Source of the DNA: a virus
Virus record (IMG/VR): IMGVR_UViG_3300044981_000078
Span: 37,669 to 101,668 of that record
DNA length: 64,000 nucleotides
Direction: 5' to 3' (one strand)
Shown here: positions 1-64,000 of the stretch, piece by piece
Position numbering within the stretch: position 1 is the first letter of the stretch
Layout of the letters: each line of letters begins with the position of its first letter
Program-made: the position numbers and the translations under genes
The notes under the pieces: model-generated
What the model was told of the DNA's origin: nothing
Databases searched by the model: none
What the model saw: only the letters and a program-made list of their open reading frames with translations

Positions 1-27
1 AGATTTGGGTTCTCAATAATAGAACCT

Positions 28-234
28 ATGTCTGTGAAGATAGCGGACAACATGATGTTGTATGCAGAGAAAGACCAGATCATGAGTATCAGATTTGAAG
101 CTAGTGACTATCAGGGCGGTACCAAGATTGACACAACCGCCGCCGATGTTACTATCGAGCGGTGGTCGCCAGAACAAGCAAAGCAAATGTTTTTAAATCG
201 TTTCGAAGAGCTATATAAAAGGAGAATTAACTAA
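28..234 (+). CDS. hypothetical phage protein
   Basis: ORF translationally coupled (TAATG) to the next gene. Confidence 0.5.
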   Translation: MSVKIADNMMLYAEKDQIMSIRFEASDYQGGTKIDTTAADVTIERWSPEQAKQMFLNRFEELYKRRIN

Positions 235-572
235 TGTCTGAGGTAATCAGCAACTATGTAACAATCACATGTGACGCCGCAGGATGCGATAAGAATGTCA
301 CGTTCCTGGGCACGGATGACGGCGGAAAGAAGGTAATTCAGGAGAACCCGTGGATGAATTCACTTCGCACCATTCAAACCATAGACGGCAGGAAGTTCAT
401 CTATTGTTCTGACGAGTGCGAGGCCAAGGGGGTAGGAGCCGGATCACACAATCAGAAGGTTATTGTGACCCCGCAGGCAAACTCAGTGGACCTCGCTGCG
501 CAGGCGGCAGAACGAGCACGTCAAGCGACCGAGGCACTGAAGACCGGACACGGTAAGGTAGCGCTAAGCTAG
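234..572 (+). CDS. hypothetical protein with TRASH-like Zn finger
   Basis: CDAAGC...YCSDEC; AGGAG RBS upstream. Confidence 0.55.
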   Translation: MSEVISNYVTITCDAAGCDKNVTFLGTDDGGKKVIQENPWMNSLRTIQTIDGRKFIYCSDECEAKGVGAGSHNQKVIVTPQANSVDLAAQAAERARQATEALKTGHGKVALS

Positions 573-856
573 TGTTTCTCGGACCAAACGGACCTAGCCT
601 GATATCGGAAGAGTTTAATCAACTCTGCATAGATACACATGTGGAGGTTACGGTTAGACCTCTTCCGAATCCAGGTAACCCGTATCAGGCAGTTCGTATG
701 TTGGAGTTTAAGAGTTTCAGCGATCAAGTCATATTAGTGACTCAGAACGATCAGAAGAGAACAACGCACTATATCCCGGCGAGGGGCTCGATTCAGATGA
801 TACTGAATCCGGGTGAGCCTCTGCCAAACATAGAGAAGGTGTCCGATGGTGTTTAG
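572..856 (+). CDS. hypothetical protein
   Basis: Coupled ORF in the operon. Confidence 0.5.
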   Translation: MFLGPNGPSLISEEFNQLCIDTHVEVTVRPLPNPGNPYQAVRMLEFKSFSDQVILVTQNDQKRTTHYIPARGSIQMILNPGEPLPNIEKVSDGV

Positions 857-1214
857 TAGTTACTTTGTAGACTTCACAGCGTACATTGACGAACGGAAGA
901 GACCTGAAAACTTTCCGCATGTAGTTCATGATAAGCAGGTCTTAAAGGATGTCGAGAGTATTCCACATCTTCAATTCTTAGTGAATGAAAGATTCATTAA
1001 GCTGGTATCGGCTGCCGGGATAGTCGCAATGAAGGACGAAGACATAGTGGATGAGGGGGTAATCACTTTCGATAGACGAGTTTTTGTGCCGTGGCATATG
1101 ATCACTCACATGAAGCTAGATGTGAATATCTTGCCTCCTCCGAAGTCAACTCAGGACTCGATGGTTCCCGGTCACATCATTCCAGGCGAGCCTCCGAAGG
1201 AGCTACTAAATTGA
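846..1214 (+). CDS. hypothetical protein
   Basis: Overlapping ORF in the operon. Confidence 0.55.
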   Translation: MVFSSYFVDFTAYIDERKRPENFPHVVHDKQVLKDVESIPHLQFLVNERFIKLVSAAGIVAMKDEDIVDEGVITFDRRVFVPWHMITHMKLDVNILPPPKSTQDSMVPGHIIPGEPPKELLN

Positions 1215-1936
1215 TTCTTTTGAGCTTGGACTTTGAGACCACAGGTCTTTCTGTTACGGATGATCGCGTAATCGAAGTTGGGGCCGTGCTTTATTCCACA
1301 AATCAACACAAGTGCTTGGACAGTTTAGGGGTGTTGGTTAAGACCGATAAACAGATTACACCAGAGATAACTGGGATTACGAATATACATCCGGCAGCAG
1401 TCGAGCGCTTTGGATACGACCCTGACGACATTCTTGATCTGCTTATCAATATGATAGCCAATGCCGATGCAATGATCGGCTATAACGTCAAAAGATTCGA
1501 TAAACATGTATTCAATAATTGGGCTGAGCGTGCCGGACAGTCTCATGGAGCTAGTATATGGATCGATCTATTCCAAGACCTCCCGTGGACGGTGCCAACC
1601 GGTAAATTGAGCCATGTAGCGGCAGACCACGGCATACTAAACTTATTTCCTCACTCAGCTATGGCCGATGCGCAGACAGTGTTAGCGATAGCAAGTAAAT
1701 ACGATCCGGAAGAGCTATTACATCGGGCGCAGTCCCCTACTGTAGTACTTCAAGCACGCCAAGACCGTTCAAGTAATGACTTAGTTAAACGCAGTCCTTA
1801 TAAATTTCGATGGTCTCCGTCAAACCGAATTTGGTGGCGACCTGCGAAGCAACAAGATGTAGAAGAGATAATTCAATCAGCTCCGTTTCCGATCACAATC
1901 GAGAAACAGTGGACGCCGGAGGAGCTAGATAATTAA
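1211..1936 (+). CDS. DEDDh 3'-5' exonuclease (DnaQ/epsilon-like)
   Basis: LDFETTG, YNVKRFD and HSAMADA motifs; TTG start at 1211 overlaps the upstream TGA. Confidence 0.9.
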   Translation: MILLSLDFETTGLSVTDDRVIEVGAVLYSTNQHKCLDSLGVLVKTDKQITPEITGITNIHPAAVERFGYDPDDILDLLINMIANADAMIGYNVKRFDKHVFNNWAERAGQSHGASIWIDLFQDLPWTVPTGKLSHVAADHGILNLFPHSAMADAQTVLAIASKYDPEELLHRAQSPTVVLQARQDRSSNDLVKRSPYKFRWSPSNRIWWRPAKQQDVEEIIQSAPFPITIEKQWTPEELDN

Positions 1937-2124
1937 TGGCATCAAAAACAAAAGGCTATCAAGTCCTGGCTAAACTTGAGGTGAGTATAGGTATAGAAAT
2001 TCAAGCTACAAGTTTAGAAGAAGCAGTTCAAAAATCAGCGTCTCTAAAAGAAAACGACTTTATTACGATTGAGGGTGATTACTTAGATGGGAGTTTAGAA
2101 ATAACAGGAGTCTACAAATCATGA
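1936..2124 (+). CDS. small hypothetical protein
   Basis: Coupled ORF. Confidence 0.5.
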   Translation: MASKTKGYQVLAKLEVSIGIEIQATSLEEAVQKSASLKENDFITIEGDYLDGSLEITGVYKS

Positions 2125-2633
2125 GCTTAGGCGGTGGAGATAAGCTGGCCCGTGGCGCATCTTCCGCGCAATTCGAGCCAGCCAATGTCAGTGAAGAGAA
2201 GTGGCTAGCAATTTTTGGAGAGGAGGGGGTTCGTAGGCTGAACGCGATGGACGAGAAGGATCGTCAGAAACTTATAGAGGAGGCCCAAGCCAAAGTAGCC
2301 GAAATAGAAGCCGAGGCCGAACTAGAGTCAGACGTTGAGATCGAGTCGGTTCAGGATCGTATTTGGGTTATTAGATTGGAAGAGGAAGAAAAAGTCGGTG
2401 GTTTGTTTGTTCCTGACGAGGGAAAAGAAAAGCCCGCGAAAGGAATAGTTAAAGCAGTTGGGCCAGGTAAGTGGGTAAATGGAAACTTGCAGGTACCGTC
2501 AATCGCCATAGGTGATAAGGTGGTATTCGGCAAGTATTCGGGTGCTGAAGTCCAAGTAGGATTTGAACACTATTTAGTACTCCGAGAAGAAGATATTTTC
2601 GGAATAGAGAAAAAGAAAACTAAAAAAGGATAA
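2121..2633 (+). CDS. groES: co-chaperonin GroES with about 75-aa N-terminal extension
   Basis: DRIWV..GGLFVPD..KEKP..GIVKAVGPG..GDKVVFGKYSGAEV..LVLREEDI. Confidence 0.9.
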   Translation: MSLGGGDKLARGASSAQFEPANVSEEKWLAIFGEEGVRRLNAMDEKDRQKLIEEAQAKVAEIEAEAELESDVEIESVQDRIWVIRLEEEEKVGGLFVPDEGKEKPAKGIVKAVGPGKWVNGNLQVPSIAIGDKVVFGKYSGAEVQVGFEHYLVLREEDIFGIEKKKTKKG

Positions 2634-2641
2634 AAACTAAA

Positions 2642-3217
2642 ATGCAGATACCAGCAGCTAAAGTATATGAAAAGCCAGAAGCAGGACCGCACTACGCAGT
2701 ACTTATCGATGTGGTCGATCTAGGGATCATTACAGCTACATTCAATGGACAGCCAAAGAGCTACCCGGCGCTCCGATTCATTTGGAGCCTAGCGACCGTG
2801 GGTAAGGACGGCAAGCCGTTGCAGGTTTGGAGCAAGAAGATCAACGCATCTAGCTGGCACGAGAAGGGAAACCTATACCAGACAGTTAAGCAGATTCTCG
2901 GTGTCCCTCCGCAGCCGACACTAGACCCGGAATCACTGATCGGTCAGGTCCGTCAGGTCTTTGTAAGTCGAGAGAAGAGCCCCGACGGTCTCAAGGACTA
3001 CGCAAATATCATCGGTATCGTTCCGGCACCGGCGGGATTTAATCTACCGATTCCAGCGGATTATGTCCGTGTGAAGTACCGCCCACAACAGACAGCAGGG
3101 CCTAATGGACAGCCTGTTCAGACCTATCAGGCTCCGCCGCCTCAACAGCAACCCCAGCAAACCCCACCATTCGCCCCACAGCCCGTACCCGGGCAAGGTG
3201 GAACAATTAAGTTCTAA
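2642..3217 (+). CDS. putative phage ssDNA-binding/replication protein
   Basis: AVLIDVVDLG OB-fold-like N-terminus, low-complexity P/Q tail ending in F; lies upstream of the primase. Confidence 0.6.
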   Translation: MQIPAAKVYEKPEAGPHYAVLIDVVDLGIITATFNGQPKSYPALRFIWSLATVGKDGKPLQVWSKKINASSWHEKGNLYQTVKQILGVPPQPTLDPESLIGQVRQVFVSREKSPDGLKDYANIIGIVPAPAGFNLPIPADYVRVKYRPQQTAGPNGQPVQTYQAPPPQQQPQQTPPFAPQPVPGQGGTIKF

Positions 3218-3282
3218 GCTAACCGGAAAGCCGCGACTAGGCTTGGCAAGGCGGGAGAGACCGCCAACTTACGGAGCGCACA

Positions 3283-5325
3283 GTGGGACTGTTCAAAGAA
3301 ATAGCGGAGCCTCTAGTTACACGCGGTGTGCCTGTAATGCCACTGCGCCCAAAAACTAAGATAGCTTTCTTTAACGATTGGCCTCGTGTAGCGACAACTA
3401 ATTCAGAACAAATTCAAAAGTGGGATGAGGAATTTCCAAACGCAAATGGCGCGTGCGTGGCCCATGCGCATCCTGATGGGGTGTGGTTTTTTGAGATAGA
3501 CAAACCAGGATTCATTGATGAATTACAGGCCGAGACCGGACAAATACTTCCCGAAACTTTTATGGTACGGTCCAGCCCGGGCCGTGGCCATCTATATTTT
3601 CGCCATAACGCGTCTTCTATTTCTCTAGCCGAAAAAAGTAAAGTTATAAAAGCTGTTCAAGATAAGAAAGAGGTTTGGTCTGCTCGCTTAGATAACGCCT
3701 ATGTGGTCGCGCCGGGGAGCTATCATCCTGTATCCGGATTACGTTATGAAACCTTACGTGATGTAGATATAGCCATAGCGCCCGATTGGTTGATCGCGTG
3801 GTGTAAAAACCAGGCGACAGAAGACGAAAAACTGTCTGTATCCTCCATAGATGGTCCAAAGATTCCACGGGGAGCGCACGATACTACTTTAACTCGTATT
3901 GCAGGAAAGCTTCGTCAAGATGGACTAGAAGAAGATTTTATCTACAATGCGATAGTTGAGGTGTGCGAAAAGAGATGTGAGGGCTACGGTTCTGACTATC
4001 GAGATATGTGCAAGAAGATTGCACACTCAATTTGTAAGTACCCAGTCAAGGAAGCCGCGCCAGTCATCATGGGCGGGGTCGTTCTAGGCCAGCCGCAGGT
4101 TCAACCAGTTCCGGAACCGGTAGACATCGCAGCGATCCCATACCCGATATTTCCCCGTTGGTGCATGAAAGGCACATCGGTGTATGATGGACTGATAGAG
4201 CCTATATGCAAGGCTAATAGTCGGTATCCTGAGTTTATGTTCATGCCTGCGGTCGCTCTGATATTGAACTATCTTGCGGGCAAGGTCCGAGTCGAGTATA
4301 AGAATCTCATCCCGAGCTTCTATATGGTGAGCATCGGGCGCAAGGGTCTGGTTATTAAGTCAAGTTCGGTCAAAGATGTGGTAGAATACTTGAACCATGC
4401 TGGAATTGTTAACGACGCCGGTCCGCATACCAGAAATGCCGAGGGCAAGTCACTGATATTTACCCCGGGATCGTCAGAGGGTCTAGGCATGGAAATGTCT
4501 AGGACTAACTGCAAGAATGCGGTATTATTTTACGACGAATTGAGTATCTTGACCAGCAAGGCGGGCATAGACGGAAGCTCACTGATCCCTAACCTACTTT
4601 TGATGTATGAGTCACAGAAGTTTTCGAATTCGGTGAAGTCACGTAAAGAGATTTATAACTTTGAGCCAAACTCATACTGCACGTCATTGATAGCTTGCAC
4701 CACGGACAAGAACTTCCTGCAGAACTGGTCTAAGATGGCGGGCAATAGTTCCGGGCTGGACGAACGGTTCTTCTTTTTGTACCAGCCGGAGGTGTTGAAA
4801 GAGCCGACTCCATACATAGCGGTCGATACTAAAGACGCGGCGGTAGAGACCCGTAAGAGACTAGACAAGGCTATAAAACAGCAGTTGTATCGTATCACTG
4901 ACTCTACTCCTCTAGAGATGAAGATCAGTAAGCTAGGAAACCGTACCGAGATTCGTGCAGAGAAGCTGGCGCTATATTTTGCGATAGACCTGGGACGAGA
5001 CGAGATAGACGAGGAGTGTGTAGATCGAGCTATCGCTATCTGCGAATATGAAATAGCGGTCAAGAAGTACTTGAAAGTGTTCGAGTCCGCGAGTCGGGAG
5101 TCGATGATTCAAAATGAAATGATTCAGGCTCTGCAGCGCAATCAAGGCAGGCTAGAGAAGCGAAAGTTCGAGAAGCTGGTCCACCCACTGCGTCACGGTT
5201 TGAGCGTATTCAACAAGTGCTACATGTCTCTAATCGCGGCAGGATATATCGCAGAATACGGTAGCGGAGTCAAGGGTGATCCGCAGATGGTCATCTTGCT
5301 ACGAAATGTTGAGGAGGATGAATGA
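3283..5325 (+). CDS. bifunctional primase-polymerase (PrimPol) fused to a DUF3987-like helicase domain
   Basis: VMPLRPKTK, FFEID, GRGHLYF, YVVAPGSYHP; PriCT-like GAHDTTLTRIAG; C-terminal KSS and FYDEL P-loop-like motifs. Confidence 0.8.
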   Translation: MGLFKEIAEPLVTRGVPVMPLRPKTKIAFFNDWPRVATTNSEQIQKWDEEFPNANGACVAHAHPDGVWFFEIDKPGFIDELQAETGQILPETFMVRSSPGRGHLYFRHNASSISLAEKSKVIKAVQDKKEVWSARLDNAYVVAPGSYHPVSGLRYETLRDVDIAIAPDWLIAWCKNQATEDEKLSVSSIDGPKIPRGAHDTTLTRIAGKLRQDGLEEDFIYNAIVEVCEKRCEGYGSDYRDMCKKIAHSICKYPVKEAAPVIMGGVVLGQPQVQPVPEPVDIAAIPYPIFPRWCMKGTSVYDGLIEPICKANSRYPEFMFMPAVALILNYLAGKVRVEYKNLIPSFYMVSIGRKGLVIKSSSVKDVVEYLNHAGIVNDAGPHTRNAEGKSLIFTPGSSEGLGMEMSRTNCKNAVLFYDELSILTSKAGIDGSSLIPNLLLMYESQKFSNSVKSRKEIYNFEPNSYCTSLIACTTDKNFLQNWSKMAGNSSGLDERFFFLYQPEVLKEPTPYIAVDTKDAAVETRKRLDKAIKQQLYRITDSTPLEMKISKLGNRTEIRAEKLALYFAIDLGRDEIDEECVDRAIAICEYEIAVKKYLKVFESASRESMIQNEMIQALQRNQGRLEKRKFEKLVHPLRHGLSVFNKCYMSLIAAGYIAEYGSGVKGDPQMVILLRNVEEDE

Positions 5326-6020
5326 AGGTTATAGAGCCGAGCTTTGACATAGTCGATCCACTTAATCAGACCGAAGGCGTTCGGTTGCTTCAGAAGATCG
5401 AGCGAATGGCTAGAATTAGCCACCGATCCGAAGAGAAACAGACCACGGAGACCTGGGAAAAGTTTATTCGGGCTGTTGTAGTTGGACATGGAGATTATTC
5501 CGTAATTGAACACGCGTCGGCTACGGTGATATTTCGGGTTGATCGTGGGATCACGCATGAGTTAGTCAGACACCGGCTGTTCAGTTTTACGCAGGAGTCT
5601 ACTCGATTTGTTAAATATGGGGTTTCAACTAGTGTCGATGCTACACTAACTCAATATGGGCATGGTATGGAATTTATATGTCCCTCTGAGGTGTATAAAC
5701 CAGATCGTAGTAGGTTTGCTACATTCGAGTGGGCGGTAACTGAGGCCGAGAAAAATTATATGGCAATGTTAGCTGATGGAGTTAGGCCACAAGAAGCGCG
5801 ATCAATACTTCCTAATAGTTTGGCTGCAACAATAGCGGTTACAGGAAATCTTAGAAATTGGCGTCACTTTTTCCTGATGCGCACATCTAAAGAAACACAC
5901 CCGGACTTTCGTAGGGTGACAATACCATTGTTAGAACAGTTCCAGCAGTTGATCCCAATTTTGTACGAAGACATCGTGCCAAACGCACGACAAATTGATA
6001 ATCTGAGGGCACCTAGATGA
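5322..6020 (+). CDS. thyX: FAD-dependent thymidylate synthase
   Basis: HELVRHRLFSFTQESTRF signature; EARSILP; NLRNWRHF. Confidence 0.95.
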   Translation: MKVIEPSFDIVDPLNQTEGVRLLQKIERMARISHRSEEKQTTETWEKFIRAVVVGHGDYSVIEHASATVIFRVDRGITHELVRHRLFSFTQESTRFVKYGVSTSVDATLTQYGHGMEFICPSEVYKPDRSRFATFEWAVTEAEKNYMAMLADGVRPQEARSILPNSLAATIAVTGNLRNWRHFFLMRTSKETHPDFRRVTIPLLEQFQQLIPILYEDIVPNARQIDNLRAPR

Positions 6021-7657
6021 CCGAGATGTCGAAGTTCGCGCAAGCGATCATGGAGCAAAAGTACAGTCACACAAATAAAGAAGGGGAGATCGAATCGTGG
6101 GAGAATATAGCTTACAGAGTCAGTAAGAAGGTACTGCAGGCGGTCAAGGCCCCACAGACGCAGATCGAGGAAACGAAGAAGATTATAGCGGAGCGGAAAT
6201 TCTTACCTGGAGGCAGGTACCTCGCTGCGACAGGTCGTCTCTTCCATCAAGTGAACAACTGCTTTTTGTTCCGAGCAGAGGACTCCCGAGAGGGTTGGGC
6301 CGACTTAATGTATAAAGGAACCCTATCTCTTATGACCGGAGGAGGCATCGGAGTTGATTATTCGGCTGTCCGTGAAAGAGGCCGACTAATTCGTAAGACA
6401 GGGGGCGAAGCAACCGGGCCAATTAGTCTCATGTCAATGCTGAACGAATCGGGAAGATATATAATGCAAGGTGGCTCGCGGCGCTCAGCTATTTGGGCCG
6501 GATTGAACTGGTCGCATCCTGACATCCAGGAATTTATTCGATTAAAGGACTGGCCCGCTGAAGTCAAAGCGCTGAAGGAAAAAGACTTCAATTTTCCGGC
6601 TGCGATGGACATGACCAACATTAGTGTTTTATTGGACGATGAATTTTTCGAGGCATATCACGATGAAAAGCATGAACAGCATACTCTGGCGCATACGGTC
6701 TATTGGTCAACTGTCAGGCACATGCTTGAAACTGGTGAGCCGGGATTCAGTATCGATACCGGGAAAAATAGTCGAGAGACACTACGTAACGCCTGCACTG
6801 AGGTCACGAGTGCCGACGATTCCGATGTCTGCAACCTTGGTTCCATTAACATGGCGAGAATTGAGTCTTTGGAGGAAATGGAAAAGACTGTGGAATTGGG
6901 CATTGCCTTTCTTTTGGCAGGTACCGTCTACTCAGATATTCCTTTTGCCGGGATCGATAAAGTTAGAAACAAAAATCGCCGTCTTGGACTCGGTCTCATG
7001 GGACTACATGAATGGTTGCTTCGTCATAATCGGAAGTACGGTCCGGACGAAAAACTAGGAATGTATTTGGAGATTTATGCGAAAGCCGATAAATACGTCA
7101 AGCCGTACGCGAAGAAGTGGGATGTGTCACAACCGATCAAGACAAGAGCTATCGCGCCGAACGGAACCATCGGTATCGTTGCAGAAACTACAACAGGGGT
7201 CGAACCGATATTCTGTGCCGCTTACAAAAGACGATATCTTAAGGGAAGTGTTTGGAATTTTCAATTCGTAGTTGATCCTACTGCGAAGAGATTGTTAGAT
7301 TCAGGGGTACCGCTAGAGTTAATCGAGGACGCATATGATTTGGCCAATGACGTTGAGCGACGTGTTAGCTTCCAGGCATGGGTACAACAGTACGTCGATC
7401 ACTCCATATCAAGTACGATCAACTTGCCCCGGTGGGGATCAGAACTTAACAACGAAATGCGAGTGCGGGACTTTGGAAATATGCTCATCAGGTATCTACC
7501 TCGTTTACGCGGCATTACCGTATACCCCGATGGAGCAAGAGCAGGTCAGCCTTTGAATCCGGTGCCACTTGCTGAGGCGTTAGCGCAAGAGGGTCATGTG
7601 TTCGAAGAATCAGGAACTACTGTGTGTGATATTACGAAGGGAGGAGTTTGTGGCTAA
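6017..7657 (+). CDS. nrdJ: ribonucleotide reductase, probably class II (B12-dependent)
   Basis: PGGRYL, NNCF, NACTE, CNLGSIN, APNGTI, C-terminal Cys pair; no beta subunit in the window. Confidence 0.85.
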   Translation: MTEMSKFAQAIMEQKYSHTNKEGEIESWENIAYRVSKKVLQAVKAPQTQIEETKKIIAERKFLPGGRYLAATGRLFHQVNNCFLFRAEDSREGWADLMYKGTLSLMTGGGIGVDYSAVRERGRLIRKTGGEATGPISLMSMLNESGRYIMQGGSRRSAIWAGLNWSHPDIQEFIRLKDWPAEVKALKEKDFNFPAAMDMTNISVLLDDEFFEAYHDEKHEQHTLAHTVYWSTVRHMLETGEPGFSIDTGKNSRETLRNACTEVTSADDSDVCNLGSINMARIESLEEMEKTVELGIAFLLAGTVYSDIPFAGIDKVRNKNRRLGLGLMGLHEWLLRHNRKYGPDEKLGMYLEIYAKADKYVKPYAKKWDVSQPIKTRAIAPNGTIGIVAETTTGVEPIFCAAYKRRYLKGSVWNFQFVVDPTAKRLLDSGVPLELIEDAYDLANDVERRVSFQAWVQQYVDHSISSTINLPRWGSELNNEMRVRDFGNMLIRYLPRLRGITVYPDGARAGQPLNPVPLAEALAQEGHVFEESGTTVCDITKGGVCG

Positions 7658-8027
7658 AGTTAGTATTGACGCAGCATCAGTTTTAAACGAGCTTGCGAAA
7701 CAAGTTCATGCGGCAAATAAAAAATGGTGGACAAATCCGGCTACAAATGAGCCAATCCAGCGCAATCGCGCAGAGATGCTGATGTTAATCGTTAGTGAAA
7801 TTGCTGAAGCCATGGAGGGCGAGCGTAAAAATTTGATGGATGATAAATTGCCGCATCGCCCCATGGCTGAGGTTGAGTTAGCTGACGCCATAATTCGAAT
7901 TTTAGATTACGCCAATGGCCTCGGCTATGATATTGGCGGGGCTTATGTCGAAAAGATGAAGTATAACGCAATTCGTAAGGATCATACGGCTGAAGAGCGT
8001 CTTAAGGAAAACGGAAAGAAATTCTAA
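7650..8027 (+). CDS. MazG-like nucleotide pyrophosphohydrolase
   Basis: SEIAEAMEG...EVELADAIIRILD; GTG start after GGAGGAG. Confidence 0.75.
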   Translation: MAKVSIDAASVLNELAKQVHAANKKWWTNPATNEPIQRNRAEMLMLIVSEIAEAMEGERKNLMDDKLPHRPMAEVELADAIIRILDYANGLGYDIGGAYVEKMKYNAIRKDHTAEERLKENGKKF

Positions 8028-10216
8028 TGTATTTAGTTTTGGACTTCGAAACCGGGAGCGAGGCCGAACTGACCGAAGTTGGGCTCCATAATTATTGTCT
8101 TCACCCAACTACCGAAGTTCTCTGCCTAGCGTGGAGGCTCGTCAAGTCTCTAGATATAGACACAGTGACTCCGGTACAGATATGGGAGCCGCATCTAGCA
8201 TCTAGGCCGTACATAGGTTCGCTGCCTAAGCCGCTGCTGGGGGCAATCCTAGACCCTAAAGTGCCCATAATTGCATTTAATAGCGCCTTCGAGCGCTATG
8301 TCTTCCAGTATGTTCTAGGCATCGAGATACCTGCAGAGCGATTTCAGGACCCTCAAGCGTCAGCAAGATACTTGTCCCTTCCGGCGAACCTAGAAGATGT
8401 CGGTATGGTCCTCGGTCTCCCGATGGAGATGCGCAAGGATAAACGCGGGGAGCGGCTATTAGATTTGTTTTCGTATCCGCACACTAGGAAGAAAAAAGAC
8501 GGCGGCGGGACATACTTTAATGACTGGAATACGCACCCGGCAGAGTGGGCGCAACTGTTAGAGTATTGTAAGCAAGATGTCATAGCCGAGCAAGAGGTCG
8601 CCCGTCGTGAGAATCTGCTTGGGGTCTTCCCGTTGCCGGATCGAGAACGGAAGATTTGGCTGCTGGATCAAAAAATAAACGATAAAGGAATTAAGGTAAG
8701 CGGGTTAGTAGAAAAGGCGCTGAGGCTAGCGGAAAAAGCCAAGCAAGAAAAACTAGATGAGCAAAATAAAGCAACCGGCCTGCTTAATGCTAACTCAACT
8801 TCACAATTGCTTCCTTGGGTTCGAGATTTGGGTTATCCATTGGGAAACCTTCGTAAGACGAATATTGAACTGGTATTGAAGGACCCAGAGGTTACGTTGA
8901 CCCCAGAATGTCGGAAGGTTTTAGAGGCTCGCTTAGAGGCAGGCTCCACTAGTTATAAGAAGTTACAAGCTATCCTTAGAAATACAAGTCCTGACGGCAG
9001 ATTGCGAGGACAGTTTATATTCATGGGTAGTAGTCGCTGCGGACGCTGGTCTGGAAATTCCGTTCAACTCCATAATCTTGCTCGTTCAGGCATGTTAGGC
9101 GGTTACAATTTTGAAGAGCTAGAAGTAATGAAAGACTCCCGCAGTATGATCTTTGCGGAAGACTACGACGCAATTAAGAATAAGTACGGGTCAGTTTTAC
9201 TCACTGTAAAGAATCTAATTCGTACTTTTTTTTCCTGTGAAGGAACCGATAAGAAGTTTTTGATAGCCGATTTAGCGAGCATCGAGACTCGTGTCGCCGC
9301 TTGGCTGTCTCAGTGCGGCCCTCTCTTAAAGGTTTTTCAAGAAGGACGAGACGCTTATCTAGATTTTGCCTCAAAATTATATGGTATTCCATATGAGGTC
9401 TTGTGGTCCGATTACAAGGGTAAGAACGGTAAAGATCGACAGATCGCCGCAAAACGTATGCGGCAGACGGCAAAGCCCGGGGTCTTAGGGGCCGTGTATC
9501 AACTTGGAGGCGGCAAGTGGGGAATAGATTTTAAGACCGGAGATAGAACGCGTACAGGATTGTTCGGTTATTCCTGGAACATGGGTATAGAAATTACAGA
9601 AGGCCAAGCCTACGATATCGTGAAAGTTTTCAGGGAATCTTATAAAGAAATTCCAGAAATGTGGTTTGATTTAGAAAACGCGGTAAAAGATGTTATTCAG
9701 AATAAACAAACAGTACGATATTTAGGGCCAAATAATTGCATCAAAATAGATAAGCTGACGATAGAAGGCCGCAAGCCACTTCTCAGGATACAGCTTCCCT
9801 CTGGAAGATTTCTGCACTATGTAGACGCGGCGATAGAAACAGTAAAAATGCCGTGGACCAAAAAGAGCGAAGAGACCGGAGAAGAAGAGGACGTGTACCG
9901 TCCGGGCATAACTTACTATAACCAAAATCAAACTACACACCAATGGGACCTTGCGGTCACGCACGGCGGGAAAATATTTGAGAACCTTTGTCAGGCCCTG
10001 GCCCGTGACATTCTCACAGAAGGCATGTTAGCGGTAGACCAAGCGGAGGCAGATATCGTGGCCCACGTACACGATGAAATCGTGTGCGAAGTCATAGATG
10101 ATCCGTTCTCGCTTTCAATCGAAGAAATGATCAAAATAATGAGTAGAGATATCTGCTGGGCTCCCGGACTACCGTTGGGTGCAGATGGGTTTCAGGCTGA
10201 ATTTTACCATAAATAG
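8027..10216 (+). CDS. polA: phage DNA polymerase family A with 3'-5' exonuclease
   Basis: LDFET exo motif; ADLASIETR (A), RQTAKPGVLGAVY (B), VHDEI (C). Confidence 0.92.
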   Translation: MYLVLDFETGSEAELTEVGLHNYCLHPTTEVLCLAWRLVKSLDIDTVTPVQIWEPHLASRPYIGSLPKPLLGAILDPKVPIIAFNSAFERYVFQYVLGIEIPAERFQDPQASARYLSLPANLEDVGMVLGLPMEMRKDKRGERLLDLFSYPHTRKKKDGGGTYFNDWNTHPAEWAQLLEYCKQDVIAEQEVARRENLLGVFPLPDRERKIWLLDQKINDKGIKVSGLVEKALRLAEKAKQEKLDEQNKATGLLNANSTSQLLPWVRDLGYPLGNLRKTNIELVLKDPEVTLTPECRKVLEARLEAGSTSYKKLQAILRNTSPDGRLRGQFIFMGSSRCGRWSGNSVQLHNLARSGMLGGYNFEELEVMKDSRSMIFAEDYDAIKNKYGSVLLTVKNLIRTFFSCEGTDKKFLIADLASIETRVAAWLSQCGPLLKVFQEGRDAYLDFASKLYGIPYEVLWSDYKGKNGKDRQIAAKRMRQTAKPGVLGAVYQLGGGKWGIDFKTGDRTRTGLFGYSWNMGIEITEGQAYDIVKVFRESYKEIPEMWFDLENAVKDVIQNKQTVRYLGPNNCIKIDKLTIEGRKPLLRIQLPSGRFLHYVDAAIETVKMPWTKKSEETGEEEDVYRPGITYYNQNQTTHQWDLAVTHGGKIFENLCQALARDILTEGMLAVDQAEADIVAHVHDEIVCEVIDDPFSLSIEEMIKIMSRDICWAPGLPLGADGFQAEFYHK

Positions 10217-10242
10217 TAGAAAACAAAGGCTTTAGAAAGTAG

Positions 10243-10271
10243 TTGACAAAACAATAAAAAAGTACTACTCT
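10243..10271 (+). promoter_or_regulatory. sigma70-type promoter
   Basis: TTGACA-17 nt-TACTCT, intergenic. Confidence 0.65.
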
Positions 10272-10308
10272 CAAGGCGGTACTAAAGTACTAGGACGAGG
10301 AGCAAACA

Positions 10309-11496
10309 ATGAGTGATGGTTTTATTCCGCTTTATGATCTTGAATCGTTAACCGAACCGCAGCGTCAAGAATATCTCAAGGCAGTCTGCAAGCACATGGG
10401 GGTGCCAGATAATCTGAATTTGGTCGCTCTTACATATGTTGACGACGGCGATGGCCCGTCCAGGCTCGTGCCGTACGCGAAGCGCGGCGCAACCGAAAAT
10501 GTCCGCAATAACCTGCAGATCGATATTGAGAGTCTCACTAGTCAGATGATTGGTGGTAGTATTGTGTTTACTGCAATTGCAAGGTCTAAACCTACGGGCA
10601 GGAGAGAAATCTCCACCGGATCGAAGTTCATCGATGGGCTACAGGGCACTCAACTCGATGATAGTATTATGACAGCCCAGACCAGGGCTCTCCGCCGTGT
10701 AACCCTACAATTTATTGGCGCGGGGGTCTTGGACGAATCAGAAGTCAACCAGCGAAAGACTGTTCACGCGGTATCGGCACCGATTGCGCCTACTCCACAA
10801 CCTACTGTAGCGCCAAGTAGTCAACCGGGTAAAGATATTACAGTTGTAGATACTTGTTCTTCGGACGGTTCTTTGGTAGGTGTTAAAATTGAATCCAAGA
10901 TGGTTGGAGAATATTGTGATTTCGCACAGCCTGATAACCCTGACGGAACGGACCCAGCAAAGAAACGTGCCGACACAATCGCACAACTAAATGCACAAAA
11001 CCCCCCGAAAGAGGGGGATTCGTTACAAACTAGTGCAGAAGCGAAGAAACCTAGAAAGCCGCGAGGACCGAATAAGAAAAAGGTCGATTTGGGTCCGAGC
11101 GGACCACCTCCGGCACAACCGGTCATTATTCCGGCCACTGTATCAGCGCCAATTGCTATAAACCCAGTGGCTCCATCAGTTATAGAGGCCCCTAAAGCGG
11201 ACATTATTCCGGCCATAAAGCCAAAGTGCGACCCGGCCCTACTTAAGACATACCGTGTACGTCACTTTCAAATCATGAACACAATGGAGCTAGAGGGCGG
11301 ATTCACCGGCTCCGAGGGGATGGGCAAGCCAGACAAGGTACGAAGTTTCGCTGCATTGATGTTTCCAGATATCACAAACTTTAATGATTTAACTTCCGAA
11401 CAGTGGGAGAAGTATCTTGGGTTTCTAGAGAATAAAATCAAAACTGAGGGAGCAACGGCGACGGTCAAGTATGTCGAGGCCGCAATCGGACTATGA
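10309..11496 (+). CDS. putative single-strand annealing protein (RecT/Rad52-like N-terminus)
   Basis: QRQEYLKAVC..LVPYAKRGAT..IMTAQTRALRRVTL pattern plus a long Pro-rich linker; sits near UvrD and the nuclease. Confidence 0.6.
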   Translation: MSDGFIPLYDLESLTEPQRQEYLKAVCKHMGVPDNLNLVALTYVDDGDGPSRLVPYAKRGATENVRNNLQIDIESLTSQMIGGSIVFTAIARSKPTGRREISTGSKFIDGLQGTQLDDSIMTAQTRALRRVTLQFIGAGVLDESEVNQRKTVHAVSAPIAPTPQPTVAPSSQPGKDITVVDTCSSDGSLVGVKIESKMVGEYCDFAQPDNPDGTDPAKKRADTIAQLNAQNPPKEGDSLQTSAEAKKPRKPRGPNKKKVDLGPSGPPPAQPVIIPATVSAPIAINPVAPSVIEAPKADIIPAIKPKCDPALLKTYRVRHFQIMNTMELEGGFTGSEGMGKPDKVRSFAALMFPDITNFNDLTSEQWEKYLGFLENKIKTEGATATVKYVEAAIGL

Positions 11497-11888
11497 AGAC
11501 TGGAAAAAAGAAGTATATTCATACAAGTAGTCCCAAAAATTCAAACGGTTCTATAGGTGGGAGCACTCCGGAAGAAATAACCGCTCATGTTTATATGACT
11601 GATTTCATGATCGAACAAGTTTCGGAATTTGCTTGTTTTAATTATTATGACCGGTGTCTTCATGGTTGTTCGATTTGGGGTATTCGCCCGTGTACTTGTC
11701 CGATAGAAAAGCCATTTATTTCTAGGAGCAAATTTGTGGCATATCATCTAGCTCCAGGGGCAGATGAAACCCCTGTCAAAGTTGCTAGATGGAAAGCGCT
11801 GGAGATTATCAATGATTGGAATGAAAATCAAACCAAAGAGTCGCTAAAACAAAAAAGACAATGTCGTTGGGTGTATTTTTTACCATAA
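11493..11888 (+). CDS. hypothetical protein
   Basis: Coupled ORF (ATGA), Cys cluster. Confidence 0.45.
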   Translation: MKTGKKKYIHTSSPKNSNGSIGGSTPEEITAHVYMTDFMIEQVSEFACFNYYDRCLHGCSIWGIRPCTCPIEKPFISRSKFVAYHLAPGADETPVKVARWKALEIINDWNENQTKESLKQKRQCRWVYFLP

Positions 11889-11903
11889 AATTGAGGATAA
11901 CTA

Positions 11904-12599
11904 ATGAAGAAAATCTTAGTCGTGTTAGCTTTGCTATTTAGCGCAGTTTCAATGCGGGCGCAAGACCTAAAGACCCACTTTCTTTTCGGGCCGGACGGTG
12001 GCTATAATTTTGGCAATACGTTTGTTGGTGGTACCGCCGAAGTCGAGATTCCTATCGGGCCACATGTCGAGATAGACGGAAGCGGGAAGATAAACCCCTA
12101 CGAATCGCACATCAAGCTTGGCCACGGTATCGGATACAGTGTTGGCGGCGGGGTGCTCTTGTGGGCGAACCGTACGTCGGGATTCGAGGGGCTATATTCG
12201 TACGGTGGCTATACAGTGGTCCAAGCGACAAAGGCCGCTGACTATGTGTACGCAGGATATGTGTACAAACACACAATGCTCGGCTTCCCAACTAGATTTC
12301 ATTTTAACTACTTTCAGCAGGTCTTTAACGGTATCTCCGCAAACGGCACCGAAACCAATCATGTGATAGGTGGGGCACTCGCGTTTGACAGTCTCGAAGG
12401 TTGCTTTAAGACTGGCTGCGTTCGTTCCAAGTTTACATGGTACACCGGACGTACACTGAACCAAGGGAACCCGAAGTGTGACGGTCAGTGCGGCGATCCT
12501 ATTACCTGCCCGCGCCAATCTGTAGTAAGCGGCGGATTTGAATTCAACGTGCGGTTTGAGTTTCCACGCCGGGCACACGGGAACTACGACCTCTTCTAA
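11904..12599 (+). CDS. secreted, probable outer-membrane beta-barrel protein
   Basis: Sec signal peptide MKKILVVLALLFSAVSMRA; Gly/aromatic alternating strands; terminal Phe. Confidence 0.6.
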   Translation: MKKILVVLALLFSAVSMRAQDLKTHFLFGPDGGYNFGNTFVGGTAEVEIPIGPHVEIDGSGKINPYESHIKLGHGIGYSVGGGVLLWANRTSGFEGLYSYGGYTVVQATKAADYVYAGYVYKHTMLGFPTRFHFNYFQQVFNGISANGTETNHVIGGALAFDSLEGCFKTGCVRSKFTWYTGRTLNQGNPKCDGQCGDPITCPRQSVVSGGFEFNVRFEFPRRAHGNYDLF

Positions 12600-14174
12600 A
12601 TGAACTTTAATGACGAGCAGCGAGCAGTCATAAACGCGATTGACGGTACATACATAGTCATAAGCGGGCCAGGGTCGGGAAAGACCGCATGCATGGTCGA
12701 GCGTTTTCTTACTATGATTATGCGGGGCATCTCAGTAAATGATATATTGAATTTAACTTTTACAAATGCAGCCGCTCAAGAGGCTGCTCAACGGGCAGGA
12801 ATACTAGACGCGGAAAAGTTTTTTAGAACGTTCCACTCATATGCGTTGGAGATAATCAAAAAAGAACGGGCGCATCTGCCCTTCGAATTAAGCGAGACGG
12901 TTATCCCCGTGGCCGGACAAGAGTTTAAGCTCTTATTTGATCTGGTAAAGGCGTATCCGGCGACACAGAACTTTCGTGCTCTTTCAGATAAAATATCATC
13001 TTGGAAACGAGCCGATATCGATCCAGAACGTGCTATTAGTGAGGCGATAGGAGCCGAATATTATTTTGCTCTAGCCTATCGAGAATACGAGGATCAATGT
13101 AGAAGAGACGGCTGGATAGATTTCGATTCTCTTATCTGGGAGACTGTAAATCTTTTGGAGAATAATGAAGAGGTCCGAAATCGATGGAAGAGAAAATACA
13201 TAGCAGCGGACGAATTTCAGGACACTGACATCCGCCAACTCCATATGCTTGAGCTATTATTTGATGGCAATCTAATTTGCGTAGGTGATACAAATCAAGG
13301 AATTTATAGTTGGAGAGGGGCGCACCCAGACGTTTTCAAATACGTCCAGAAAAAACTCCCTAATACTAAGATATTATTTTTAGGACAAAATCATAGGTCT
13401 AGCCAGAAAATCGTATCTTTTATCAAAGATATTCTTCCCGAAGATAACGGAATATCTAGTTATATGATGACTACGAATGAAGAAGGGGTCGATCCTGTTA
13501 TAACGCGATATAGAGACGATCACGAAGAAGCTGTTCAGACTCTTCGGCAAGTAATAGACCCAATTAATACTGTCATTATGGCTCGAACTAATCGGCAACT
13601 TTTTGTGTTTCAGAGATTGTGTGTAAGTCGTGGAATTAAATACCGAATCCTCGGAAAAAAGGACTTCTTTGAAACTAGCGAGGTCAAAAAGCTTCTTCAA
13701 TTAGCTAAAGATTCTACGGATCGAGGTCCGGCGGATCAAGTTTTGGCTAGTTTAATCAGTCAGCACAATCTTTTAAATATCTATCGCGGAAGCGGAGACC
13801 CGATGGAAAGTGATCCCGTAGATAATTTAAATTCAATTGTTAAAATGGCTGTCGGCAAGGGCACCGTCCTGGAGTTCCTAGAAAAACTTCGTAAATTGAC
13901 ATATGCAAGAAAGTCGGCCAAAGGATTGACGCTATCCACGGTACACCAAATGAAAGGAAAACAGGCTGACCATGTATTTGTGGTTGGGGTGGATCAAAAC
14001 CGCATGCCCCATCGCGAAGGTGAAATAGGCGAAGAGAGGAGAATTTGGTTTACGGCATGCTCCAGGGCAGCTAAGACTCTAAATATCAGTTTTTATGGTC
14101 CGCGTAGTGAGTTTTTGAATAGCTTTCTAAGTCAAATTAAAGTTTATCAAAATGAGTCCGAGGAAAACGCATGA
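12600..14174 (+). CDS. UvrD/PcrA-like SF1 helicase
   Basis: GPGSGKT, TFTNAAA, TFHS, DEFQD, VGDTNQGIYSWRGA, STVHQMKG, EERR. Confidence 0.93.
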   Translation: MNFNDEQRAVINAIDGTYIVISGPGSGKTACMVERFLTMIMRGISVNDILNLTFTNAAAQEAAQRAGILDAEKFFRTFHSYALEIIKKERAHLPFELSETVIPVAGQEFKLLFDLVKAYPATQNFRALSDKISSWKRADIDPERAISEAIGAEYYFALAYREYEDQCRRDGWIDFDSLIWETVNLLENNEEVRNRWKRKYIAADEFQDTDIRQLHMLELLFDGNLICVGDTNQGIYSWRGAHPDVFKYVQKKLPNTKILFLGQNHRSSQKIVSFIKDILPEDNGISSYMMTTNEEGVDPVITRYRDDHEEAVQTLRQVIDPINTVIMARTNRQLFVFQRLCVSRGIKYRILGKKDFFETSEVKKLLQLAKDSTDRGPADQVLASLISQHNLLNIYRGSGDPMESDPVDNLNSIVKMAVGKGTVLEFLEKLRKLTYARKSAKGLTLSTVHQMKGKQADHVFVVGVDQNRMPHREGEIGEERRIWFTACSRAAKTLNISFYGPRSEFLNSFLSQIKVYQNESEENA

Positions 14175-15364
14175 GCTTTTTATACGTGAACAGCCAAGGA
14201 AATCCTCACCGAAAACACAGCTACAGTTCGGGCTTAATTTTTGAGCAAAGTCCTCTGAAATACTATCTTCAAAAAATTCTGGGGTGGAGAGAGATTCGTT
14301 CGTATGCCCGTTTTGAATTCGGAAAAGCGATTGAGGAGAGCATACAGTCTTATCACGATCACGGCGGTGAAATAGACATTAAGGAAGACTTTATACGCCG
14401 CTGGTCTGCGCACAAGGATAATGAGAGCATCACTTATACAGACACAGAAAAGAACTGGGCGACTTGCTTGACGATGGGTCAAGACATGGTTAGACTATAC
14501 GCTGCAGTTCAGCCCAATCTCCCAATACCGATGGGCGGTCGAGCAGTCTGGCAAAGAGAGTATTCAAAAACTGTCTTTCCCGGTGATCCTAATTATGGAG
14601 AAATCGATTTTGCGGGAAAGCTAGACATTGTGTGCTATACTGAGCCGGATCACCCGATGCTCCCTAAAATTGAATGGAAGTCGGAGTACGGGATGTATCG
14701 TCCTGTTATAGTTGATATTAAAACTAGCGCCATAGATTTTCCCGAACAACCAGGCATGGCCGCTCTAGATGCGCAATTACGTGTCTATTCTTGGCTCACC
14801 GGTATACGTGATACAGCGCTGTTGTGGTTCAAGAAGAGCGGTCTCGGATATAAAAAAGGCTACTCCGCAACAGTAATCGAACCAATCGGACAGTATACTG
14901 CCGGTCAAGAGGTGGTTATTGCTAAGGTAGACGGGGAAGACGCTTGGGTTGTCTACAATGACTTTATGGTTGAGGAGATGAATAAGGCTCAGGGTAAAAA
15001 GGGGGATAAACTAGATCAAACAGACGAGGCCAAACAACGCGCCCAGAACTGGCTGGATCAATACGGGGTAAGGGTTCCGTTATCAAGTTTGACTCGTCAG
15101 CGTCTGCAGTTTAATTCAGGTAGAGTCACACAGCAGTCTGCAGATGATGCAGGACGCATAGCGGGGAGACAGATCATACAGATTGTCAACGCGTGGAAGA
15201 ATAAAGAATGGCCAAATAATTTTGGAATCCGCTACCCCCACGATGATCGAAACGATTCGTACTTTCGCGCGTTCGTGCTCGGTGACGAAGTTTATAAGAA
15301 GCAAAATTTCATAAAAGCAGATGAAGAAACATTTGATAGTTTATTCCAAGAGGACGAACCGTGA
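14171..15364 (+). CDS. PD-(D/E)XK RecB-like exonuclease
   Basis: HSYSS, GKLDIV, IVDIKTS, QLRVY. Confidence 0.8.
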   Translation: MSFLYVNSQGNPHRKHSYSSGLIFEQSPLKYYLQKILGWREIRSYARFEFGKAIEESIQSYHDHGGEIDIKEDFIRRWSAHKDNESITYTDTEKNWATCLTMGQDMVRLYAAVQPNLPIPMGGRAVWQREYSKTVFPGDPNYGEIDFAGKLDIVCYTEPDHPMLPKIEWKSEYGMYRPVIVDIKTSAIDFPEQPGMAALDAQLRVYSWLTGIRDTALLWFKKSGLGYKKGYSATVIEPIGQYTAGQEVVIAKVDGEDAWVVYNDFMVEEMNKAQGKKGDKLDQTDEAKQRAQNWLDQYGVRVPLSSLTRQRLQFNSGRVTQQSADDAGRIAGRQIIQIVNAWKNKEWPNNFGIRYPHDDRNDSYFRAFVLGDEVYKKQNFIKADEETFDSLFQEDEP

Positions 15365-15645
15365 AAATGAACATCTTTACAGTAACCAGGGGCGGACAAA
15401 AGTTTGCAGGGGACTCGATTCATAGTTCAATTACTGGAGAAAGCATAGGTGGGCCACTGGCCCCGGAAGATCAAATCATAACTGAAATAGACGAGCTTAA
15501 GATGTCTCCAGAAAAGATCATAGCTACTAGATTTTTGGCCTTCTTGGAGACCCGAAGGCTTGATATGAAATCATTAGCCATACTAAGTGACGAAGAACAA
15601 AATAGAATTAGAAGAGAGTTTTTTCTAGAACAGGACACAATATGA
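15361..15645 (+). CDS. hypothetical protein
   Basis: Coupled ORF with GAGG RBS. Confidence 0.5.
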   Translation: MKMNIFTVTRGGQKFAGDSIHSSITGESIGGPLAPEDQIITEIDELKMSPEKIIATRFLAFLETRRLDMKSLAILSDEEQNRIRREFFLEQDTI

Positions 15646-15893
15646 CTTATCATATCGTTAAGTTTCATGCAGACGGCGGTCAAATGTGCGTACCGGGGAT
15701 TCGGTGTTTCACGGATAAGGCTAAAGCTGACGAACTAGCTGAGTACCTTCGAACTGAATCGGGGCATTCTTGTGGTCTGCAATCTGTTCAACAATGCGAA
15801 TCCGAAAGACCTATCGAAAATGACGGAATAATCTATCCCGGTGTAGCTAACATGGGAAGAGATACTTTGGGGGAGTGCTATTTTCGCAAATGA
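15642..15893 (+). CDS. hypothetical protein
   Basis: Coupled ORF. Confidence 0.45.
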   Translation: MTYHIVKFHADGGQMCVPGIRCFTDKAKADELAEYLRTESGHSCGLQSVQQCESERPIENDGIIYPGVANMGRDTLGECYFRK

Positions 15894-16456
15894 TTGTATT
15901 AACGCCCATTAAACGGACGGACCCTCGAATTCTTGCGGACATGGCTATTCACTACAGCCAGCCAAAAGGATTTGTTGGTCGCAATATCTGTTACGCCATA
16001 GTGGTCAGAGATGTGTATTACGGTGCAATTGTTGGTGGATCATCTACCTTACATTTGGCTGGTCGAGATGAGTTTTTTGGATTAACAAGAGTAAACAAGA
16101 AGTCTGCATTGAAACATATTGTGAATAATATATTTTATCACATCGAAAAGAAAGACGGGCGCTATCCTGTCCGAAACATGGTTCCTACTGTTTTGAGTTT
16201 GTTTAGAGAACGAATTATATCTGATTGGAAAGCTAAATATGGAGATGATGTTATTGGATTTGAGTCTTTAATCGAATTACCGCGATCAGGTGAATCTTAT
16301 AAACGGGATGGTTGGGTAGAGGTCGGCATAACTAAAGGGCAGACTTGTAAACGAATCGCGGGGAAGGGAACCGATTCATGGACGGGAAAACGAGTATGGG
16401 ATACGAAAAATTTGAGACCCAAGCGTGTTTTTGTTCGTCACATTAGTGAAAAATAG
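15890..16456 (+). CDS. DUF4338/DruA-like (Mom-related GNAT-fold) protein
   Basis: HYS..GRNICY..RDEFFG..IVNN..DWKAKYG..FESLIE..GESYKRDGWVEVGITKG matches the remembered DUF4338 pattern. Confidence 0.7.
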   Translation: MIVLTPIKRTDPRILADMAIHYSQPKGFVGRNICYAIVVRDVYYGAIVGGSSTLHLAGRDEFFGLTRVNKKSALKHIVNNIFYHIEKKDGRYPVRNMVPTVLSLFRERIISDWKAKYGDDVIGFESLIELPRSGESYKRDGWVEVGITKGQTCKRIAGKGTDSWTGKRVWDTKNLRPKRVFVRHISEK

Positions 16457-16879
16457 ATGGAACACCGGGACACACTCCCGACTTTACGCGCTTCACTCGA
16501 CGGTAATGACACTTTCTTAAGCGGCGGTCACCGGGTAATAAAGACCGCCGGGGCGAGTCGTCATGCAAAGCGAATGGAGAAGGTACCGGTGTGGGCTCTC
16601 GATGACGAAAAGATAAAACAATATATTAATCTTAGGTTTCCAAAAGCTAAAACAGATAAACAGCAGAGGACCCGGGCGGCCAGGGTGGTTCGTGTGATTT
16701 ACCTATATTACCGGGTGGGAGAGACCTTATCGGCGGTAGCGGAGCAGGTCGGGATGACTGACGGGGCAGTAAATCAGATGCTTATGCGGGTTAATAGGTC
16801 CATGACCAGGCCGATCAAGCCGTCTCATAGACCTAAAAAGCCCGTACATATTGGGGAGACTAGTGAAGTCAACTTTTGA
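16457..16879 (+). CDS. sigma70 region-4-like HTH DNA-binding protein
   Basis: YLYYRVGETLSAVAEQVGMTDGAVNQMLMR. Confidence 0.6.
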   Translation: MEHRDTLPTLRASLDGNDTFLSGGHRVIKTAGASRHAKRMEKVPVWALDDEKIKQYINLRFPKAKTDKQQRTRAARVVRVIYLYYRVGETLSAVAEQVGMTDGAVNQMLMRVNRSMTRPIKPSHRPKKPVHIGETSEVNF

Positions 16880-17447
16880 AGTTGGGGAGAACCTAGAAAG
16901 GGGCATGATAAGCAAAATTCGGGTCCACACCTGCGGAAACCAACGGTATGAAGGGTATATTACGGAGAAATGCAGGTGCCGCAAGTATGTGACCCAAGAG
17001 AAGGCAGAGCAGCTTAAGAACGACGGCTACGCGGCTCATGTTATAACATCTATTAAGACCATAGATGTAGAAGACATATGTTCGATGTGCGAAGGCAACG
17101 ACCGGTTAAAGAAGTCTTGTAAGGCTTGTGGGAAAACCGGAATAGAGACTAAGAAGAGAAACCTAATTGAATACGGCGAAGATATCTATATGCGTCCTAT
17201 CCTCAGAACACCGAGGACCGCGACTATCGAGAAAAACCATCTCGAATACGCCTATGTCAAGTTGGATAAGGATGCCGCAAGAAGAATAGAACTATATCAC
17301 GAATCTGATCAATCGGCGCTAGGAGATTTAGGCGCTGAAATTAGGAATCCAGTGACCGGAGAAGTTGTACGTAAGGGCACCCCGGAGCCTAAAAACGATC
17401 CGGCTAAGGGCCAGGGTCGAGATCACGACTACGGAAGGGCGATATGA
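16851..17447 (+). CDS. hypothetical protein with DnaJ-type CxxCxG zinc motif (start uncertain)
   Basis: CSMCEG...CKACGKTG. Confidence 0.55.
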   Translation: MGRLVKSTFEVGENLERGMISKIRVHTCGNQRYEGYITEKCRCRKYVTQEKAEQLKNDGYAAHVITSIKTIDVEDICSMCEGNDRLKKSCKACGKTGIETKKRNLIEYGEDIYMRPILRTPRTATIEKNHLEYAYVKLDKDAARRIELYHESDQSALGDLGAEIRNPVTGEVVRKGTPEPKNDPAKGQGRDHDYGRAI

Positions 17448-17818
17448 CCGAACAAAACTCACCGACTCCCGAGGGACAGGCGGCGGCAGAGCAGGCGTTG
17501 CAAGAGATTAGAGATCGATCTTTTAGCGGACGAAACCCCCACTTGGGAAAGATGGTGAACTGTCCGTTCTGTAATTTGCGCCACCGGCAGAATGAGCGTA
17601 AGTGCGAACAAAAGTTCGCGGAAGAAGACGGGATTGTTTACGGTGCCCTTGTTCCGCCTGAAGGCCTGACCCAACTAACCAAGAGACAAATTTTTGGGGC
17701 TCGTGCATTCGCAAAGAAGCGACAGCGCCCTCGTAATAAACCGAAGAAGCCGATGACAAAGTGGGCTAGGGTTTTAAAAGCCGCCGCTGAGAAGAGGAAG
17801 AATGCTAAAACAGTTTAG
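17444..17818 (+). CDS. hypothetical basic Zn-finger protein
   Basis: CPFC..H..C; coupled ORF. Confidence 0.5.
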   Translation: MTEQNSPTPEGQAAAEQALQEIRDRSFSGRNPHLGKMVNCPFCNLRHRQNERKCEQKFAEEDGIVYGALVPPEGLTQLTKRQIFGARAFAKKRQRPRNKPKKPMTKWARVLKAAAEKRKNAKTV

Positions 17819-18395
17819 AGACTGGGTATATCTGTTCGTAACTGAGCGTTTACTCAAGGATGAGTTTTTCATTTCTAGGCTGGATAGCGCTCTCAAACAG
17901 CACAACAAACAACTGGAAGTTTTGAAGGAAGCAGCGCGTCGGCTCAAGATAGACGCTCTTCAACGTAAGATGGCTGAAGAGCGTATCGCAGAGATAAAGA
18001 AACTTCAGGATAGTTGCTCGCATCTTAAGGGTGGTCGTTTGAGGAGCCCATGCGGTGAAGACTACAATATTTGGATTCACATATTTACAGACAATCACCG
18101 CCGTAGTGTTCGATGCTTAACTTGTAGAAAAGAGTGGACCGGAGATCAACTTAAATCTCCCGAGGTCCAACACATGTTAGCGCATACTACTAATACCCTC
18201 ACCTCATCGGAGTTTAAGATAGGACCGGCGAAAGACCAAGAATTTCCCGGTGGTAATGCTCCAATGACAGAAGAGGAAGAGATTGCAAATAATCCGTTAT
18301 GGCCCTTTGCAAGCCGAATATATGTTCAATGGTGGGACAAAATGTTAAAGAAACTTCGTAAAAAGAAACGCTTGACAAACAACAGGCGTGCATGA
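17802..18395 (+). CDS. Zn-binding protein, paralog of 62834-63373
   Basis: CxHxKGG...HxFTDN...RCxxC...TNTxxSSE shared with the late gene. Confidence 0.65.
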   Translation: MLKQFRDWVYLFVTERLLKDEFFISRLDSALKQHNKQLEVLKEAARRLKIDALQRKMAEERIAEIKKLQDSCSHLKGGRLRSPCGEDYNIWIHIFTDNHRRSVRCLTCRKEWTGDQLKSPEVQHMLAHTTNTLTSSEFKIGPAKDQEFPGGNAPMTEEEEIANNPLWPFASRIYVQWWDKMLKKLRKKKRLTNNRRA

Positions 18396-18401
18396 CATAT
18401 T
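18372..18401 (+). promoter_or_regulatory. sigma70-type promoter
   Basis: TTGACA-18 nt-(TGA)CATATT. Confidence 0.5.
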
Positions 18402-18447
18402 TAACTTGTGAGAGGCACCGTCAGCCGAGAATGACGCTAACAGGGGA

Positions 18448-18930
18448 TTGAAAATGAAAAAGTTGCTTTCAGCAGTTCTGTTTGTTCTTGCATTTGCAAT
18501 TGGGGCTTCGGCTCAAACAACTCAACAGAGTGTTGACTATCCGTTTTTCAACGCGGGGGATCACAGTCAGGTCACGTTTTATTTTGGTCACTTGCCGAAC
18601 GGTGAGCCCGGCACTACCGCGCTTATCATTCAGTGCGCGTTTAACCGTGCTGAATTGATTACCAATTTCGATGTGTACGGTCAGCAAATGGGATCACAGT
18701 TTTTTGCTGTTACCTGTTCACATGTGGGGCCAACTTGGGTCAATGGTCAGAGGACCGACACTTACACTCTTAACGCAACGCCACTTGCCGAATCTCTCGT
18801 TATGTACGGGACCAACGAAAATGGCAATCCTGTGACATCAAATCTCAATCTAATCGTCAACAGCGCAACATGGACTGTTACCGGCACCCGTGGGGCGAAG
18901 TCTAGCGGCGGGGCAGAGATTACTGACTGA
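18448..18930 (+). CDS. secreted protein
   Basis: Signal peptide KKLLSAVLFVLAFAIGASA; beta-rich mature part. Confidence 0.65.
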   Translation: MKMKKLLSAVLFVLAFAIGASAQTTQQSVDYPFFNAGDHSQVTFYFGHLPNGEPGTTALIIQCAFNRAELITNFDVYGQQMGSQFFAVTCSHVGPTWVNGQRTDTYTLNATPLAESLVMYGTNENGNPVTSNLNLIVNSATWTVTGTRGAKSSGGAEITD

Positions 18931-18983
18931 GTCTTCTCCCTAGCCCTCGCGCGGAGGGACAGGGTGACCGCTCAGGAGGTAAG

Positions 18984-19853
18984 ATGGATTTAATTATTAC
19001 ACATCAGAATTGTCCCGATGGTTGGGCAGCGGCGTATGTCGCAAAATTACGGTATCCAGAAGCCAAAATATTAACTCAAGACCATGGTCTAGAACCCCCA
19101 TATAATGACGTTACTGGCAAAAATGTTTTGGTGGTGGATTTCTCGTGGCGAACCCGAGAACAGAATGACAAGCTCGCCTTATTAGCAAAATCATTCAAGA
19201 TTCTGGATCATCACAAGAGCGCCAAAGAAGTTCTCGATGGAGCTAGTTATGCCGTATTCGATATGGAAAGGTCCGGCGCGGGACTCGCGTGGGACTATTT
19301 ATACGGGAAAGATGCGCCGATAGAAAATAACCCCCGTAACAGACCGCGTCCTTGGTTTATTGATTATGTAGAGGATCGCGATCTGTGGCGTCACGCGTTA
19401 CCGGAGTCCGAGGCGGTCAATGGCTTCATAATGACATTCGCGTACGAGATTCAAGCCTGGGACCAGATGATAAAGACCGACCTCCGAGACGCTATTACAA
19501 ACGGAAAGGCGGTTCAGCTTGAGATTAATAAGTATGTTCGTGAGATTATAAAACAGACTCAGGTCGGATCGCTGAATGTCCTTGATAAGAAATATTCTGT
19601 CGGACTTGTAAATGCTCCGTATTTGCACATTAGTGATGTTGGTAACGCTCTTGCTCATCGTTATGATATTGGAATGGGCTGGTTCGAAAGGGTTGACGGC
19701 GTCATTCAATTTTCAATGCGGTCTGTTGATGACATAGATGTAGCAAATATAGCGAAACAATTTAATGGGGGCGGGCACCAACACGCCGCCGGGTTCCAAT
19801 TGTCGTTGGCAGACGGACGTAAATTAGTCGATCAAATTCTAGGACGATCATGA
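18984..19853 (+). CDS. DHH/DHHA1 phosphoesterase
   Basis: HQNCPDG, VVDFS, LDHHKS, DRDLW, SMRS, GGGHQHAAGF. Confidence 0.9.
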   Translation: MDLIITHQNCPDGWAAAYVAKLRYPEAKILTQDHGLEPPYNDVTGKNVLVVDFSWRTREQNDKLALLAKSFKILDHHKSAKEVLDGASYAVFDMERSGAGLAWDYLYGKDAPIENNPRNRPRPWFIDYVEDRDLWRHALPESEAVNGFIMTFAYEIQAWDQMIKTDLRDAITNGKAVQLEINKYVREIIKQTQVGSLNVLDKKYSVGLVNAPYLHISDVGNALAHRYDIGMGWFERVDGVIQFSMRSVDDIDVANIAKQFNGGGHQHAAGFQLSLADGRKLVDQILGRS

Positions 19854-20143
19854 GAACACAAACCACCGTGTTACCGAATGAATTTAAGTACGATCACAAG
19901 ACTAAAACCTTAGTTGTTGAGTACACAGACGGCTCTCAGATCAAGTATTTTGACATCGAGCCGACATCTATATTCTTGTTGAACGGGAACTATCACCGCT
20001 TTGCGGACTTCATTCAATATGTTGAGACATTTAGTCCTAGGTCAGAGTTAGTTCGTAAGCCGACAAAGCGTACCGGTACAATCATGCAGGAAGAGCCGGA
20101 CACTAGAGAAACAAATCCGAACTGGAAGCCTAAAAAGACTTGA
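19850..20143 (+). CDS. KTSC-domain-like protein
   Basis: YDHKTKTLVVEYTDGSQIKYFDI resembles the KTSC core YDxxxxxLxVxFxxGxxYxY. Confidence 0.55.
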   Translation: MRTQTTVLPNEFKYDHKTKTLVVEYTDGSQIKYFDIEPTSIFLLNGNYHRFADFIQYVETFSPRSELVRKPTKRTGTIMQEEPDTRETNPNWKPKKT

Positions 20144-20169
20144 CAGTGATCTAGGATTGTGGTATTAAT
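20140..20169 (+). promoter_or_regulatory. sigma70 promoter for the Y RNA-Ro60 unit
   Basis: TTGACA-17 nt-(TGG)TATTAAT immediately upstream of the Y RNA 5' end. Confidence 0.7.
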
Positions 20170-20177
20170 AGTTTGAA

Positions 20178-20310
20178 TGCGGGTGCCGTAGATTAGGGTT
20201 ACTTCTCCTGCTAAGAGTGGAGTCGTGGGTTCGAGCCCCACTCCTACGCCAACGGCGAGGATAGCTTAGTGGTAAAGCGCCAACGTTCCTTAGTCGCCTG
20301 ATGCCCCGCA
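20178..20310 (+). ncRNA. yrlA: YrlA-like Y RNA (permuted tRNA mimic)
   Basis: Terminal stem TGCGGG/CCCGCA; T arm GTGGG-TTCGAGC-CCCAC precedes a closed acceptor hairpin and then the D arm GCTT-AGTGGTA-AAGC; directly upstream of Ro60. Confidence 0.88.
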
Positions 20311-20318
20311 AATTTTTG

Positions 20319-20406
20319 ATCGCAGATGCCGTTAGAGACGGGTTACTTCTTACTGAACAAGAGAGGGATAAAATCCCATATCCTATTTCGCTTGATGCTC
20401 TGCGAT
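20319..20406 (+). ncRNA. second, short Y RNA without a tRNA module
   Basis: Terminal stem ATCGCAGA/TCTGCGAT; shares TGCCGT..AGA..GGGTTACTTC and TCGCYTGATGC with the first Y RNA. Confidence 0.8.
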
Positions 20407-20423
20407 AATCTTTTGGAGGAACA

Positions 20424-21827
20424 ATGAAAACAAATACGAAGACCTTACCGACTCCGAAGTTCACACACGAGGGCGCTCGTGCGTACAATACGACTGCCGA
20501 ACAGGAACTGCGCCGGTCAGTTATGGCCTGCATGCTGTGGGAGGACACCTTCTATGAAGATGGTGTGGATATCGCTGATCGTGTCAGTTCGCTCGTAGCC
20601 AAGGTCGCTCCGGAGAAAGTTTCCGAGATCGCAATCGAGGCCCGGGTCAAGCAGAAGCTGCGTCATGTGCCTCTGTTTCTCGCTGTAGCGATGGCAAAGC
20701 TGCCGACTCACAAGCATGTTGTAGCGGATACTGTCGCTGAGATCATCCAGCGCCCGGACGAGCTTGCAGAGATTCTCGCTATCTATTCTAAGGACCGTAC
20801 CGGAAGCAAGAAGCTGAACAAGCTGTCAAAGCAGCTTCAATACGGTATCGCTCGTGCGTTCACAAAGTTCAACGAATACAGCTTGGCAAAGTATAATCAG
20901 GACAAGGATGTCAAGCTCCGCGACGTTCTATTTTTGACTCACCCTACACCGGTAGACGACGCTCAGGCCGATCTGTGGAAGCGACTGATTGATGGAAAGT
21001 TGGACACCCCGGACACCTGGGAGGTCGCAATATCTGCTGCGAAGGGCAACAAGGACCTGACCCGCGACACCTGGGACCGTCTGTTGAAAGAGGGCAAGCT
21101 GGGCGCACTGGCGCTCCTTCGCAATTTGCGAAATATGGATGAAGCCGGGGTACACACCGATCTTATCCGTAATTCACTCTTAAACGCCAATACCGAACGC
21201 GTACTCCCGTTTCGTTTTGTTGCAGCCGCACACGCCGCCCCGAAGTTTGAGGGCGAACTGGACCAATTACTTATCAAAACATCCGAAAAGCTCCCTAAGC
21301 TTTCGGGAAAAACTATCCTGATTGTTGACGTTTCCGGATCGATGTACAGAGCCGGAAATATCAGCAAGCGATCAGATATGACCAGGTTGGAGGCAGCCGG
21401 AGCGCTGGCGGCTATCGCTCGCGAGTCTTGTGAAAGTGTTGCAATCTACGCGACCGCAGGCGACGATTACGCTCGCAAGCATAAGACCGGTCTTGTTCCC
21501 GCACGCCGAGGAATGGCGTTAATTGAGAAATTTACAGCGCGTGGATTCGTTTTAGAGTTAGGCGGAGGGGGAATTTTCTTGAAGCAGGTCCTTGACTATG
21601 TCTACGAGAAGGAAAAGACAGCCGACCGAATCATTGTATTCACAGACGAACAGGATTGTGACTTGAAGTGCAATCCGGCAACCGCCAACGCTTTCGGAAA
21701 GCGTAATTACCTGGTCAACATCTCAAACGAGCGAAACGGTATCGGCTATAAGCCGAACTGGATTCATATCGATGGGTTCTCGGAGGCTATCCTTCAATAC
21801 ATTGCAGCAACGGAGCAGAATGGTTAA
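20424..21827 (+). CDS. rsr: Ro60-related TROVE/vWA RNA-binding protein
   Basis: HEGA, FYEDG, FNEYSLAKY, TPDTWE, ALLRNLRN, LPFRF, DVSGSM (MIDAS), TDEQ. Confidence 0.95.
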   Translation: MKTNTKTLPTPKFTHEGARAYNTTAEQELRRSVMACMLWEDTFYEDGVDIADRVSSLVAKVAPEKVSEIAIEARVKQKLRHVPLFLAVAMAKLPTHKHVVADTVAEIIQRPDELAEILAIYSKDRTGSKKLNKLSKQLQYGIARAFTKFNEYSLAKYNQDKDVKLRDVLFLTHPTPVDDAQADLWKRLIDGKLDTPDTWEVAISAAKGNKDLTRDTWDRLLKEGKLGALALLRNLRNMDEAGVHTDLIRNSLLNANTERVLPFRFVAAAHAAPKFEGELDQLLIKTSEKLPKLSGKTILIVDVSGSMYRAGNISKRSDMTRLEAAGALAAIARESCESVAIYATAGDDYARKHKTGLVPARRGMALIEKFTARGFVLELGGGGIFLKQVLDYVYEKEKTADRIIVFTDEQDCDLKCNPATANAFGKRNYLVNISNERNGIGYKPNWIHIDGFSEAILQYIAATEQNG

Positions 21828-22020
21828 AGAAACTAATACAGATGAACCTAGTTTCATTTATGATTTAGTTCGTGAAGACGGAAGACTGGAGCGAGTGTGT
21901 AAACATGGCATCGGTCATACTGTAGGTCATACAAATCCTAAAATGTTAAAAGACAGATATATCTGGGTCCACGGCTGTGACGGATGCTGTGCTACTTATG
22001 AAGTAATGGAGCCCGAGTGA
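21820..22020 (+). CDS. small Cys/His protein
   Basis: ERVCKHGIGH...HGCDGCC. Confidence 0.6.
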   Translation: MVKETNTDEPSFIYDLVREDGRLERVCKHGIGHTVGHTNPKMLKDRYIWVHGCDGCCATYEVMEPE

Positions 22021-22403
22021 AGACACAGTATCTTGTCGGACGATATAAACTAGGATTCAAGTATGTTCGACTAATTGTCGATACAACGACAGCCAATGGT
22101 TCGGTCGATCTAGTTCCCGACGATAAAGAAACTACCAAGATAGTTATTGGTATAGACTCTCCGTGGAGTGAATCATTATCAGTTTTTCTTCATGAGGTGT
22201 ACGAAGGAACCCTAATAGACTTGCACACTCGGTATAAAGCTAGGCCCAGCTACTCTGATGAAAGCTCCGATTTTATTTTCGTAGTCTCCCATAACCAACT
22301 ATCGGAGGCGCACGAGCGGGTTGGGGTATTCTTAGCGGAGAGCCTTCCGGATTTTACTAAGGCATATAAAAAGTATTCGTCATTTAAGGAAACCAATGAG
22401 TAA
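22017..22403 (+). CDS. hypothetical protein (degenerate zincin-like)
   Basis: VFLHEVYE. Confidence 0.5.
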   Translation: MKTQYLVGRYKLGFKYVRLIVDTTTANGSVDLVPDDKETTKIVIGIDSPWSESLSVFLHEVYEGTLIDLHTRYKARPSYSDESSDFIFVVSHNQLSEAHERVGVFLAESLPDFTKAYKKYSSFKETNE

Positions 22404-22983
22404 GGTTTGGCTGATATCAGACACTCACCTGAAGCATCAAAAGATAGCGACCTACTGTCGCCGTCCTGAGAACTTCACCGAACTAATAGATCAAAATGTC
22501 AAGAGGCTCGTAAAGCCCGAGGACACCCTGGTCCATCTCGGTGATGTCGGCATAGATAGGGCCGAGGGTCCGGACGGATTCATGAAGTATGTTCGCGAGT
22601 GGCCCGGTAAGAAGGTGCTCGTACGTGGCAATCACGATCAGCACGGTTGCGCTTGGTATATAGATCATGGATTTGATTTTGCATGTGATGCTATGATATT
22701 TCGTTCGGTGTGGTTGACCCATAAGCCTTGGTTGGGAGAGCTACCCGAAGGTACGCATATTAATGTCCACGGTCACTTACATAATTGTTGGGATGGCTTC
22801 TTACCGGACGATCCGGAAAAAGAGCAAGAAGAGTTTGTTGTCGCTGCTCAGACCGGCAAATTACTTCGACCGTGGCACCGGTTGTTTGCAATAGAATATA
22901 CCGGTTACGCGCCAGTTTGCTTTGATAAGTTTGTTGCAAAACCTGATAAGTATCAGGCAAGAGGTCCAAAGAAAAATGGCTAA
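22396..22983 (+). CDS. calcineurin-like metallophosphoesterase
   Basis: SDTH, HLGD, RGNHD, LTHKP, VHGHLH. Confidence 0.9.
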   Translation: MSKVWLISDTHLKHQKIATYCRRPENFTELIDQNVKRLVKPEDTLVHLGDVGIDRAEGPDGFMKYVREWPGKKVLVRGNHDQHGCAWYIDHGFDFACDAMIFRSVWLTHKPWLGELPEGTHINVHGHLHNCWDGFLPDDPEKEQEEFVVAAQTGKLLRPWHRLFAIEYTGYAPVCFDKFVAKPDKYQARGPKKNG

Positions 22984-23518
22984 TTTCGAAAGTATCGTGC
23001 AGTGGCTGCTTTATATTGAAGACGATAAAAAGACCCCAGGAAAAATTGTTGATTTACATGACGGTGTGGGCTTGACTCGTCTCGGATTGACCCAACGATG
23101 GCACCAGGCCGACCTCCCGCTGTCCTTCTTTTCTACGATGCCTTTTGCAGAAGCGGTCACATGTGCGAAGGCTGTCTATAAGAAGCAATATTGGACCAGT
23201 CTATGCGGAGACCAGATTGAGCACGATCAGGTTGCGGCCCCGCTTCTGAGCTTTGCGGTTAATGACACAGTTAGAACTGCTGTTAAGACCCTCCAGAGCG
23301 TTCTCGGAATAACAGAAGACGGGAGTTTAGGTCCTAAGACCCTGGCCGAACTGAACTCGAAGGACCCGGACATTGTTGCCAAGCTGTTTCGAGCAGAGTG
23401 GATTGACTTCTATAAACGAGATATCATGCTCAATCCGGGCAAAGCAGAATTTCTGAACGGCTGGCTCAACCGCGTTAATTTTTCTTATCCTAATCCGCTA
23501 GTGCCGAGTATATACTAA
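22976..23518 (+). CDS. GH108-like lysozyme/endolysin with peptidoglycan-binding C-terminus
   Basis: TRLG, YKKQYW, FAVN, LQSVLG..DGSLGPKTL, FLNGWLNR. Confidence 0.8.
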   Translation: MANFESIVQWLLYIEDDKKTPGKIVDLHDGVGLTRLGLTQRWHQADLPLSFFSTMPFAEAVTCAKAVYKKQYWTSLCGDQIEHDQVAAPLLSFAVNDTVRTAVKTLQSVLGITEDGSLGPKTLAELNSKDPDIVAKLFRAEWIDFYKRDIMLNPGKAEFLNGWLNRVNFSYPNPLVPSIY

Positions 23519-23802
23519 TGACTGTTGAAGACCCGAAATTTGAGTGGAGTTGTCCGAGATTAGGATGTAAGAAACAGATTATCGCGTATACTGAACGCGG
23601 CATGAACCTCCTGGCGGAAGAGCACATCTATCAACATACTAAGGAAGATCACGCAAACAATGTCAAGCCTAAGACTGACTCGATCCAGGTCTATAAGCCG
23701 AAGGACTACGACACCTTGCGGTTGACTCGCGCTGATATAGATTTTTTGAAGACTAGAATGATCGCAATAGACGACAAGATGGTCAGGGAAGATAATGAGT
23801 GA
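23518..23802 (+). CDS. hypothetical C2H2-like protein
   Basis: CPRLGC...H..H; coupled ORF. Confidence 0.5.
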   Translation: MTVEDPKFEWSCPRLGCKKQIIAYTERGMNLLAEEHIYQHTKEDHANNVKPKTDSIQVYKPKDYDTLRLTRADIDFLKTRMIAIDDKMVREDNE

Positions 23803-24082
23803 TCAAGAGCTAGATATTCATTTTGCTATAGGCTTTGTCCGCGAGTGGCTGCGTACAGCCCCGGAGCAGGTCATTCAACATCTTGATGAGATAATTTCCG
23901 GAGTTGACTACTATCGTCAAAAATATAATACACTGGACGAAGACTATCAGATACTCAATAAACGATACAACGATTTGACCGCGCTGTCCGCTGGGTATCT
24001 GCAGATGATCCAAGAACAGAAGTCTCAGATCGATCAGTTGTTAATAGATTCTCAGAGAGACTTACATCATGAAAGAGAATAA
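23795..24082 (+). CDS. hypothetical coiled-coil protein
   Basis: Coupled ORF. Confidence 0.5.
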   Translation: MSDQELDIHFAIGFVREWLRTAPEQVIQHLDEIISGVDYYRQKYNTLDEDYQILNKRYNDLTALSAGYLQMIQEQKSQIDQLLIDSQRDLHHERE

Positions 24083-24272
24083 CATGAAAAAGAAACAAAA
24101 ATTAGAACTATGTCAAAAACTAGATTGGGAAGGTGGTTTCGAAGCCTTCATTACTTATTCTGACTTTCCTGAAATAACGGATGAAAAATTTCGAGGGCTA
24201 GTAGACGCCTATAAGCTGGCTTATCAAAACCTCTCAAAATACATTGGCTGGGATACGTTCGAACCAGAATGA
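24069..24272 (+). CDS. hypothetical protein
   Basis: Coupled ORF. Confidence 0.5.
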   Translation: MKENNMKKKQKLELCQKLDWEGGFEAFITYSDFPEITDEKFRGLVDAYKLAYQNLSKYIGWDTFEPE

Positions 24273-24748
24273 AAATTTCGTGGAGCGAACAAGAGAATTG
24301 GTTTCAGGTCGAACTAGGAGAGCCCTGGCGCGATAACATGGAACTAGTTCGTTTGGTCGGCTTCAAGACCACTGGCCCGCCTGATTGGATTTGGCACACC
24401 TCTAAAGCAGCAATCCTGAACAAACTTCGCAGTAAATCGCAGTCACTGGTTATCACAGAACTCGCCTTCGAAAAGTATAAACTACTCAACGAACAAGAAC
24501 AATCTAAAATTGAGCTTAAGAAGAGATTCTTAAAAGCCAAAACATTGGCTGCGCGAGAAATAAACTCTAACAATTGGAAAGAGTATTTTGATGAACAAAC
24601 TGGGGTCATGTGTAAGATAGTCGAGCCGGTCACAGATAAATTTGTATGGAAATATGAGCCGCCACCCCCGCCGGGGTTGCGTTGCTTTATGTGCGGGCAG
24701 CCGTTATATTGTTTCGATCTGTCGGATATTTGTACATGGTGCGGTTAA
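24269..24748 (+). CDS. hypothetical protein with C-terminal Zn ribbon
   Basis: CFMCG...CTWCG. Confidence 0.55.
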   Translation: MKISWSEQENWFQVELGEPWRDNMELVRLVGFKTTGPPDWIWHTSKAAILNKLRSKSQSLVITELAFEKYKLLNEQEQSKIELKKRFLKAKTLAAREINSNNWKEYFDEQTGVMCKIVEPVTDKFVWKYEPPPPPGLRCFMCGQPLYCFDLSDICTWCG

Positions 24749-24758
24749 GGGAGATAAA

Positions 24759-24926
24759 ATGAAACGTTTGTGTGTATTTTATGATTCACCTAGTGGAAAA
24801 ACAGCGCGGAATTGGCTGGACAAGCCCATTCAATGGATCGTCTGTAAGAAGTGTCAAAAACTGTTGGCAAGGGGTGAGACTATCTATTCTTCGCTCTCCA
24901 AAGTATTTTCTAACTACGCAGATTAA
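24759..24926 (+). CDS. small hypothetical protein
   Basis: ATG after GGGAG; its stop lies within the IS target duplication. Confidence 0.45.
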   Translation: MKRLCVFYDSPSGKTARNWLDKPIQWIVCKKCQKLLARGETIYSSLSKVFSNYAD

Positions 24927-24979
24927 AATAGGGGAATTATCCACTTGACTCCCTAACCCAAATTTGGTAGTATTTGGGT

Positions 24980-25906
24980 ATGAGCAAAAGCACAGTGAGC
25001 ACCTTCCAACTGTTCGAGAAGTGGCCGACTGAAGAGTCCGCAAGACTCTACATTGAGAAGCGACTATGGTCGAACGGCCCTGTATGCCCACGCTGTAAGG
25101 CTACAGAGCGCATTACGGCCCGCAAAGGCGGCTTCTACCGTTGTAACCCATGTAAATGGGACTTCACGGTTAGAACAGGCACTATCTTCGGTCGTTCGCA
25201 CGTCCCGCTGCATAAGTGGTTGTACGCAATGTACTTGCTTGTGACTTCGCGGAAGGGAATTTCATCTCTGCAAATGTCTAAAGAAATTGGAGTTAAGCAG
25301 CATACCGCGTGGTTCATATTACAGCGGTTGCGAGAAGCCTGCGGCGCGGAAGTCAAGATGCTTCAAGGGATTGTCGAAGTGGACGAAACCTTTATTACAG
25401 GCAAAGAACAGAATCGCCATATGTATGACCGTATCCATGACCCCCGAGAGCGATCAGAGAAGGCAATCGTAGTCGGGATGCGAGAACGTGGCGGGAATAC
25501 CGTTGCGACGGTAGTTCAGAGCACGGGCGGTTTGGCTCTCCGCGCCGAAATACACAAGCATGTGGTATCAGGCACTAGAGTTATGACCGACGATTACGGC
25601 AGTTACACGGCGCTCCCGAGAGAAGGGTTCAAGCACGAGAGCGTAAAGCATGTCACAGGAGAATATGTCCGTGGCGACGTTCACACTAATTCAATTGAAT
25701 CAGTATGGGCTGTTCTAAAGCGCGGGGTACACGGGACGTTTCACCATGTCAGCAAGAAACACCTGAATCGATATGTTTCCGAGTTTACTTTTCGTCTAAA
25801 TGACGGTAAGGTTCAGCGCCACACTCTTGATAGACTCGACAGTCTGATATCCAATGTGGTAGGGAAACGAGTTACATACGAAGAAATAATCTCAGAAAAG
25901 TCTTGA
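24980..25906 (+). CDS. IS1595-family (ISXO2-like) DDE transposase
   Basis: CPRC..CNPC Zn ribbon, GTIF, KGISS, VEVDETF, MTDD, HTNSIESVW, YVSEFTFR. Confidence 0.95.
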   Translation: MSKSTVSTFQLFEKWPTEESARLYIEKRLWSNGPVCPRCKATERITARKGGFYRCNPCKWDFTVRTGTIFGRSHVPLHKWLYAMYLLVTSRKGISSLQMSKEIGVKQHTAWFILQRLREACGAEVKMLQGIVEVDETFITGKEQNRHMYDRIHDPRERSEKAIVVGMRERGGNTVATVVQSTGGLALRAEIHKHVVSGTRVMTDDYGSYTALPREGFKHESVKHVTGEYVRGDVHTNSIESVWAVLKRGVHGTFHHVSKKHLNRYVSEFTFRLNDGKVQRHTLDRLDSLISNVVGKRVTYEEIISEKS

Positions 25907-25932
25907 CAAACTCTTCTGTTTTTTGTTAGACT
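25903..25932 (+). promoter_or_regulatory. internal sigma70 promoter driving the IS cargo
   Basis: TTGACA-18 nt-(TGT)TAGACT overlapping the transposase stop. Confidence 0.65.
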
Positions 25933-26024
25933 GTTCTGGTAGCAAGTTGAATGGTGGATTCGTCGCCCACTGCAAATCGACGATAAGGCAGACGTAAAAG
26001 AAAGCAAACCCGTCGGCTACATAT

Positions 26025-26100
26025 GCGGAGGTAGTTTAATGGTAGAACGATCTGTTAACCAACAGGTAGGTGGCGGTTCAAATCCGACCTCTCCGCTCCA
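26025..26100 (+). tRNA. atypical tRNA-Gly-like RNA (8-nt anticodon loop, bulged T stem)
   Basis: Acceptor GCGGAGG/TCTCCGC, U73, encoded CCA; D arm GTTT-AATGGTA-GAAC; anticodon stem ATCTG/CAGGT with loop TTAACCAA; T loop TTCAAAT. Confidence 0.85.
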
Positions 26101-26210
26101 AGAATCTCACGACGAGTGCAAATATCTCGGAAACGATTTATGGGATTGCGGCCACATTGACAATTCTATTGATGGCTGTGACTGTCATGTTTGCGCGGCG
26201 GAGTTGATAA

Positions 26211-26753
26211 ATGCCCGACCAATCGCTTAGTAAAACTCCCTTCTGCCGTCTCCTGTCCGCCGAAGAATCAAACAAAATGCTTAATGCGTGGCACTATCTA
26301 GGCGAAGTCAGGGGAATATTGTTTTCTGTCGGCCACGAAGAAGGTTGCTGTGTTTTCACCAACTGTCGCTCTCGGGTGTATGAAAAGAAGCATCCGGGAG
26401 TTGTTGAGTTGTCCAGAATGGTAGGAATGCCGGGTCATAAATGGGCGATGTCTTCTTTGATGGCTCAAGCCACTCGGGAATGCAAAAAGCGCGGCTACAC
26501 GGAAATAATCACCTACGCAGACCCGTGGAATAATAACACAGGTAAAGTCTATCTTGCGGCGGGCTGGAAAGCGGCGGGCAGCACCGGGCAGGATATGGTC
26601 TACCTTCTCGATGGTGAGCGCATCGCTCGTAGAACGCTTTATGACCGTCATGGAACGCAGTCCAGAAAGAAAATGAAAGAAATCTACGGTGACCGCCTAC
26701 AATTTGAAATTGCACCCCCTAAACCAATTTTCATAAAAGCATTGGTTTCTTAG
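26211..26753 (+). CDS. Mom-family (GNAT-fold) adenine-modifying enzyme
   Basis: WHYLG, ELSRM, ITYADP, GKVYLAAGW and C-terminal KPIF motifs typical of Mom-like proteins. Confidence 0.8.
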   Translation: MPDQSLSKTPFCRLLSAEESNKMLNAWHYLGEVRGILFSVGHEEGCCVFTNCRSRVYEKKHPGVVELSRMVGMPGHKWAMSSLMAQATRECKKRGYTEIITYADPWNNNTGKVYLAAGWKAAGSTGQDMVYLLDGERIARRTLYDRHGTQSRKKMKEIYGDRLQFEIAPPKPIFIKALVS

Positions 26754-26825
26754 TTTTATGGATACTTATAAAGATTTTATGTGGGATTTACGGGGAGTCA
26801 AGTGGATAATTCCCTAAAATAGTCC

Positions 26826-26855
26826 TTGACAAACCTAGATGTCATTTGATAGCTT
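26826..26855 (+). promoter_or_regulatory. sigma70 promoter just downstream of the IS
   Basis: TTGACA-18 nt-(TGA)TAGCTT. Confidence 0.6.
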
Positions 26856-26865
26856 TGAGAAGAAA

Positions 26866-27066
26866 ATGTGCATTAAGCTGCCGCATCAATGCAGACAAAC
26901 TAACTATCAAGGCAGCCTTGTCTTTATCTGCAGTCGATGCGGCAAATGCTATGAATGTCGTCACAAAATTGTTTACTTGGAGCAGGAGCATCGATTTGTT
27001 TGGAAGTGCCCGGACGGAAAGTTACGACCGGTAATCAATGACGGAAGACTAAAGGAGACAATATGA
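26866..27066 (+). CDS. small Cys-rich protein
   Basis: CSRCGKCYECRH; likely start at ATG 26866, after the promoter. Confidence 0.5.
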   Translation: MCIKLPHQCRQTNYQGSLVFICSRCGKCYECRHKIVYLEQEHRFVWKCPDGKLRPVINDGRLKETI

Positions 27067-27488
27067 AACCAGCAGTACAAGCATTCAAGATTGGGAAGTA
27101 TCACAAGCCATCTGAGGCGCTAAAGAAGGCTCTCGATATCCTCCGTCGTCCGGGGCGTTGGGTTCAGGGAGAACTTGCACGGGGTTACGACGAAGACGGT
27201 AACCATTTTAGCTGTGACTCGAAAGCAACAAGGCACAACGCAGAAGCATTTTGTGCGTTGGGGTGCATTCGTTTTATTAATGGACCCGCTCAAAAATCTG
27301 CCGAGGCGTTTCTTCGTGAAGCAGGAAAGCAAATTCAATATGGAGGTTTGGGCTACGAACAAAGCTATATAGACAAAATGAAAGCAACAAATGGAAGTAT
27401 TTTTCATGTCAATGACACTTTGGGTTTTAAGCGTACTATAGAAATGTTTAAGCTCGCCATCAAGAAAGCTCGTGCAGCCGGAAAGTAA
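27063..27488 (+). CDS. hypothetical phage protein (WxQG...FCxxG family)
   Basis: RWVQGELAR...AFCALGCI...VND; AAGGAG RBS. Confidence 0.6.
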   Translation: MKPAVQAFKIGKYHKPSEALKKALDILRRPGRWVQGELARGYDEDGNHFSCDSKATRHNAEAFCALGCIRFINGPAQKSAEAFLREAGKQIQYGGLGYEQSYIDKMKATNGSIFHVNDTLGFKRTIEMFKLAIKKARAAGK

Positions 27489-27695
27489 AATGATAGAGAC
27501 TAAACAACTGACCGAAGAGCAACCAGCTGATCGTAACTTACAGCGCGAGATCGCTAAACGTTCAGATAAACAGACCGCCCGCAGGCTCAAGCGGCTATCC
27601 CGGTAGTCACACAATATTGATTCGGTGTGGGCAATTGTGTTAGGATTGGTGTTCGAGAATACTAAACCGGTAGGCAAGATGGAGCCGTTCCTACG

Positions 27696-27890
27696 ATGAA
27701 GGTCTCAAAACAAACTTGGTTAGTTGAAGCAAGTTACATGAACGGCCCGTATCAACCGTTCTGCCAATCTATAAGTTGTAAATCGAAGTTTCATGCGGAA
27801 CAGTTAGCAAAAGAAAAAGCTAATCTTGAGCGTAGTCGCGGAGGTCAAAATCTGCGATTTAGGGTAGCTTTATATAGGAGAGTAAAATGA
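27696..27890 (+). CDS. small hypothetical protein
   Basis: ORF coupled to the next gene. Confidence 0.45.
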   Translation: MKVSKQTWLVEASYMNGPYQPFCQSISCKSKFHAEQLAKEKANLERSRGGQNLRFRVALYRRVK

Positions 27891-28228
27891 CTACATCAAA
27901 GGTAATCGGTTACTTATTTCTAGGATTGTTGGTGATCTACGGTCTCGGCTTCTTAGCAACTGGCGGAGACCTAGTCATCTACAAGTTTTGGGCTCCGAAA
28001 CAGGCCGCAGCAGAGCGTCAGGTATTTGAACAGACCCCCAGCTATATCAAGGGACAGGTTCAAGAACTCGAAAATATGCAGTTGGAATATTCTCGAACTA
28101 CAGACCCCAACGCTAAGTCTGCAATAGCCGGAATTATCTTGCACCGCGCTTCTGGTTTTAACCTCAACGATCCGGACGTACCGCAGTCACTTCGGACGTT
28201 TATCAATCAACTAAGGGAGATACGATGA
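27887..28228 (+). CDS. membrane-anchored phage protein
   Basis: N-terminal TM helix; ERQVFEQTPSYIKG. Confidence 0.65.
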   Translation: MTTSKVIGYLFLGLLVIYGLGFLATGGDLVIYKFWAPKQAAAERQVFEQTPSYIKGQVQELENMQLEYSRTTDPNAKSAIAGIILHRASGFNLNDPDVPQSLRTFINQLREIR

Positions 28229-28740
28229 AATACATTAGCTTGGTTTTAGTTATGTTTTTCGGTTTGGCGGCGGTCGGATGCGATGACGTAAAAACATCCG
28301 ATGATGTGCAGCACGTCCAGCAAGAGCAACTGTTGAAGGAAGCTACCAGTGAAACTGGGATGCCCGCGATCAAGAACTTCCGCGAGCGTAAGTTGCTTAA
28401 GGACATCCTAGAACTCCGCGACCAAGACGGATTGTCTACTTACACCTACACGTTCGCTGAAAATAGCGGACAGTTACAATTCTTCTGCAACTCGATTGGC
28501 TACGGGATTCCGTACGCAACCGAATATACCAACCCACAACAGATCACATATCGAAACAACGGTGGAGCAGTGTCTTCGTGGCAGGTTATCGCTCAAGCCG
28601 ATCCGAACGGTCTGTTTGCTCCAACTGCTGCCGAAGGTACGTGGATCATGTGCTCTGATCCAATTGATAAGACCAAAGTGCGTCCGGTCTACATCGAACC
28701 ACGGGTAGTCGTAAGCCCATTCAAGCTCCAGGAAAAATAG
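28225..28740 (+). CDS. phage lipoprotein
   Basis: Lipobox AAVG-C; SIGYGIPYATEYTNP, QADPNGLF. Confidence 0.75.
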   Translation: MKYISLVLVMFFGLAAVGCDDVKTSDDVQHVQQEQLLKEATSETGMPAIKNFRERKLLKDILELRDQDGLSTYTYTFAENSGQLQFFCNSIGYGIPYATEYTNPQQITYRNNGGAVSSWQVIAQADPNGLFAPTAAEGTWIMCSDPIDKTKVRPVYIEPRVVVSPFKLQEK

Positions 28741-28741
28741 C

Positions 28742-28770
28742 TTGACACAAAAACAAATCAGTGATAGATT
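28742..28770 (+). promoter_or_regulatory. sigma70 promoter
   Basis: TTGACA-17 nt-(TGA)TAGATT. Confidence 0.65.
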
Positions 28771-28832
28771 GTAATTCCACACTGCACGGGCGGTAAGATA
28801 ATACCTGGCTTGCCGCCCGATAAAGAGGTAGA

Positions 28833-29204
28833 ATGTACTTTTGCGAAGACTGTAAGATTAAGAAGAACTGGCCGGAGTCTGCGGTCGTCATAGACGAGAA
28901 ATGCGAGCAGTGCGGAATACTAAAGAAGTGTTACGATGTTCCTGCAGTAATGCTTGTCCCGGAGAAAGATCGTACGTTTGAGCAGAAGATGGTCTTAAAG
29001 ATGTTGCAAGACGGCTTTCGTGATAAGGCCGAGAGCTTAGTAATTACGATGTTGGACGGCAGGGTCGATCACATATTGACATCCCAACTAAAAAAGTTAA
29101 TCGCTGTAAGAGGAACCGAAATAGATTGGTATTCAACTTTCCAGGTTCGGTTGAGGGCGCAAGAGGGTCATCGGGAATCAGAGCGGGTAAAGAGAGACAA
29201 ATAA
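28833..29204 (+). CDS. hypothetical Zn-finger protein
   Basis: CEDC...CEQCG..C; GAGG RBS. Confidence 0.55.
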   Translation: MYFCEDCKIKKNWPESAVVIDEKCEQCGILKKCYDVPAVMLVPEKDRTFEQKMVLKMLQDGFRDKAESLVITMLDGRVDHILTSQLKKLIAVRGTEIDWYSTFQVRLRAQEGHRESERVKRDK

Positions 29205-29206
29205 AA

Positions 29207-29626
29207 ATGGAAGAGCGAAGAATCTATGTTATTGTAGCGGCAACCATCCAGGTGCCAGTCGTCCCCAACAGCCACAAGCCGCCACTGCGGACTGTCGTCC
29301 AGCCCGCTGGTAGGCAGATCGCTCAGGCGGCGCATGTAGTCAGTCAAATTCGTCATACGCAGGAAATTAATCCATATCAAACAATATCTGATTTAGCGAT
29401 TAGAAAATTTCAACCTATCACAACTATAATTTTGCAGGCCCGCGACTCGGCAGAAATGACGCATGTTTATGCTCTACTTAATCGAAAGCGTTTGAAGCCA
29501 GAAATGTTTTCAGATGATAATCCGGAGTACGGTCCCGGGAGTTGGCCCACTGCGGTCGCTGTATTCGCAACATCTAAACAGGTGAAATACATCCTTGATT
29601 ACCTTCCTTTATGGAGTGCAAAATAG
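29207..29626 (+). CDS. PTH2-like peptidyl-tRNA hydrolase
   Basis: IYVIV...GRQIAQAAHV...TIILQA...PTAVA resembles the PTH2 family. Confidence 0.6.
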   Translation: MEERRIYVIVAATIQVPVVPNSHKPPLRTVVQPAGRQIAQAAHVVSQIRHTQEINPYQTISDLAIRKFQPITTIILQARDSAEMTHVYALLNRKRLKPEMFSDDNPEYGPGSWPTAVAVFATSKQVKYILDYLPLWSAK

Positions 29627-29955
29627 TGATAGCTCTATACATTATAGCTTATTTAGTTTTTTGTTTTAGCGGATGGCTAGCGACTGTTAAGTTTTTTATA
29701 ACTCCGCACGTCACTAGAAATTGTTTTGATACAGGTTACTATACAGAGGCGGGGCTGAATCTAAGTTGGTGTGATTGCGCTGCAATGGCGGTGCTTGCTC
29801 TTGTGCCGATAGCCAATATTTCAATGAACTTGTTTTGGCTTTGGGTGTGGCGTCAACATATTAAACGTAGACCGCTCATCAGATGGCCCGATTTCAAATT
29901 TCCGAAATATAGATTTCCAAAGTGCTCAATTGCTATTCGGGGCATAAAAACCTAA
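29611..29955 (+). CDS. membrane protein
   Basis: Two hydrophobic helices. Confidence 0.45.
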   Translation: MECKIVIALYIIAYLVFCFSGWLATVKFFITPHVTRNCFDTGYYTEAGLNLSWCDCAAMAVLALVPIANISMNLFWLWVWRQHIKRRPLIRWPDFKFPKYRFPKCSIAIRGIKT

Positions 29956-30350
29956 TGAGAAAACTAGTACTACTCTTAATTATTTTTTCCAGTTTGTTCT
30001 TCGTAAAGCCAATATTATCCGATGCACCGGACTGGCTTGAGCCGTGGTATCTCGGGTACAATGTAAAATACTTTAATAACGAGCTACCGACAACAAAGAT
30101 TTTTATCGATCACGAACTGAAAGACGACGCTGTGATGGCTGTAACAAACTTCATCGGTGATACTGTCTATATTCGCTTTAATAAGCGGTATGAGCCGTCC
30201 GGTGGTCAGGCTCGCATGACCCTACTTCATGAGCAGTGTCACATTTATCTCAAAATAAATAATGATTTTGAGCTTGACAACCACGGCATAAAATGGCAAG
30301 CTTGTATGCATAAGTTGGCTAATCAAGGAGCATTCGAAGATGTGTGGTAG
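29955..30350 (+). CDS. SprT-like zinc metalloprotease with signal/anchor
   Basis: YNVKYFNNELP, TLLHEQCH, HGIKW. Confidence 0.75.
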   Translation: MRKLVLLLIIFSSLFFVKPILSDAPDWLEPWYLGYNVKYFNNELPTTKIFIDHELKDDAVMAVTNFIGDTVYIRFNKRYEPSGGQARMTLLHEQCHIYLKINNDFELDNHGIKWQACMHKLANQGAFEDVW

Positions 30351-30361
30351 CCGGAGGCTGA

Positions 30362-30928
30362 ATGAGCGCATTTAAAAATGGAGTCAAGGCAACAGTTATC
30401 TTAGTTTCAATTATGCTGTGCGGTCTATTCATTATGTTTACTATGACTAGACAGACTCCGACTATTGCGTCGGTTCAACCGGAGCTACATACCCCGGAGT
30501 TTCAGAGAGCTTTCTTTTTAGCCGCAGAGGTTTACGGAAAGGCCGGATGCGGAGATCAGGGACTGGCTGAGATGACTGCCAGACACTCAATTCGTACCGG
30601 ACTTCCTCCGCAACTGATCGCGGCCCAGGCATCGACAGAGTCTACATGTAATCCGCTTGCGGTGTCTAATCGCGGAGCGGTCGGGCTCATGCAGATCGTT
30701 CCAAAGACATTCGGTAAGCAGTATGATTTTTCAAAGATCAACCTATTTAATCCGGAAGACAACATGCGGGTCGGAACAGACATTCTTACACAGCTTGTTA
30801 AAGACCACGGGATTAAAGGTGGATTGTACCGCTATTACGGAACCGGCGCAGACCCCATTGGACTGGGCGGCTCCGGATACGCGGACAAGGTACTTCAATT
30901 ATCGGGAAAGACGGAGGTAAGTCGATGA
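30362..30928 (+). CDS. lytic transglycosylase (SLT) with N-terminal anchor
   Basis: TES, NPLAVS..GAVGLMQIVP, NMRVG, YY. Confidence 0.88.
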   Translation: MSAFKNGVKATVILVSIMLCGLFIMFTMTRQTPTIASVQPELHTPEFQRAFFLAAEVYGKAGCGDQGLAEMTARHSIRTGLPPQLIAAQASTESTCNPLAVSNRGAVGLMQIVPKTFGKQYDFSKINLFNPEDNMRVGTDILTQLVKDHGIKGGLYRYYGTGADPIGLGGSGYADKVLQLSGKTEVSR

Positions 30929-31533
30929 TACCAACTGAGAAAGACCGGCAGTTCGCCGAGCGCATCTACATCGGATGTGCCAGACTTCGTGCGGACTTAA
31001 CGAAAAACAGGTATCCAAGGCAAGAGCAGCTTGATTTGATCGCCAAACTCCTCGCCGAATCACGCGCCGGGACGACAGGCAGGACCAGTACACCGGGGGA
31101 ATTCGCGGCGGAACTCGTAAACGACTGGATGCACGAATTTGATTCAGAGCGCATCATCGCTCGAATCGCCGCTCGAGACGCCGAACTCGCGCCCAAGCCG
31201 GTGACAGGGCAGACGTTTGAAGAGTGGATGCAAACGCAAAGCTTCAGTTACGAAACCAGCGGCAATGGTATGCGAGGGGCTTGGAACGCCGCCCTTGCGA
31301 CCCAGAACGCCAGCATCGAGAAATTGAGGGGCCAAAATCGCGGATTGATAATGCAACTGGGCACACTAGATTTATTGAACGCCCGCATCGAGGCTGCAGT
31401 GGACTTAGCTAAATCGTGGCAAGAAACTGGTAAGGTACGCAGTCTTGCAACCGATTGGCCCGCGCTCGGAGCGCAGTGTCTAGCCCATGCCGATGCTATT
31501 CTCCGCGCTCTCGGAAGGAAGGTCGAGCCATGA
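30925..31533 (+). CDS. hypothetical mosaic phage protein
   Basis: Coupled ORF, GGAGG RBS. Confidence 0.55.
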   Translation: MIPTEKDRQFAERIYIGCARLRADLTKNRYPRQEQLDLIAKLLAESRAGTTGRTSTPGEFAAELVNDWMHEFDSERIIARIAARDAELAPKPVTGQTFEEWMQTQSFSYETSGNGMRGAWNAALATQNASIEKLRGQNRGLIMQLGTLDLLNARIEAAVDLAKSWQETGKVRSLATDWPALGAQCLAHADAILRALGRKVEP

Positions 31534-32519
31534 GATTGACACCGGAACAAATAGAGCGATGTAAGGAAGAGTTTTCTGAGAGTGGTTGGACGGTGAATGA
31601 CCTCATCGACACCATTGACGCCCTCACCGCCGAACGCGATAAGGCACGTGGAATACAGGCTGAAAAAGGCCCCAACGCGGATATAGCTCGTGGGCGATCT
31701 GCCTACCGCGACATTCTTGATTATCTTCAGGATTTTCGGAAGATGTCGAAGCGGGAGTTTTGCGAGACTCATGGCGAGGATGTATGGATAGCCTTCGCGG
31801 ACTTCGGAGATGTAGCTCGCGGGCAGGCGCTGCAGATCGCGGGTGAAATAGTAAGGAACGAATTGAAGCTATGGCCGCCGCTAGCAGAAAGTGTGCGGGC
31901 CATCCAGCGGGCTGAGGAGCACGACAAGCAGGTTGCAGCCGCGACGTTCGACCAGTTCGCCGACATCGCGCTCTCGGTCTACGGGATTCCGGCTGGCAAG
32001 CACACGCCTGAGTCATTGCTGGCGGCGGTTGCAGCCGAGGCGCGGCGGGATGAACGCAATGAGATAAAGTCGTTTTGCGATATTCCAAATCCACACTTTT
32101 ACTCCGATTATATGAGCGGAGCACAATGGGTGCGAGACAAAATTATCGAGCGGGCCAATCGTCTCGCCGCCCTTCCCGCGTCAGGGCAAGCGCAGCAACA
32201 GGCAAGTGTGTCGTCGATTTGTCAAATACATAATCAACCGATGGTGCTTACCTTTTATGACCGTCCTGGAAGTCCGCCAGGAAACACTTGGGTGTGCCAA
32301 ACGTGCGTTGCGATTAGACGAGCAGGGCATCGAATTGATGCATTAGAGGCAGTTATGAATTCACAAGATGTAGCCGACGTTGACGCTAACATAAGGAAAA
32401 CCGACAATCTCGGCGGGTATCCAGATCGTTGTGTGCATAGTCGTTCGCTAGATGTTTCTTGCGCATCGTGTGAACGATACGGAAAGTTGAGGTATATAAT
32501 TTCTAAAAATAGTGCTTGA
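31530..32519 (+). CDS. hypothetical mosaic phage protein
   Basis: Long ORF with ATGA coupling and Zn-finger-like segments. Confidence 0.55.
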   Translation: MRLTPEQIERCKEEFSESGWTVNDLIDTIDALTAERDKARGIQAEKGPNADIARGRSAYRDILDYLQDFRKMSKREFCETHGEDVWIAFADFGDVARGQALQIAGEIVRNELKLWPPLAESVRAIQRAEEHDKQVAAATFDQFADIALSVYGIPAGKHTPESLLAAVAAEARRDERNEIKSFCDIPNPHFYSDYMSGAQWVRDKIIERANRLAALPASGQAQQQASVSSICQIHNQPMVLTFYDRPGSPPGNTWVCQTCVAIRRAGHRIDALEAVMNSQDVADVDANIRKTDNLGGYPDRCVHSRSLDVSCASCERYGKLRYIISKNSA

Positions 32520-32569
32520 CATCCTGGGGATAATACGCTATCCTACCTGGGATAACTATAGATTATCCC
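32516..32569 (+). promoter_or_regulatory. sigma70 promoter with GGGATAA repeats (operator or att-like)
   Basis: TTGACA-17 nt-TATCCT; GGGATAA at 32527 and 32549, TTATCCC at 32563. Confidence 0.55.
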
Positions 32570-32581
32570 TGCGAGGACATT

Positions 32582-32869
32582 ATGAAGCCAATGGAAAAAA
32601 TGTGTGATAGTTGCCCCTTCGGTCATACGGAGGAACAAGAGCACATGCGTAAATCGCTTCAACGCGGCAGGTTCAATGAGATTTGCCAGTCTGTGTTTCA
32701 GGGCTACGTATTCGCGTGCCACAAAACAACGACTCATGATGATGACGACGGTGAGTGGGTTCCGACTGAAAGAGATCGGGAGTGCGCCGGGGCAATATTG
32801 TTTCGAGAGGCCGCTATCGCTAACCGAGAAGAAGCCGAACGACGGGCGCGGAAAGTGCCCAAGTCATGA
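32582..32869 (+). CDS. Cys-rich phage protein (DUF6283-like)
   Basis: CDSCPF...FACHKT...ECAGA. Confidence 0.6.
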   Translation: MKPMEKMCDSCPFGHTEEQEHMRKSLQRGRFNEICQSVFQGYVFACHKTTTHDDDDGEWVPTERDRECAGAILFREAAIANREEAERRARKVPKS

Positions 32870-33789
32870 AGATCACATTCGAGTCCCAAGCCCGCAAGTT
32901 TTTAGCTGACGGCGCTACCCGGAAGCGTAACCCGCTTCGACCGGCGACTCTACGGACCTACAAGTCCCAGATTGAAACCCATCTTATCCCCCTTATTGGT
33001 AGAATGGGGCTCAATCTCGTTGGAAACAAAGTACTTAGTGATGTTGTGACCAAACTAAGCGAGCAGGGGCTATCCCCGCGCACAATCACTCTTAACATCA
33101 CTATTATCAAGAAGATACGGAAGAGTGCGATCACCGAAAATGGGGACCAGATGTTCCCGTATGAATGGAACACCGAGGTAATCGACGCGCCGTCTGTACA
33201 GGACGATAAAAAGGCCACAGTTAGCGCCCAGGCGGTCCAGGACGCAATTTCTAAGGCCGAACCGTCCCAGAAGGCTCTGTATGCGTTATTGGCCGGTACG
33301 GGACTCCGTATCGCGGAAGCCCGGGCCATTAAGCTCGTCCCCGACGACGGGGTCAGCACGGTTTGGCTCCCCAAGGAATCGAAGATAATCATACGCCAGC
33401 AGATGACCCGGACTGGGCTTGCAGCTACTAAGACCTCGGCGGGGGTTCGCGAAGTTGACCTTGCACCGGAGTTGAACGAATTCTTGGGCGCTCCTGTCGC
33501 TGATAAACTCGGGCTTTCGAAAGACTTCCTGCTGTTTTCAGACTGCGAAAACTGTTACCGCACTCACTTGGAGAAGGACGGGATTGCCGGTGGCTTCCAT
33601 GCGTTCCGGCGGTTCCGGGTGACCCACCTAAAGCTTCAGGGTGTCCCGGACGCGATCATCAAGTTTTGGATCGGTCACGCTGCTGGAAACATCACCGAGG
33701 TCTATACCCAGGTCGGCGGCGAGATTCAGTCGCGCAAGGATTGGGCGGCTAAGGCTGGACTAGGGTTCAAACTATCGGAGGTCTCGTGA
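32866..33789 (+). CDS. tyrosine recombinase/integrase
   Basis: TGLRIAE (R), TKT (K), FHAFRR (HxxR), IGH, VY. Confidence 0.9.
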   Translation: MKITFESQARKFLADGATRKRNPLRPATLRTYKSQIETHLIPLIGRMGLNLVGNKVLSDVVTKLSEQGLSPRTITLNITIIKKIRKSAITENGDQMFPYEWNTEVIDAPSVQDDKKATVSAQAVQDAISKAEPSQKALYALLAGTGLRIAEARAIKLVPDDGVSTVWLPKESKIIIRQQMTRTGLAATKTSAGVREVDLAPELNEFLGAPVADKLGLSKDFLLFSDCENCYRTHLEKDGIAGGFHAFRRFRVTHLKLQGVPDAIIKFWIGHAAGNITEVYTQVGGEIQSRKDWAAKAGLGFKLSEVS

Positions 33790-33905
33790 AATTTATAATT
33801 CTAGTTCTAACTATTTCTAGCTTGCTCACGCTTTGCGGGTGCCCGGATAACGATGATCATCATCCCGGGTCCGGGCGATCTTGCGTGCAGAGGAAACACA
33901 AATGA
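33786..33905 (+). CDS. 39-aa putative lipoprotein (below the ORF-track cutoff)
   Basis: GTGA-coupled to the integrase, GGAGG RBS; MKFIILVLTISSLLTLCG-C. Confidence 0.45.
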   Translation: MKFIILVLTISSLLTLCGCPDNDDHHPGSGRSCVQRKHK

Positions 33906-34183
33906 GATATCAGCCGATATATTTCAGACGCACGGATACTGTAATCCCTCCTCGACCAATAAGACCGGGTGAAATAATTCCTATTGAAGATATAAACGAC
34001 GCATTTAATTTTCTTGAGCTTCGCATAGTCCCGGACCCGGATCACCAATCATCGCTCGACTACTTGAAGGGCGTATGAGCTTTTTATGGCACTGGCTTAG
34101 ACATCGAATAGGATTTTGCGCCCGGTGGTGCGCGTTCTGCCTGGTTCGAGAGCACTATGAAATATTCCACGGAGAAAACAGAC

Positions 34184-34212
34184 TTGACACTGACTCTCGA
34201 ACTTGATATAAG
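34184..34212 (+). promoter_or_regulatory. sigma70 promoter
   Basis: TTGACA-17 nt-(TGA)TATAAG; ATG 8 nt downstream. Confidence 0.65.
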
Positions 34213-34220
34213 GGATTGAG

Positions 34221-34448
34221 ATGAATCCAACATGGAAGGAAAGACTGACTGAAGCCGGATTCAAGTTTGACGGTCACTCGACCAACGGTTCAGCGCAGGA
34301 GCAGGAGAAAGTTATCGATCAGATGTTGGATGAATTTATTATTCGATTGCGTTTGATCGGTTCGCAGTGCGAGGCCGGGGGGCACAAGTCCAGGGCTCGT
34401 ATGTTTCGGGCCTTGGCAAAATCATTCGAAGCGAGGTATAGACTGTGA
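34221..34448 (+). CDS. hypothetical protein
   Basis: ORF directly after the promoter. Confidence 0.5.
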   Translation: MNPTWKERLTEAGFKFDGHSTNGSAQEQEKVIDQMLDEFIIRLRLIGSQCEAGGHKSRARMFRALAKSFEARYRL

Positions 34449-34627
34449 CACTACTTAAACTGTTAGGAATTGTTGCTCTACTTGGGTTAATCGGCTCATA
34501 TTTCTTAATTCGTGAGGCGCAACGCGAGGATGAAACTTTTCTACAACAAAACCACTGTGTTTTGAAAAAGGACGTATTTGGGTTTAAGACTTATATTTGC
34601 GACGGTGGAATGGAGGTCGTACGATGA
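34445..34627 (+). CDS. small membrane protein
   Basis: N-terminal TM helix; coupled ORF. Confidence 0.5.
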   Translation: MTLLKLLGIVALLGLIGSYFLIREAQREDETFLQQNHCVLKKDVFGFKTYICDGGMEVVR

Positions 34628-35007
34628 TTCCACAAAACACTGATGAAAAGCCGTTCTTCGAGTTAACCGCGCAATTGACATGTGGGGCGCTCATTAAATT
34701 TCTCCAACCCGAACGGGATATGAATATCACGGTCACCCTGACCCCACCACCCGGAGTACCGATCTCAGATGTAGCGGACATCAAAAACGATAAGTTGACT
34801 GTCCGTTCTACTGTTGATAGTATGGTCGGTGTCTATCAGGTCTTGAAGCACATGGCTCACGATAGTCACAACACACAGAAGTTCCCGTGGCTTATCTTTA
34901 GCCTAGGGGCAGCCTTAATGTTTTTAACCGGGAACATAGCTCACTATGTTATCGGTGGTATTCTAATCATGTACTCAGTGGTTAAATTAAAAGCGAAAGA
35001 GGCATAA
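34624..35007 (+). CDS. membrane protein (two C-terminal TM helices)
   Basis: Hydrophobic C-terminus; GGAGG RBS. Confidence 0.5.
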   Translation: MIPQNTDEKPFFELTAQLTCGALIKFLQPERDMNITVTLTPPPGVPISDVADIKNDKLTVRSTVDSMVGVYQVLKHMAHDSHNTQKFPWLIFSLGAALMFLTGNIAHYVIGGILIMYSVVKLKAKEA

Positions 35008-35008
35008 C

Positions 35009-35404
35009 ATGCAGCTAAATATCAGGACCCCAAAGAAGCAACTATTTTCAAGTGGCAAGGTGTTCTATGTACCGTCGAAGTCAGGCGGAGAAGAGCACAT
35101 TGTCGTCCAGGTTGACGGTCGGCTATTCTGTGACTGCAAAGACTTCATGACCAGGAAATTACCGTTACTCGGGACCAGCGGTTTCTCGCACTGCACACAC
35201 GGTAAGCAGGTCGCCACACTCAGCATGGGCACAGATTCGACTACGGTACAACACATATCGAAAAGATATGGGGTGTTCACTCCTGCCGGATATCGGTCAC
35301 ACGATCTACCGAATGATTATCCGTCGCTCGCATTAGCTAAGAGCGCAATTCGGGCTCACGAACGCCTAAACGGCAAGGTTGGGCGGGTCGCCCGTGCTCT
35401 CTAA
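35009..35404 (+). CDS. SWIM zinc-finger protein
   Basis: CDCKDF...HCTH. Confidence 0.7.
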   Translation: MQLNIRTPKKQLFSSGKVFYVPSKSGGEEHIVVQVDGRLFCDCKDFMTRKLPLLGTSGFSHCTHGKQVATLSMGTDSTTVQHISKRYGVFTPAGYRSHDLPNDYPSLALAKSAIRAHERLNGKVGRVARAL

Positions 35405-35482
35405 GCGGATCGCGGTCGGCTTCGGGTTCATTGTTATCATGTTTCTAATTTTGTTAGCGCAAGCGATCTATCGAGGGAGACT

Positions 35483-35674
35483 ATGATAAATCCTGATTCG
35501 ATCAAGATTGTCGGCACAGAAAACACGATGAAATACATCGTTCAATATTACGATGACGGGCCCCGCGAACTAATTATTCATTGGACGGTGGCTAAGATTA
35601 TTAGTGCGGCGGTCGAACAGGGACGCGGGCAGGTTCAATCGGAAGTTAAGAAAGCACTAGATATACTGAGGTAA
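35483..35674 (+). CDS. hypothetical protein
   Basis: GGGAG RBS. Confidence 0.45.
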   Translation: MINPDSIKIVGTENTMKYIVQYYDDGPRELIIHWTVAKIISAAVEQGRGQVQSEVKKALDILR

Positions 35675-35676
35675 CC

Positions 35677-35946
35677 ATGCTAATGAAACGAGATCGTGTT
35701 TTAATTAACGCTGAAGTTGAGGAAGAAGTCAACGGCGGATATCTGGTGAGTATCTGGACTGTCAATGGAAAGCGATCTTTTCCAATCGAACGAGAAGAGA
35801 TACAGTTTCAATTTTTGCGAGCGGTAACACCGGTTGACGAGCACGGACCGGCTATCGAACATCACCCTATTGCAGTGATTCGAGAGATGCGTGAAGAATA
35901 CGAGCCGAACACGGAGGAAAACTTTGAACCCTATATTCCTGATTGA
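35677..35946 (+). CDS. hypothetical protein
   Basis: GAGG RBS. Confidence 0.45.
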   Translation: MLMKRDRVLINAEVEEEVNGGYLVSIWTVNGKRSFPIEREEIQFQFLRAVTPVDEHGPAIEHHPIAVIREMREEYEPNTEENFEPYIPD

Positions 35947-37372
35947 TTTCTATAAGGTCGGGCATGTTATCCAATACGCGCCCGGTACGAAACAGGTCTG
36001 GTCAAACTGGACCGCACGAAGCTCCAGGACCGGTCGGAAGTCGGTCGTCTTCTTTGGGCTACAATATTTTCTCAAGAAATATTTGATCGAGGAATTTGAA
36101 GACAACTTCTTCAGTCGTCCGATTCAAGAGATTCTTGCAGAGTACCGAGTCTTTATCGAGGCGACCCTTGGAGTCAAGAATCCAAAGATCGATCATATCG
36201 AATACTTACATTCGCTCGGCTATCTGCCACTCGACTTCTATGCGTTACCGGAGGGGGTCACAGTTCCGATCCGTGTGCCGTCAGTTGTTGTCACCAATAC
36301 CGACGATAACTGCTTCTGGCTGCCAAACTATATTGAGTCGATCATGTCTGCGATCTTGTGGAAACCGAGCACCAGCGCGACGACCGCTCAGGAATATAGA
36401 AATTTATTTTTAAAACACGCCAGACGGTCCGGCGAGATTGACTTCGAGTTTGTCAATTACCAGGGGCACGATTTCTCGATGCGCGGTATGTCCGGTATCG
36501 AGGATATTATTCTATCCGGAATGGGCCATCTGACCAGCTTCAACGGCACCGATACAGTTCCAGCGATTGTCGCGGCGCACAAGTATTATGGAGCGGACTA
36601 CTCAATCGGCGGATCGGTGCCCGCGACAGAGCACTCGGTGATGTGCAGCTACGGACAGGAAGACGAGTTTGAGACCTTCCGTCATCTGATCGAGGATATC
36701 TATCCGACCGGTATAGTCAGTATTGTTTCGGATACCTGGGACCTCTGGAAAGTACTTACGGATTATATTCCCAAGCTCAAAGATAAGATTCTAGCCAGAA
36801 ATGGAAAGATTGTGATTCGCCCTGATTCCGGAGACCCTGTAAAAATTATTTGTGGATACGATCCGTACTTTGGGGATTCTCCAGAAATTAAAGGGACATT
36901 GCGACTGCTTGCCGAAGCCCTAGGCACAACCCCAGGACCCAGCCTGCCATACATCAATAAGGGAGGGGCGATCTATGGTGACGCTATTACTCTTGAACGT
37001 GCCGATCAAATTCTTACTCGTATCATTGATGAACTTCATCTATCTCCATACAATATGGTGTTTGGCATTGGCTCCTACACTTATGAATTTGTGACTCGGG
37101 ATACCTACGGGCACGCGATGAAGGCCACGGCAATTAGAAACAAAGACGGAGTTAAACCTATCTTCAAGGACCCAAAGACCGACGACGGTGTAAAGAAGTC
37201 ACTCAAGGGCATCCCGGCGGTCTATCTGTGCCCGGACACCAACGAGTACTTCGCGGTAGACCAGATGCCTCCGTCTGCACTGGACGGGTGTGCGTTTCAT
37301 AAGGTATTCTCCAACGGTAGGTTGTTGATCGATCAAACTTTCGATGAAATAAGAAAGAGGGTGCGTGAATGA
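35924..37372 (+). CDS. nicotinamide phosphoribosyltransferase-like (Namat of NARP1)
   Basis: DFYKVGH, HDFSMRG, GTDT, SVPATEHSVMC, VSDTWD, IRPDSGDP, YGDAIT, KDPKTD. Confidence 0.92.
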   Translation: MNPIFLIDFYKVGHVIQYAPGTKQVWSNWTARSSRTGRKSVVFFGLQYFLKKYLIEEFEDNFFSRPIQEILAEYRVFIEATLGVKNPKIDHIEYLHSLGYLPLDFYALPEGVTVPIRVPSVVVTNTDDNCFWLPNYIESIMSAILWKPSTSATTAQEYRNLFLKHARRSGEIDFEFVNYQGHDFSMRGMSGIEDIILSGMGHLTSFNGTDTVPAIVAAHKYYGADYSIGGSVPATEHSVMCSYGQEDEFETFRHLIEDIYPTGIVSIVSDTWDLWKVLTDYIPKLKDKILARNGKIVIRPDSGDPVKIICGYDPYFGDSPEIKGTLRLLAEALGTTPGPSLPYINKGGAIYGDAITLERADQILTRIIDELHLSPYNMVFGIGSYTYEFVTRDTYGHAMKATAIRNKDGVKPIFKDPKTDDGVKKSLKGIPAVYLCPDTNEYFAVDQMPPSALDGCAFHKVFSNGRLLIDQTFDEIRKRVRE

Positions 37373-37653
37373 GTGATAAGAAAGTTGCAAGAAGTTTAGA
37401 AGAGGCTAGAGAGATGGATCGAGATCACAGTTTAGACGGTTTTCCAGAGAGAATCTATATAGCCGATGCTAAAGTTTATAGTTATATGGATTATAAAACA
37501 ATTTCTCGGGCCTTTGAAGATATTGAACAGGCTGTTCCGGCGGGAGAGCCCGTCGAAGTCGGAATCTACCAGCTTGTCCAAACCGCAAAGTTTCAGAAGA
37601 CTGCGGTCGAGGTCAAGACCTTAAAGGAACTAAAAGATGATTCTAACAATTAA
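37369..37653 (+). CDS. hypothetical protein within the NAD locus
   Basis: Overlaps both neighbours. Confidence 0.5.
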   Translation: MSDKKVARSLEEAREMDRDHSLDGFPERIYIADAKVYSYMDYKTISRAFEDIEQAVPAGEPVEVGIYQLVQTAKFQKTAVEVKTLKELKDDSNN

Positions 37654-38506
37654 CTTCCCCAACGACGATCAGTTTAATATGTTCCGATATCCGGGCGGCG
37701 AAGTTCAAGTCCGTCTTACAGAAGAGACCGTGAATCTGTTAAAGCACCCGAAGGTCGAGAAGGTAGATGTTGTCGCCCGCATCCGCGATGGGGAGATTGT
37801 CGCCTTGGCTCAACTGCTGGATGCCATCAAGGGCGCTACGTCTGCCGATGTCCGATTGATCTTGCCGTATCTTCCATATGCACGGGCCGACCGGCGCTTC
37901 ACACTAGGGGACTCACACGGGCTCGCGGTATTCGGGAGGTTGCTCGGGATATCGAGCTATAACATCGTAACCCTGGACGTTCACTCAGACGAGGCCAAGA
38001 AGTATGTTCGCCATCTGACCAACGTGAGCCCGCTGCCGATCATCGGACAGGTCATCGATCACATAGATGGAACAGAGGCTATCGGAACACCGGTTACCTC
38101 AGTGTGCGTGTTGTTGCCGGACGAGGGCTCCTGTAAACGATACTTCGCAGCCGATAATCCGTATGTCTTACACGCCACTAAGAAACGAGACCCCATAACT
38201 GGAAAGCTATCCGGATTTGAGGTCCCGTCGCCAGATAAGTTCCCGGCAGACGCTATATTGATTGTTGACGATATATGCGACGGCGGAGGGACCTTCATTG
38301 GTATAGCGGACGCGCTAGAGGCTTCGGGTAACACTTTGCCGCTATATCTGTATGTAACTCATGGAATCTTCTCAAAGGGGCTTGAAGAACTGTTAAAGAG
38401 ATTCGATCACATCTATACGACCGATAGTTTTAACGACGTTCCGTGGAACACAGATAAGATCACTAGAATCCCGTGCATGCCGACAATTCTTGAGGCTCTA
38501 AAATGA
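37637..38506 (+). CDS. PRPP-synthetase-like protein (Adps of NARP1)
   Basis: YPGGEVQVR, PYLPYARADR, LDVHS, PDEG, VDDICDGGGTF, THGIFSKG. Confidence 0.9.
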   Translation: MILTINFPNDDQFNMFRYPGGEVQVRLTEETVNLLKHPKVEKVDVVARIRDGEIVALAQLLDAIKGATSADVRLILPYLPYARADRRFTLGDSHGLAVFGRLLGISSYNIVTLDVHSDEAKKYVRHLTNVSPLPIIGQVIDHIDGTEAIGTPVTSVCVLLPDEGSCKRYFAADNPYVLHATKKRDPITGKLSGFEVPSPDKFPADAILIVDDICDGGGTFIGIADALEASGNTLPLYLYVTHGIFSKGLEELLKRFDHIYTTDSFNDVPWNTDKITRIPCMPTILEALK

Positions 38507-38817
38507 AACGACTAATTCTTACTATGATGATGTTATTAGGCTGTGCAAGATTGAATATTAAAGATGAAACTAATCAGGAAGTAGATCAAGCTATCGAGCA
38601 GTTCGATAACGAATTTCACTCCCAGCACCCACAGCTACTGCAGATCACAAGTAGATTAGATGTGAATTCCCCGTGGACAGCCAGAATCTATGACAGAAAG
38701 GGCCAGGAATTAGTATTGTGGGAAGAGTCAGGGTATCCGAGACTGATGCTGGCGGTCAAGGCGGTCGAGACAGACTACGAAAAGTATCCGAACGGACACA
38801 TAGGGAGCTACAAGTGA
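38503..38817 (+). CDS. putative lipoprotein
   Basis: MKRLILTMMMLLG-C lipobox. Confidence 0.55.
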   Translation: MKRLILTMMMLLGCARLNIKDETNQEVDQAIEQFDNEFHSQHPQLLQITSRLDVNSPWTARIYDRKGQELVLWEESGYPRLMLAVKAVETDYEKYPNGHIGSYK

Positions 38818-39119
38818 ACACACCAAACTATTACTGTTTAAATTGCCCGCATTCCGGAGCTATGCACAGCGGACCTAGGATGCAATGCGGCGGGGTAGAC
38901 GCTGCCGGAGATACCTGCGACTGCGAACCGTTTGTCGCGGACCTATCGAGACCACCCATGAAAGAATTTGCACCGAAAAAAGCTCCGTATAAAATGCGAG
39001 CGAAGGACCCCGCAGTCAGGGGGATTCTTCTTTATATGATATCTCGAAACGTTCAAAGACCTGAGATCGAAGCAATCGAGAAGATTTTAATTGATGGTGT
39101 AGATGGGAGAAATTTATAA
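38814..39119 (+). CDS. Cys-rich hypothetical protein
   Basis: CLNCPH...C...CDC; GTGA-coupled. Confidence 0.5.
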   Translation: MNTPNYYCLNCPHSGAMHSGPRMQCGGVDAAGDTCDCEPFVADLSRPPMKEFAPKKAPYKMRAKDPAVRGILLYMISRNVQRPEIEAIEKILIDGVDGRNL

Positions 39120-39370
39120 TGGAGACCCCAGAACAACGCATCCTGAGCCTGGAAATGGAAGACCTGATTCGCCCGCTGATTGTAAAGGCGACATCTAGCA
39201 ACCTAGCGGTCGTCGGGTTTGTGTTTGGCGCGGAGCCGCCGATCATGATTAGATTCGGTAACACTACAGAGACCGGCCCGGAGCTAGCGGAGCTATATCT
39301 TAGATTGAGCGATATCACCGAAGAGAAAGAGACCGAGGGCAATGTTGAGAGGCGGGATATTAGGTCTTAA
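39119..39370 (+). CDS. hypothetical protein; last gene of the + strand block
   Basis: TAATG coupling. Confidence 0.55.
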   Translation: METPEQRILSLEMEDLIRPLIVKATSSNLAVVGFVFGAEPPIMIRFGNTTETGPELAELYLRLSDITEEKETEGNVERRDIRS

Positions 39371-39599
39371 CGATCCCGGTAGGGTTTCTCTTTAGTTCCG
39401 GCAGGTCTGGCATATTCATCTCCGGAGAGATTGATCCTCCGGGCTTAGCGGTATCGTGACCCATCGTAAATCCCTTGGGCGGCTCGTCGTGCGGCTCCAA
39501 ATTCTTGTCCAAAAAACTTGTCTTCGGCGCAGGCTCTATAGTCATCGTAGCGGTGCCGCGTGCCTTGCGGGCGTGCGAGTAGCTTGGTTTGTTAGCCAT
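39360..39599 (-). CDS. small hypothetical protein
   Basis: AAGGT RBS; converges with the + strand block. Confidence 0.5.
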   Translation of the reverse strand: MANKPSYSHARKARGTATMTIEPAPKTSFLDKNLEPHDEPPKGFTMGHDTAKPGGSISPEMNMPDLPELKRNPTGIVKT

Positions 39600-39622
39600 T
39601 TAAATTACCTTGGAGGAAAATC

Positions 39623-39808
39623 ATGGTTAAAGAAATATTTTACGATTTAGAATTCACTAAAGACGGTGTACTTCCTATATCTTATTCAGGAAAGATATTC
39701 TTAGAGCATTTTCAAAGCACTAATATAAAAGAATTATACACAGAGGCAATCGCCCGCGATTTACATGTGCGATTTGAGACTGCGGAAATCAGAGATTTAG
39801 TTGTTTGA
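39623..39808 (+). CDS. AT-rich orphan ORF inverted within the late block
   Basis: GGAGG RBS; the opposite strand is closed in this interval. Confidence 0.4.
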   Translation: MVKEIFYDLEFTKDGVLPISYSGKIFLEHFQSTNIKELYTEAIARDLHVRFETAEIRDLVV

Positions 39809-39952
39809 TTCGTTTTGAAACTGTTCTGGCAATTCTGACTCTTCCTCACCGGATAGCTCCGCAGGAGGTTGACCAAGGTATGCAAGCTCCAAATAGTTTT
39901 CCCGAGTCATCGGGATACCGGCCTGCTTCATCTTTTCAAGAACGATGTCCAT
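39797..39952 (-). CDS. 51-aa acidic protein (not in the ORF track)
   Basis: MDIVLEKMKQAGIPMTRENYLELAYLGQPPAELSGEEESELPEQFQNESNN; TAATG-coupled to the giant gene with AGGAGG RBS. Confidence 0.7.
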   Translation of the reverse strand: MDIVLEKMKQAGIPMTRENYLELAYLGQPPAELSGEEESELPEQFQNESNN

Positions 39953-42900
39953 TACTCGCCTCCTAATGCTGCTATTCCAGCTTTAGCCCTATTCTGCGCT
40001 ATTTTGGTCGGCTTGTCAATAGGCATATTTATGATGTTCTGCCTGGTCTTATCTGCGGTCTGCTTGCCGTCCTGGTACTTCTTCCATTCGGCATTTACCG
40101 CATTCAGGTTGTCTTTAGTCTTCCATTCCGCCGGAAAGATGTTTCGGACCTTCTCCCAAACTACCGACTGCAGTTCACGGGGCTTCAATCCTAGGTCTTT
40201 AGCGGCCTGCCGATAGGCTTCCGCATATAGCGGATAGGTCCCTTTAACCCCTGTAGCAGCCGATTTGCCAGCCCCGCCGAAATTATCAGTAACTACCCTA
40301 GCGTTTCCGCCGAGAGGCTGTAATAGCCCAGCAGCGACCGCATGAGTATCTATGGTGACATCCTGATCGTTTGTAGGATCGATGATGTTGTTATAGAAAT
40401 TTCGGACCTTGTGAGATGAGCCAACCTGATTACTGATGTTTTCTCGCGAGCCGTCATCTAAGATAGACAACGCCTTACCGATGTTATTCAGATTGCCCCA
40501 AGCCACATTAGCCGGGGTACCATCTGTGTTTGTGAGAACTTCCATCTCATTTCCGGTGGCAGGATCAATTCGCGGGAACTGACGTGGGTTATTAACCTCG
40601 TCAAACAACCTGACTGCAGCAGCGCGATCCCATCCGGTCAATTCCCCGATCTTCTTACCCTCTATATCTGGTAGAAGAGCTTCTAGATTAGAATTGGCCT
40701 TCTTATCCTTGCCCTTTCGTGACTGCTCGATGATATCTTGACCCTTCTGAATCATTTCCGGGGTCACGGGCTCGTCAGCATGATTCTTATAGATGTCAAC
40801 AATTCTCTTTGCGAGCGAGACATTTTGATCCCAATCCATTTGCGGAGACATCGCAGCAGTTACTCCGGCAGTCTGACTATGAGTTAACCCATGTTGATCG
40901 GCCAAATCTTTAGTCAGCTTATGGGCGCTCTCATACCACTTCGCATTATTTTCCTGCTCTTCCGGAGTAGCTTGATCGTACAAGAACTTCAAATTGTCCG
41001 CTACATGCCCAACAAATCGATCAAAGACTTTTCCGTTATCGGAAATGTTCTTAGGTATTTTAACTCCAGGAATCTGTCGAACGTTGTTAGCGAATCTATC
41101 TTGCAGCTTTTGTGGGGACGCTTCTACCGCTTTACGATCTATACCTAGCGGCTCGCCTTGTAAAGGGTTTTCGGTTGCGTTCTTTCCTTCGGGTACTCGG
41201 GTCGAAACACGATCAGATGATAATTTCGGGCTCTGGGGTACGATTGGATTCTCAGCAAGTTTAGACTGCATCTTATCCCGAACTTGACTTCCGATGAACG
41301 GCTCTCTTAGCGCAGCGGTCTTACCGGGTTCGTTTGGGTGCTCGAACTGATGAACTCCGGAACCTGGAACGACTTCACCCTTATAGACTAGACCCTGGTT
41401 TTCTATAGTTTGTTGCGGGGTTAGCTCGGCTGCTTGAACTGTTGATCCAGGTGCTTGCGCAGTTCCGCCTTCTCCTCCGGGGACATCCGCTGCACGTCCT
41501 GTGCCGCCTTCTCCGCCAACTCCTGGGTTGTTAGCTTGTCCTGCTCCATTTTGTGCTCTCCTCATAGCCTCATCGTGCATCGATTGAAGCCTGTCAGGGC
41601 TGTAATGATACTGTCGAGACAGCCCCGGCTCTCTAAGACCGTGATTCTCTTTTATGATATCAGAAACTTCCGGACGGGTCAAGTGCTCTTTCGCCTGATC
41701 TACCGCCCGGTTCATGATATTCATAATGTCATCGTGACCGTATCCTGCGTCTCGTAAAAATCTATATGCGGTATTAGCGTCCGAACCATTTGCGGTGATC
41801 TTAAAATTATGATTTTCTGCTCTCGGCACGTTATTAAAGACTTCGTCTGCAGCCGTCCCGCCCATTAAGCTGCGTATAATAACAGGCATCTTATCCGCTG
41901 CAATACGGTTTGTCTGCGGGTCTTTCAAATTGTTAATGTCCCAACGAACCGCTGCGGTCGCATTTCTAGGCATATCCGGATGTGTATGACGAAGCATGCC
42001 GTCCGCAGCCATGCCGTCATTGAGACCGACCATCGCGTGACCTAGTTCATGAAACTCGACCTGGTTGTTATCTCGGCCACCGGGACGCATAGATATTCGC
42101 TTGTTCTTAGGAATTGAATATCCTTCAGTCGTAGGGATTGTCTCCCCTTCATAGCTTTTCGCACGGCTCCCAGGTACCTGCCAGTCTACTCTCTCGATCC
42201 CCCAGGTTGACGCACCAGGAAATTTCTTTTGCGCAGTTCTAATAGCGTCTTTACTAGAGAAACCAGGGATTGTCTCTGTATGGGAGTTTCCCTCGTTATC
42301 AATGACTTCGATCTTGAAGTTTCTCTTTAATGGAGTTTGCTGTTCTCCCATTGTCAGTTTGTCTTCATCCGACTCGTTTAATTTCGGATTTTCCGGGGTC
42401 TCTAAGACTCGATTAGCCCACGTCCGCTCTTCCGGACTAGCGTTCGGATCGCGTAGAATCTCCCGGGCTATTGTCGCCTGTCCGGTTCTCTGGCCTTCCT
42501 GCCACGCGGGGGTGTCTGCTGCGGGCCTAGATTCTTCTCCCGGTCTTACTCCGCTACCAACGAATTCTTGTCTTAATCCGCTAGCCAATTCGTTCTCTGA
42601 TGTAATTCCGTATTGTGTATCTATAGCTCTACGAAAATCGCCTATTGATCCCTCACCTTCCCCCAAATGATTCCCGTAAAAATTTCTATTATCTCTTTGT
42701 GCAAAATCCCAAAATATGTGATTATTCCAATTCTGTTTTGCAAATCTTCCTATTTCTTGAAGCTGTTCCTCCGATGGCTTTTGAAAAATTTCTACTCCGT
42801 TCGAAGTCATCCTAATAGCTCCGGCATCGTGTAGTTTTTTAGCACCAATATCATCAATCATAGCGTCATGTTCTTGACCACTTGCGGCGTGAATTAAACT

Positions 42901-45900
42901 ACCATCAGCCAGTAAAAAATTTTTATTTCCCCTTCCTACCGCAGAACTCTTACCTATGGGAAAACTCTGGTAAGAAAATTCTCTTGAAAAATTAGGGTCT
43001 TTGACCTCTTCTGCTATCTTTCTCGCTCTACCCTGCGCATCTATCTTTTTCGCAGCGAACTTCGGATTTTTTAAATCGGTAGCTTCGGCTCTGCTGGCTG
43101 GTTCATTTTCTCGAACCCCGCCGCCTTTTCCTTCAACAGGTCCTTGTTTCTCTTGTCGAAACTCTGTTGTATTCCCTTCTTTACCGCCTGCTTCTGTTCC
43201 GGCTCCAGCTTCTTTATTTGCTCGTTTGCCTGCTCCAGAAGTTGCTGGAGACTTCCCTGTGGTTTCATTTTGATCTTTCACATCCTGTAAGATTTGTTCC
43301 ACCCTTTCGGGTGAAACATGATACTTCTCATCCAATCCCGCTTCTCTAACAGCCGAGTGTCTCTCAAGGACATCTTGAACTCCCGGTTGACCTAATATCT
43401 GTGCAGCGTCTTCTGTGGCCTGAGCGATCATCTTTGATGCTTCTGCTTCGGTAAAGCCTACCGAACGCATTGTCTGCTTCAAGATTCGTACGTCTGCCCC
43501 GAGATGGTGGTTCTCGGTGAACGGAATATCATGATACAGATCATTAGCTACCCCGCCCGCGACATATGTGGCAGCGATATCGGCCATCTTGGACTTCAAT
43601 TTAACCGGATCGATATTTCCGTCAGCGTCCATGAACGGTTCGAAGTTAATCGGTGCACTCATCAGCGCCCCGGCGCTAGAGACCTCCGGGTGAAGATGCG
43701 AACGGATTCCGTCTGGAAACTCTATACCGCGCTCCGTGCCGACAACAGCGTGGGCCAGGTCATGTACAATACCCTGCTGAGTATTCATCCCGTCAGCAAA
43801 CTTCGACTTCGGGACCTGTAATAGCGGCTCTACCTCATCGGGCAGAGTAGGATGCGGGGCGGTCTTACCTTGCGCAGCTAGCTCTTGCATTTGCTTCTGT
43901 GCGGCCAGCATGTCGGCTGCGTCTGCCTGGTTGATCTTACCTAGTAGAGATTTCTCGTCACTTTCAAGTGGGACCCCGTGACGACGCTTGTCCGCTACAT
44001 CCTGCATGAACCGATCTTCTAGTTCAACATACGGGGTACTGTGGACGTTCTCATTATAGAATGTCGCTAGCTCTGTATGCAGAGGAGACATCTCGCGCTG
44101 GGGAACATACATCTGCATCCGAGGGCTCACAGCACCCGGCGGATTAAATGGTCCGGATGGCTGTCCGGCTCCCGTTATCTCTGTAATCGGAATCCCGGCT
44201 ACCGAGTTCTTCATCCTTCTTTGAATTAATTGGTCGCGGGTCAAATCATCCGGATAGATCGCCTTCCCGAGCATACTAGTGCGGTTTGTGGCGATATCTC
44301 CGACAACCGCCCCGGCGGGACCGGCCATCTTAGCGCCGACCCCGATTCCGGCCTTATTGACCGCCCACTGCGCGGCCTTACGTATCGCACCCGGTTGATT
44401 GCTTCCACGGACACGTACATCACCATTATTCGGGTTTCTCTCAGCCGCGTTACGTACTCGAATAATTGAGGCTTCATCCTGACGAAGCTCTCGAATTCCA
44501 CTTATTCCCTTATCTTCAAATAAGTCATACTCGCCGTTTCGAAGAGAGTCTAGCGCGTGGTACTTAGCCGCAAACTCCGGGTCCACCTCTAGCGCAGTCG
44601 CTAGATTCCACTTTGTATCTTGCAGTCGCCCGCGAACTTCGGCGTTAAGCTGCTTTCTGATTCTATCGGCCTCTTCGACCGAAGGATCGATCAAATTGTA
44701 CGGTTCAAGAGCCTTCATCCCTTTTTCTACGAAGTCGGCGCGAGGATTGTCGGCTAGTGCTTCTCGAACGTCCATTCGTACGTTTCGAGTGATCGGCTCG
44801 TTAGCGTATCTCTCTCGGTACGGAGCGACCTGCTGTTCCATGTTCTTCTGAATATAGTCTAGGGCGCTCGCCACCCCCTGCTTAGACTCTATAGGTTCGA
44901 TACTTTTGTGATGATTCTCTAAGTACGCATCAGCTATATCCAGATCACGGTCAGTATACGCAGCGGGACCTTTCGGCGCGGGAGGAACTGCCTTCTTAAA
45001 GTCTTCTCTAGCCTCGGCAGCCTTCTGAGTCTGCTTTGCGGTTACCGTACCCTTAGACTTTTGAATCTTTCGATTTAGCTTATCAACTTCTGCAGCCGCC
45101 TCTGCCCTCTGGTCATGCACATCGGATAATGCCTGAGTTGCCTTACGAGCGTTTGCTGTTGCCTCTGACGCACGAGTATTCGTATCATCAAGCTGTTGCT
45201 TAGTTATCTTTCCGTCTTGAAAATCAACCGCAGCTTGCTTAGCGTCTTTAGTTGCCTGAATCGCCTGGTCTGTGGCTATTCCGTGTTCATTTAAGCGTTG
45301 ATCATACATTGCAACCGCAGCATCGTGCGCGGAAGACGCTGTCTGTAACGCTCTGGCGTCAGATTGAAACGCTCTACCTACTCTCTCGTGCGCTTCCGGA
45401 CCCAGCAGGGTTAAAGCAATAGACGGAACAGATTCACCGGCTATTCCGGCGACATCGCCCTTTGCCGCACGCTCCCTTATACCTTCGGGATCAAGACCGA
45501 TCAACGATCCTACCGAACCCGCCGCAGCAGATACAATCGGCTGGCCCTCTTTACGAGCTTGCTTATACTCGTCATAAGCGCCCTCTGCCGCTTGAACTCC
45601 CTGAATTATAGGCCCACCCGGAACTAGTCCTGTCATTACTGAAGTTGCCGCACTTTTTAGGTCGTGCGGAATCATGGCCTTGGCTCCGGATACTATACCG
45701 GAACCGAATCTACTCAATGCTGAATCTTGAGGCAGCGGCTCCTGAGTCGCGCCTTTCGGGATCGGAACACGGTTTCCCTGCAGATCGGTCATCATGTCAT
45801 CTGCTGGCTGTGCAGATATCGGTGTTTGTTGAGCGCCCTGCGGGATAGGTACTACATTCCCCTGCAGGTCGGTCATCATTCCTGGTGCTAGTTGATCTGC

Positions 45901-45903
45901 CAT
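39952..45903 (-). CDS. giant multidomain internal virion/ejection protein (two M41-like zincins, C-terminal glycosylase-like domain)
   Basis: 1983 aa, last of the ejection cluster; HDLAH and HELGH domains; WY..AAMSP..KVRNFYNNI..VTIDTH..LQSVVW. Confidence 0.75.
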   Translation of the reverse strand: MADQLAPGMMTDLQGNVVPIPQGAQQTPISAQPADDMMTDLQGNRVPIPKGATQEPLPQDSALSRFGSGIVSGAKAMIPHDLKSAATSVMTGLVPGGPIIQGVQAAEGAYDEYKQARKEGQPIVSAAAGSVGSLIGLDPEGIRERAAKGDVAGIAGESVPSIALTLLGPEAHERVGRAFQSDARALQTASSAHDAAVAMYDQRLNEHGIATDQAIQATKDAKQAAVDFQDGKITKQQLDDTNTRASEATANARKATQALSDVHDQRAEAAAEVDKLNRKIQKSKGTVTAKQTQKAAEAREDFKKAVPPAPKGPAAYTDRDLDIADAYLENHHKSIEPIESKQGVASALDYIQKNMEQQVAPYRERYANEPITRNVRMDVREALADNPRADFVEKGMKALEPYNLIDPSVEEADRIRKQLNAEVRGRLQDTKWNLATALEVDPEFAAKYHALDSLRNGEYDLFEDKGISGIRELRQDEASIIRVRNAAERNPNNGDVRVRGSNQPGAIRKAAQWAVNKAGIGVGAKMAGPAGAVVGDIATNRTSMLGKAIYPDDLTRDQLIQRRMKNSVAGIPITEITGAGQPSGPFNPPGAVSPRMQMYVPQREMSPLHTELATFYNENVHSTPYVELEDRFMQDVADKRRHGVPLESDEKSLLGKINQADAADMLAAQKQMQELAAQGKTAPHPTLPDEVEPLLQVPKSKFADGMNTQQGIVHDLAHAVVGTERGIEFPDGIRSHLHPEVSSAGALMSAPINFEPFMDADGNIDPVKLKSKMADIAATYVAGGVANDLYHDIPFTENHHLGADVRILKQTMRSVGFTEAEASKMIAQATEDAAQILGQPGVQDVLERHSAVREAGLDEKYHVSPERVEQILQDVKDQNETTGKSPATSGAGKRANKEAGAGTEAGGKEGNTTEFRQEKQGPVEGKGGGVRENEPASRAEATDLKNPKFAAKKIDAQGRARKIAEEVKDPNFSREFSYQSFPIGKSSAVGRGNKNFLLADGSLIHAASGQEHDAMIDDIGAKKLHDAGAIRMTSNGVEIFQKPSEEQLQEIGRFAKQNWNNHIFWDFAQRDNRNFYGNHLGEGEGSIGDFRRAIDTQYGITSENELASGLRQEFVGSGVRPGEESRPAADTPAWQEGQRTGQATIAREILRDPNASPEERTWANRVLETPENPKLNESDEDKLTMGEQQTPLKRNFKIEVIDNEGNSHTETIPGFSSKDAIRTAQKKFPGASTWGIERVDWQVPGSRAKSYEGETIPTTEGYSIPKNKRISMRPGGRDNNQVEFHELGHAMVGLNDGMAADGMLRHTHPDMPRNATAAVRWDINNLKDPQTNRIAADKMPVIIRSLMGGTAADEVFNNVPRAENHNFKITANGSDANTAYRFLRDAGYGHDDIMNIMNRAVDQAKEHLTRPEVSDIIKENHGLREPGLSRQYHYSPDRLQSMHDEAMRRAQNGAGQANNPGVGGEGGTGRAADVPGGEGGTAQAPGSTVQAAELTPQQTIENQGLVYKGEVVPGSGVHQFEHPNEPGKTAALREPFIGSQVRDKMQSKLAENPIVPQSPKLSSDRVSTRVPEGKNATENPLQGEPLGIDRKAVEASPQKLQDRFANNVRQIPGVKIPKNISDNGKVFDRFVGHVADNLKFLYDQATPEEQENNAKWYESAHKLTKDLADQHGLTHSQTAGVTAAMSPQMDWDQNVSLAKRIVDIYKNHADEPVTPEMIQKGQDIIEQSRKGKDKKANSNLEALLPDIEGKKIGELTGWDRAAAVRLFDEVNNPRQFPRIDPATGNEMEVLTNTDGTPANVAWGNLNNIGKALSILDDGSRENISNQVGSSHKVRNFYNNIIDPTNDQDVTIDTHAVAAGLLQPLGGNARVVTDNFGGAGKSAATGVKGTYPLYAEAYRQAAKDLGLKPRELQSVVWEKVRNIFPAEWKTKDNLNAVNAEWKKYQDGKQTADKTRQNIINMPIDKPTKIAQNRAKAGIAALGGE

Positions 45904-48174
45904 CTATCTATACCCGATGATCTTGCCTTGTGCGTCCTTAATTGCAGTTGTGGCGTTCGGCGGAGGAGGCGGGGTCGGAGAGTTAACTAGACCGCTCTCA
46001 CCTTGCGCCGTAATTGAGTTCGGATTAATACCAAAATCTCGAAGAACTTTTGATGTGTCTGGGTCCATGAAATTCGGGATGTCCTTACCGCCCATCTGAT
46101 CTCTATACGCCTTATTCATTGCTCGGGCACGAATTGCGATAGTGTTTGCCATCTGTCGCATCATGGCCTGGGCTTGGGCCGGAGACGTATTTGTGCTCTG
46201 CAGCCTTGCTGCCAAATCATCATCTGACGCGTGCTTTGCTTTTTGATTCAACAAAAAGTTGATATACTCATCTGCCGCAGCCGCTACCGCTGTTCTATAT
46301 TGAATGAACTGAGGCTGTCCAAGGACATCCTCTTTAATCTTATTAAGCGGTGTGTTCAACAACGGACTTTTAGTGTTACCGAGACTAGATATCAAATTAT
46401 TAGCATCACCGATGTGTCCACCAAACGCGTTCAAGCTCTGTTTTGCGATTCCGCCCTTGCCTTCCGGTCGGAAGTCTTCAGCGGTCTTATAACGAGATTG
46501 GTATTCACCGAAACTCCAACTTGGGTCTCGACGGTGCATCTCAGCTTCAAATGCTAACTTCTCTTTCGCGCTCTTAAATCGAGGAAACAACTTGTCGGGA
46601 TCGGTCTCATAGTTCAGGGCCATGTCCATCAAACTAGACAAGTCTCCCTTATTTGCGTTCATCTCTGCATCTGTCTCTCGTGATTTTTTATCTACATCAT
46701 AATCTAAACTTGCTTTTGCCGAAGCGTTGGCTTGATCGAGCATTCGTTGATAGCGCGGCTTTAGCGCAGCCGGAGTATTAGGATCGGCAATCTTTGCTTG
46801 AAGAGTGGCCGCTAGACCGGCGGCGTCTTCTCCGTGGGCTTTATCAACCTCTTTCTGGAGGTTTGTGATTAACTCCATTCCAGAATCTACTTTCTTCTGA
46901 TAGTCATCGAGCATCTTATCATAGAGATAACTCTTCTCTCCGCCCTTAGTCTGGGTATAGCCAAGATATTCCCGCATATCATTATCTACGTTGTTGTACT
47001 TCCCGTACAATGGACTCTTCGGGTCTTGACTGGCCTGAAGCAGTGCGTTTCTGGCGGAGATAAAGTCCGGAACTCCATTAACATTAGAAGCCTGACCAAG
47101 GGCCTTTATAATATTTGGGTCCTGTCTAAACTTCAAAGCCTCTTCATCTTTCTTCACATCTTCTTGAGCAAATCCAAACTGAGCGGCTACTTTCTGAGCA
47201 GCTATATCTGCCGCCTGACGCTCGTTCGACATCTGCAACAGCATGTTGTATTGAGCGCCGCTGAAGTGAATCGGCTTACTATTTTCACCTTCCCAGGTCT
47301 TGCCCGGTTCTGGCGGAGCGTACTTATTGATTCGATCTAGTACCGCCTTTTGATCCTTGTCCTTGGGGTCCAAGTCTACCGGGGTGACTCTGACTACGCT
47401 ATAGGTCAATTGATTATACGGTTGACCATCTTTATCTACTGTCGTAATAACCCCCGAAGGGACCAGGGTCTCTTCTGTCGGGTCTAGACCGTCTTTCTTA
47501 AGCATGTCCTTAGCTTGATCTGCGGTCAAGCCCTTGGCTCTCTCAATACCCGGATTCGGCTGATTCTTCCACGCGGCTAACTGTTCTTGTCCGCTCTTTA
47601 GAGATGCTATAGTCCCCTCTTCTTTCAAATTATGGGTCAACTGCTGCTCATGAACCATGCGGGCGTTTGCTTCCGCATTTAATACTTTGTTCTTGTCGGC
47701 TTCCTGCTGATTTTGAAACTGCTGCTGTTTTTGTGCTGTCAATCTTTGGTTACGAGCGGCGAGTGTTCGAGTCAATCCCTCTAAAGCACCGCCACCAGAC
47801 GGAACTGTCCCAACCGCAGAAGCGTCCCCTAGACCGCCGATAGCGCCCATCGTTCCAGAGATCAATGCCTGCCACAAACCACCAGGTTTAGAAGCTAACG
47901 TGGGATTTTTCTTTATGGCGGTATCAGTATGCTGAGCCAGTGCTTGAAGAACCGGGGAGCCTTTCGCTCTAAGCTGATCTCCTATCGTAGCCCCGCCAGA
48001 CGGCGGCATAGGCAGCGTTCCGTTATCCTCTGGAGCTTGATCCTGATTAGATAGTGCAGCCGCTCCGGGGGGCGCAGAAGCTGAGGATGCAACTAGTCCT
48101 GCAGGAGTTAGATTTCCCAACAGGTCTCTTGTCGGAGGAGTCGAAAGCATATTTGGTGTTACGATAGGTGCCAT
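45904..48174 (-). CDS. internal virion/ejection protein
   Basis: Helical, Q/A-rich, with Gly-rich hydrophobic segments; lies between the pilot protein and the giant protein. Confidence 0.6.
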   Translation of the reverse strand: MAPIVTPNMLSTPPTRDLLGNLTPAGLVASSASAPPGAAALSNQDQAPEDNGTLPMPPSGGATIGDQLRAKGSPVLQALAQHTDTAIKKNPTLASKPGGLWQALISGTMGAIGGLGDASAVGTVPSGGGALEGLTRTLAARNQRLTAQKQQQFQNQQEADKNKVLNAEANARMVHEQQLTHNLKEEGTIASLKSGQEQLAAWKNQPNPGIERAKGLTADQAKDMLKKDGLDPTEETLVPSGVITTVDKDGQPYNQLTYSVVRVTPVDLDPKDKDQKAVLDRINKYAPPEPGKTWEGENSKPIHFSGAQYNMLLQMSNERQAADIAAQKVAAQFGFAQEDVKKDEEALKFRQDPNIIKALGQASNVNGVPDFISARNALLQASQDPKSPLYGKYNNVDNDMREYLGYTQTKGGEKSYLYDKMLDDYQKKVDSGMELITNLQKEVDKAHGEDAAGLAATLQAKIADPNTPAALKPRYQRMLDQANASAKASLDYDVDKKSRETDAEMNANKGDLSSLMDMALNYETDPDKLFPRFKSAKEKLAFEAEMHRRDPSWSFGEYQSRYKTAEDFRPEGKGGIAKQSLNAFGGHIGDANNLISSLGNTKSPLLNTPLNKIKEDVLGQPQFIQYRTAVAAAADEYINFLLNQKAKHASDDDLAARLQSTNTSPAQAQAMMRQMANTIAIRARAMNKAYRDQMGGKDIPNFMDPDTSKVLRDFGINPNSITAQGESGLVNSPTPPPPPNATTAIKDAQGKIIGYR

Positions 48175-48175
48175 A

Positions 48176-48859
48176 TTATACTCCCTGCCCAAAGCCGCTA
48201 AAGAAGTTTCCTACCTGCTCTCCAGCAGAGGATGAGCCAGTTGTGTCTAGATTACCTAATCCGCCCATCAAACCGCCGGTGGCCAACCCTGTTATACCAC
48301 CAACTATGCTTGCCACCTCTTGATTCTTCATATCCTGAACCTTAGTCTGATCTTGGAACGCACCTTGGGTCGCACCGGTCGCTTGACCGGCTATAGCATT
48401 CGGATTGTATTCACCAACTAACGCATTTAATCCTGCTGTAGCCTGTTGCCAATTTTGTCTTCCAGTTGCGTAATTAGCTTGTGTAACTGCCAACTGTTCC
48501 TGCGATTGCTGATTTGCCGCCGCTGTCGCAAGATTTGATTTCAAAGCTCCGGCTGCGCCGCTAGGAAGAAATTCATTTCCTCCACCTTGAGAGGCTAATT
48601 GCGTGTTTAACGCTTGCGATGCCTTAGCGTAATTCTGTCCGACTCCCTCACCAATTTGTGTATTGTACGCCGCTAACTGCTGTGCATTAAAACCTTGTTG
48701 ATTAGGCCCGGCCTCTGCTATGGGGGTGAAAATGTTATTTAGATTTTGTAAAGCAGCACTCTGAGCGCCAAAATTTTGAGAATAATTAGCCTGCAGCAAA
48801 TTTGAAAAATTTTGTTCCGAATTCGCTAACTGTTCTTGTTGAGCCGACGGTCCGCAAAT
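48176..48859 (-). CDS. DNA pilot/ejection protein, probable ATT start (MCGPS...)
   Basis: A/Q/G/N-rich with a C-terminal Gly-rich hydrophobic stretch; frame is open upstream of TTG 48799 to ATT-TGC-GGA. Confidence 0.6.
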   Translation of the reverse strand: MCGPSAQQEQLANSEQNFSNLLQANYSQNFGAQSAALQNLNNIFTPIAEAGPNQQGFNAQQLAAYNTQIGEGVGQNYAKASQALNTQLASQGGGNEFLPSGAAGALKSNLATAAANQQSQEQLAVTQANYATGRQNWQQATAGLNALVGEYNPNAIAGQATGATQGAFQDQTKVQDMKNQEVASIVGGITGLATGGLMGGLGNLDTTGSSSAGEQVGNFFSGFGQGV

Positions 48860-48863
48860 ATGA

Positions 48864-49295
48864 CTACCCTACCTGATCTACGCGCCAAACAAACTGATCT
48901 TGGCTGAGGTCTTTAAATCCAAATTTTCTTTTCGTGAAATCTATCAATAACGAACTACGGGATTCAAACACTAGTCCGGTTGCCTGCTGTTGTTTACAGA
49001 ACTCCATCATAATAGGAACGCACTTAAGCATTCCTTTTACCAGACAAATCTTAGATATCTGTTCCACTGGAGCGAACTGAGTGTGCAATCGAATCAGTCC
49101 ATCTGAGTCCTTTGGATCGAGGCGCACGTAACACAACGGACCTTCGCTATCTTGTAAGCAGTAACACAACAGACTACCATCAGCGCCTGTTAACCACCAA
49201 ACAGGATTAAGACAGTCTTTGTGGTACGGATCAGATTTTATCCACTCGGTTAATTGTTCAATATCTTGCTCAGTGGATGGTACAAGTTTTATCAT
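48864..49295 (-). CDS. GNAT-like virion-assembly acetyltransferase
   Basis: GNAT-like pattern (IRLHTQF...KRKFGF) upstream of the ejection genes, as with P22 gp14/T7 gp13. Confidence 0.55.
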   Translation of the reverse strand: MIKLVPSTEQDIEQLTEWIKSDPYHKDCLNPVWWLTGADGSLLCYCLQDSEGPLCYVRLDPKDSDGLIRLHTQFAPVEQISKICLVKGMLKCVPIMMEFCKQQQATGLVFESRSSLLIDFTKRKFGFKDLSQDQFVWRVDQVG

Positions 49296-50806
49296 GGATA
49301 TATCGCACAACACACAGTTGAAAAAGTAGACGCTCCATTAAATGCCCCCACTGCCCAAGCTCCACTAGACGGCCTCCCTATTCCATTTATGTCAGAACAC
49401 AGCGGAGTAAGATTTCCGGTACATAGACTAGTCAAGTTGTTTCCGACACCTAATAGCGGCGATCCTGCGTTTGGCGCTCCGGAAGCGTTAACATTCAGGC
49501 TAGACACCTTTTGTCCGTGTGAATCTCCGCCGCTAGTTGATTGCCAGTTAGCGAAAGTAGCGTCTCCGGTCGCACCGAACTGCCACGGGGAGTTACCACT
49601 TAGTCCGATTGCACCGTATGTATTATAATCTAGGGTTGAAAATGTAGCAGACGATCCGGTCACAACATACTGACCGTACTTCTCTATAGCGTTGTTTTCG
49701 AACGTAACAGTCGTTCCGAATAACTCGACGGCGGTCACGTTAGACGATGTAGTTCCGCACCCTAAAAATGTATTATTATAGAAAGCCGGTCCCGCGCCAG
49801 CATTTACTGTATGAGCGAAGTTAGCTGGCTCTGTATTAGAGTTACAACTTTGAATTACAACATTATTAAACACAAAAAAGTTTGCTGGAGGGGCGGTCTC
49901 TGTAAATAGAAAGTTTGAAGTCGTGCAACATGAACCCCAATCTCCGTCGGCTTTATTGTTATACACATACAGCCCCAACGAATCCGAAGACGTATTCATG
50001 AAGTTATGAATACCGTTATGATGATATGTATCTAACGATGTGTCCCAGTTTGTGGCGTCGTGCCAGTGGTTGTTATACACAAACAAAGTTCTGGTGCCGT
50101 TGCCGCTATTTTCTATGGCCCAGTTGTTGTGCCACATTTCATTGTTGTATATCTTAATTGTCGCGGCGGAGAAGTGCTCTAGACTTATCGCGTTTCCGGT
50201 ATCATGAATATCGTTATCATGAATCAGTAAATTTCCAGTGCAGGCTGTCTGACCGCTAGAGCACTGAAACACAAAGCTCCCTGAGTCTGCGTTCGCTGTC
50301 GAATCTGATGCTAGATTATGGATATATAAATTTCGAATGATCAAGTTTCGAATCTCTATATCATGACAACCACTACATCCGAAGAACGCCTGAGTCGATG
50401 TATTCTGATTTGCGAGCGAAGAACCATTGGCGGTCGCTTCCATAATCCCAGTTATATTTGACGGATATCCTGTTGGGCTGGCTGACTCATTCGCGTAGCA
50501 AGAGGTCCCCGGACCACACGGAGTTCCGCCGTCGAACAATAAAAACCCCTGCGATCCGACATTTATAATTCCACCAAATGTCACCGAGATTCTAGAGCCG
50601 GTATCCCAATTAAAGGTTATGACGTTACCGGACGATCCACTACCGCCAATAGTAATCGAACTAGTTATTGTTCCGCAGAACCAATTTATATCTCCCGCAG
50701 CCGGAGTTAGTCCGTTGAACGTAGCAACCGATACCGCTGTTTGTCCATTACACGCAGTCCCGCCACTAAATACGCCGCCTGACTGTGAGATATAACGAGT
50801 CGCCAT
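49292..50806 (-). CDS. right-handed beta-helix (pectin-lyase-like) tailspike/depolymerase
   Basis: Repeated IHDN, IYNN, FNNV, YNNT; C-terminal DINGIGRP..WAVGAF. Confidence 0.7.
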   Translation of the reverse strand: MATRYISQSGGVFSGGTACNGQTAVSVATFNGLTPAAGDINWFCGTITSSITIGGSGSSGNVITFNWDTGSRISVTFGGIINVGSQGFLLFDGGTPCGPGTSCYANESASPTGYPSNITGIMEATANGSSLANQNTSTQAFFGCSGCHDIEIRNLIIRNLYIHNLASDSTANADSGSFVFQCSSGQTACTGNLLIHDNDIHDTGNAISLEHFSAATIKIYNNEMWHNNWAIENSGNGTRTLFVYNNHWHDATNWDTSLDTYHHNGIHNFMNTSSDSLGLYVYNNKADGDWGSCCTTSNFLFTETAPPANFFVFNNVVIQSCNSNTEPANFAHTVNAGAGPAFYNNTFLGCGTTSSNVTAVELFGTTVTFENNAIEKYGQYVVTGSSATFSTLDYNTYGAIGLSGNSPWQFGATGDATFANWQSTSGGDSHGQKVSSLNVNASGAPNAGSPLLGVGNNLTSLCTGNLTPLCSDINGIGRPSSGAWAVGAFNGASTFSTVCCAIYP

Positions 50807-50807
50807 C

Positions 50808-52727
50808 TTATCTTAGACCCTTACAGTTCAATGTAGCCGCGCCAGGAGTAATAGAGCCTCCTGTGTTGTTGATCTGATCTACGTTAATAGTTCCCGCAGA
50901 TATCCAGGTCTTCAAGGTCAATCCGCCGCTTGCACTCGGAGCATATCCAGTAACCGCGTTGGTGTCGCCGCTAAACGTACAATCAATTGCGTCTGTTGAT
51001 GTACTTAGTCCCGCGCAGCTTAGAGTGTTTATTGCTCTAGTTCCAGAAGCTATCGCGCCTGTTGACAGCGCGATCTGGCCACTGCAAATAACTTTACCAA
51101 CAGAAAAACCCTGTACAGTTAAATTAGGGGTTATGGCTACAGTAGTTAAACCAGACGATCCAGATTGTTGAATTGTCAAAGTGGACGTTGGATTTGCGCC
51201 CGTACCGAGAACATCCTGAATTGACCAAGAGTTTAATGCCGCCGCCGCGCCTGTCCAATAATTAGATTGGACTACTACCGGGTTTGAGTTTTGATTTGCT
51301 CCACCTGTTGCTGAAACTAATTGCGGGAATAATATTCCAGTAAACCCACTAAAAACACCCATACGGACTACTATCGGAGCAACACCCGTACCATCAATAA
51401 CAGCGCCTAATTCAAATCCGTGGTTATTATTTATCGGTACTGTATTTATGTTTCTAAACCAAGTAGCGTCAGTTGTATCGCCTAGGGTTGTGATAGCTAA
51501 CGCTACTGTATTAGGCCACGCTATAATATTTTGATTTACTCCATATCCTGTTCCTGTTATACTAAATGAGCCCGATCCCGGACCAAACATAGCCACTGTG
51601 CCGGAATCAAGAGAATAGGCTATATCGAGAACTGCTGTCGCTGCGCGTGTTTCTAAAACCCCACCGCCGTTATATAACACTAATGAACTAGTTGACGCAG
51701 ACTGTACCTGAAATCGTCCGTTATTACCAGCGTTTACAAAACCGGCAATCGTAACATACATATTTACAGACGGCACAAATCCTACCGTAGTACTCCAGAC
51801 ATATGTTGTTAAACCTCCGGATGCATTTGAAGCAGCGGTAACAGATATTGACGCTCCTTGCGTAGGCCCGGCAGGCAGACTAAACGATTGAACAGTTACG
51901 GCCCCTAGAGCAAAACTAGTACTTTGCCCAAAGAAAGAACCCACTGAACCGGATAACGTAATTGACGTTCGGCTCGGTCCAGCGCCAGATGGATGGCTAA
52001 AATTTAAACTGCTAGTGGGCGCAACTGCCACAGAATCAAATCCTGTCACATTCGTAATCTGCCAAGCGTCCACAACTGACGCCGACCCGTTCCACGCCGT
52101 TCCCGACAAATTAATTGCCGGAGAATTTTGACCGGGTACACCGCTAGTTGCTGGAGTTATGTTTGCCCAAGTCCAAACAGCAGAGTTTGTTTGATTAAAT
52201 GTGGTTGCGTTTGTTCCGTTCGCTAAAATTAAAGAACTTGTAGCATTTCCTAGCTGACTCCAAAGCACATCTCCCGACTGTATATTTGATGGTACAAAGT
52301 TTGTACCATTCCCACGCAAGAATTGTCCGTTCGGCGCACCGCCGCTCAATTGAAAACCTGTGGTAGCATTAAGAGTCGCACCACTAAATGTTGTCCCGTT
52401 AAAAGTTGTTCCGTTAAACGTTGTGCCACTAAATGTCGTACCACTAAATGTGCCCGCTGATAGAGTTGCTGTCCCTGAATTATATGTAAGATTATTGGTG
52501 CCGCCAATTACGTTAGGCGCAGTTCCTATCGCAACTTGTCCGCTTGCAATAGCTCCGCCAATTCCGGTCGCGGAACTAGCAAGAGTTCCTTGCAGTACCC
52601 CATTGGCATCTATCCACCCGAATATGGTTCCACCTTGGCTACTGGCGACCTGAAGAAAGTCGTCAGTTGAATTTCTTCCGTTAACGAACGTTCCAATGAC
52701 AGCCTTGGCTGTCGGATTTAATCCCAT
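50808..52727 (-). CDS. tail fibre protein
   Basis: G/S/T/N-rich, GTTF[SN] repeats, modules shared with neighbouring tail genes. Confidence 0.7.
   Translation of the reverse strand: MGLNPTAKAVIGTFVNGRNSTDDFLQVASSQGGTIFGWIDANGVLQGTLASSATGIGGAIASGQVAIGTAPNVIGGTNNLTYNSGTATLSAGTFSGTTFSGTTFNGTTFNGTTFSGATLNATTGFQLSGGAPNGQFLRGNGTNFVPSNIQSGDVLWSQLGNATSSLILANGTNATTFNQTNSAVWTWANITPATSGVPGQNSPAINLSGTAWNGSASVVDAWQITNVTGFDSVAVAPTSSLNFSHPSGAGPSRTSITLSGSVGSFFGQSTSFALGAVTVQSFSLPAGPTQGASISVTAASNASGGLTTYVWSTTVGFVPSVNMYVTIAGFVNAGNNGRFQVQSASTSSLVLYNGGGVLETRAATAVLDIAYSLDSGTVAMFGPGSGSFSITGTGYGVNQNIIAWPNTVALAITTLGDTTDATWFRNINTVPINNNHGFELGAVIDGTGVAPIVVRMGVFSGFTGILFPQLVSATGGANQNSNPVVVQSNYWTGAAAALNSWSIQDVLGTGANPTSTLTIQQSGSSGLTTVAITPNLTVQGFSVGKVICSGQIALSTGAIASGTRAINTLSCAGLSTSTDAIDCTFSGDTNAVTGYAPSASGGLTLKTWISAGTINVDQINNTGGSITPGAATLNCKGLR
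52375..52455 (-). repeat. 15-nt tandem coding repeat (GTTF[S/N] x5)
   Basis: GTFSGTTFSGTTFNGTTFNGTTFSGAT. Confidence 0.75.
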
Positions 52728-52730
52728 GTC

Positions 52731-53903
52731 TTACCTCAAAACTCGCCAATTTAAAGTCGCCGCCGCTGGAGTCAAACCACCGGCGGTCGGGTTTGTTACA
52801 ACAAAATTAACATTTCCTGATGTAACATAAACCTGAACAAACAGTCCCGATGTATATCCTGAGCCGGGAGCCGCGTTGAAAGCCCACTCAATAGAATCAG
52901 TTGTAGCGACCCCAGTAGCCGCAACAGTCACCGCTGTCGCGGAGCTAGTTGCTCCAATAAGAGTAGTTCCTAGCGTAGCTGTCCCCGAGGCAATCAATTG
53001 CGCAAAAACGGCGCTTCCGGCAGCGGTTGGAATCGTTAATCCATTTACAGTCGAGGCAAATAAGACCGCGCCGGTAACAGATAACCCTGGGCCAATTGAA
53101 ACAGCGGCTGTACCAGAGCTACCAGAGTGGTTTATAGATAAAGACGAACTTGGGTTAGAACCACCACCCAAAACATCTTGAATAGTCCAAGTGTCTGTAG
53201 CAGATGCTGCGCCTGCCCAATACTGCCCCTGAATAGCTAAGACTGGGGATGCCTGGTTCGTCCCGCCCGTGGCCGCCGTTGTATTTACCCAAGTCCATTG
53301 TGCAGACGGAATAGTCTGTTGAAATGTAGTGTTGAATGTGCTGTTCGCTAAAGTTAGTGATCCGGTTGCGTTTCCTAGACTGCTCCACGGGTATCCTGTC
53401 GGCAAATCTCCAACTAAAATTCCTGAGCTAACAAAGTTTGTTCCGTTACCTCGAAGATAACTTCCGGATGCCGCCGTACCCGATACCTGATATCCAATTG
53501 TTGCATTATACGTAGGAGCATTTAATACACTCGCAACACTGTTCCAGAAAAATGAATTATTTGCTGATAGCGCCCCACCGGCGTTGAACTGAACGTCGCC
53601 GTTTGTTCCTGCGGCCCCAGCGCTAGTTATAAACGTCTGTATAGAGCTTTGAGCTACCGTAGACGATGCCGAATTAATAGCCGGTACACCGCCGGGAGGC
53701 AATGGAGCGATTCTAAATGAACTCATGCCCGGACGATTATACTGTTTCAACGTATCCGGCGAATACTGTAAAGGAAGAGGGAGAGTAGTTCTTAAATACC
53801 CAGATACTTGCGTTGTAGGATCAGGGACCTGTGGCTTTTGTTCGACCGGAGTTTCCGCAGGAACCCATCCGTCAAAACCCTCGTGGAAATCTGACAATGC
53901 CAC
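52731..53903 (-). CDS. tail fibre protein, paralog of 50808-52727
   Basis: Shared LRGNGTNFV..WSxLGNAT module and TPxAATLN C-terminus. Confidence 0.7.
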   Translation of the reverse strand: MALSDFHEGFDGWVPAETPVEQKPQVPDPTTQVSGYLRTTLPLPLQYSPDTLKQYNRPGMSSFRIAPLPPGGVPAINSASSTVAQSSIQTFITSAGAAGTNGDVQFNAGGALSANNSFFWNSVASVLNAPTYNATIGYQVSGTAASGSYLRGNGTNFVSSGILVGDLPTGYPWSSLGNATGSLTLANSTFNTTFQQTIPSAQWTWVNTTAATGGTNQASPVLAIQGQYWAGAASATDTWTIQDVLGGGSNPSSSLSINHSGSSGTAAVSIGPGLSVTGAVLFASTVNGLTIPTAAGSAVFAQLIASGTATLGTTLIGATSSATAVTVAATGVATTDSIEWAFNAAPGSGYTSGLFVQVYVTSGNVNFVVTNPTAGGLTPAAATLNWRVLR

Positions 53904-53904
53904 G

Positions 53905-54357
53905 TTATTCCTCTAACCGAAACTTTTCTAAGTATAATATTGCCTTCTTTAAAATCTCAACATCATCTAAAAATTTACCTAATGCCGTATTACAAAAATG
54001 GCATAATAAAGACCTTACTTTTCCTGTTTTATGATCGTGATCTACCGCCAATCTACGAGCATCTCTATTCATATTACAGATAGCACAAACTCCACCTTGA
54101 CTGAGCAACATAGCATCATATTGCTCTGGAGTAAGCCCAAATCTTCTTAAATTTTTACGACGATGTTTAGCTAGCATCTTTTCGGGATACTTCTCAGCGT
54201 ACGCCTTCTCATATCCACGAATCTTATCAGGATTTTCTGCTCTCCATTTCTTTTGCAATCCGTTCTTTTTGCTTCTTTCATTACTTCGTTTTGTAATTTC
54301 TTTTACTTTATCTGGATTATTTTTTCGCCAAATGCGCATATATTCAGTATTATTCAT
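53905..54357 (-). CDS. endonuclease VII-like HNH homing endonuclease
   Basis: QGGVCAIC, LAVDHDHKTGKVRSLLCHFCN; AT-rich. Confidence 0.88.
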   Translation of the reverse strand: MNNTEYMRIWRKNNPDKVKEITKRSNERSKKNGLQKKWRAENPDKIRGYEKAYAEKYPEKMLAKHRRKNLRRFGLTPEQYDAMLLSQGGVCAICNMNRDARRLAVDHDHKTGKVRSLLCHFCNTALGKFLDDVEILKKAILYLEKFRLEE

Positions 54358-54364
54358 AATAATC

Positions 54365-57300
54365 CTATAGTTCGGGAGACTGTTCAATTGTTCCAAAAAT
54401 CGTGAGTGACAGAACCTCATTAGCAAAATTTTCTGCCGGAAAATTCACTTGCACTTGCATGTGCTCTGCTAGCGCCGGAACTCCAGCGGCTCGGAAATAA
54501 TATGCATTCGAAAATATACTTGATGGCTGACCGGTTGCCCCGAACACTTGCCACGGATACGCTTGAGCCTGTGGAAATGATGTAAAGCTGCCGGAAACTT
54601 CATTCAATAAGAACGAACACGCCGGAGTCGTTCCAACTCTTGTAGCTCTAACATTCACAAATGTTAATCCCGCAATCTGACCTGGGCTAACCAAGTTAAT
54701 GCTTCCCATAGTAAATCCGCAAGGATAGCTCGTACCGTTGTCTTGATATGTTGAAAAATCACGTTGCAGTATGAAGCTATTCGCTCCGATTCCACCAATC
54801 AATAACCGATGAACCCCCGGAGACACTTCAATAGACAAAACTGCTCCGGCACCGCCGGTAATAGCTGCAAACGGACTCCAGACTGGAGTTCCATTCGGAA
54901 ACTGACTCGGATTCAATCTATACCAACCAGTAGAGCCGTTCGAAACAAATATAGCGTTATCGTTTCCGCTCTCGTGAACGGTTACAAACACCTTATTTGG
55001 ATCAAATCCAGCTAACTTATCAGCTATCGGACCGCCCATTCTCTGCGCACCGCCGCTCGGGTCCATTGCAATGAACTGACTGTCTGCTGTAAATAAGTAA
55101 ATTACTCCGCCATGAATGTCCAAAGCGTTGTAGTGCAGCAGACCTATTCCGGGAACCATCGGGGTCGGAAAGAACGTATTGAATACGGGACCGCCAAGAA
55201 TTGCATATACATCGGAAGTCAAAAATACAAGAATTCCGGTCGCGGTCGGAACGATACGTGTCACCGGCTCTGGAAATTCGAAGAAATCATCTGGATTAAA
55301 TGCTTCATTGGGGTTCCCGGCTAATACATCGGGACCGCCAGAAGCGTATACAAAATTTCCCACAGCGCCCCATATTCTCTCAAAGTGATACGCCATCGGT
55401 TTAAATCCCGCAGGAGGCGGATCATTCTGATGATTAATCGGCGCTTGTATGAATGTATTCAACGATCCAGTGCCAGTGAACGGTGATTGACTAATTGTTA
55501 CTGTCTGGGTTTGTGCAACCCCACCAACGGGAGGAATATTTGGAATCTCTGTCAAGAAAAATAAGGTACTTCCGCCGTCAAGTGTAGCCCAAATCACAAT
55601 AGTGTCTACTTGTGGATCGACCGAACTCGGCATAGATAATACAAACACAGAGGCCGGGGTAGGTCCGGTTATAGTAGTTATTGGAGACGCGGTTGAAATT
55701 CCGCCTGTTTCCGAACCGGTCGGCGGTCCTAAAGGACTCGGCCAATCGGGCGGAGCGGTTGTATTATAAATATCTGTCGCAGTTCTAGATTCATATGAGT
55801 ATGCAAAACTAATACTCTTTGTAACTGCAAACCCTGGAGGAGTCTGAGCTTCAAGGTTGTACCAAATTGCTCCGGTGGTTGCAGTCCCTGCATGAACTTC
55901 ATTAACCTGACTCGTAAACTGACAAACTAAAGTTGTAGCGGTAGACGCTGTAACCTGAATAAGTACATTATTGCCTGCGTTCGTAAATCCAGCGATTAGG
56001 AAAGTCTTACCTGCTAAAGCGTTTCCTCCGCCGCCCGTTATAGTTCCAGTATATGTCGCTGTCGTACCGGACACAGTGACTTGAGTCAATGTTAAGGGAG
56101 TTCCGCCATCAGCAGTGTAGTGCCCAATCGCAGCCCATGTCGGATGTGTTGGAGAGCCGCCTAAGCCGCTATTGATAATAAATTCTATATCGCCATTCGA
56201 ATCAAGGACCGATGCACCACCGTACGGAGACGAACCCGAAGGAGGAAAGAATCCTGATGATGGAAGGAACCACTTTGTATTAGCGGCCCAATCCATAGAA
56301 TTTCCAACACAGGTCCAAACAACCGTTCCATCTGTAGTCGTTGATCCGTATCCAGTGCCCCACGGATTATACAAAGCTGTTGCAGCATGAACTTCGGCAA
56401 CCCCGCCGGTATTTGCTACGGTCAATTGGGCTGCTGTGCAGCCTATGACATTAAATGTGCCGTTATTAGATGCGTTCGTAAAACCGCTAATCGTGACCGG
56501 GGTTCCGGAAGGAATAGTTGGACTAAACGTTCCGGTATAGACTGTATTTCCTCCCGAAGCATTGGCGGCTGCTGATAAAGTAAAACTTGTACCGGGTTGA
56601 ATTGTCTGACTTTGTCCGGTCGTAGCGCAGACTTGAAAATTGTTATTTGTATCTACAATTGCACTAAACGTAGTTCCGCTAGCTGTCCACTGAGAATAAG
56701 CAGTTGACGCGGCCCAAGTGCCGGAACCGAGAGACAACCACAGCAGATCACCGTTATCTCCGACTATTTCTCCCGCAGGAATAAATGTTCCGCCCGTCGG
56801 AATCTGTGACGCGAACGGTGCTATACCCGATGCCGCCGTAGTTCCGGCGTGTCCGTTCTCAACAAACTGCCAATATACCGGCTGGCTAGGAAGGCCGTAT
56901 TTCAAACTTATTGGCTCTGTGATCGTCGCCTGCTCAAAGTTTCCAAGGACCGGGTTGCCTATAGGTACATTTAGTCCCGGGAACGCAGTATTAGTAGTCC
57001 ACACTGCCGGTATTCCAACAAACAACCACAGACACTGATTGTCCACGGTCGTCTGCTGAACTCCAGGCTTAAAATTTGGCCTAACTGATCCTGTTCCAAA
57101 ACCGCCGCCATTAGTATCAAATTGAGTCGCAATGTTTACGTATAGAGCTTTTGTAACAGAGTCGTATACTGCCACAGGACGATTTTTCGAAAAATTTGTA
57201 TTCCAATTATTAACAACTATATTTGCTGTCCACGGAATAATCGCTCCGTAGTTTCTCCACAAAATAGTATTATCTGTGGTCGTTCCGCCAAACGTATTGT

Positions 57301-58009
57301 TCCATCCGGCTGCCGGTACGCCGGGTCCGCTTGTCCCAAACTGAGTAGTGTTTATTCCACTTACGTTAACAGAGTTTAACTGCAGCATTGTTCCGCTAGC
57401 GGCATTATAAATCAATCCCATCGTTGACCAAACTGTAGATGCCTGCCACTGTGTAGCCGCGCTACCGCTTGGGGTTACTACTACCGTAGGCGCAGAAACT
57501 GGAGAAACAATCCCCCAATTAAATGCCGGTCCGGGGGTACAATTCTGCAAAATAATTTTCTGAAGATCGACTCCGTCGCCGTAGTAAAGGGTGTCGGCTA
57601 CACCTTGATAATATCCTTGACCGGCACCAGCGGACTTAGTGAATATCTGAGTCTGAATCGTCGGGGTTTGAATATACGTAGCTGTTGCGGTATCCACAAC
57701 GACCTTAATTCCGCAGTCCAGGGTTCTCCAATCATAAAACCAGTTCGGCTGAGTTGGAACTACCTGATTGGACCACTGAGACGATCCCGGTCTACGGATC
57801 AAAGTAAGCGCGTTGCTTACTTCCATGTTACTGCCGTCAATTAAAGCGTCAACATATCCGCCGTAAAACTTAGAAATCACAAAGGCCGCAGGATCGTGAA
57901 GCGGACTACGATTTGTGAAGAGCCCAGTCTCTAGTCTCGCGATATGTATAGGCTTTCCGCGACTAGGATTCCTTGGCTGGGCTCCCTGAGACTCTAAAAG
58001 TGATGGCAT
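54365..58009 (-). CDS. tail tubular/nozzle-like protein with carbohydrate-binding-like inserts
   Basis: 1214 aa; LIRRPG N-terminus, beta-propeller-like C-terminus, TTTDGTVVW repeats. Confidence 0.6.
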   Translation of the reverse strand: MPSLLESQGAQPRNPSRGKPIHIARLETGLFTNRSPLHDPAAFVISKFYGGYVDALIDGSNMEVSNALTLIRRPGSSQWSNQVVPTQPNWFYDWRTLDCGIKVVVDTATATYIQTPTIQTQIFTKSAGAGQGYYQGVADTLYYGDGVDLQKIILQNCTPGPAFNWGIVSPVSAPTVVVTPSGSAATQWQASTVWSTMGLIYNAASGTMLQLNSVNVSGINTTQFGTSGPGVPAAGWNNTFGGTTTDNTILWRNYGAIIPWTANIVVNNWNTNFSKNRPVAVYDSVTKALYVNIATQFDTNGGGFGTGSVRPNFKPGVQQTTVDNQCLWLFVGIPAVWTTNTAFPGLNVPIGNPVLGNFEQATITEPISLKYGLPSQPVYWQFVENGHAGTTAASGIAPFASQIPTGGTFIPAGEIVGDNGDLLWLSLGSGTWAASTAYSQWTASGTTFSAIVDTNNNFQVCATTGQSQTIQPGTSFTLSAAANASGGNTVYTGTFSPTIPSGTPVTISGFTNASNNGTFNVIGCTAAQLTVANTGGVAEVHAATALYNPWGTGYGSTTTDGTVVWTCVGNSMDWAANTKWFLPSSGFFPPSGSSPYGGASVLDSNGDIEFIINSGLGGSPTHPTWAAIGHYTADGGTPLTLTQVTVSGTTATYTGTITGGGGNALAGKTFLIAGFTNAGNNVLIQVTASTATTLVCQFTSQVNEVHAGTATTGAIWYNLEAQTPPGFAVTKSISFAYSYESRTATDIYNTTAPPDWPSPLGPPTGSETGGISTASPITTITGPTPASVFVLSMPSSVDPQVDTIVIWATLDGGSTLFFLTEIPNIPPVGGVAQTQTVTISQSPFTGTGSLNTFIQAPINHQNDPPPAGFKPMAYHFERIWGAVGNFVYASGGPDVLAGNPNEAFNPDDFFEFPEPVTRIVPTATGILVFLTSDVYAILGGPVFNTFFPTPMVPGIGLLHYNALDIHGGVIYLFTADSQFIAMDPSGGAQRMGGPIADKLAGFDPNKVFVTVHESGNDNAIFVSNGSTGWYRLNPSQFPNGTPVWSPFAAITGGAGAVLSIEVSPGVHRLLIGGIGANSFILQRDFSTYQDNGTSYPCGFTMGSINLVSPGQIAGLTFVNVRATRVGTTPACSFLLNEVSGSFTSFPQAQAYPWQVFGATGQPSSIFSNAYYFRAAGVPALAEHMQVQVNFPAENFANEVLSLTIFGTIEQSPEL

Positions 58010-58016
58010 CTATGTT

Positions 58017-58160
58017 TTAAACTGTTTTTGCTGGCGTGGCTGATGATCCGGCAATCTGCTTCTGAAGCTCTGCGATCTGCTTCTGAAGCTCGGCAATCGT
58101 ATTCTTGTTCTGGTCATCTTGCTGCAACAAGAAACTGATTATTTGATCTCGGGTATTCAT
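58017..58160 (-). CDS. 47-aa coiled-coil protein (not in the ORF track)
   Basis: MNTRDQIISFLLQQDDQNKNTIAELQKQIAELQKQIAG...; TAATG-coupled, GGAG RBS. Confidence 0.55.
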   Translation of the reverse strand: MNTRDQIISFLLQQDDQNKNTIAELQKQIAELQKQIAGSSATPAKTV

Positions 58161-58393
58161 TATTTTGGCGCTCCATTTTGATCTAATTTATCCGCGTAGT
58201 TTGGGTCTCCGCGAAATCCTGGTTCTAGCTTTCTTTTAACTGCGGCCTTTAGCCGCCTTCCCCACTGAGGGTTACACGACTGACAAATCCAGGCGTCACA
58301 TAATCCACAATAAGAACATTGTTTTGATGTAGTATCGAAATCAAGTAACCGGCACACATCACACATCCGAACTTCAGTATTGGTTTGAATCAT
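58160..58393 (-). CDS. small Zn-finger protein
   Basis: CDVC..CSYCGLC..CQSC. Confidence 0.55.
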   Translation of the reverse strand: MIQTNTEVRMCDVCRLLDFDTTSKQCSYCGLCDAWICQSCNPQWGRRLKAAVKRKLEPGFRGDPNYADKLDQNGAPK

Positions 58394-58406
58394 AGTTATC
58401 TCATTT

Positions 58407-60242
58407 TTAAAACCAAAGAACAGAAGCCTGCACTCCTGCAAGTGTTTCTCCTGCTTGCGTTGTAAATTGCAAAGAAACCCTATCTCCTGCGTTTAAAGAA
58501 ACAAAATGAATTCCGTCTTGACAGTTTGTGCTGGTTCCTAGTGTACAAGTAATTGTGCTTGGCGATCCGTTTACTAAAACTGTAACAACCCCCGAAGAAG
58601 CATTAACACCTCCAGCGGAAGCTGTTGCCGTCAAAAAACCCAAAGTTCCGGTAGATTGGACTGGTGTCCCTGTTCCGATTACAGTACTAGTGCAAGTTGT
58701 GGTTGTTTGATTTGGTCCCGTGCCATATAACCCAAGGGTAGACGAAGAACTAGCTACTCCAGTGCAAATTCCCGAAAGATTACGACCTGTAGCAGAAACT
58801 AAAACTCCTGTACCTAAGTATGGAGCCGAACTAACGGGTAAGACATTACCTCCCTCATCAAAAACAGTTCCAAGATTATTAATACCCACCGCAGAGCCAC
58901 TTACAGCGCTAAGATCGACATTTTTCATATGCAATTTACCGCCACTTGCGACCCAAATTGCGTTACTGCCAGTTGCGGCGTTTTCAAAACGAGCGCCTAT
59001 CAACTCTACTTCAGAAGTAGCATCGACAAATAGAAGCGCAGGTTCTGTTCCCCCCGTCGGACCCCCGTTAAATCTAGTTCCGAAGAAGCGCACATTAGTG
59101 GAACCAATAGTATTCACACTTGCATGTGGATTTGATCCTGTTGCATTCCCTGTACTCACAATAATACCACCGTATATATTACAACTAATACAACCTTGCA
59201 AAGATAAAGCGTATCCCTGTGAATAAGCCAAAATAGGCGAATAAATATCTATATATGATGCCCCATTCGTGTTTTCAATGAGAGGTGTGTTTGACGACCC
59301 CAACGCAAAATTAGGTTGTAAATTTACATTAAAAAGTCTGGCTTCAGTTCCGACAATAATCATAACCATGTTAGACAAGCCGCTAAATCCAGCAACTTGA
59401 ATATCTTGTATAGTTGCTGCATTGTATATTAGTGCAGAAGGAGACGCTGCCCCATTAAAAATAGAGCCTAATGCAGTAACCGAAAAATAAGCAACTCTCG
59501 GCCATATATGAAAACCGGACGGTGTATTTGATGAACCGCCGGAAGGAACAAAATCATAAAGCATTCCGTGTGTATCTTGCATCCCGGCAAAATTATAACC
59601 GGGAGACATTACAAATACTGTTCCTGAGCCGTATCCTCCCGTACCCACTATTCCATAAGAACCTTTAGGATTTGCCGTCCCAGTAAAAACAAAAGGTTGT
59701 CCTGATACAAGCATCGCTCCGCCCGGTAAATATACTGTTAACCCACCATTCGCGACAGCATAGTTCCACGCGGCCTGAAGCTGCGCTGTGTCATCCGTGC
59801 CCACGCACAAAATATCATTAGTTTCGGTAGCTGTCGCGTTTACGTTAACAGTAGCAGAGATAGAAGACTGAACACTTAATATAGTACCAATTAATTTAGT
59901 TAAACCTGTGCCCGGATTAATTGTATAAATAGAGCGGCCCACATCTGCGGAAGTGAAAGCAATTGTATTTGACGTAACTACTGGCTGTCCGCTCGTTATT
60001 CCGCCGTCAGCGACCCATCGCGTATTTGCGCCTACTTGAAAACAGTTAGGCGATCCGCTGCACGCAGTAGAAACATAAACCACACCATTGGCACCGATTC
60101 CAGACCCAAAACCACCGTGTAGTGCTCCGGTACTATCGATCCAAGATACAGGATTTGCGCTACCTACTGTGCTTAACTGCAAAAAGTCTTGCCCAGGTTG
60201 AGTTAGCCACTCGTTCTGTGCTGTCAATGTTGGATTTGCCAT
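58407..60242 (-). CDS. tailspike with pectate-lyase-3-like beta-helix
   Basis: GTDDTAQLQAAW...TVYLPGG motif. Confidence 0.75.
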   Translation of the reverse strand: MANPTLTAQNEWLTQPGQDFLQLSTVGSANPVSWIDSTGALHGGFGSGIGANGVVYVSTACSGSPNCFQVGANTRWVADGGITSGQPVVTSNTIAFTSADVGRSIYTINPGTGLTKLIGTILSVQSSISATVNVNATATETNDILCVGTDDTAQLQAAWNYAVANGGLTVYLPGGAMLVSGQPFVFTGTANPKGSYGIVGTGGYGSGTVFVMSPGYNFAGMQDTHGMLYDFVPSGGSSNTPSGFHIWPRVAYFSVTALGSIFNGAASPSALIYNAATIQDIQVAGFSGLSNMVMIIVGTEARLFNVNLQPNFALGSSNTPLIENTNGASYIDIYSPILAYSQGYALSLQGCISCNIYGGIIVSTGNATGSNPHASVNTIGSTNVRFFGTRFNGGPTGGTEPALLFVDATSEVELIGARFENAATGSNAIWVASGGKLHMKNVDLSAVSGSAVGINNLGTVFDEGGNVLPVSSAPYLGTGVLVSATGRNLSGICTGVASSSSTLGLYGTGPNQTTTTCTSTVIGTGTPVQSTGTLGFLTATASAGGVNASSGVVTVLVNGSPSTITCTLGTSTNCQDGIHFVSLNAGDRVSLQFTTQAGETLAGVQASVLWF

Positions 60243-60244
60243 AA

Positions 60245-60961
60245 CTACCTCGACCCCTGGGCTTGAACGCCCTGTTGCGCCTTAGATTGAGTTACAAGCT
60301 GAGACGCGTTAAAGTTCATATATGCTGCCGCAAATAACGCCTTATCTGTTTCTGTCAACCCTGTCGCTCGGGCGAGCAATCCCGCGATACCACGAGCAAT
60401 ATATTGAGGTGCTCTAGGGTCTTGACACGAATCCATAAAGTACCCCAGGCACAAGTTGTTATATACGTCTGAAAATGAATCCGGAATCGGAGCCCAAAAA
60501 TCAGTCAACTGTGTAAATTGAACCGGAGCCTTCTGATAAACCATGTTAATTGTATAGCTCTGATCCGGAACTGCTGACAATCGAAACACAAAATTTGAGC
60601 TACCGTCGTCATTAAGAACTGATATAGACTGAGGACGGGCCTGGGTTGTTGATGACGCTAGAGACTCGCTATTCTTCACGTCCTTCAGTTCCCAGCTTGT
60701 TGTCCCGTCGTTGGCTGTTGCCTTCTCTAAGAATCCGAAATCTGTAATACTCTGACTATAGTCTTGCGTTCCCTGAACAACAGGTCCATTCAAATTCACA
60801 CTATTACGATTGAATCTCCAGGTAAACGGCGCAGCGAGAATAATGTTACGAACCAAGCTAGCTATGCCGACAATCGGCATGAGACTTACTCCGATAGACG
60901 CCTGCTGATACCGACAAAATGGAGTAATGTAGTTAACTGTATATTGAAGATTATTAGCCAT
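60245..60961 (-). CDS. head-tail adaptor / tail tubular protein A-like
   Basis: PFTWRFN, GTQDY, PDQSYTI..Y, PIPD. Confidence 0.65.
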   Translation of the reverse strand: MANNLQYTVNYITPFCRYQQASIGVSLMPIVGIASLVRNIILAAPFTWRFNRNSVNLNGPVVQGTQDYSQSITDFGFLEKATANDGTTSWELKDVKNSESLASSTTQARPQSISVLNDDGSSNFVFRLSAVPDQSYTINMVYQKAPVQFTQLTDFWAPIPDSFSDVYNNLCLGYFMDSCQDPRAPQYIARGIAGLLARATGLTETDKALFAAAYMNFNASQLVTQSKAQQGVQAQGSR

Positions 60962-60964
60962 AAA

Positions 60965-62056
60965 TTAGAAACCCTGACCCGGACCAGGGAACGGATACGC
61001 AGCGCCGCGCCATCCGGCACCTCGTGCGCCACCACCACGACTGAATATAGACTGATCCGGAACGAACATGTTCTCTTCAAGCTCGCGATCTTCTGCTGCC
61101 CGCAAATCGTTCAAACTCTTTAACCACAGTTGATAGTTCTTTTCAAACTTAGCCTGAACAGATGCAAGAGAGCTATATCGATAGCACTGAGCGATAATAC
61201 CTTGACGAAAGTATGGTTCGTACTTATCTGGAAACGGGTCCAAGGTGTCGGACAAACTTACAAACTGCTTAGCCGGTCGCTGACCTATCAAATTAAATTG
61301 AAATACTGCGCCGGTCTGTGACGGAACAGGGAGAACTCTGATTCCAATTCCGTTGGGGTCTACAACAGTCCACACTGTTGAACCATCGGGGGTGTTTGTT
61401 CCTGGGGCCGCTCCCGCAGGGGGCCAGTTCGGTTGAGTCGCGCCACACGTACCATATACGGTCACAACCTGAAGGTTACCGTTCGGGTCTTGAACTTGCG
61501 CGATAGGATTATTCGGCTGACTGTTAGAACTAGCGTTCAATGGATTAGTATAAATAGAACCGGGGCCTGGATTGTTACCGGTTGTAGGGCTGCCTTGATC
61601 TGTTCCGCCCCACGTACCGAAGTACAACATAAAATTTGGAAAATAATTGGCTATGAATGTCGGACTTCTCCAAGAACTAGGCTGGAGGAATGATCCCGTA
61701 GCTTGGGTTAGCTGACGACCGGTCTCCACGTATCCCCAAGCCTTCGAAATACTAGTGCTGGTCATATCGATGGCTATACCGCGAGACAGCCACTCGACCC
61801 CGTAAAAACTAGTTCCGTTGGGGTTTATCAAAGCATAATCTTGCTGCCAACTGTTGGTATAAAATAACGGGAGCTTTACTTCATTCCACTTATGGGGAAA
61901 CGGCAAACCCACGATATCATTGTAAACATCGGAACAAATCGAGATAAATGGTTCTAGCTGATATCCGCTCACGTTGTTTAAGACTGGATTCACGTCTCCC
62001 AAAGGAAGGACTCTATCAAGAATTTTCTGCAAAGTCAGTTTTGACTGCGAATTCAT
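60965..62056 (-). CDS. second adaptor-like virion protein with an inserted domain
   Basis: PFPHKWN, QQDY, PVPSQ, PFPDKY; insert containing TPDGSTVW. Confidence 0.6.
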   Translation of the reverse strand: MNSQSKLTLQKILDRVLPLGDVNPVLNNVSGYQLEPFISICSDVYNDIVGLPFPHKWNEVKLPLFYTNSWQQDYALINPNGTSFYGVEWLSRGIAIDMTSTSISKAWGYVETGRQLTQATGSFLQPSSWRSPTFIANYFPNFMLYFGTWGGTDQGSPTTGNNPGPGSIYTNPLNASSNSQPNNPIAQVQDPNGNLQVVTVYGTCGATQPNWPPAGAAPGTNTPDGSTVWTVVDPNGIGIRVLPVPSQTGAVFQFNLIGQRPAKQFVSLSDTLDPFPDKYEPYFRQGIIAQCYRYSSLASVQAKFEKNYQLWLKSLNDLRAAEDRELEENMFVPDQSIFSRGGGARGAGWRGAAYPFPGPGQGF

Positions 62057-62718
62057 GCCCCACCCCAACGAACTGCTGCACCGCGCTTACCTAGCTCTTT
62101 CAGACGAATTCTTTCTTTAGGGTCTTCAAATCGTTTCTTAGCTGCAATACTCATTTTTAAACGAGTTTCAGGAGACCACTGCTTTCCTTTATTCCAGATT
62201 GTTTCAGTCTCAAATCTTTTCTTCTGTGCCGGACCCATCTTTACACAAAGTTCTGGAGAATACTTCTTTCCTTTATTTGGTGGTACCTTACCCCTCCTAG
62301 CTACACTCATTTTTTCTTTAGTTTCTAAAGATACAACTACTCCTAAACGAGGACCGGGGCGTCCCTTGTGGGCTTCTGAATTTTTGCGATTAGATTCTTC
62401 TGTATGTTTGTGCCCCAAAAAACCACGAGTTATGTTTCCTTCTCCGCCATCTGTAAGATTTCTTAAACATCCTGTTCCTATATCAATACGACCCCAATTA
62501 TTAATAAGCTCTTTCTCTGTATCATATGCTTCTTGCTCAGAATCTCTAAACATAACAATAATTCTAGACTTATCAATGGGCGGCTGTATGTGACCACTGT
62601 GCTTTGTAAACGCACGAATACCTTTTCCTTTCCCTACATAATAAGGAGTCCCCGCAGGGTGTTCTCCGTCTTTATCCCTCATCCATAGATAGCAGTAAAA
62701 TTGAGTAGGACTAGCCAT
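62053..62718 (-). CDS. GIY-YIG-like homing endonuclease with NUMOD3 repeats
   Basis: YCY...PYYVGKG..R, E..LI, NLTDGGEG; HTEESNRKNS, SLETKEKMS, SPETRLKMS. Confidence 0.85.
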   Translation of the reverse strand: MASPTQFYCYLWMRDKDGEHPAGTPYYVGKGKGIRAFTKHSGHIQPPIDKSRIIVMFRDSEQEAYDTEKELINNWGRIDIGTGCLRNLTDGGEGNITRGFLGHKHTEESNRKNSEAHKGRPGPRLGVVVSLETKEKMSVARRGKVPPNKGKKYSPELCVKMGPAQKKRFETETIWNKGKQWSPETRLKMSIAAKKRFEDPKERIRLKELGKRGAAVRWGGA

Positions 62719-62803
62719 AGGTTTCTCTGGCTACAAAGGCAGGCTTACAGCCTGTCTAAGCAGTCTGTAAGTGGTTCAGGGATGGTATATCAAAAGGTCT
62801 CCT

Positions 62804-62828
62804 AAAAATTGGGGCTCCGAAGAGCCCC
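62804..62828 (-). terminator. intrinsic terminator
   Basis: GGGGCTC-TTCG-GAGCCCC-AATTTTT immediately after the 62834 stop. Confidence 0.75.
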
Positions 62829-62833
62829 TTTAA

Positions 62834-63373
62834 TTACTCTAAACTGCTGACTGAGTTTTCAATCGGTTGTGCGGCCATCTTTACTTCTGACGAGCTTGGG
62901 GTATTTGTAGACTGAGAGAGCATATCTAACGCCTCTCGCCATCCGATTCCGGTATGATTTTCTATCTTCTTACCCTTACGAACCAAATATTCTTTGGTAT
63001 CCTGATTACGCCACTTCGCTCCGCAAATTTGGCAGCGGATATAAGCGACATTATCTGTAAACGTATGGGCGTATACCGCGAAATCGATTCTAGGCCCCTT
63101 GATTCCCTTGCCGCCTTTCTTGTGGGTACATATTGCTTGAGCCTTATTTTTCTCAGCAACATTATACTCAGCATTGATACGGCGCTGTTCATCACGAACC
63201 TGGTTAGCTCGCTGTTTCTCTTGACGCTCTTCCAAAGCCGCCTGTCGCTCTGACAATAACAATTGGACGAGCAACTGCAATGTAGCGGCATCAGACGGTA
63301 CTGCTAACGTACCGGTTGGTACGCCTAGCGCTGGCACAGGGGTGCCCTGTCCAGGCTTAACTTGATCGTTCAT
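62834..63373 (-). CDS. Zn-binding late-region protein, paralog of 17802-18395
   Basis: CTHKKGG..HTFTDN..RCQIC. Confidence 0.7.
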   Translation of the reverse strand: MNDQVKPGQGTPVPALGVPTGTLAVPSDAATLQLLVQLLLSERQAALEERQEKQRANQVRDEQRRINAEYNVAEKNKAQAICTHKKGGKGIKGPRIDFAVYAHTFTDNVAYIRCQICGAKWRNQDTKEYLVRKGKKIENHTGIGWREALDMLSQSTNTPSSSEVKMAAQPIENSVSSLE

Positions 63374-63455
63374 ATTTTGCTCTTTAACAGGGCACGGCCC
63401 TGGTTCCGGTTGACCCCGGTAGGTAGGTTTTCAGCTTAAATACTGCTGTCAGATT

Positions 63456-64000
63456 TTAGTCCTGGTCTGCCCAGGTTGCAGAATCAACTGACTCGCGTCG
63501 ATTACGTAGCCAATGTAAATTCCGCCTAAACCTCCGGCTGACACTTCCGTCAACCGGACGACCGAAAATTTCATTAGCCCGATCTTCTGAGATAATTCCT
63601 TTCTCGATCAATTGCATCTCAACTGTGCGCCAACCGCGATACGCTTCTCCGGCGGGCAATCCGCGTTTGTCAAGCTGCAGGATCGACCATTCCCACATCG
63701 CGGGCGTTTGGAGAAAACACACGTATGTAAGTTTGTCCGTTCCTGGCTTTAGCGCCCACAGTGCGACGGTCGCTTTGGGGAAGCCGTTGTCCACTGTGAA
63801 ACATTTAACGCCCGAGTTTCGTAACTTCTCGATGAAATCTCTAGTACGCCACGGATTCGTTTTCCGAGCTATTTCATTGATTAGCTCTTCCTGCCGCTCC
63901 ATTTTGTAACGAAATGCCATCTTATCTGAAATTTCTTTTTCAGCGAGTATAGTCTCTTGAGCGAATGCTTTATAATCGCGAGGAAACCGAAATTTCAGAT
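63456..64000 (-). CDS. hypothetical late-region protein (probably 5'-truncated by the window)
   Basis: Frame appears open to the window edge. Confidence 0.55.
   Translation of the reverse strand, partial: LKFRFPRDYKAFAQETILAEKEISDKMAFRYKMERQEELINEIARKTNPWRTRDFIEKLRNSGVKCFTVDNGFPKATVALWALKPGTDKLTYVCFLQTPAMWEWSILQLDKRGLPAGEAYRGWRTVEMQLIEKGIISEDRANEIFGRPVDGSVSRRFRRNLHWLRNRRESVDSATWADQD

Follow-up and report, generated by a model that had tools for sequence, protein, structure and literature searches.

A tRNA-Gly-like RNA beside a Mom-family gene on an IS1595 element of a soil phage: a candidate glycine carrier for DNA modification

Why should an insertion sequence in a phage genome carry an RNA that looks like tRNA-Gly next to a gene of the Mom family? 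The locus lies in a window of 64,000 nucleotides (the whole stretch of DNA that was analysed) from a soil phage of approximately 102 kb. A sequence-only reading had proposed that the element packages a modification enzyme with a dedicated glycine-carrier RNA. Taken as a whole, the evidence is best explained, with moderate confidence on our part, by a passenger unit captured from phage DNA, in which the look-alike RNA would be the private glycine carrier of a Mom-type DNA modification.

An intact IS1595 element and its empty site

The element is intact, measures 1,883 bp (window 24932-26814) and is inserted at TAAAATAG between two genes of the phage (Table 1). The anatomy given by the sequence-only reading, namely 22-bp terminal inverted repeats, an 8-bp target-site duplication, transposase, promoter, RNA and Mom-like gene, was found in place throughout. 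The transposase matched DDE_Tnp_IS1595 over the whole profile (PF12762, 6.4e-42) and the zinc ribbon profile (PF12760, 9.5e-9), and this catalytic domain and zinc ribbon, with the inverted ends and the 8-bp duplication, are the features of IS1595 membership. The ends, beginning GGGAATTAT, and the length of 1,883 bp presumably fit the ISNwi1-subgroup consensus ggnnatTAT and the size range of passenger-carrying elements. GC content did not distinguish the element from its flanks, and no match to it was obtained by blastn among 50,697 phage records. The TAA within the left TAAAATAG copy is the stop codon of the phage ORF upstream, and the cargo promoter has the TGA stop of the transposase within its -35 hexamer.

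Table 1. Features of the element and its cargo (window coordinates)
Feature	Position	Strand	Basis or remark
Left target-site duplication copy, 8 bp, TAAAATAG	24924..24931	.	Single copy in empty site
Left terminal inverted repeat, 22 bp, begins GGGAATTAT	24932..24953	+	100% complementary to right end
Promoter-like site for transposase, TTGACT-17-TAGTAT, partly within left end	24945..24973	+	Consensus match only
IS1595-family DDE transposase, N-terminal zinc ribbon, 308 aa	24980..25906	+	Profile matches
Cargo promoter, sigma-70-like, TTGACA-18-TAGACT, TG upstream	25903..25932	+	Conserved in L019/L020
Conserved leader element	25946..26014	+	~80% identity to a piece of L026
tRNA-Gly-like RNA, 76 nt, encoded CCA	26025..26100	+	ARAGORN, Rfam, covariance model
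Candidate ORF, 63 aa, start at D-loop ATG, Cys/His-rich tail	26039..26230	+	Overlaps mom start by 20 nt
Mom-family GNAT, 180 aa	26211..26753	+	PF25680, phrog_1384, fold match
Right terminal inverted repeat, 22 bp	26793..26814	-	22/22 complementary; same 22-mer downstream of Mom in L019/L020
Right target-site duplication copy, TAAAATAG	26815..26822	.	A promoter-like TTGACA of the phage itself follows

Because the flanking proteins and the transposase had no relatives among the viral contigs searched, the empty site was located from metagenome reads. A 5,233-nt contig of a near-identical phage from an independent soil metagenome matched 24500-24923 and then 26815-27055, omitting exactly 1,891 nt, and 8 nt fitted both sides. 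This empty TAAAATAG site, which the earlier reading had suggested seeking in relatives, proves a discrete insertion, beyond chance; the element has been mobile recently.

Elements of this kind with Mom as cargo, which the earlier reading had also suggested seeking, recur. L026 is a second complete element with its own ends, an TTTTATTA duplication, the RNA, Mom and a transposase 63% identical to that of the window, and L053 is a third, partial one in the order transposase, N6_N4 DNA methylase, RNA and Mom. In addition, L019 and L020 have the same cargo and right end as the window, set in different flanks. Among the related Mom loci compared, IS-type ends were found 3′ of Mom only in the window, L019, L020 and L026, and the IS-linked rows were nested among IS-free rows, ruling out the IS as inventor of the RNA-Mom pair. 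Since most of the linked loci have no transposase, the pair is, judged from these arrangements, mainly a phage module of the ordinary kind, acquired by IS1595 elements on at least two occasions. The packaging claimed earlier holds insofar as the pair is cargo of the IS, but the pairing itself belongs mainly to phages.

Upstream of the RNA, the cargo promoter alone is weak evidence, because four promoter-like sites were found where shuffling predicted 2.8. The L026 counterpart of the leader element sits downstream of the tRNA-like RNA, and between the window and L020 the leader and the spacer were conserved more highly than synonymous sites of mom. Leader, RNA and spacer folded together (276 nt) were no more stable than shuffled sequences (z +0.91), and we therefore claim no larger structured RNA. 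In the window, the acceptor strand of the RNA contains GGAGG 7 nt upstream of the D-loop ATG with which the 63-aa ORF begins. This ORF had no family match in profile searches, only three close relatives and a weak coding signal; its size and position would suit an analogue of Com, but homology was lacking, and we consider the assignment doubtful.

The RNA, the enzyme and their linkage

ARAGORN called a tRNA at 26024-26096 with the four-base anticodon ‘aacc’, followed by TCCA up to 26100, and the score with the Rfam tRNA model was 30.9 bits (gathering score 29). The window copy has G1-C72, C2-G71, G3-C70 and U73, and CC in an anticodon loop of 8 nt (or shorter); the elbow nucleotides are present (GG in the D loop, TTCAAAT in the T loop), and the A at 26087 forms a bulge in the T stem that is conserved among the relatives. 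The GlyRS identity set, U73, G1-C72, C2-G71 (G3-C70), C35 and C36, was invariant or nearly so in 23 sequences, that is, the fixed positions of the RNA are the bacterial glycine identity set (PMC9976931). Acceptor pairs 4-7 showed compensatory changes in 4 to 9 sequences each, whereas pairs 1-3, U73 and CCA were fixed. The acceptor stem was 97.5% paired, with 5 of its 7 pairs changed on both sides, and the T stem 96.5% paired. Overall, 92% of the alignment cells paired, compared with approximately 50% when the partners were slid, and none of 500 shuffles reached the covariation score. In the relatives, folding gave the anticodon arm as a covarying hairpin with a loop of 3-6 nt in which CC is kept. 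Covariation thus supports the cloverleaf of the family, and the 7-nt anticodon loop and regular T stem that decoding and EF-Tu need were absent. By these sequence features the RNA resembles a chargeable tRNA and is better not classed as a decoder. The canonical tRNAs of the phage form a large array, with tRNA-Gly(GCC) and tRNA-Gly(UCC) among them; when this array was scored with R1, the covariance model of the RNA, the best was tRNA-Gly(GCC) at 41.9 bits, and tRNA-Gly(UCC) at 34.2 bits was tied with a tRNA-Thr at 34.3 bits.

The Mom-like protein matched PF25680 (5.4e-11, 43 bits, cut-off 27.1) and phrog_1384, ‘Mom-like DNA modification protein’ (7e-17). Searching the PDB by sequence failed to retrieve Mom, but a fold search with the AlphaFold model (pLDDT 92) did: Mu Mom (8bv8) was the top match (E 1.4e-7, TM 0.64), with generic GNATs behind. 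Helices 140-147 and 152-162 of the model, lying between strands, correspond to the extra insertion that Mom-type proteins have before the last strands, and in length this insertion is similar to that of Mu Mom. Residues H58/Y59, R111, S124, D149 and Y159 of Mu aligned with H28/Y29, R69, S81/S82, D104 and Y114, all invariant or nearly so in the subfamily. Mu R151 aligned with W106, at a position that varies across the subfamily; because this essential arginine is not conserved, the chemistry or the target of the enzyme may differ from that of Mu. No relatives of the subfamily were found in 185,579 prokaryote genomes.

When approximately 43 distinct related Mom loci were scanned with R1, 30 matches were obtained in 25 loci, all 30 on the strand of Mom and 28 directly adjoining a Mom-family gene. 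The exceptions were a match near a DruA-like gene (L019b) and L031, where an unknown ORF lies between RNA and Mom. In the window’s clade the RNA was present in 16 of 16 rows, representing 15 of 15 distinct loci. The sequence-only reading had listed the lack of such linkage in other genomes among its refuting conditions; the linkage is tight and recurrent. In 17 of the 20 rows of the sister clade no such RNA was found within the DNA fetched, indicating that the enzyme does not in principle depend on the RNA.

The arrangement of the pair varied. In the window, L008, L022, L025 and L027 the RNA is apart from mom, and the gene has a start and a ribosome-binding site of its own; in L018 and L041 the RNA is downstream of mom. 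In 13 of 22 arrangements the two are fused: the mom frame is open through the RNA with usable starts only in or before it, conserved K-T-P codons follow directly 3′ of CCA, and the distance from CCA to a W codon is fixed at 58 nt. L009 and L052 have no start codon after the RNA, L013 shows the same fusion at a second, distant Mom paralogue, and a tRNA-derived peptide heads at least five remote Mom representatives. As far as these alignments tell, the fused 5′ coding end is the commoner and ancestral layout.

A probable private glycine carrier and the rival explanations

Mu Mom takes glycine from Gly-tRNAGly and seems to read its acceptor end (Silva et al. 2026, PMC13219725), which bears out the glycyl-tRNA donor that the sequence-only reading had named. 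By analogy with Mu, we infer that the look-alike is probably the private glycine supply of the enzyme. Transposition of the IS1595 element would bring in the passenger unit originally captured from phage DNA, and the cargo promoter would drive the look-alike and the Mom-family acyltransferase. Once released from the transcript, the RNA would probably still be charged by host GlyRS and would not suit EF-Tu or the ribosome; the enzyme would then move glycine from the charged look-alike to adenine N6 of double-stranded phage DNA. DNA modified in this way would blunt restriction, to the presumed benefit of the phage, and a private carrier would avoid competition with translation. One transposition event may thus equip a phage with a whole anti-restriction kit.

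Several points count against the need for such a carrier. Mu Mom accepts all host tRNAGly isoacceptors (PMC13219725), and the phage already has its own tRNA-Gly(GCC) and tRNA-Gly(UCC). Glycyl-RNA without the shield of EF-Tu could also meet deacylases, a concern suggested by PMC4880308. In addition, release of the RNA would behead the mom mRNA in 13 of 22 arrangements, so that a role in cis fits these at least as well. We regard as possible, and put forward tentatively, a fuller version in which phages, and a transposon moving among them, have a self-sufficient hypermodification kit with its own non-translating aminoacyl carrier RNA, the ancestral RNA being at once carrier and ribosome-binding site, start and first codons, and each transcript becoming either cofactor or messenger.

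A role purely in cis, in which the tRNA-like fold affects the mom mRNA that contains it and no free, charged RNA is ever made, seems unlikely to us. The acceptor strand would provide the Shine-Dalgarno GGAGG and the D loop the AUG, and the fold would hide the start, so that synthesis of a possibly harmful enzyme would be delayed until late; in variants, the fold would be a structural analogue of the Com-controlled hairpin of Mu, or a binding handle for RNase P or GlyRS. The K-T-P codons and the fixed 58-nt spacing of 13 of 22 arrangements, the open frame through the RNA with the two loci that have no later start, the fusion at the distant L013 paralogue and the peptides heading at least five remote representatives all suit this explanation, as do GGAGG-N7-ATG, read directly in the window, and the same embedding described by McMurdie et al. 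2011 (PMC3146451). Set against it are the five loci, the window among them, in which the RNA is separate and mom has its own signals, the two with the RNA downstream of the gene and the one with an unrelated ORF between. Moreover, invariant U73, CCA, pairs 1-3 and loop CC suit a synthetase and not a start-hiding hairpin, and the 5′ strand of the acceptor stem often bears no resemblance to a Shine-Dalgarno sequence (e.g. GCGACCG, GCGGTTG). The cis role is compatible with that of carrier, since one transcript could yield either product.

We consider it very improbable that the enzyme acts on RNA and not on DNA, as a TacT-like GNAT acylating glycyl-tRNA with the look-alike as decoy or antidote, or that the look-alike serves to distract host defences that cut tRNAs. 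TacT-type GNAT toxins recognise U73 and G71 of tRNAGly (PMC9976931), Mu R151 is not kept, and L019 has a similar RNA 5′ of a DruA/DUF4338-like gene; however, the best profile and fold matches are to Mom and not to toxin GNATs, the protein has, among its most conserved regions, the helical insertion that is specific to Mom and has been proposed to hold the DNA, and the methylase that is the cargo partner in L053 points to DNA protection. We give the least credence to a working decoder, either an additional tRNA-Gly that reads GGU or a four-base frameshift suppressor, linked with Mom by chance or as cargo only. Both ARAGORN and Rfam call the RNA a tRNA and the window copy keeps the elbow nucleotides, but the Rfam threshold is barely passed, relatives have loops of 3 to 8 nt though the stems covary, the T-stem bulge is conserved, the phage’s canonical array is large and includes two tRNA-Gly, and the strand and adjacency of the matches to Mom-family genes follow a strict pattern (30/30 and 28/30). 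The private glycine carrier is the reading that we compare below with known systems.

Comparison with known systems

The nearest system is Mu Mom (PMC13219725; PDB 8bv8; PF25680), with which the present protein shares family, fold, the helical insertion and most catalytic residues; the same kind of co-substrate is implied. Mu encodes no tRNA and scavenges host tRNAGly, whereas a dedicated look-alike is co-encoded here; Mu Mom has 231 aa with R151, whereas the present protein has 180 aa, R151 is not conserved and the gene is on a transposon. Mu has Com, a small zinc-finger protein of which profile search found no homologue here, and its com overlaps the start of mom, where the window has the overlapping Cys/His-rich candidate ORF. 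If the look-alike is a private donor, DNA hypermodification that depends on tRNA would go beyond scavenging of host tRNA and would comprise two parts, one of them a dedicated RNA cofactor, and the RNA would be a marker for locating active Mom-type systems.

In concept, the closest likeness is to the non-proteogenic tRNAGly NP1-NP3 of Staphylococcus, which are charged by GlyRS, bind EF-Tu and the ribosome poorly and feed FmhB/FemA/FemB (Rietmeyer et al. 2021, PMC7826273); they too serve a GNAT-fold transferase outside translation. These tRNAs are confined to the staphylococcal lineage, have loops of normal size and target peptidoglycan, whereas the present RNA has a deformed anticodon loop, a bulged A in the T stem and a presumed DNA target. 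We do not claim common descent. If the carrier role is true, glycyl-tRNA would be shared between translation and a further pathway in a second independent case, the first being that of the staphylococcal cell-wall tRNAs.

In the ssrA islands of Dehalococcoides, a mom homologue contains a 76-bp tRNA-Gly-like ‘pseudo-tRNA’ within its first 150 bp (McMurdie et al. 2011, PMC3146451). This layout is the fused one of 13 of 22 arrangements here; that report was descriptive, preceded the discovery of the Mom donor and did not propose a function. The islands are integrase-borne and bacterial, whereas in the window a separate RNA gene lies on an IS in a phage. A carrier role, if true, would account for the ‘pseudo-tRNA’ noted in 2011.

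Passenger-carrying IS1595 elements are reportedly what Siguier, Gagnevin and Chandler called ‘transporter IS’ in 2009. The present element is like them in its zinc-ribbon DDE transposase, 8-bp duplication, short inverted ends and passengers inside, and differs in carrying an RNA gene with a gene for a DNA-modifying enzyme, and in residing in a phage genome that looks virulent; our literature search found no IS1595 element with cargo of this kind. If the proposed function is true, an insertion sequence would be able to spread a whole anti-restriction function across phage genomes.

Insertion and mobility of the element

The virus record holding the window (IMG/VR, 101,668 bp) is rated 98% complete. 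The termini of the element are perfect 22-bp inverted repeats, and TAAAATAG is present at both flanks as the target duplication. The left TAAAATAG copy opens with the codon that terminates the phage ORF upstream, and the promoter-like TTGACA of the next phage gene directly follows the right copy; therefore, the insertion disrupts nothing. The internal promoter of the element is 71% alike to the flank promoter.

The sequence-only reading had named an empty TAAAATAG site in relatives as a check, and such a site was found in an independent soil metagenome run (X3), where a contig of 5,233 nt matches the window up to the left border and resumes at the right one; 1,891 nt are left out between the two matches, and 8 nt fit either side. 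The X3 phage differs from the window flanks at 4 of 665 positions, and the contig is the unoccupied insertion site in a closely similar phage. This empty site and the presence of the cargo in other flanks demonstrate the insertion and mobility of the element.

In two such loci (L019 and L020), the cargo and right end are as in the window (92% identical) with other flanks, and the left end and transposase are absent. The transposase-less cassette of L020 lies between perfect 20-bp direct repeats that include a -35 TTGACA. The search for IS1595 elements with Mom-like cargo, also proposed from the sequence, yielded two cases. One (L026) is a complete sister element with its own 23-bp ends, a TTTTATTA duplication and both RNA and Mom aboard, and its transposase is 63% identical to that of the window. 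The other (L053) has a transposase tail (IS1595, 51% identical), after which come genes for an N6/N4 DNA methylase and a zinc-ribbon protein of 63 aa and then a tRNA-like/Mom fusion; the element borders lie off its contig, and it looks like transposon cargo with two DNA-modifying enzymes. The same phage has a second IS1595-family element outside the window, 32 kb upstream, which shares 71% identity across the transposase region and has imperfect 21-22-bp ends, an A-rich target and small Cys-rich ORFs both before and after the transposase. This second element has neither a tRNA-like RNA nor a Mom gene.

Coordinates of the features (window numbering unless a record or locus is named; G000:C1 is the full virus record)
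Feature	Position	Remark
IS1595-type element	24932-26814	1,883 bp
Transposase	24980-25906	first gene of the element; full IS1595-type DDE and zinc ribbon
Internal promoter	25902-25929	
Leader and spacer around the RNA	25946-26210	
tRNA-Gly-like RNA	26025-26100	plus strand
mom	26211-26753	180 aa
Flank promoter	26825-26852	
Matches of the X3 contig	24500-24923, 26815-27055	
Second IS1595-family element	G000:C1:29628-31166	L003:1059-2597
Canonical tRNA array	G000:C1:18500-24700	L060-L062; minus strand; outside window
Direct repeats	L020:2687-2706, 3604-3623	
Tandem Mom paralogues	L013:2945-4194	
Region past the cassette right end	L019:948-2628	
Further tRNA-Gly-like RNA	L019:994-1061	R1 50.9 bits
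Transposase tail to Mom fusion	L053:3-1845	

The Mom-family enzyme and the tRNA-Gly-like RNA

The mom product scores above the Pfam Mom cut-off and has 97 metagenome relatives (41-100% identity); a search of 185,579 prokaryote genomes gave no relative. When its predicted structure (pLDDT 92) was used for a fold search of the PDB, Mu Mom (8bv8) ranked top, above ordinary GNATs. The counterparts of H58/Y59, R111, S124, D149 and Y159 are conserved in the alignment to Mu Mom (record numbering is the paper numbering minus 10), and in the model an insertion similar in length to that of Mu Mom forms two helices. The position aligned to R151, which is essential in Mu Mom, is variable within the subfamily. 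Between the window and L020, 39 of the 42 differing sites in mom are at third codon positions, indicating that mom is under purifying selection. In one related protein (P0098, 577 aa), a Mom-subfamily domain carries the tRNA-derived N-terminal peptide and is followed at the C terminus by about 370 residues without known family.

ARAGORN and Rfam each recognise an unusual tRNA at the RNA locus, and a covariance model (R1) was built from 23 collected relatives. Acceptor pairs 4-7 show two-sided changes in 4 to 9 sequences per pair, the T stem is paired in 96.5% of cells when a bulged A is allowed, and the whole structure in 92%, versus about 50% after sliding the partners; the covariation score was reached by 0 of 500 shuffles. 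G1-C72, C2-G71, G3-C70, U73 and CCA are fixed, and these are the known identity elements of glycine tRNAs in bacteria (PMC9976931). The anticodon arm also forms a covarying hairpin, for which folding gives a loop of 3-6 nt and ARAGORN, on the window RNA, one of 8 nt; CC is nearly always present in the loop. Among the phage's own canonical tRNAs, R1 scored tRNA-Gly(GCC) best (41.9 bits), followed by tRNA-Thr (34.3 bits) and tRNA-Gly(UCC) (34.2 bits). Both glycine tRNAs are encoded in a dense canonical array; therefore, standard tRNAs for decoding glycine codons are available to the phage in addition to the look-alike on the IS. In the leader and spacer around the RNA, about 3-4% of sites differ from L020, versus about 21% of mom third codon positions, and no extra fold stability was found in this region. 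Part of the leader recurs in L026, on the opposite side of the RNA.

Linkage of RNA and Mom and origin of the cargo

Lack of a recurring RNA-Mom linkage would have counted against the initial proposal; R1 found matches at 25 of about 43 distinct Mom loci. The search covered the window plus 241,647 bases of related loci, and all 30 R1 matches are on Mom's strand. Every one of the 15 distinct loci that make up the window's clade (100/100 support) has the RNA, which is mostly absent in the fetched DNA of a sister clade (17 of 20 rows). One locus (L013) has two tandem, distantly related Mom paralogues of different subfamilies, each with its own RNA as the 5′ end of the gene and an ORF that begins at the D-loop ATG. 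Elsewhere, the RNA lies upstream of a further Mom paralogue (L015), or an ORF without known family lies between RNA and Mom (L031), and at least five remote Mom representatives begin with a peptide encoded by the T arm and acceptor end of the RNA. IS-type ends were found downstream of Mom at four loci only, and the IS-linked rows require at least three changes on the tree, indicating that a phage module was captured by IS1595 elements. Immediately past the cassette right end in L019, a promoter-like site is followed by a further tRNA-Gly-like RNA and two ORFs; the first has 145 aa, and the second encodes a DruA/DUF4338-like protein of 365 aa (PF14236, 2.6e-10). This arrangement hints that DruA-type proteins may work with such RNAs too.

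Possible role of the RNA

Gly-tRNAGly is the donor from which Mu Mom places glycine on adenine N6 in dsDNA; the enzyme takes all tRNAGly isoacceptors but refuses Gly-tRNAAla (PMC13219725), so the acceptor end is probably what it reads. On the most economical reading, the look-alike RNA would be charged by GlyRS, be kept out of translation and supply the Mom-family enzyme as a feeder. A serious rival is that the RNA acts in cis on translation control in the fused forms. In 13 of 22 arrangements, conserved K-T-P codons are immediately 3′ of CCA and the mom frame is open through the RNA, with a usable start in the D loop or just 5′ of the RNA. The window lineage has about 110 nt inserted relative to this layout; its mom has its own GGAG-N7-ATG, and its D-loop ATG starts a separate 63-aa ORF overlapping the mom start. 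The cis role may also coexist with that of carrier.

Silva et al. make no mention of co-encoded tRNAs or transposons (PMC13219725), and McMurdie et al. (2011) recorded an embedded tRNA-Gly-like locus and put forward no function (PMC3146451). What is new is an intact transposon with both RNA and Mom, its empty site and the evidence for capture from phage DNA. As a charged feeder, the look-alike would resemble the non-proteogenic tRNAGly of Staphylococcus, which are likewise charged, stay outside translation and feed Fem transferases (PMC7826273).

Follow-up and report, generated by a model that had tools for sequence, protein, structure and literature searches.

The Mom protein of phage Mu uses Gly-tRNAGly as the source of the glycine that it attaches to N6 of dA in double-stranded DNA; it accepts all three tRNAGly isoacceptors of Escherichia coli and rejects Gly-tRNAAla, and its authors proposed that it recognizes the acceptor end (Silva et al., 2026; PMC13219725). 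That study makes no mention of tRNA genes close to homologues of mom. A mom-associated RNA had been noticed by McMurdie et al. (2011; PMC3146451) in the ssrA-specific genomic islands of Dehalococcoides. There, the initial 150 bp of the mom homologue contain a conserved tRNA-Gly-like locus of 76 bp, which annotation pipelines treat as a "pseudo-tRNA" and to which the authors assigned no function. The glycine identity set is listed in a review (PMC9976931), which also reports that the GNAT toxin AtaT2 reads U73 and G71. According to the same review, pairs 49-65 and 51-63 of the T stem allow the non-proteinogenic tRNAGly of Staphylococcus aureus to evade EF-Tu, in agreement with what an initial annotation of the locus described here had stated about them. 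No paper tying a tRNA-like RNA to the co-substrate of Mom was found in the literature available for searching. The use of a charged tRNA by Mom to modify DNA was reportedly shown only in 2023–2026, and the tRNA is said to have been treated as a scavenged host resource.

The DNA analysed, a stretch of 64,000 nucleotides hereafter called the window, comprises bases 37669–101668 of a viral record of 101,668 bp, estimated to be 98% complete and originating from a soil or peat phage. The phage carries 32 canonical tRNA genes, all with an encoded CCA and located in one cluster on the opposite strand, outside the window; tRNA-Gly(UCC) and tRNA-Gly(GCC) are among them. Some of the canonical tRNAs are unusually long (genome G000, 17266–25332), namely tRNA-Pro(UGG) of 88 nt, tRNA-Asn(GUU) of 87 nt and tRNA-Ile(UAU) of 94 nt. 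A TROVE/Ro60-domain gene is also present in the phage (window positions 20424–21827; Pfam, 2e-19). The thirty-third tRNA, a tRNA-Gly-like RNA gene on the plus strand of the window (26025–26100), is located 38 kb away from the canonical cluster.

This gene belongs to the cargo of an intact IS1595-type transposon, spanning positions 24924–26822 with its target duplications included. The element comprises an IS1595-family transposase of 310 aa (24974–25906, plus strand; Pfam DDE_Tnp_IS1595, 6.5e-42, and Zn_ribbon_IS1595), a left terminal inverted repeat (24932–24953, plus strand) preceded by the 8-bp target duplication TAAAATAG (24924–24931), and a right terminal inverted repeat (26793–26814, plus strand), complementary to the left one at 22 of 22 positions and followed by the second copy of TAAAATAG (26815–26822). 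The cargo consists of a promoter-like site, the tRNA-like gene, a 63-aa ORF and a Mom-family gene. The sigma-70-like promoter (TTGACA, 18 nt, TG-TAGACT; 25903–25932, plus strand), a consensus match only, precedes the tRNA-like gene by about 85 nt. Between this promoter and the start of the Mom gene no terminator-like site was found, and the sole such site on the plus strand, a weak one with 5 pairs, falls within the Mom ORF. Locus L015 (334–2110) harbours another IS1595 element, diverged from that of the window, that carries the same cargo; its transposase is 63% identical to the one in the window and its terminal inverted repeats are related. Loci L008 and L009 contain the same cargo and right end with no transposase upstream. 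The leader located 5' of the window tRNA-like gene (25946–26014) is homologous to the spacer located 3' of its counterpart in L015 (1453–1515), and this homology is suggestive of a rearrangement or of a second, degenerate copy.

The only Mom gene of the phage (26211–26753, plus strand), preceded by the Shine-Dalgarno sequence GGAG 7 nt before its ATG, codes for a Mom-family GNAT of 180 aa (Pfam PF25680, 5.4e-11; PHROG "Mom-like DNA modification protein," 7e-17), which is presumed to be the user of the glycyl-RNA. The tRNA-like RNA ends 110 nt upstream of this gene. A single-sequence search of the PDB with the window protein missed Mom; the profile of its relatives matches entry 8bv8, the Mom of phage Mu. 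The chain in 8bv8 is a delta-10 S124A construct, so its numbering is offset by 9. In the profile alignment to this structure the window protein retains the equivalents of Mu residues H58, Y59, R111, S124, D149 and Y159, and an equivalent of R151 is not evident.

The small ORF of 63 aa (26039–26230, plus strand) has its ATG in the D loop of the tRNA-like gene, with the GGAGG of the acceptor 5' strand 7 nt ahead of it. The frame runs on through the tRNA-like sequence and overlaps the start of the Mom gene by 20 nt. Its product, with a tail rich in Cys and His (C-x9-C-x-H-x7-C-x-C-H-x-C), matches no Pfam or PHROG family, and its amino-acid sequence is 95% identical in L008 and L009. The position of this ORF before Mom recalls the com-mom arrangement of phage Mu.

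The assignment of the RNA, including its encoded U73-CCA, is based on ARAGORN, Rfam and folding. The transcript can be folded into a cloverleaf with an acceptor stem of 7 bp, formed by GCGGAGG (26025–26031) and UCUCCGC (26090–26096) and ending with a G7.U66 pair, followed by U73 (26097) and the encoded CCA (26098–26100). The D arm (GUUU/GAAC, loop AAUGGUA) is followed by an anticodon arm with the stem AUCUG/CAGGU and an 8-nt loop UUAACCAA (26055–26062), a variable region of 4 nt and a T arm, GGCGG-UUCAAAU-CCG[A]CC, in which the bracketed A at 26087 is unpaired between the third and fourth pairs. With 30.9 bits the RNA passes the gathering score of the Rfam tRNA model (29 bits) by a small margin. 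ARAGORN reported it as tRNA-??? with a four-base anticodon (aacc), in line with the undetermined or pseudogene call that the initial annotation had predicted for tRNA finders. In the minimum-energy fold the anticodon stem gains two U-A pairs, leaving an AACC tetraloop; the two forms of the loop proposed earlier, of 8 nt or of 4 nt after extension of the stem, were thus recovered by ARAGORN and by folding, respectively. Rfam places the extra base elsewhere, producing a G-A mismatch in the T stem and a bulged U in the acceptor stem; the family alignment, where 38 of 42 sequences carry it, identifies the extra base as the T-stem A and agrees with the bulge at 26087 claimed in the initial annotation.

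The window RNA does not have the features of a canonical elongator tRNA-Gly, namely a 7-nt anticodon loop with U33 and a three-base NCC anticodon, and a regular T stem of 5 bp. The bacterial glycine identity set is complete by sequence (G1-C72, C2-G71, G3-C70, U73, C35 and C36), and the GlyRS elements that had been claimed for this RNA, the CC of the loop and the terminal CCA included, are in place. The fold energy of the window RNA alone is no better than that of shuffled sequence (z = -1.35), and its status as more than a chance fold rests on covariation among homologues.

With the Mom-like protein and the T-arm motif as queries, 48 loci from viruses and metagenomes were identified that belong to the window's Mom clade. 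A covariance model, designated R1, was built from 22 upstream tRNA-like sequences, the window RNA among them, the seeds having first been picked by a 7-bp acceptor stem followed by NCCA. R1 matches 26 of these 48 loci, always adjoining the Mom gene, and all 17 loci with a Mom identity of at least 61%. The window RNA scores 85.8 bits with R1, a value that is partly circular since this RNA is one of the 22 seeds, versus 53.7 bits for the canonical tRNA-Gly of the same phage. The difference is similar in genome G001 (70 bits for the Mom-adjacent RNA versus 45 bits for the canonical tRNA-Gly genes), and canonical glycine tRNAs score 40–54 bits with this model. The canonical tRNA-Gly genes of the host genome and of the phage do not exhibit the decoding-loss features of the family. 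One contig (L007, 4013–5262) comprises two tandem units, in each of which a tRNA-like RNA is joined in frame to a separate Mom-family ORF (Pfam, 1e-11 and 1e-28).

A genome-wide scan with a DNA pattern of the bulged T arm returned more than 120 places, nearly all of them due to chance, and one true member, L127. This locus of a Dehalococcoidales MAG has a tRNA-like RNA before a much more typical Mom gene (Pfam, 1e-51) and shows the ParB-Mom neighbourhood of the Dehalococcoides ssrA islands. In the class to which this MAG belongs Mom is encoded by 17 of 301 genomes, and an R1 match lies against the gene in 16 of the 18 strong Mom loci of the Dehalococcoidia class, directly upstream in all cases except L194. 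In total, 42 distinct sequences were collected, all of them located beside or inside Mom-family genes of phage contigs and Dehalococcoidia-class genomes. The window RNA shares the hallmarks of the family (the extra T-stem A, a CC-containing loop of other than 7 nt, acceptor pairs 1–3 and UCCA) and its association with Mom, being located upstream of a PF25680 gene. Neither blastn of the locus against the phage collection nor an exact 37-mer search of viral contigs yielded anything, and no member of the window's Mom clade was detected when species-representative genomes were scanned with a protein pattern. The closest annotated relatives of the window RNA are tRNA-Gly genes, as found for 53 of 53 phage records and one E. 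coli match. The Streptomyces phage tRNA-Gly genes that resemble the window RNA were rejected as candidates, being ordinary members of tRNA clusters.

In the 42 distinct sequences 98.2% of stem cells are paired, versus 75.9% in shuffled alignments and 43–53% when the partners are slid, and double-change cells number 127 versus 32 in the shuffles. The anticodon arm, folded for each sequence separately, is excluded from these pair counts; MAFFT and the covariance model misregister the anticodon arms because their lengths differ. The acceptor-stem component of these statistics is inflated, since the seeds were chosen by a 7-bp stem and the alignment was fitted to the model. Acceptor pairs 4–7 covary freely while pairs 1–3 stay fixed: G1-C72 and C2-G71 are found in 42 of 42 sequences and G3-C70 in 40. 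U73-CCA is present in 41 sequences, and CC is located in or at the anticodon hairpin loop also in 41. The extra T-stem base is found in 38 of 42 and is always A; the two T-stem pairs flanking it covary, with GG, CG, CC, GA, GC or AG on the 5' side. At the anticodon position all members form a hairpin of 4–7 bp with a loop of 3–7 nt, often devoid of U33, and a 7-nt anticodon loop is retained in only 2 of 42 sequences. Random rather than conserved deviations among homologues had been named in advance as an outcome that would speak against a dedicated RNA; the deviations turned out to be conserved (extra A in 38 of 42, CC in 41, 7-nt loop in 2), with covarying stems. As judged from these sequences, the family appears to keep what is needed by bacterial GlyRS and by a GNAT reading the acceptor end, while the needs of the ribosome seem to have been consistently lost.

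Several copies depart from this pattern. Those in L194 (2140–2214), located downstream of mom, and L040 (2418–2492) are near-canonical, with 7-nt loops (UUUCCUU and AUACCAA) and no T-stem bulge, and may be either intermediates or ordinary tRNA-Gly genes. The second tRNA-Gly-like gene of L008 (994–1061), downstream of the cassette, has a promoter of its own and a UCCAA loop; its T stem is regular, with no extra A, and A3 and C70 form a mismatch. The copies in L004 (1687–1761) and L033 (2327–2401) have a 5-nt loop, UACCA, and no bulge; in both loci the tRNA-like sequence is in frame within the 3' part of the gene upstream of mom and, compared with the L002 version of this gene, looks like an insertion.

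In the majority arrangement, the tRNA-like sequence is located in frame within the 5' end of the mom ORF. The proteins of these fused relatives begin with MVEQ...GGSNPTxPLQKTPxCRLL, where the ATG corresponds to the D loop, GGSNPT to the T arm and PLQ to the acceptor 3' strand with UCCA; the conserved KTPxCRLL follows directly after CCA, with no start codon between. The Mom frame is free of stops through the whole RNA in 28 of 31 fused members, versus 6 of 32 canonical phage tRNAs. The absence of stops, together with the conserved fold, indicates that the fused sequences serve both as coding sequence and as folded RNA; their reading frame additionally fixes the extra A. The Dehalococcoidia-class loci have a strong Shine-Dalgarno sequence and an ATG 4–10 nt before G1. 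Judged by an N-terminal peptide signature, which is a rough proxy for hidden tRNA-like sequences, such an arrangement would occur in about 53 of 94 members of the second Mom clade and 26 of 88 of the window's clade, figures too rough to serve as counts.

The in-frame embedding is absent in the window, where a 110-nt spacer and a frame change precede mom, and only the 63-aa ORF reads through the RNA. This ORF corresponds to the surviving ancestral fused, tRNA-encoded N-terminus of Mom in the relatives. Separate copies that do not overlap the start of Mom are found in the window, L011, L014, L016, L020 and as the second copy of L008, some of them 850 nt away from it. Stand-alone copies with their own promoters occur in L014, L016 and the second L008 copy, and in some cases transcription would start at about G1.

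The RNA looks chargeable and non-decoding and lies beside Mom genes in dozens of sequences, which makes it probable that it is the enzyme's own glycine carrier. Taken on sequence evidence, a non-decoding tRNA-Gly derivative acting as a private glycine carrier of the adjacent Mom-family enzyme is the reading we favour with some confidence. A dedicated non-decoding glycyl donor is best in accord with the demonstrated use of Gly-tRNAGly by Mu Mom (PMC13219725), and this finding, together with the conserved deviations and the linkage to Mom, lends support to the dedicated aminoacyl donor suggested in the initial annotation. The promoter at about 25903 would give rise to a joint transcript of the RNA, the small ORF and mom, from which the RNA would be cut out and then charged by the host glycyl-tRNA synthetase via the retained bacterial glycine identity set. 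The rebuilt anticodon hairpin would stop the RNA from reading codons. The extra A, located between T-stem pairs 51-63 and 50-64 in the region setting the affinity for EF-Tu, would keep the charged RNA out of the EF-Tu pool and hence available to Mom. The Mom-like GNAT would then move the glycyl group to adenine N6 in double-stranded DNA, a reaction shown for the Mom of phage Mu only, and the glycyl modification would protect the phage DNA from restriction. As both the RNA and mom are cargo of the intact IS1595-type transposon, the enzyme and its putative donor move together. A private donor is not required in principle, since Mu Mom works with all three ordinary tRNAGly isoacceptors of E. coli, and the canonical tRNA-Gly(UCC) and tRNA-Gly(GCC) already encoded by the phage count against the need for one.

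A further possibility, advanced here tentatively, is that the RNA and the mom message form a bifunctional transcript with a built-in switch, each transcript giving rise either to the enzyme or to the donor. In the majority of relatives the complete tRNA falls, in frame, within the first ~25 codons of mom, and with the ribosome-binding site and ATG located 4–10 nt before G1 or in the D loop, maturation of the donor by RNase P would behead the mRNA. A low ratio of the DNA-modifying enzyme to its glycyl carrier might be set in this way. The window would represent a derived form, in which the tRNA-encoded peptide is now a separate upstream ORF coupled to mom.

The same arrangement is open to another explanation, according to which the RNA is not a donor at all and acts in cis, as a tRNA mimic in the mom mRNA that limits translation of a potentially toxic enzyme, either because its fold hides the ribosome-binding site and start codon or because it is bound by Mom, GlyRS or RNase P. 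The hairpin of Mu mom controlled by Com and the tRNA-like operator of E. coli thrS are analogues of such an element. The Mom frame left open through the RNA in 28 of 31 fused relatives, the good Shine-Dalgarno sequences with an ATG 4–10 nt before G1 or in the D loop, the absence of any other start codon before the KTPxCRLL that follows CCA and, in the window, the GGAGG 7 nt before the D-loop ATG of the ORF overlapping the Mom start are all consistent with it. Excision of the tRNA from a fused transcript, which would remove the start codon and destroy that copy of the mRNA, fits a cis-acting role as well. However, the copies in the window, L011, L014, L016 and L020 and the second copy of L008 are clear of the Mom start, and occlusion of a start site leaves the retention of U73-CCA, acceptor pairs 1–3, the loop CC, which is an anticodon determinant of GlyRS, and the T and D arms unexplained. 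We therefore consider a purely cis-acting mimic rather unlikely; the cis-acting and donor roles are not mutually exclusive, and the former could be additional to the latter.

The remaining explanations take the RNA for a translational tRNA, a relic or a defence factor. The four-base anticodon AACC that ARAGORN placed in an 8-nt loop, and the offset of one base (+1) between the frames of the 63-aa ORF and Mom, would suit a +1 frameshift suppressor or quadruplet decoder, a tRNA-Gly reading GGUU like the sufD-type suppressors. The 8-nt loop is, however, not kept by the relatives, whose loops have 3–7 nt and in L005 are devoid of U33, and pairwise covariation of the outer positions of the loop (U-A in the window; C-G in L013, L005 and L188) favours an extended stem with a small loop. 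Moreover, the bulge falls in the part of the T stem that governs EF-Tu affinity. The 20 nt shared by the small ORF and Mom, within which a shift could fuse the two, contain no GGUU, and a TAA just ahead of the Mom ATG blocks the Mom frame. This role, named as an alternative in the initial annotation, is accordingly most improbable. The other alternative it named, a functionless decaying tRNA pseudogene or leftover of tRNA-targeted integration, would account for the score barely reaching the Rfam tRNA threshold (30.9 versus 29 bits), for the "pseudo-tRNA" label given to the Dehalococcoides relatives by pipelines (PMC3146451) and for the CAA in place of CCA and the acceptor mismatches of L050. 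Decay would do its damage at random, whereas here the same deviations recur and compensatory changes keep the stems paired in 42 diverged copies from two distant Mom clades; a pseudogene is accordingly extremely unlikely. Some phage tRNAs with altered anticodon loops escape host nucleases, and this phage, with its 32 canonical genes, invests heavily in tRNAs, as would be expected if the RNA were a decoy or a resistant replacement for tRNAs attacked by host anticodon nucleases or other tRNA-targeting defences. But a replacement tRNA must decode, which the family is judged unable to do, and the linkage is strictly to Mom genes and not to tRNA clusters, making such a function very unlikely.

Returning to the glycine-carrier reading, the co-occurrence of a widespread and conserved non-decoding tRNA-Gly with Mom in phages, an IS element and genomic islands suggests that in many of these systems the donor is supplied along with the enzyme. 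If true, the RNA would be the first tRNA dedicated to a DNA modification, and it would give a function to the "pseudo-tRNA" observed in Dehalococcoides in 2011. The RNA and Mom would together make up a compact, portable anti-restriction module, and the rebuilt anticodon loop combined with the T-stem bulge would offer a natural test case for the exclusion of a tRNA from translation. The family also draws attention to real RNA genes that are missed or called pseudogenes by tRNA finders and swallowed into the mom ORF by gene callers.

Among the systems known to date, phage Mu is the closest with respect to the enzyme: the window Mom belongs to the same family (PF25680) and keeps most of the key residues, and glycyl-tRNA is the shown co-substrate of Mu Mom. 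Unlike the window phage, Mu brings no tRNA and uses any host isoacceptor, and its mom is controlled through Com. With respect to the RNA, the tRNAGly that serve as Fem donors in S. aureus resemble the RNA proposed here, being extra tRNAGly for a non-ribosomal transfer with T-stem changes that weaken EF-Tu binding. They differ in that these changes are substitutions in pairs 49-65 and 51-63 and not a bulge, in that the acceptor is a peptidoglycan precursor and not DNA, and in being chromosomal, whereas the window RNA is viral and mobile. The S. aureus non-proteinogenic tRNAGly also keep a normal anticodon loop. Like the window RNA, the sufD-type tRNAGly have a tRNA-Gly body whose anticodon loop is enlarged by one base; they have a normal T stem and a true 8-nt loop, while in the window family the loop size is unconserved and the stem probably extends. 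The Dehalococcoides locus resembles the Dehalococcoidia-class loci studied here and belongs to the same RNA family, the extra T-stem A included. In the window, by contrast, the RNA gene stands apart from mom, 110 nt upstream of it, and is found in a phage, within an IS1595 transposon; the separation from mom, the UU-AACC-AA hairpin and the intact IS1595 transposon are what is particular to the window within the family.

Follow-up and report, generated by a model that had tools for sequence, protein, structure and literature searches.

The window (the whole 64,000-nucleotide viral stretch analyzed here) carries a giant gene followed directly by a small gene for an acidic product (Table 1). The giant protein combines two paralogous HExxH-containing, FtsH/M41-like zincin domains (E 2e-20) with a C-terminal domain of ≈400 residues that corresponds to a long form of DUF7178; with at least two effector-type domains on one polypeptide, it is of the polyvalent type. 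The Pfam DUF7178 profile (PF23802) matches with an E value of 2.7e-31 and a score of 109.5 bits, above the gathering cut-off of 27, in two stretches with an insertion between them, and the PHROGs matches of the giant protein are phrog_3842 and phrog_2878. The resemblance to DUF7178 claimed in the initial annotation is borne out by this match, and the motifs on which that annotation drew (WYESA, AAMSP, KVRNFYNNI, VTIDTHA, and LQSVVW) are all present in the last ≈430 residues. Megablast returned no near-identical phage record for this region.

Table 1. Positions of the genes and elements discussed, numbered along the window.
Feature	Position	Strand	Basis
Giant polyvalent-type gene, 1983-aa product	39952..45903	-	ORF read and domain matches
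Core of long-form DUF7178, residues 76-410 of the 432-aa piece (39955-41250, -)	40021..41025	-	Part aligning with HhH-GPD glycosylase structures; model with pLDDT 92.3
Helix-hairpin-helix-like element at residues 269-290 of the piece (RENISNQV-GSSH-KVRNFYNNI); His280, Lys281, and Arg283 are invariant	40381..40446	-	Conservation, model helices 269-275 and 280-290, by-eye alignment to E. coli Nth
Lys281 codon	40408-40410	-	Invariant column
Pro-bearing loop, then the invariant triplet Asp301-Thr302-His303 capping the N-terminus of helix 302-309	40342..40380	-	Conservation, model, by-eye Nth comparison
Asp301 codon (candidate catalytic Asp)	40348-40350	-	Invariant
51-aa acidic partner gene (P0002), -1 (+2) frame relative to the giant gene	39797..39952	-	ORF, SD, conservation, profile
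AGGAGG ribosome-binding site of the small gene	39959..39964	-	6 nt upstream of ATG; formed by the giant gene's terminal Gly-Gly codons
PRPP-synthetase-like gene	37637-38506

DUF7178 is mentioned in no paper of the literature searched. The family has more than 965 homologues, some of them fused to ART-PolyVal (PF18760) or GNAT domains, and IMG/VR holds at least 592 confirmed stretches that match it, across hundreds of viral contigs. All 39 homologues that we aligned match DUF7178. Stand-alone phrog_3842/DUF7178 proteins of ≈200 residues, such as Microbacterium phage Cece gp22 and Synechococcus phage S-CRES3 gp63, have the WY, SP..W, K..F(Y), and (I/V)D.H motifs in common with the window domain and retain the K...(I/V)D.H dyad; depositors labeled two such short proteins "glycosylase" and "N-glycosylase/DNA lyase." Unlike these proteins, the window domain is long, split by an insertion, fused to a giant protein, and accompanied by a partner gene, which the short forms do not have.

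The model of the DUF7178 domain is of high confidence (pLDDT 92.3, pTM 0.90). A Foldseek search of the PDB placed the 8-oxoG glycosylase Pa-AGOG in the top two rows (E 0.05, probability 0.82), and in a second structure search, independent of Foldseek, ranks 1 to 20 of 48,161 solved chains all went to the HhH-GPD superfamily (Ogg, Qng1, AGOG, EndoIII, and MutY). The best structural match, 3n0u, aligned over 185 residues with an rmsd of 3.9 and a Z score of 9.2, a moderate value of the kind that, by the search tool's own guidance, helical models often reach; AGOG also matched, as did EndoIII and MagIII (Z 6.8). Sequence comparison gave no corresponding signal: hhalign of the DUF7178 family against E. 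coli Nth returned a probability of 0.1, none of 39 family members matched PF00730 even at E ≤ 10, the window's own record contains no PF00730 match, BLASTP with the motif region found no matches, and phmmer and profile searches of the PDB yielded only noise, including a Skp/HLP-1 match in a low-complexity flank. A homologue search seeded with Nth retrieved only enterobacterial Nth sequences at least 86% identical to it. The initial annotation had suggested a helix-hairpin-helix (HhH) fold for the C-terminal domain, and the confident model indeed resembles HhH-GPD glycosylases and nothing else; on this predicted structure, we take long-form DUF7178 to belong, as a divergent form, to the N-glycosylases of the HhH-GPD fold class.

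Candidate active-site residues fall in the HhH-like element and in the loop and helix that follow it. Altogether ≈19 polar residues are invariant, including H280, K281, R283, N287, N288, T299, D301, T302, H303, R358, Q361, S362, and E366, and P292, located between the HhH helices and D301, is invariant as well. Lys281 lies 20 residues upstream of the Asp of the IDTH motif, and both are matched to Lys120 and Asp138 of EndoIII by eye and by the order of the model helices, an equivalence that is visual and not a superposition. The invariance and by-eye placement of this pair lend weight to the earlier likening of IDTH to the catalytic VDTH of HhH-GPD enzymes. In the model, Lys281 and Asp301 would be arranged as in endonuclease III and other bifunctional glycosylase/AP-lyases.

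The small gene starts at a TAATG junction, in which its ATG (39950-39952) and the TAA of the giant gene (39952-39954) overlap by one base. Its product contains TRENYL and ELSGEEESELPE and has a net charge of about -8, compared with a mean of -6.5 over 44 members of its family. Relatives have the same Gly-Gly/SD arrangement, and in each of the three closest viral contigs a conserved copy of the peptide gene is likewise coupled. Modeled alone, it is predicted to fold (pLDDT 87) into four short helices with no strand, and the best PDB matches to this model (Z 3.1) are unrelated proteins. Pfam, PHROGs, and NCBIfam recognized neither the peptide nor the neighboring large genes, and a protein atlas queried with the peptide returned only a viral cluster of its own kind. 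The coupled gene with an acidic tail is present as first described. The Ugi-like nature proposed for its product finds no support at the level of the predicted fold, which is all-helical and has no PDB match, leaving only a functional analogy.

A profile of the partner family finds 716 protein clusters at E ≤ 1e-3, so that the family comprises at least that many. Because of this breadth and the conserved coupling in the three nearest contigs, the partner gene is more than a chance reading frame. The linkage to DUF7178, which the initial annotation had put forward as a test, proved strongly positive. Among loci selected by the peptide alone, a DUF7178 domain lies on the same strand, just upstream, and ends at the peptide in 66 of 67; among loci selected by DUF7178 alone, the peptide is found at the domain end in 65 of 80, with its start -34 to +126 nt from it. 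The peptide is absent at the other 15 loci, in Roseobacter phage CRP-738, and beside short forms. The small gene is therefore co-inherited with the enzyme-like domain in the directly downstream position of a cognate pair, and the peptide and the DUF7178 domain very likely constitute a working pair. The partner role of the peptide is well supported; an inhibitory role is putative.

The reading frame of the peptide differs from that of the domain throughout the 134 paired loci, being +1 in 124 and +2 in 10, the window among the latter. Often the peptide is nested inside a continuing giant ORF, usually in the +1 frame. Where the peptide is nested, the codon position that varies most is no longer position 3 of the main frame (0.42) but position 1, and it reverts downstream; main-frame position 1, which is position 3 of the peptide, stands at 0.22 versus 0.08 in the nested stretch, as measured on 19 pairs of nested loci. 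Judged by these substitutions, the pattern shows the peptide frame to be the frame under selection there. An RNA element was rejected as an explanation of the conserved stretch, since the substitutions are codon-periodic in the peptide frame. Free-standing members are picked up by gene callers, all 716 clusters being called proteins.

Taking these observations together, we lean, with modest confidence, toward a reading in which an ejected HhH-GPD-like glycosylase domain is accompanied by a dedicated small partner that keeps it inactive in the producing cell. The DUF7178 domain would ride on a polyvalent protein that is probably packaged in the capsid and ejected, enter the new host along with the phage DNA, and cleave a glycosidic bond, whether of DNA or of a nucleotide. 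Polyvalent proteins have been described as delivered with DNA (PMC5512222), and in phage CRP-738 the gene order is terminase, portal, small gene, and DUF7178 protein. For the upstream neighbor, the Atlas points weakly to a family of ejection proteins. Against delivery, no recognizable virion-protein family was found among the neighboring genes. The small four-helix protein would be the domain's dedicated partner, presumably translated by coupling from an SD supplied by the giant gene's own Gly-Gly codons. Its most likely role would be to bind the domain and hold the enzyme inactive in the producing cell, and this non-covalent partner would come off either at packaging of the giant protein or as that protein threads its way out of the virion.

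Tight linkage would be expected not only of an inhibitor but just as much of a peptide that the DUF7178 domain requires as a subunit or that serves it as a folding chaperone or for docking; such a peptide might complete the substrate site or tether a neighboring protein. The peptide is predicted to be an autonomously folding mini-domain, it occurs as tandem duplicates and N-terminally on proteins of 519 (P0288) and 756 (P0287) residues, as a docking module might, although the N-terminal occurrence would suit an inhibitor equally, and the short DUF7178 forms without it also lack the segments that the long form adds at its N-terminus, internally, and at its C-terminus. An obligate subunit would nevertheless be expected to fuse with its enzyme sometimes, and no in-frame fusion was found in the 134 paired loci or among the longer proteins searched. 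Moreover, about a fifth of long-form domains lack the peptide, and strong acidity is typical of nucleic-acid mimics. We regard a subunit or docking role as possible though rather doubtful. Far less probable is that the peptide is no separate protein and represents a C-terminal extension of DUF7178 made by programmed ribosomal frameshifting. The use of two frames speaks against this explanation, as do the window clade's own ATG at the stop codon with a perfect SD and the upstream ATG of nearly all +1 copies, many with an SD; no common slippery sequence was found, and the junction in nested copies is free of stop codons. Frameshifting would, on the other hand, fit the observations that the peptide core begins exactly at the domain end in most loci and that, in +1 copies, the frame is open for 10 to 35 codons upstream, with the nearest ATG 10 to 24 codons before the core.

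The enzyme half of the pair may also be read differently, either as an enzyme that, like Qng1, hydrolyzes a free nucleotide or signaling molecule or as a non-catalytic HhH domain that binds or protects DNA. Qng1 (DUF2419), a nucleotide hydrolase and not a DNA enzyme, nearly equals the top score in the structure search (Z 8.3 and 8.2) and gives the longest alignments (230 and 223 residues), and sequence comparison ties DUF7178 to none of the DNA glycosylase families. The phage also carries other nucleotide-centered counter-defense genes, such as the PRPP-synthetase-like gene. However, 19 of the 21 HhH-GPD rows of that search are DNA glycosylases, DNA glycosylase/lyases are typified by an invariant HhH-helix Lys combined with the Asp, and the number of invariant polar residues argues against a purely binding role, so we consider both of these readings unlikely.

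Returning to an ejected glycosylase-like domain restrained by its partner, a bolder version can be offered as a speculation that we would not expect to hold in full. Polyvalent virion proteins would then be built of cassettes of an enzyme domain and its cognate inhibitor, with the inhibitors overprinted on linkers so that recombination cannot split the pairs. DUF7178 would be an injected enzyme excising bases or modified bases, active once its acidic cap is lost on ejection, that strikes host DNA or its modifications and spares phage DNA, possibly Mom-modified. If DUF7178 is an injected glycosylase, base excision joins the known first-minute weapons of phages.

The window domain has an all-helical, two-lobed fold in common with HhH-GPD enzymes (endonuclease III/Nth, Tm1821 Ogg of Thermotoga, AGOG, MutY, and AlkA) and with Qng1/DUF2419. 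Compared by eye, the model would also match the HhH-GPD enzymes in a helix-hairpin-helix followed by a loop with a Pro and by an Asp that caps a helix N-terminus, and the bifunctional ones in a Lys on the second HhH helix. The domain differs in having ≈150 more residues, with additions at both ends and within, in being embedded in a phage polyvalent protein, and in having neither an Fe-S cluster motif nor detectable sequence-profile similarity. For the partner, the closest functional analogs may be Ugi of PBS1/2 and p56 of phi29, small acidic phage inhibitors of DNA glycosylases. The window peptide is likewise small and very acidic, and is encoded next to the enzyme that it would control; in contrast to Ugi, it is predicted to be all-helical, and its presumed target is the phage's own enzyme rather than the host UDG.

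Polyvalent proteins of phages and conjugative elements, as described by Iyer et al. 2017 (PMC5512222), carry several effector-type domains per polypeptide, and so does the window protein, with its two zincin-like domains and one enzyme-like domain. The words "glycosylase" and "overlapping" have 0 occurrences in that paper, whereas the window has a glycosylase-like domain and the family has overlapping partner genes. The Rz/Rz1 spanins (Kongari et al. 2018, PMC6139136) have interacting products encoded by genes that are embedded, overlapped, or separated, the small gene lying in the +1 frame and often being missed by gene callers. The partner family likewise has a small gene in another frame with coding selection of its own, the window representing the separated form with a 1-nt overlap. 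The function is unrelated, and the host gene here encodes a multi-domain putative virion protein. The partner family alone covers all three arrangements, which PMC6139136 did not find for embedded spanins. Its members are real genes and form a large set that has no name; many lie nested within giant genes in a second frame and would there be expected to escape annotation pipelines. In polymorphic toxin-immunity pairs, too, an immunity-like gene directly follows a toxin-like domain. With their partner genes, DUF7178 domains would serve as a clean and testable example of overprinting that keeps an enzyme and its controller from parting.

The window, whose source viral record (101.7 kb) is rated 98% complete, contains a giant minus-strand gene directly followed by a small gene encoding a 51-residue acidic peptide, the peptide ATG and the giant-gene TAA overlapping by one base. 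An AGGAGG sequence built from the giant gene's last Gly-Gly codons lies 6 nt upstream of this ATG. All motifs named in the initial annotation occur in the last ≈430 residues of the giant protein, which match Pfam DUF7178 (PF23802; E 2.7e-31, 109.5 bits); with the coupled ORF, these findings confirm the original observation. The PHROGs matches of this C terminus, phrog_3842 and phrog_2878, are both of unknown function.

Features of the giant gene, its partner and other genes of the window
Feature	Position	Strand	Remark
PRPP-synthetase-like protein	37637-38506	+	
Peptide ORF, 51 aa	39797-39952	-	directly after giant gene
Giant ORF, 1983 aa	39952-45903	-	
FtsH/M41-like metallopeptidase domain 2	41404-42216	-	HELGH
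Small ORF, 42 aa	41421-41549	-	+1 frame in giant gene, starts at zincin-domain end
Small ORF, 65 aa	43071-43268	-	+1 frame in giant gene, starts at zincin-domain end
FtsH/M41-like metallopeptidase domain 1	43204-43926	-	HDLAH replaces HExxH
762-aa protein	45904-48192	-	directly upstream of giant gene
639-aa protein	50808-52727	-	in giant gene's minus-strand block
221-aa ORF	62053-62718	-	inside large-gene block

The DUF7178 domain belongs to a large family, with more than 965 homologues found among shorter proteins alone, some of them fused to ART-PolyVal (PF18760) or GNAT domains, and at least 592 IMG/VR stretches confirmed as relatives. An alignment of 39 members reveals about 19 invariant polar residues, including H280, K281, R283, N287, N288, T299, D301, T302, H303, R358, Q361, S362, and E366, numbered along the 432-residue domain piece encoded at 39955-41250 on the minus strand. 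The K...(I/V)D.H dyad is also kept in short (≈200-residue) DUF7178 proteins of cultured phages, and two short family members carry the depositor labels "glycosylase" and "N-glycosylase/DNA lyase."

An AlphaFold2 model of the domain, computed with the 39-member alignment, is all-helical (pLDDT 92.3, pTM 0.90). Foldseek returned no strong match in the PDB, its best two rows being the 8-oxoguanine glycosylase Pa-AGOG (E 0.05, probability 0.82). In an independent structure search of 48,161 representative chains, ranks 1 to 20 all belong to the HhH-GPD superfamily; at the structural level, the initial annotation guessed the fold correctly. The top match is Thermotoga Ogg (3n0u; Z 9.2, rmsd 3.9, 185 aligned), and the first 20 also include Qng1/DUF2419, AGOG, EndoIII and MagIII (6.8), then OGG1, Mag1, MutY, ROS1, and a thermostable thymine-DNA glycosylase; helical models commonly reach Z values of this size, according to the search tool's own warning, and the uniformity of the match list therefore weighs more than the scores. 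AlkA and MBD4 appear farther down, interspersed with unrelated proteins.

The local anatomy of the model also agrees with the HhH-GPD fold. Helix 269-275, a GSSH hairpin, and helix 280-290 form a helix-hairpin-helix whose second helix is opened by the invariant Lys281, followed by a loop with the invariant Pro292 and by the invariant Asp301, which caps helix 302-309. The spacing between the domain's Lys and Asp is 20 residues versus 18 for Lys120-Asp138 in Escherichia coli Nth, an equivalence drawn by eye. That by-eye equivalence counts against homology with HhH-GPD enzymes, as do the lack of a sequence-level link in profile-against-sequence and Pfam searches and the matches to Qng1/DUF2419 (Z 8.3 and 8.2), which nearly equal those of the DNA enzymes even though Qng1 acts on nucleotides rather than DNA. 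The domain resembles HhH-GPD proteins in structure, and we do not take superfamily membership as proven. We conclude that it would act as HhH-GPD N-glycosylases do, probably through Lys/Asp chemistry.

The nearest three viral contigs keep the coupled peptide gene, with a TAATG or ATGA overlap and AGGAGG. A four-sequence profile of the peptide matches 716 protein clusters at E ≤ 1e-3; the 150 matches listed are all small (41-287 residues), and the family consensus is xxDxVLxxMKxxGIPxTRENYLxLAYxGxPPxELxAEEEAELPxxFQ. The linkage of peptide and domain, a check proposed in the initial annotation, is strongly positive in both directions. Among 67 viral loci fetched via the peptide alone, 66 have a same-strand DUF7178 domain ending at the peptide, the sole exception being cut off by a contig end. 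Conversely, the peptide starts -34 to +126 nt from the domain end in 65 of 80 loci fetched via DUF7178 alone (+1 frame in 60, +2 in five) and is absent there in 15. Roseobacter phage CRP-738 likewise lacks it, as do the short DUF7178 proteins that stand alone. In two DUF7178 loci, a peptide-family copy lies 3.7 kb (L077) or 423 nt (L116) downstream of the domain, and the pair can therefore separate.

In 36 of 134 paired loci, the giant ORF has no stop at this point but continues by 0.3 kb or more (as much as 3.3 kb among the tabulated cases) and so encloses the entire peptide gene, which is read in the +1 frame. Across 19 pairs of nested loci, per-site differences at main-frame codon positions 1, 2, and 3 are 0.057, 0.030, and 0.419 upstream of the overlap, 0.222, 0.057, and 0.082 within it, and 0.191, 0.116, and 0.444 downstream. 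The third codon position of the peptide frame corresponds to main-frame position 1, and the peak of variation there within the overlap indicates purifying selection on the peptide frame. Such selection rules out both an RNA element and a chance ORF. Production of the peptide by programmed frameshifting, instead of by its own initiation, is unlikely, since two frames are used (overall +1 in 124 loci, +2 in 10 including the window, and 0 in none) and almost every copy carries an ATG of its own, which favors separate initiation. Often, a Shine-Dalgarno sequence is provided by the domain's conserved AGG(I/V).

Modeled alone, the peptide forms four short helices (residues 3-11, 17-24, 35-40, and 43-46; pLDDT 87). 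Its best PDB match, at Z 3.1, is not meaningful, so the Ugi-like character initially proposed does not appear to extend to its fold. The peptide is highly acidic: its net charge averages -6.5 over 44 members and is about -8, by hand count, in the window copy. So tight a linkage, maintained despite the cost that overprinting imposes, is expected for a cognate binding partner. We favor the plausible role of an inhibitor or immunity protein of the domain, for which toxin-immunity pairs and small acidic inhibitors of glycosylases provide the analogy. A serious rival is that the peptide serves as a required subunit or docking module. No in-frame fusion of peptide and DUF7178 was found in a search of longer proteins or among the 134 paired loci. 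Elsewhere (P0273, P0274, P0149, P0287, and P0288), the peptide module is duplicated in tandem within a single small protein or makes up the first ≈55 residues of two larger proteins, of 519 and 756 residues, that have no known domains.

The giant protein has a polyvalent make-up, combining DUF7178 with two M41-like zincin domains that are paralogous to each other (BLASTP E 2e-20). Delivery of polyvalent proteins together with DNA has been described, in a paper that names neither a glycosylase domain nor overlapping partner genes (PMC5512222). In CRP-738, the DUF7178 protein comes after terminase and portal; in the window, the large neighbors of the giant gene lack known-family matches. Virion delivery of the giant protein is likely. 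The 65- and 42-residue ORFs nested in the giant gene are alike (LEPEQKQAVKKGIQQSF versus MSPEEKAELRKHLDQQF), and for the latter a related contig carries a homologue with 56% identity in the equivalent position (L002, 7903-8004). Each enzyme domain may have its own trailing partner gene.

Among the other genes, the 762-residue protein is matched by nothing in Pfam, PHROGs, or NCBIfam, and the closest named cluster in the protein atlas, "phage DNA ejection protein" (PF16928; score 0.91, only 135 shared features), is a weak lead. The 639-residue protein bears a pentapeptide-repeat stretch at residues 87-125, and the 221-residue ORF has matches among the PHROGs of homing endonucleases (phrog_314, E 3e-16). 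Pfam links the PRPP-synthetase-like protein weakly to Pribosyltran_N and Pribosyl_synth, which would fit the NARP1-type genes for NAD+ reconstitution of the initial annotation.

The separated, overlapped, and embedded arrangements of Rz/Rz1 spanin genes (PMC6139136) are all also seen in the peptide family, the window copy being of the separated type. Against the published record, the system varies on kinds already known, namely enzymes resembling HhH-GPD proteins, pairings of the toxin-immunity type, and the gene architecture of Rz/Rz1.
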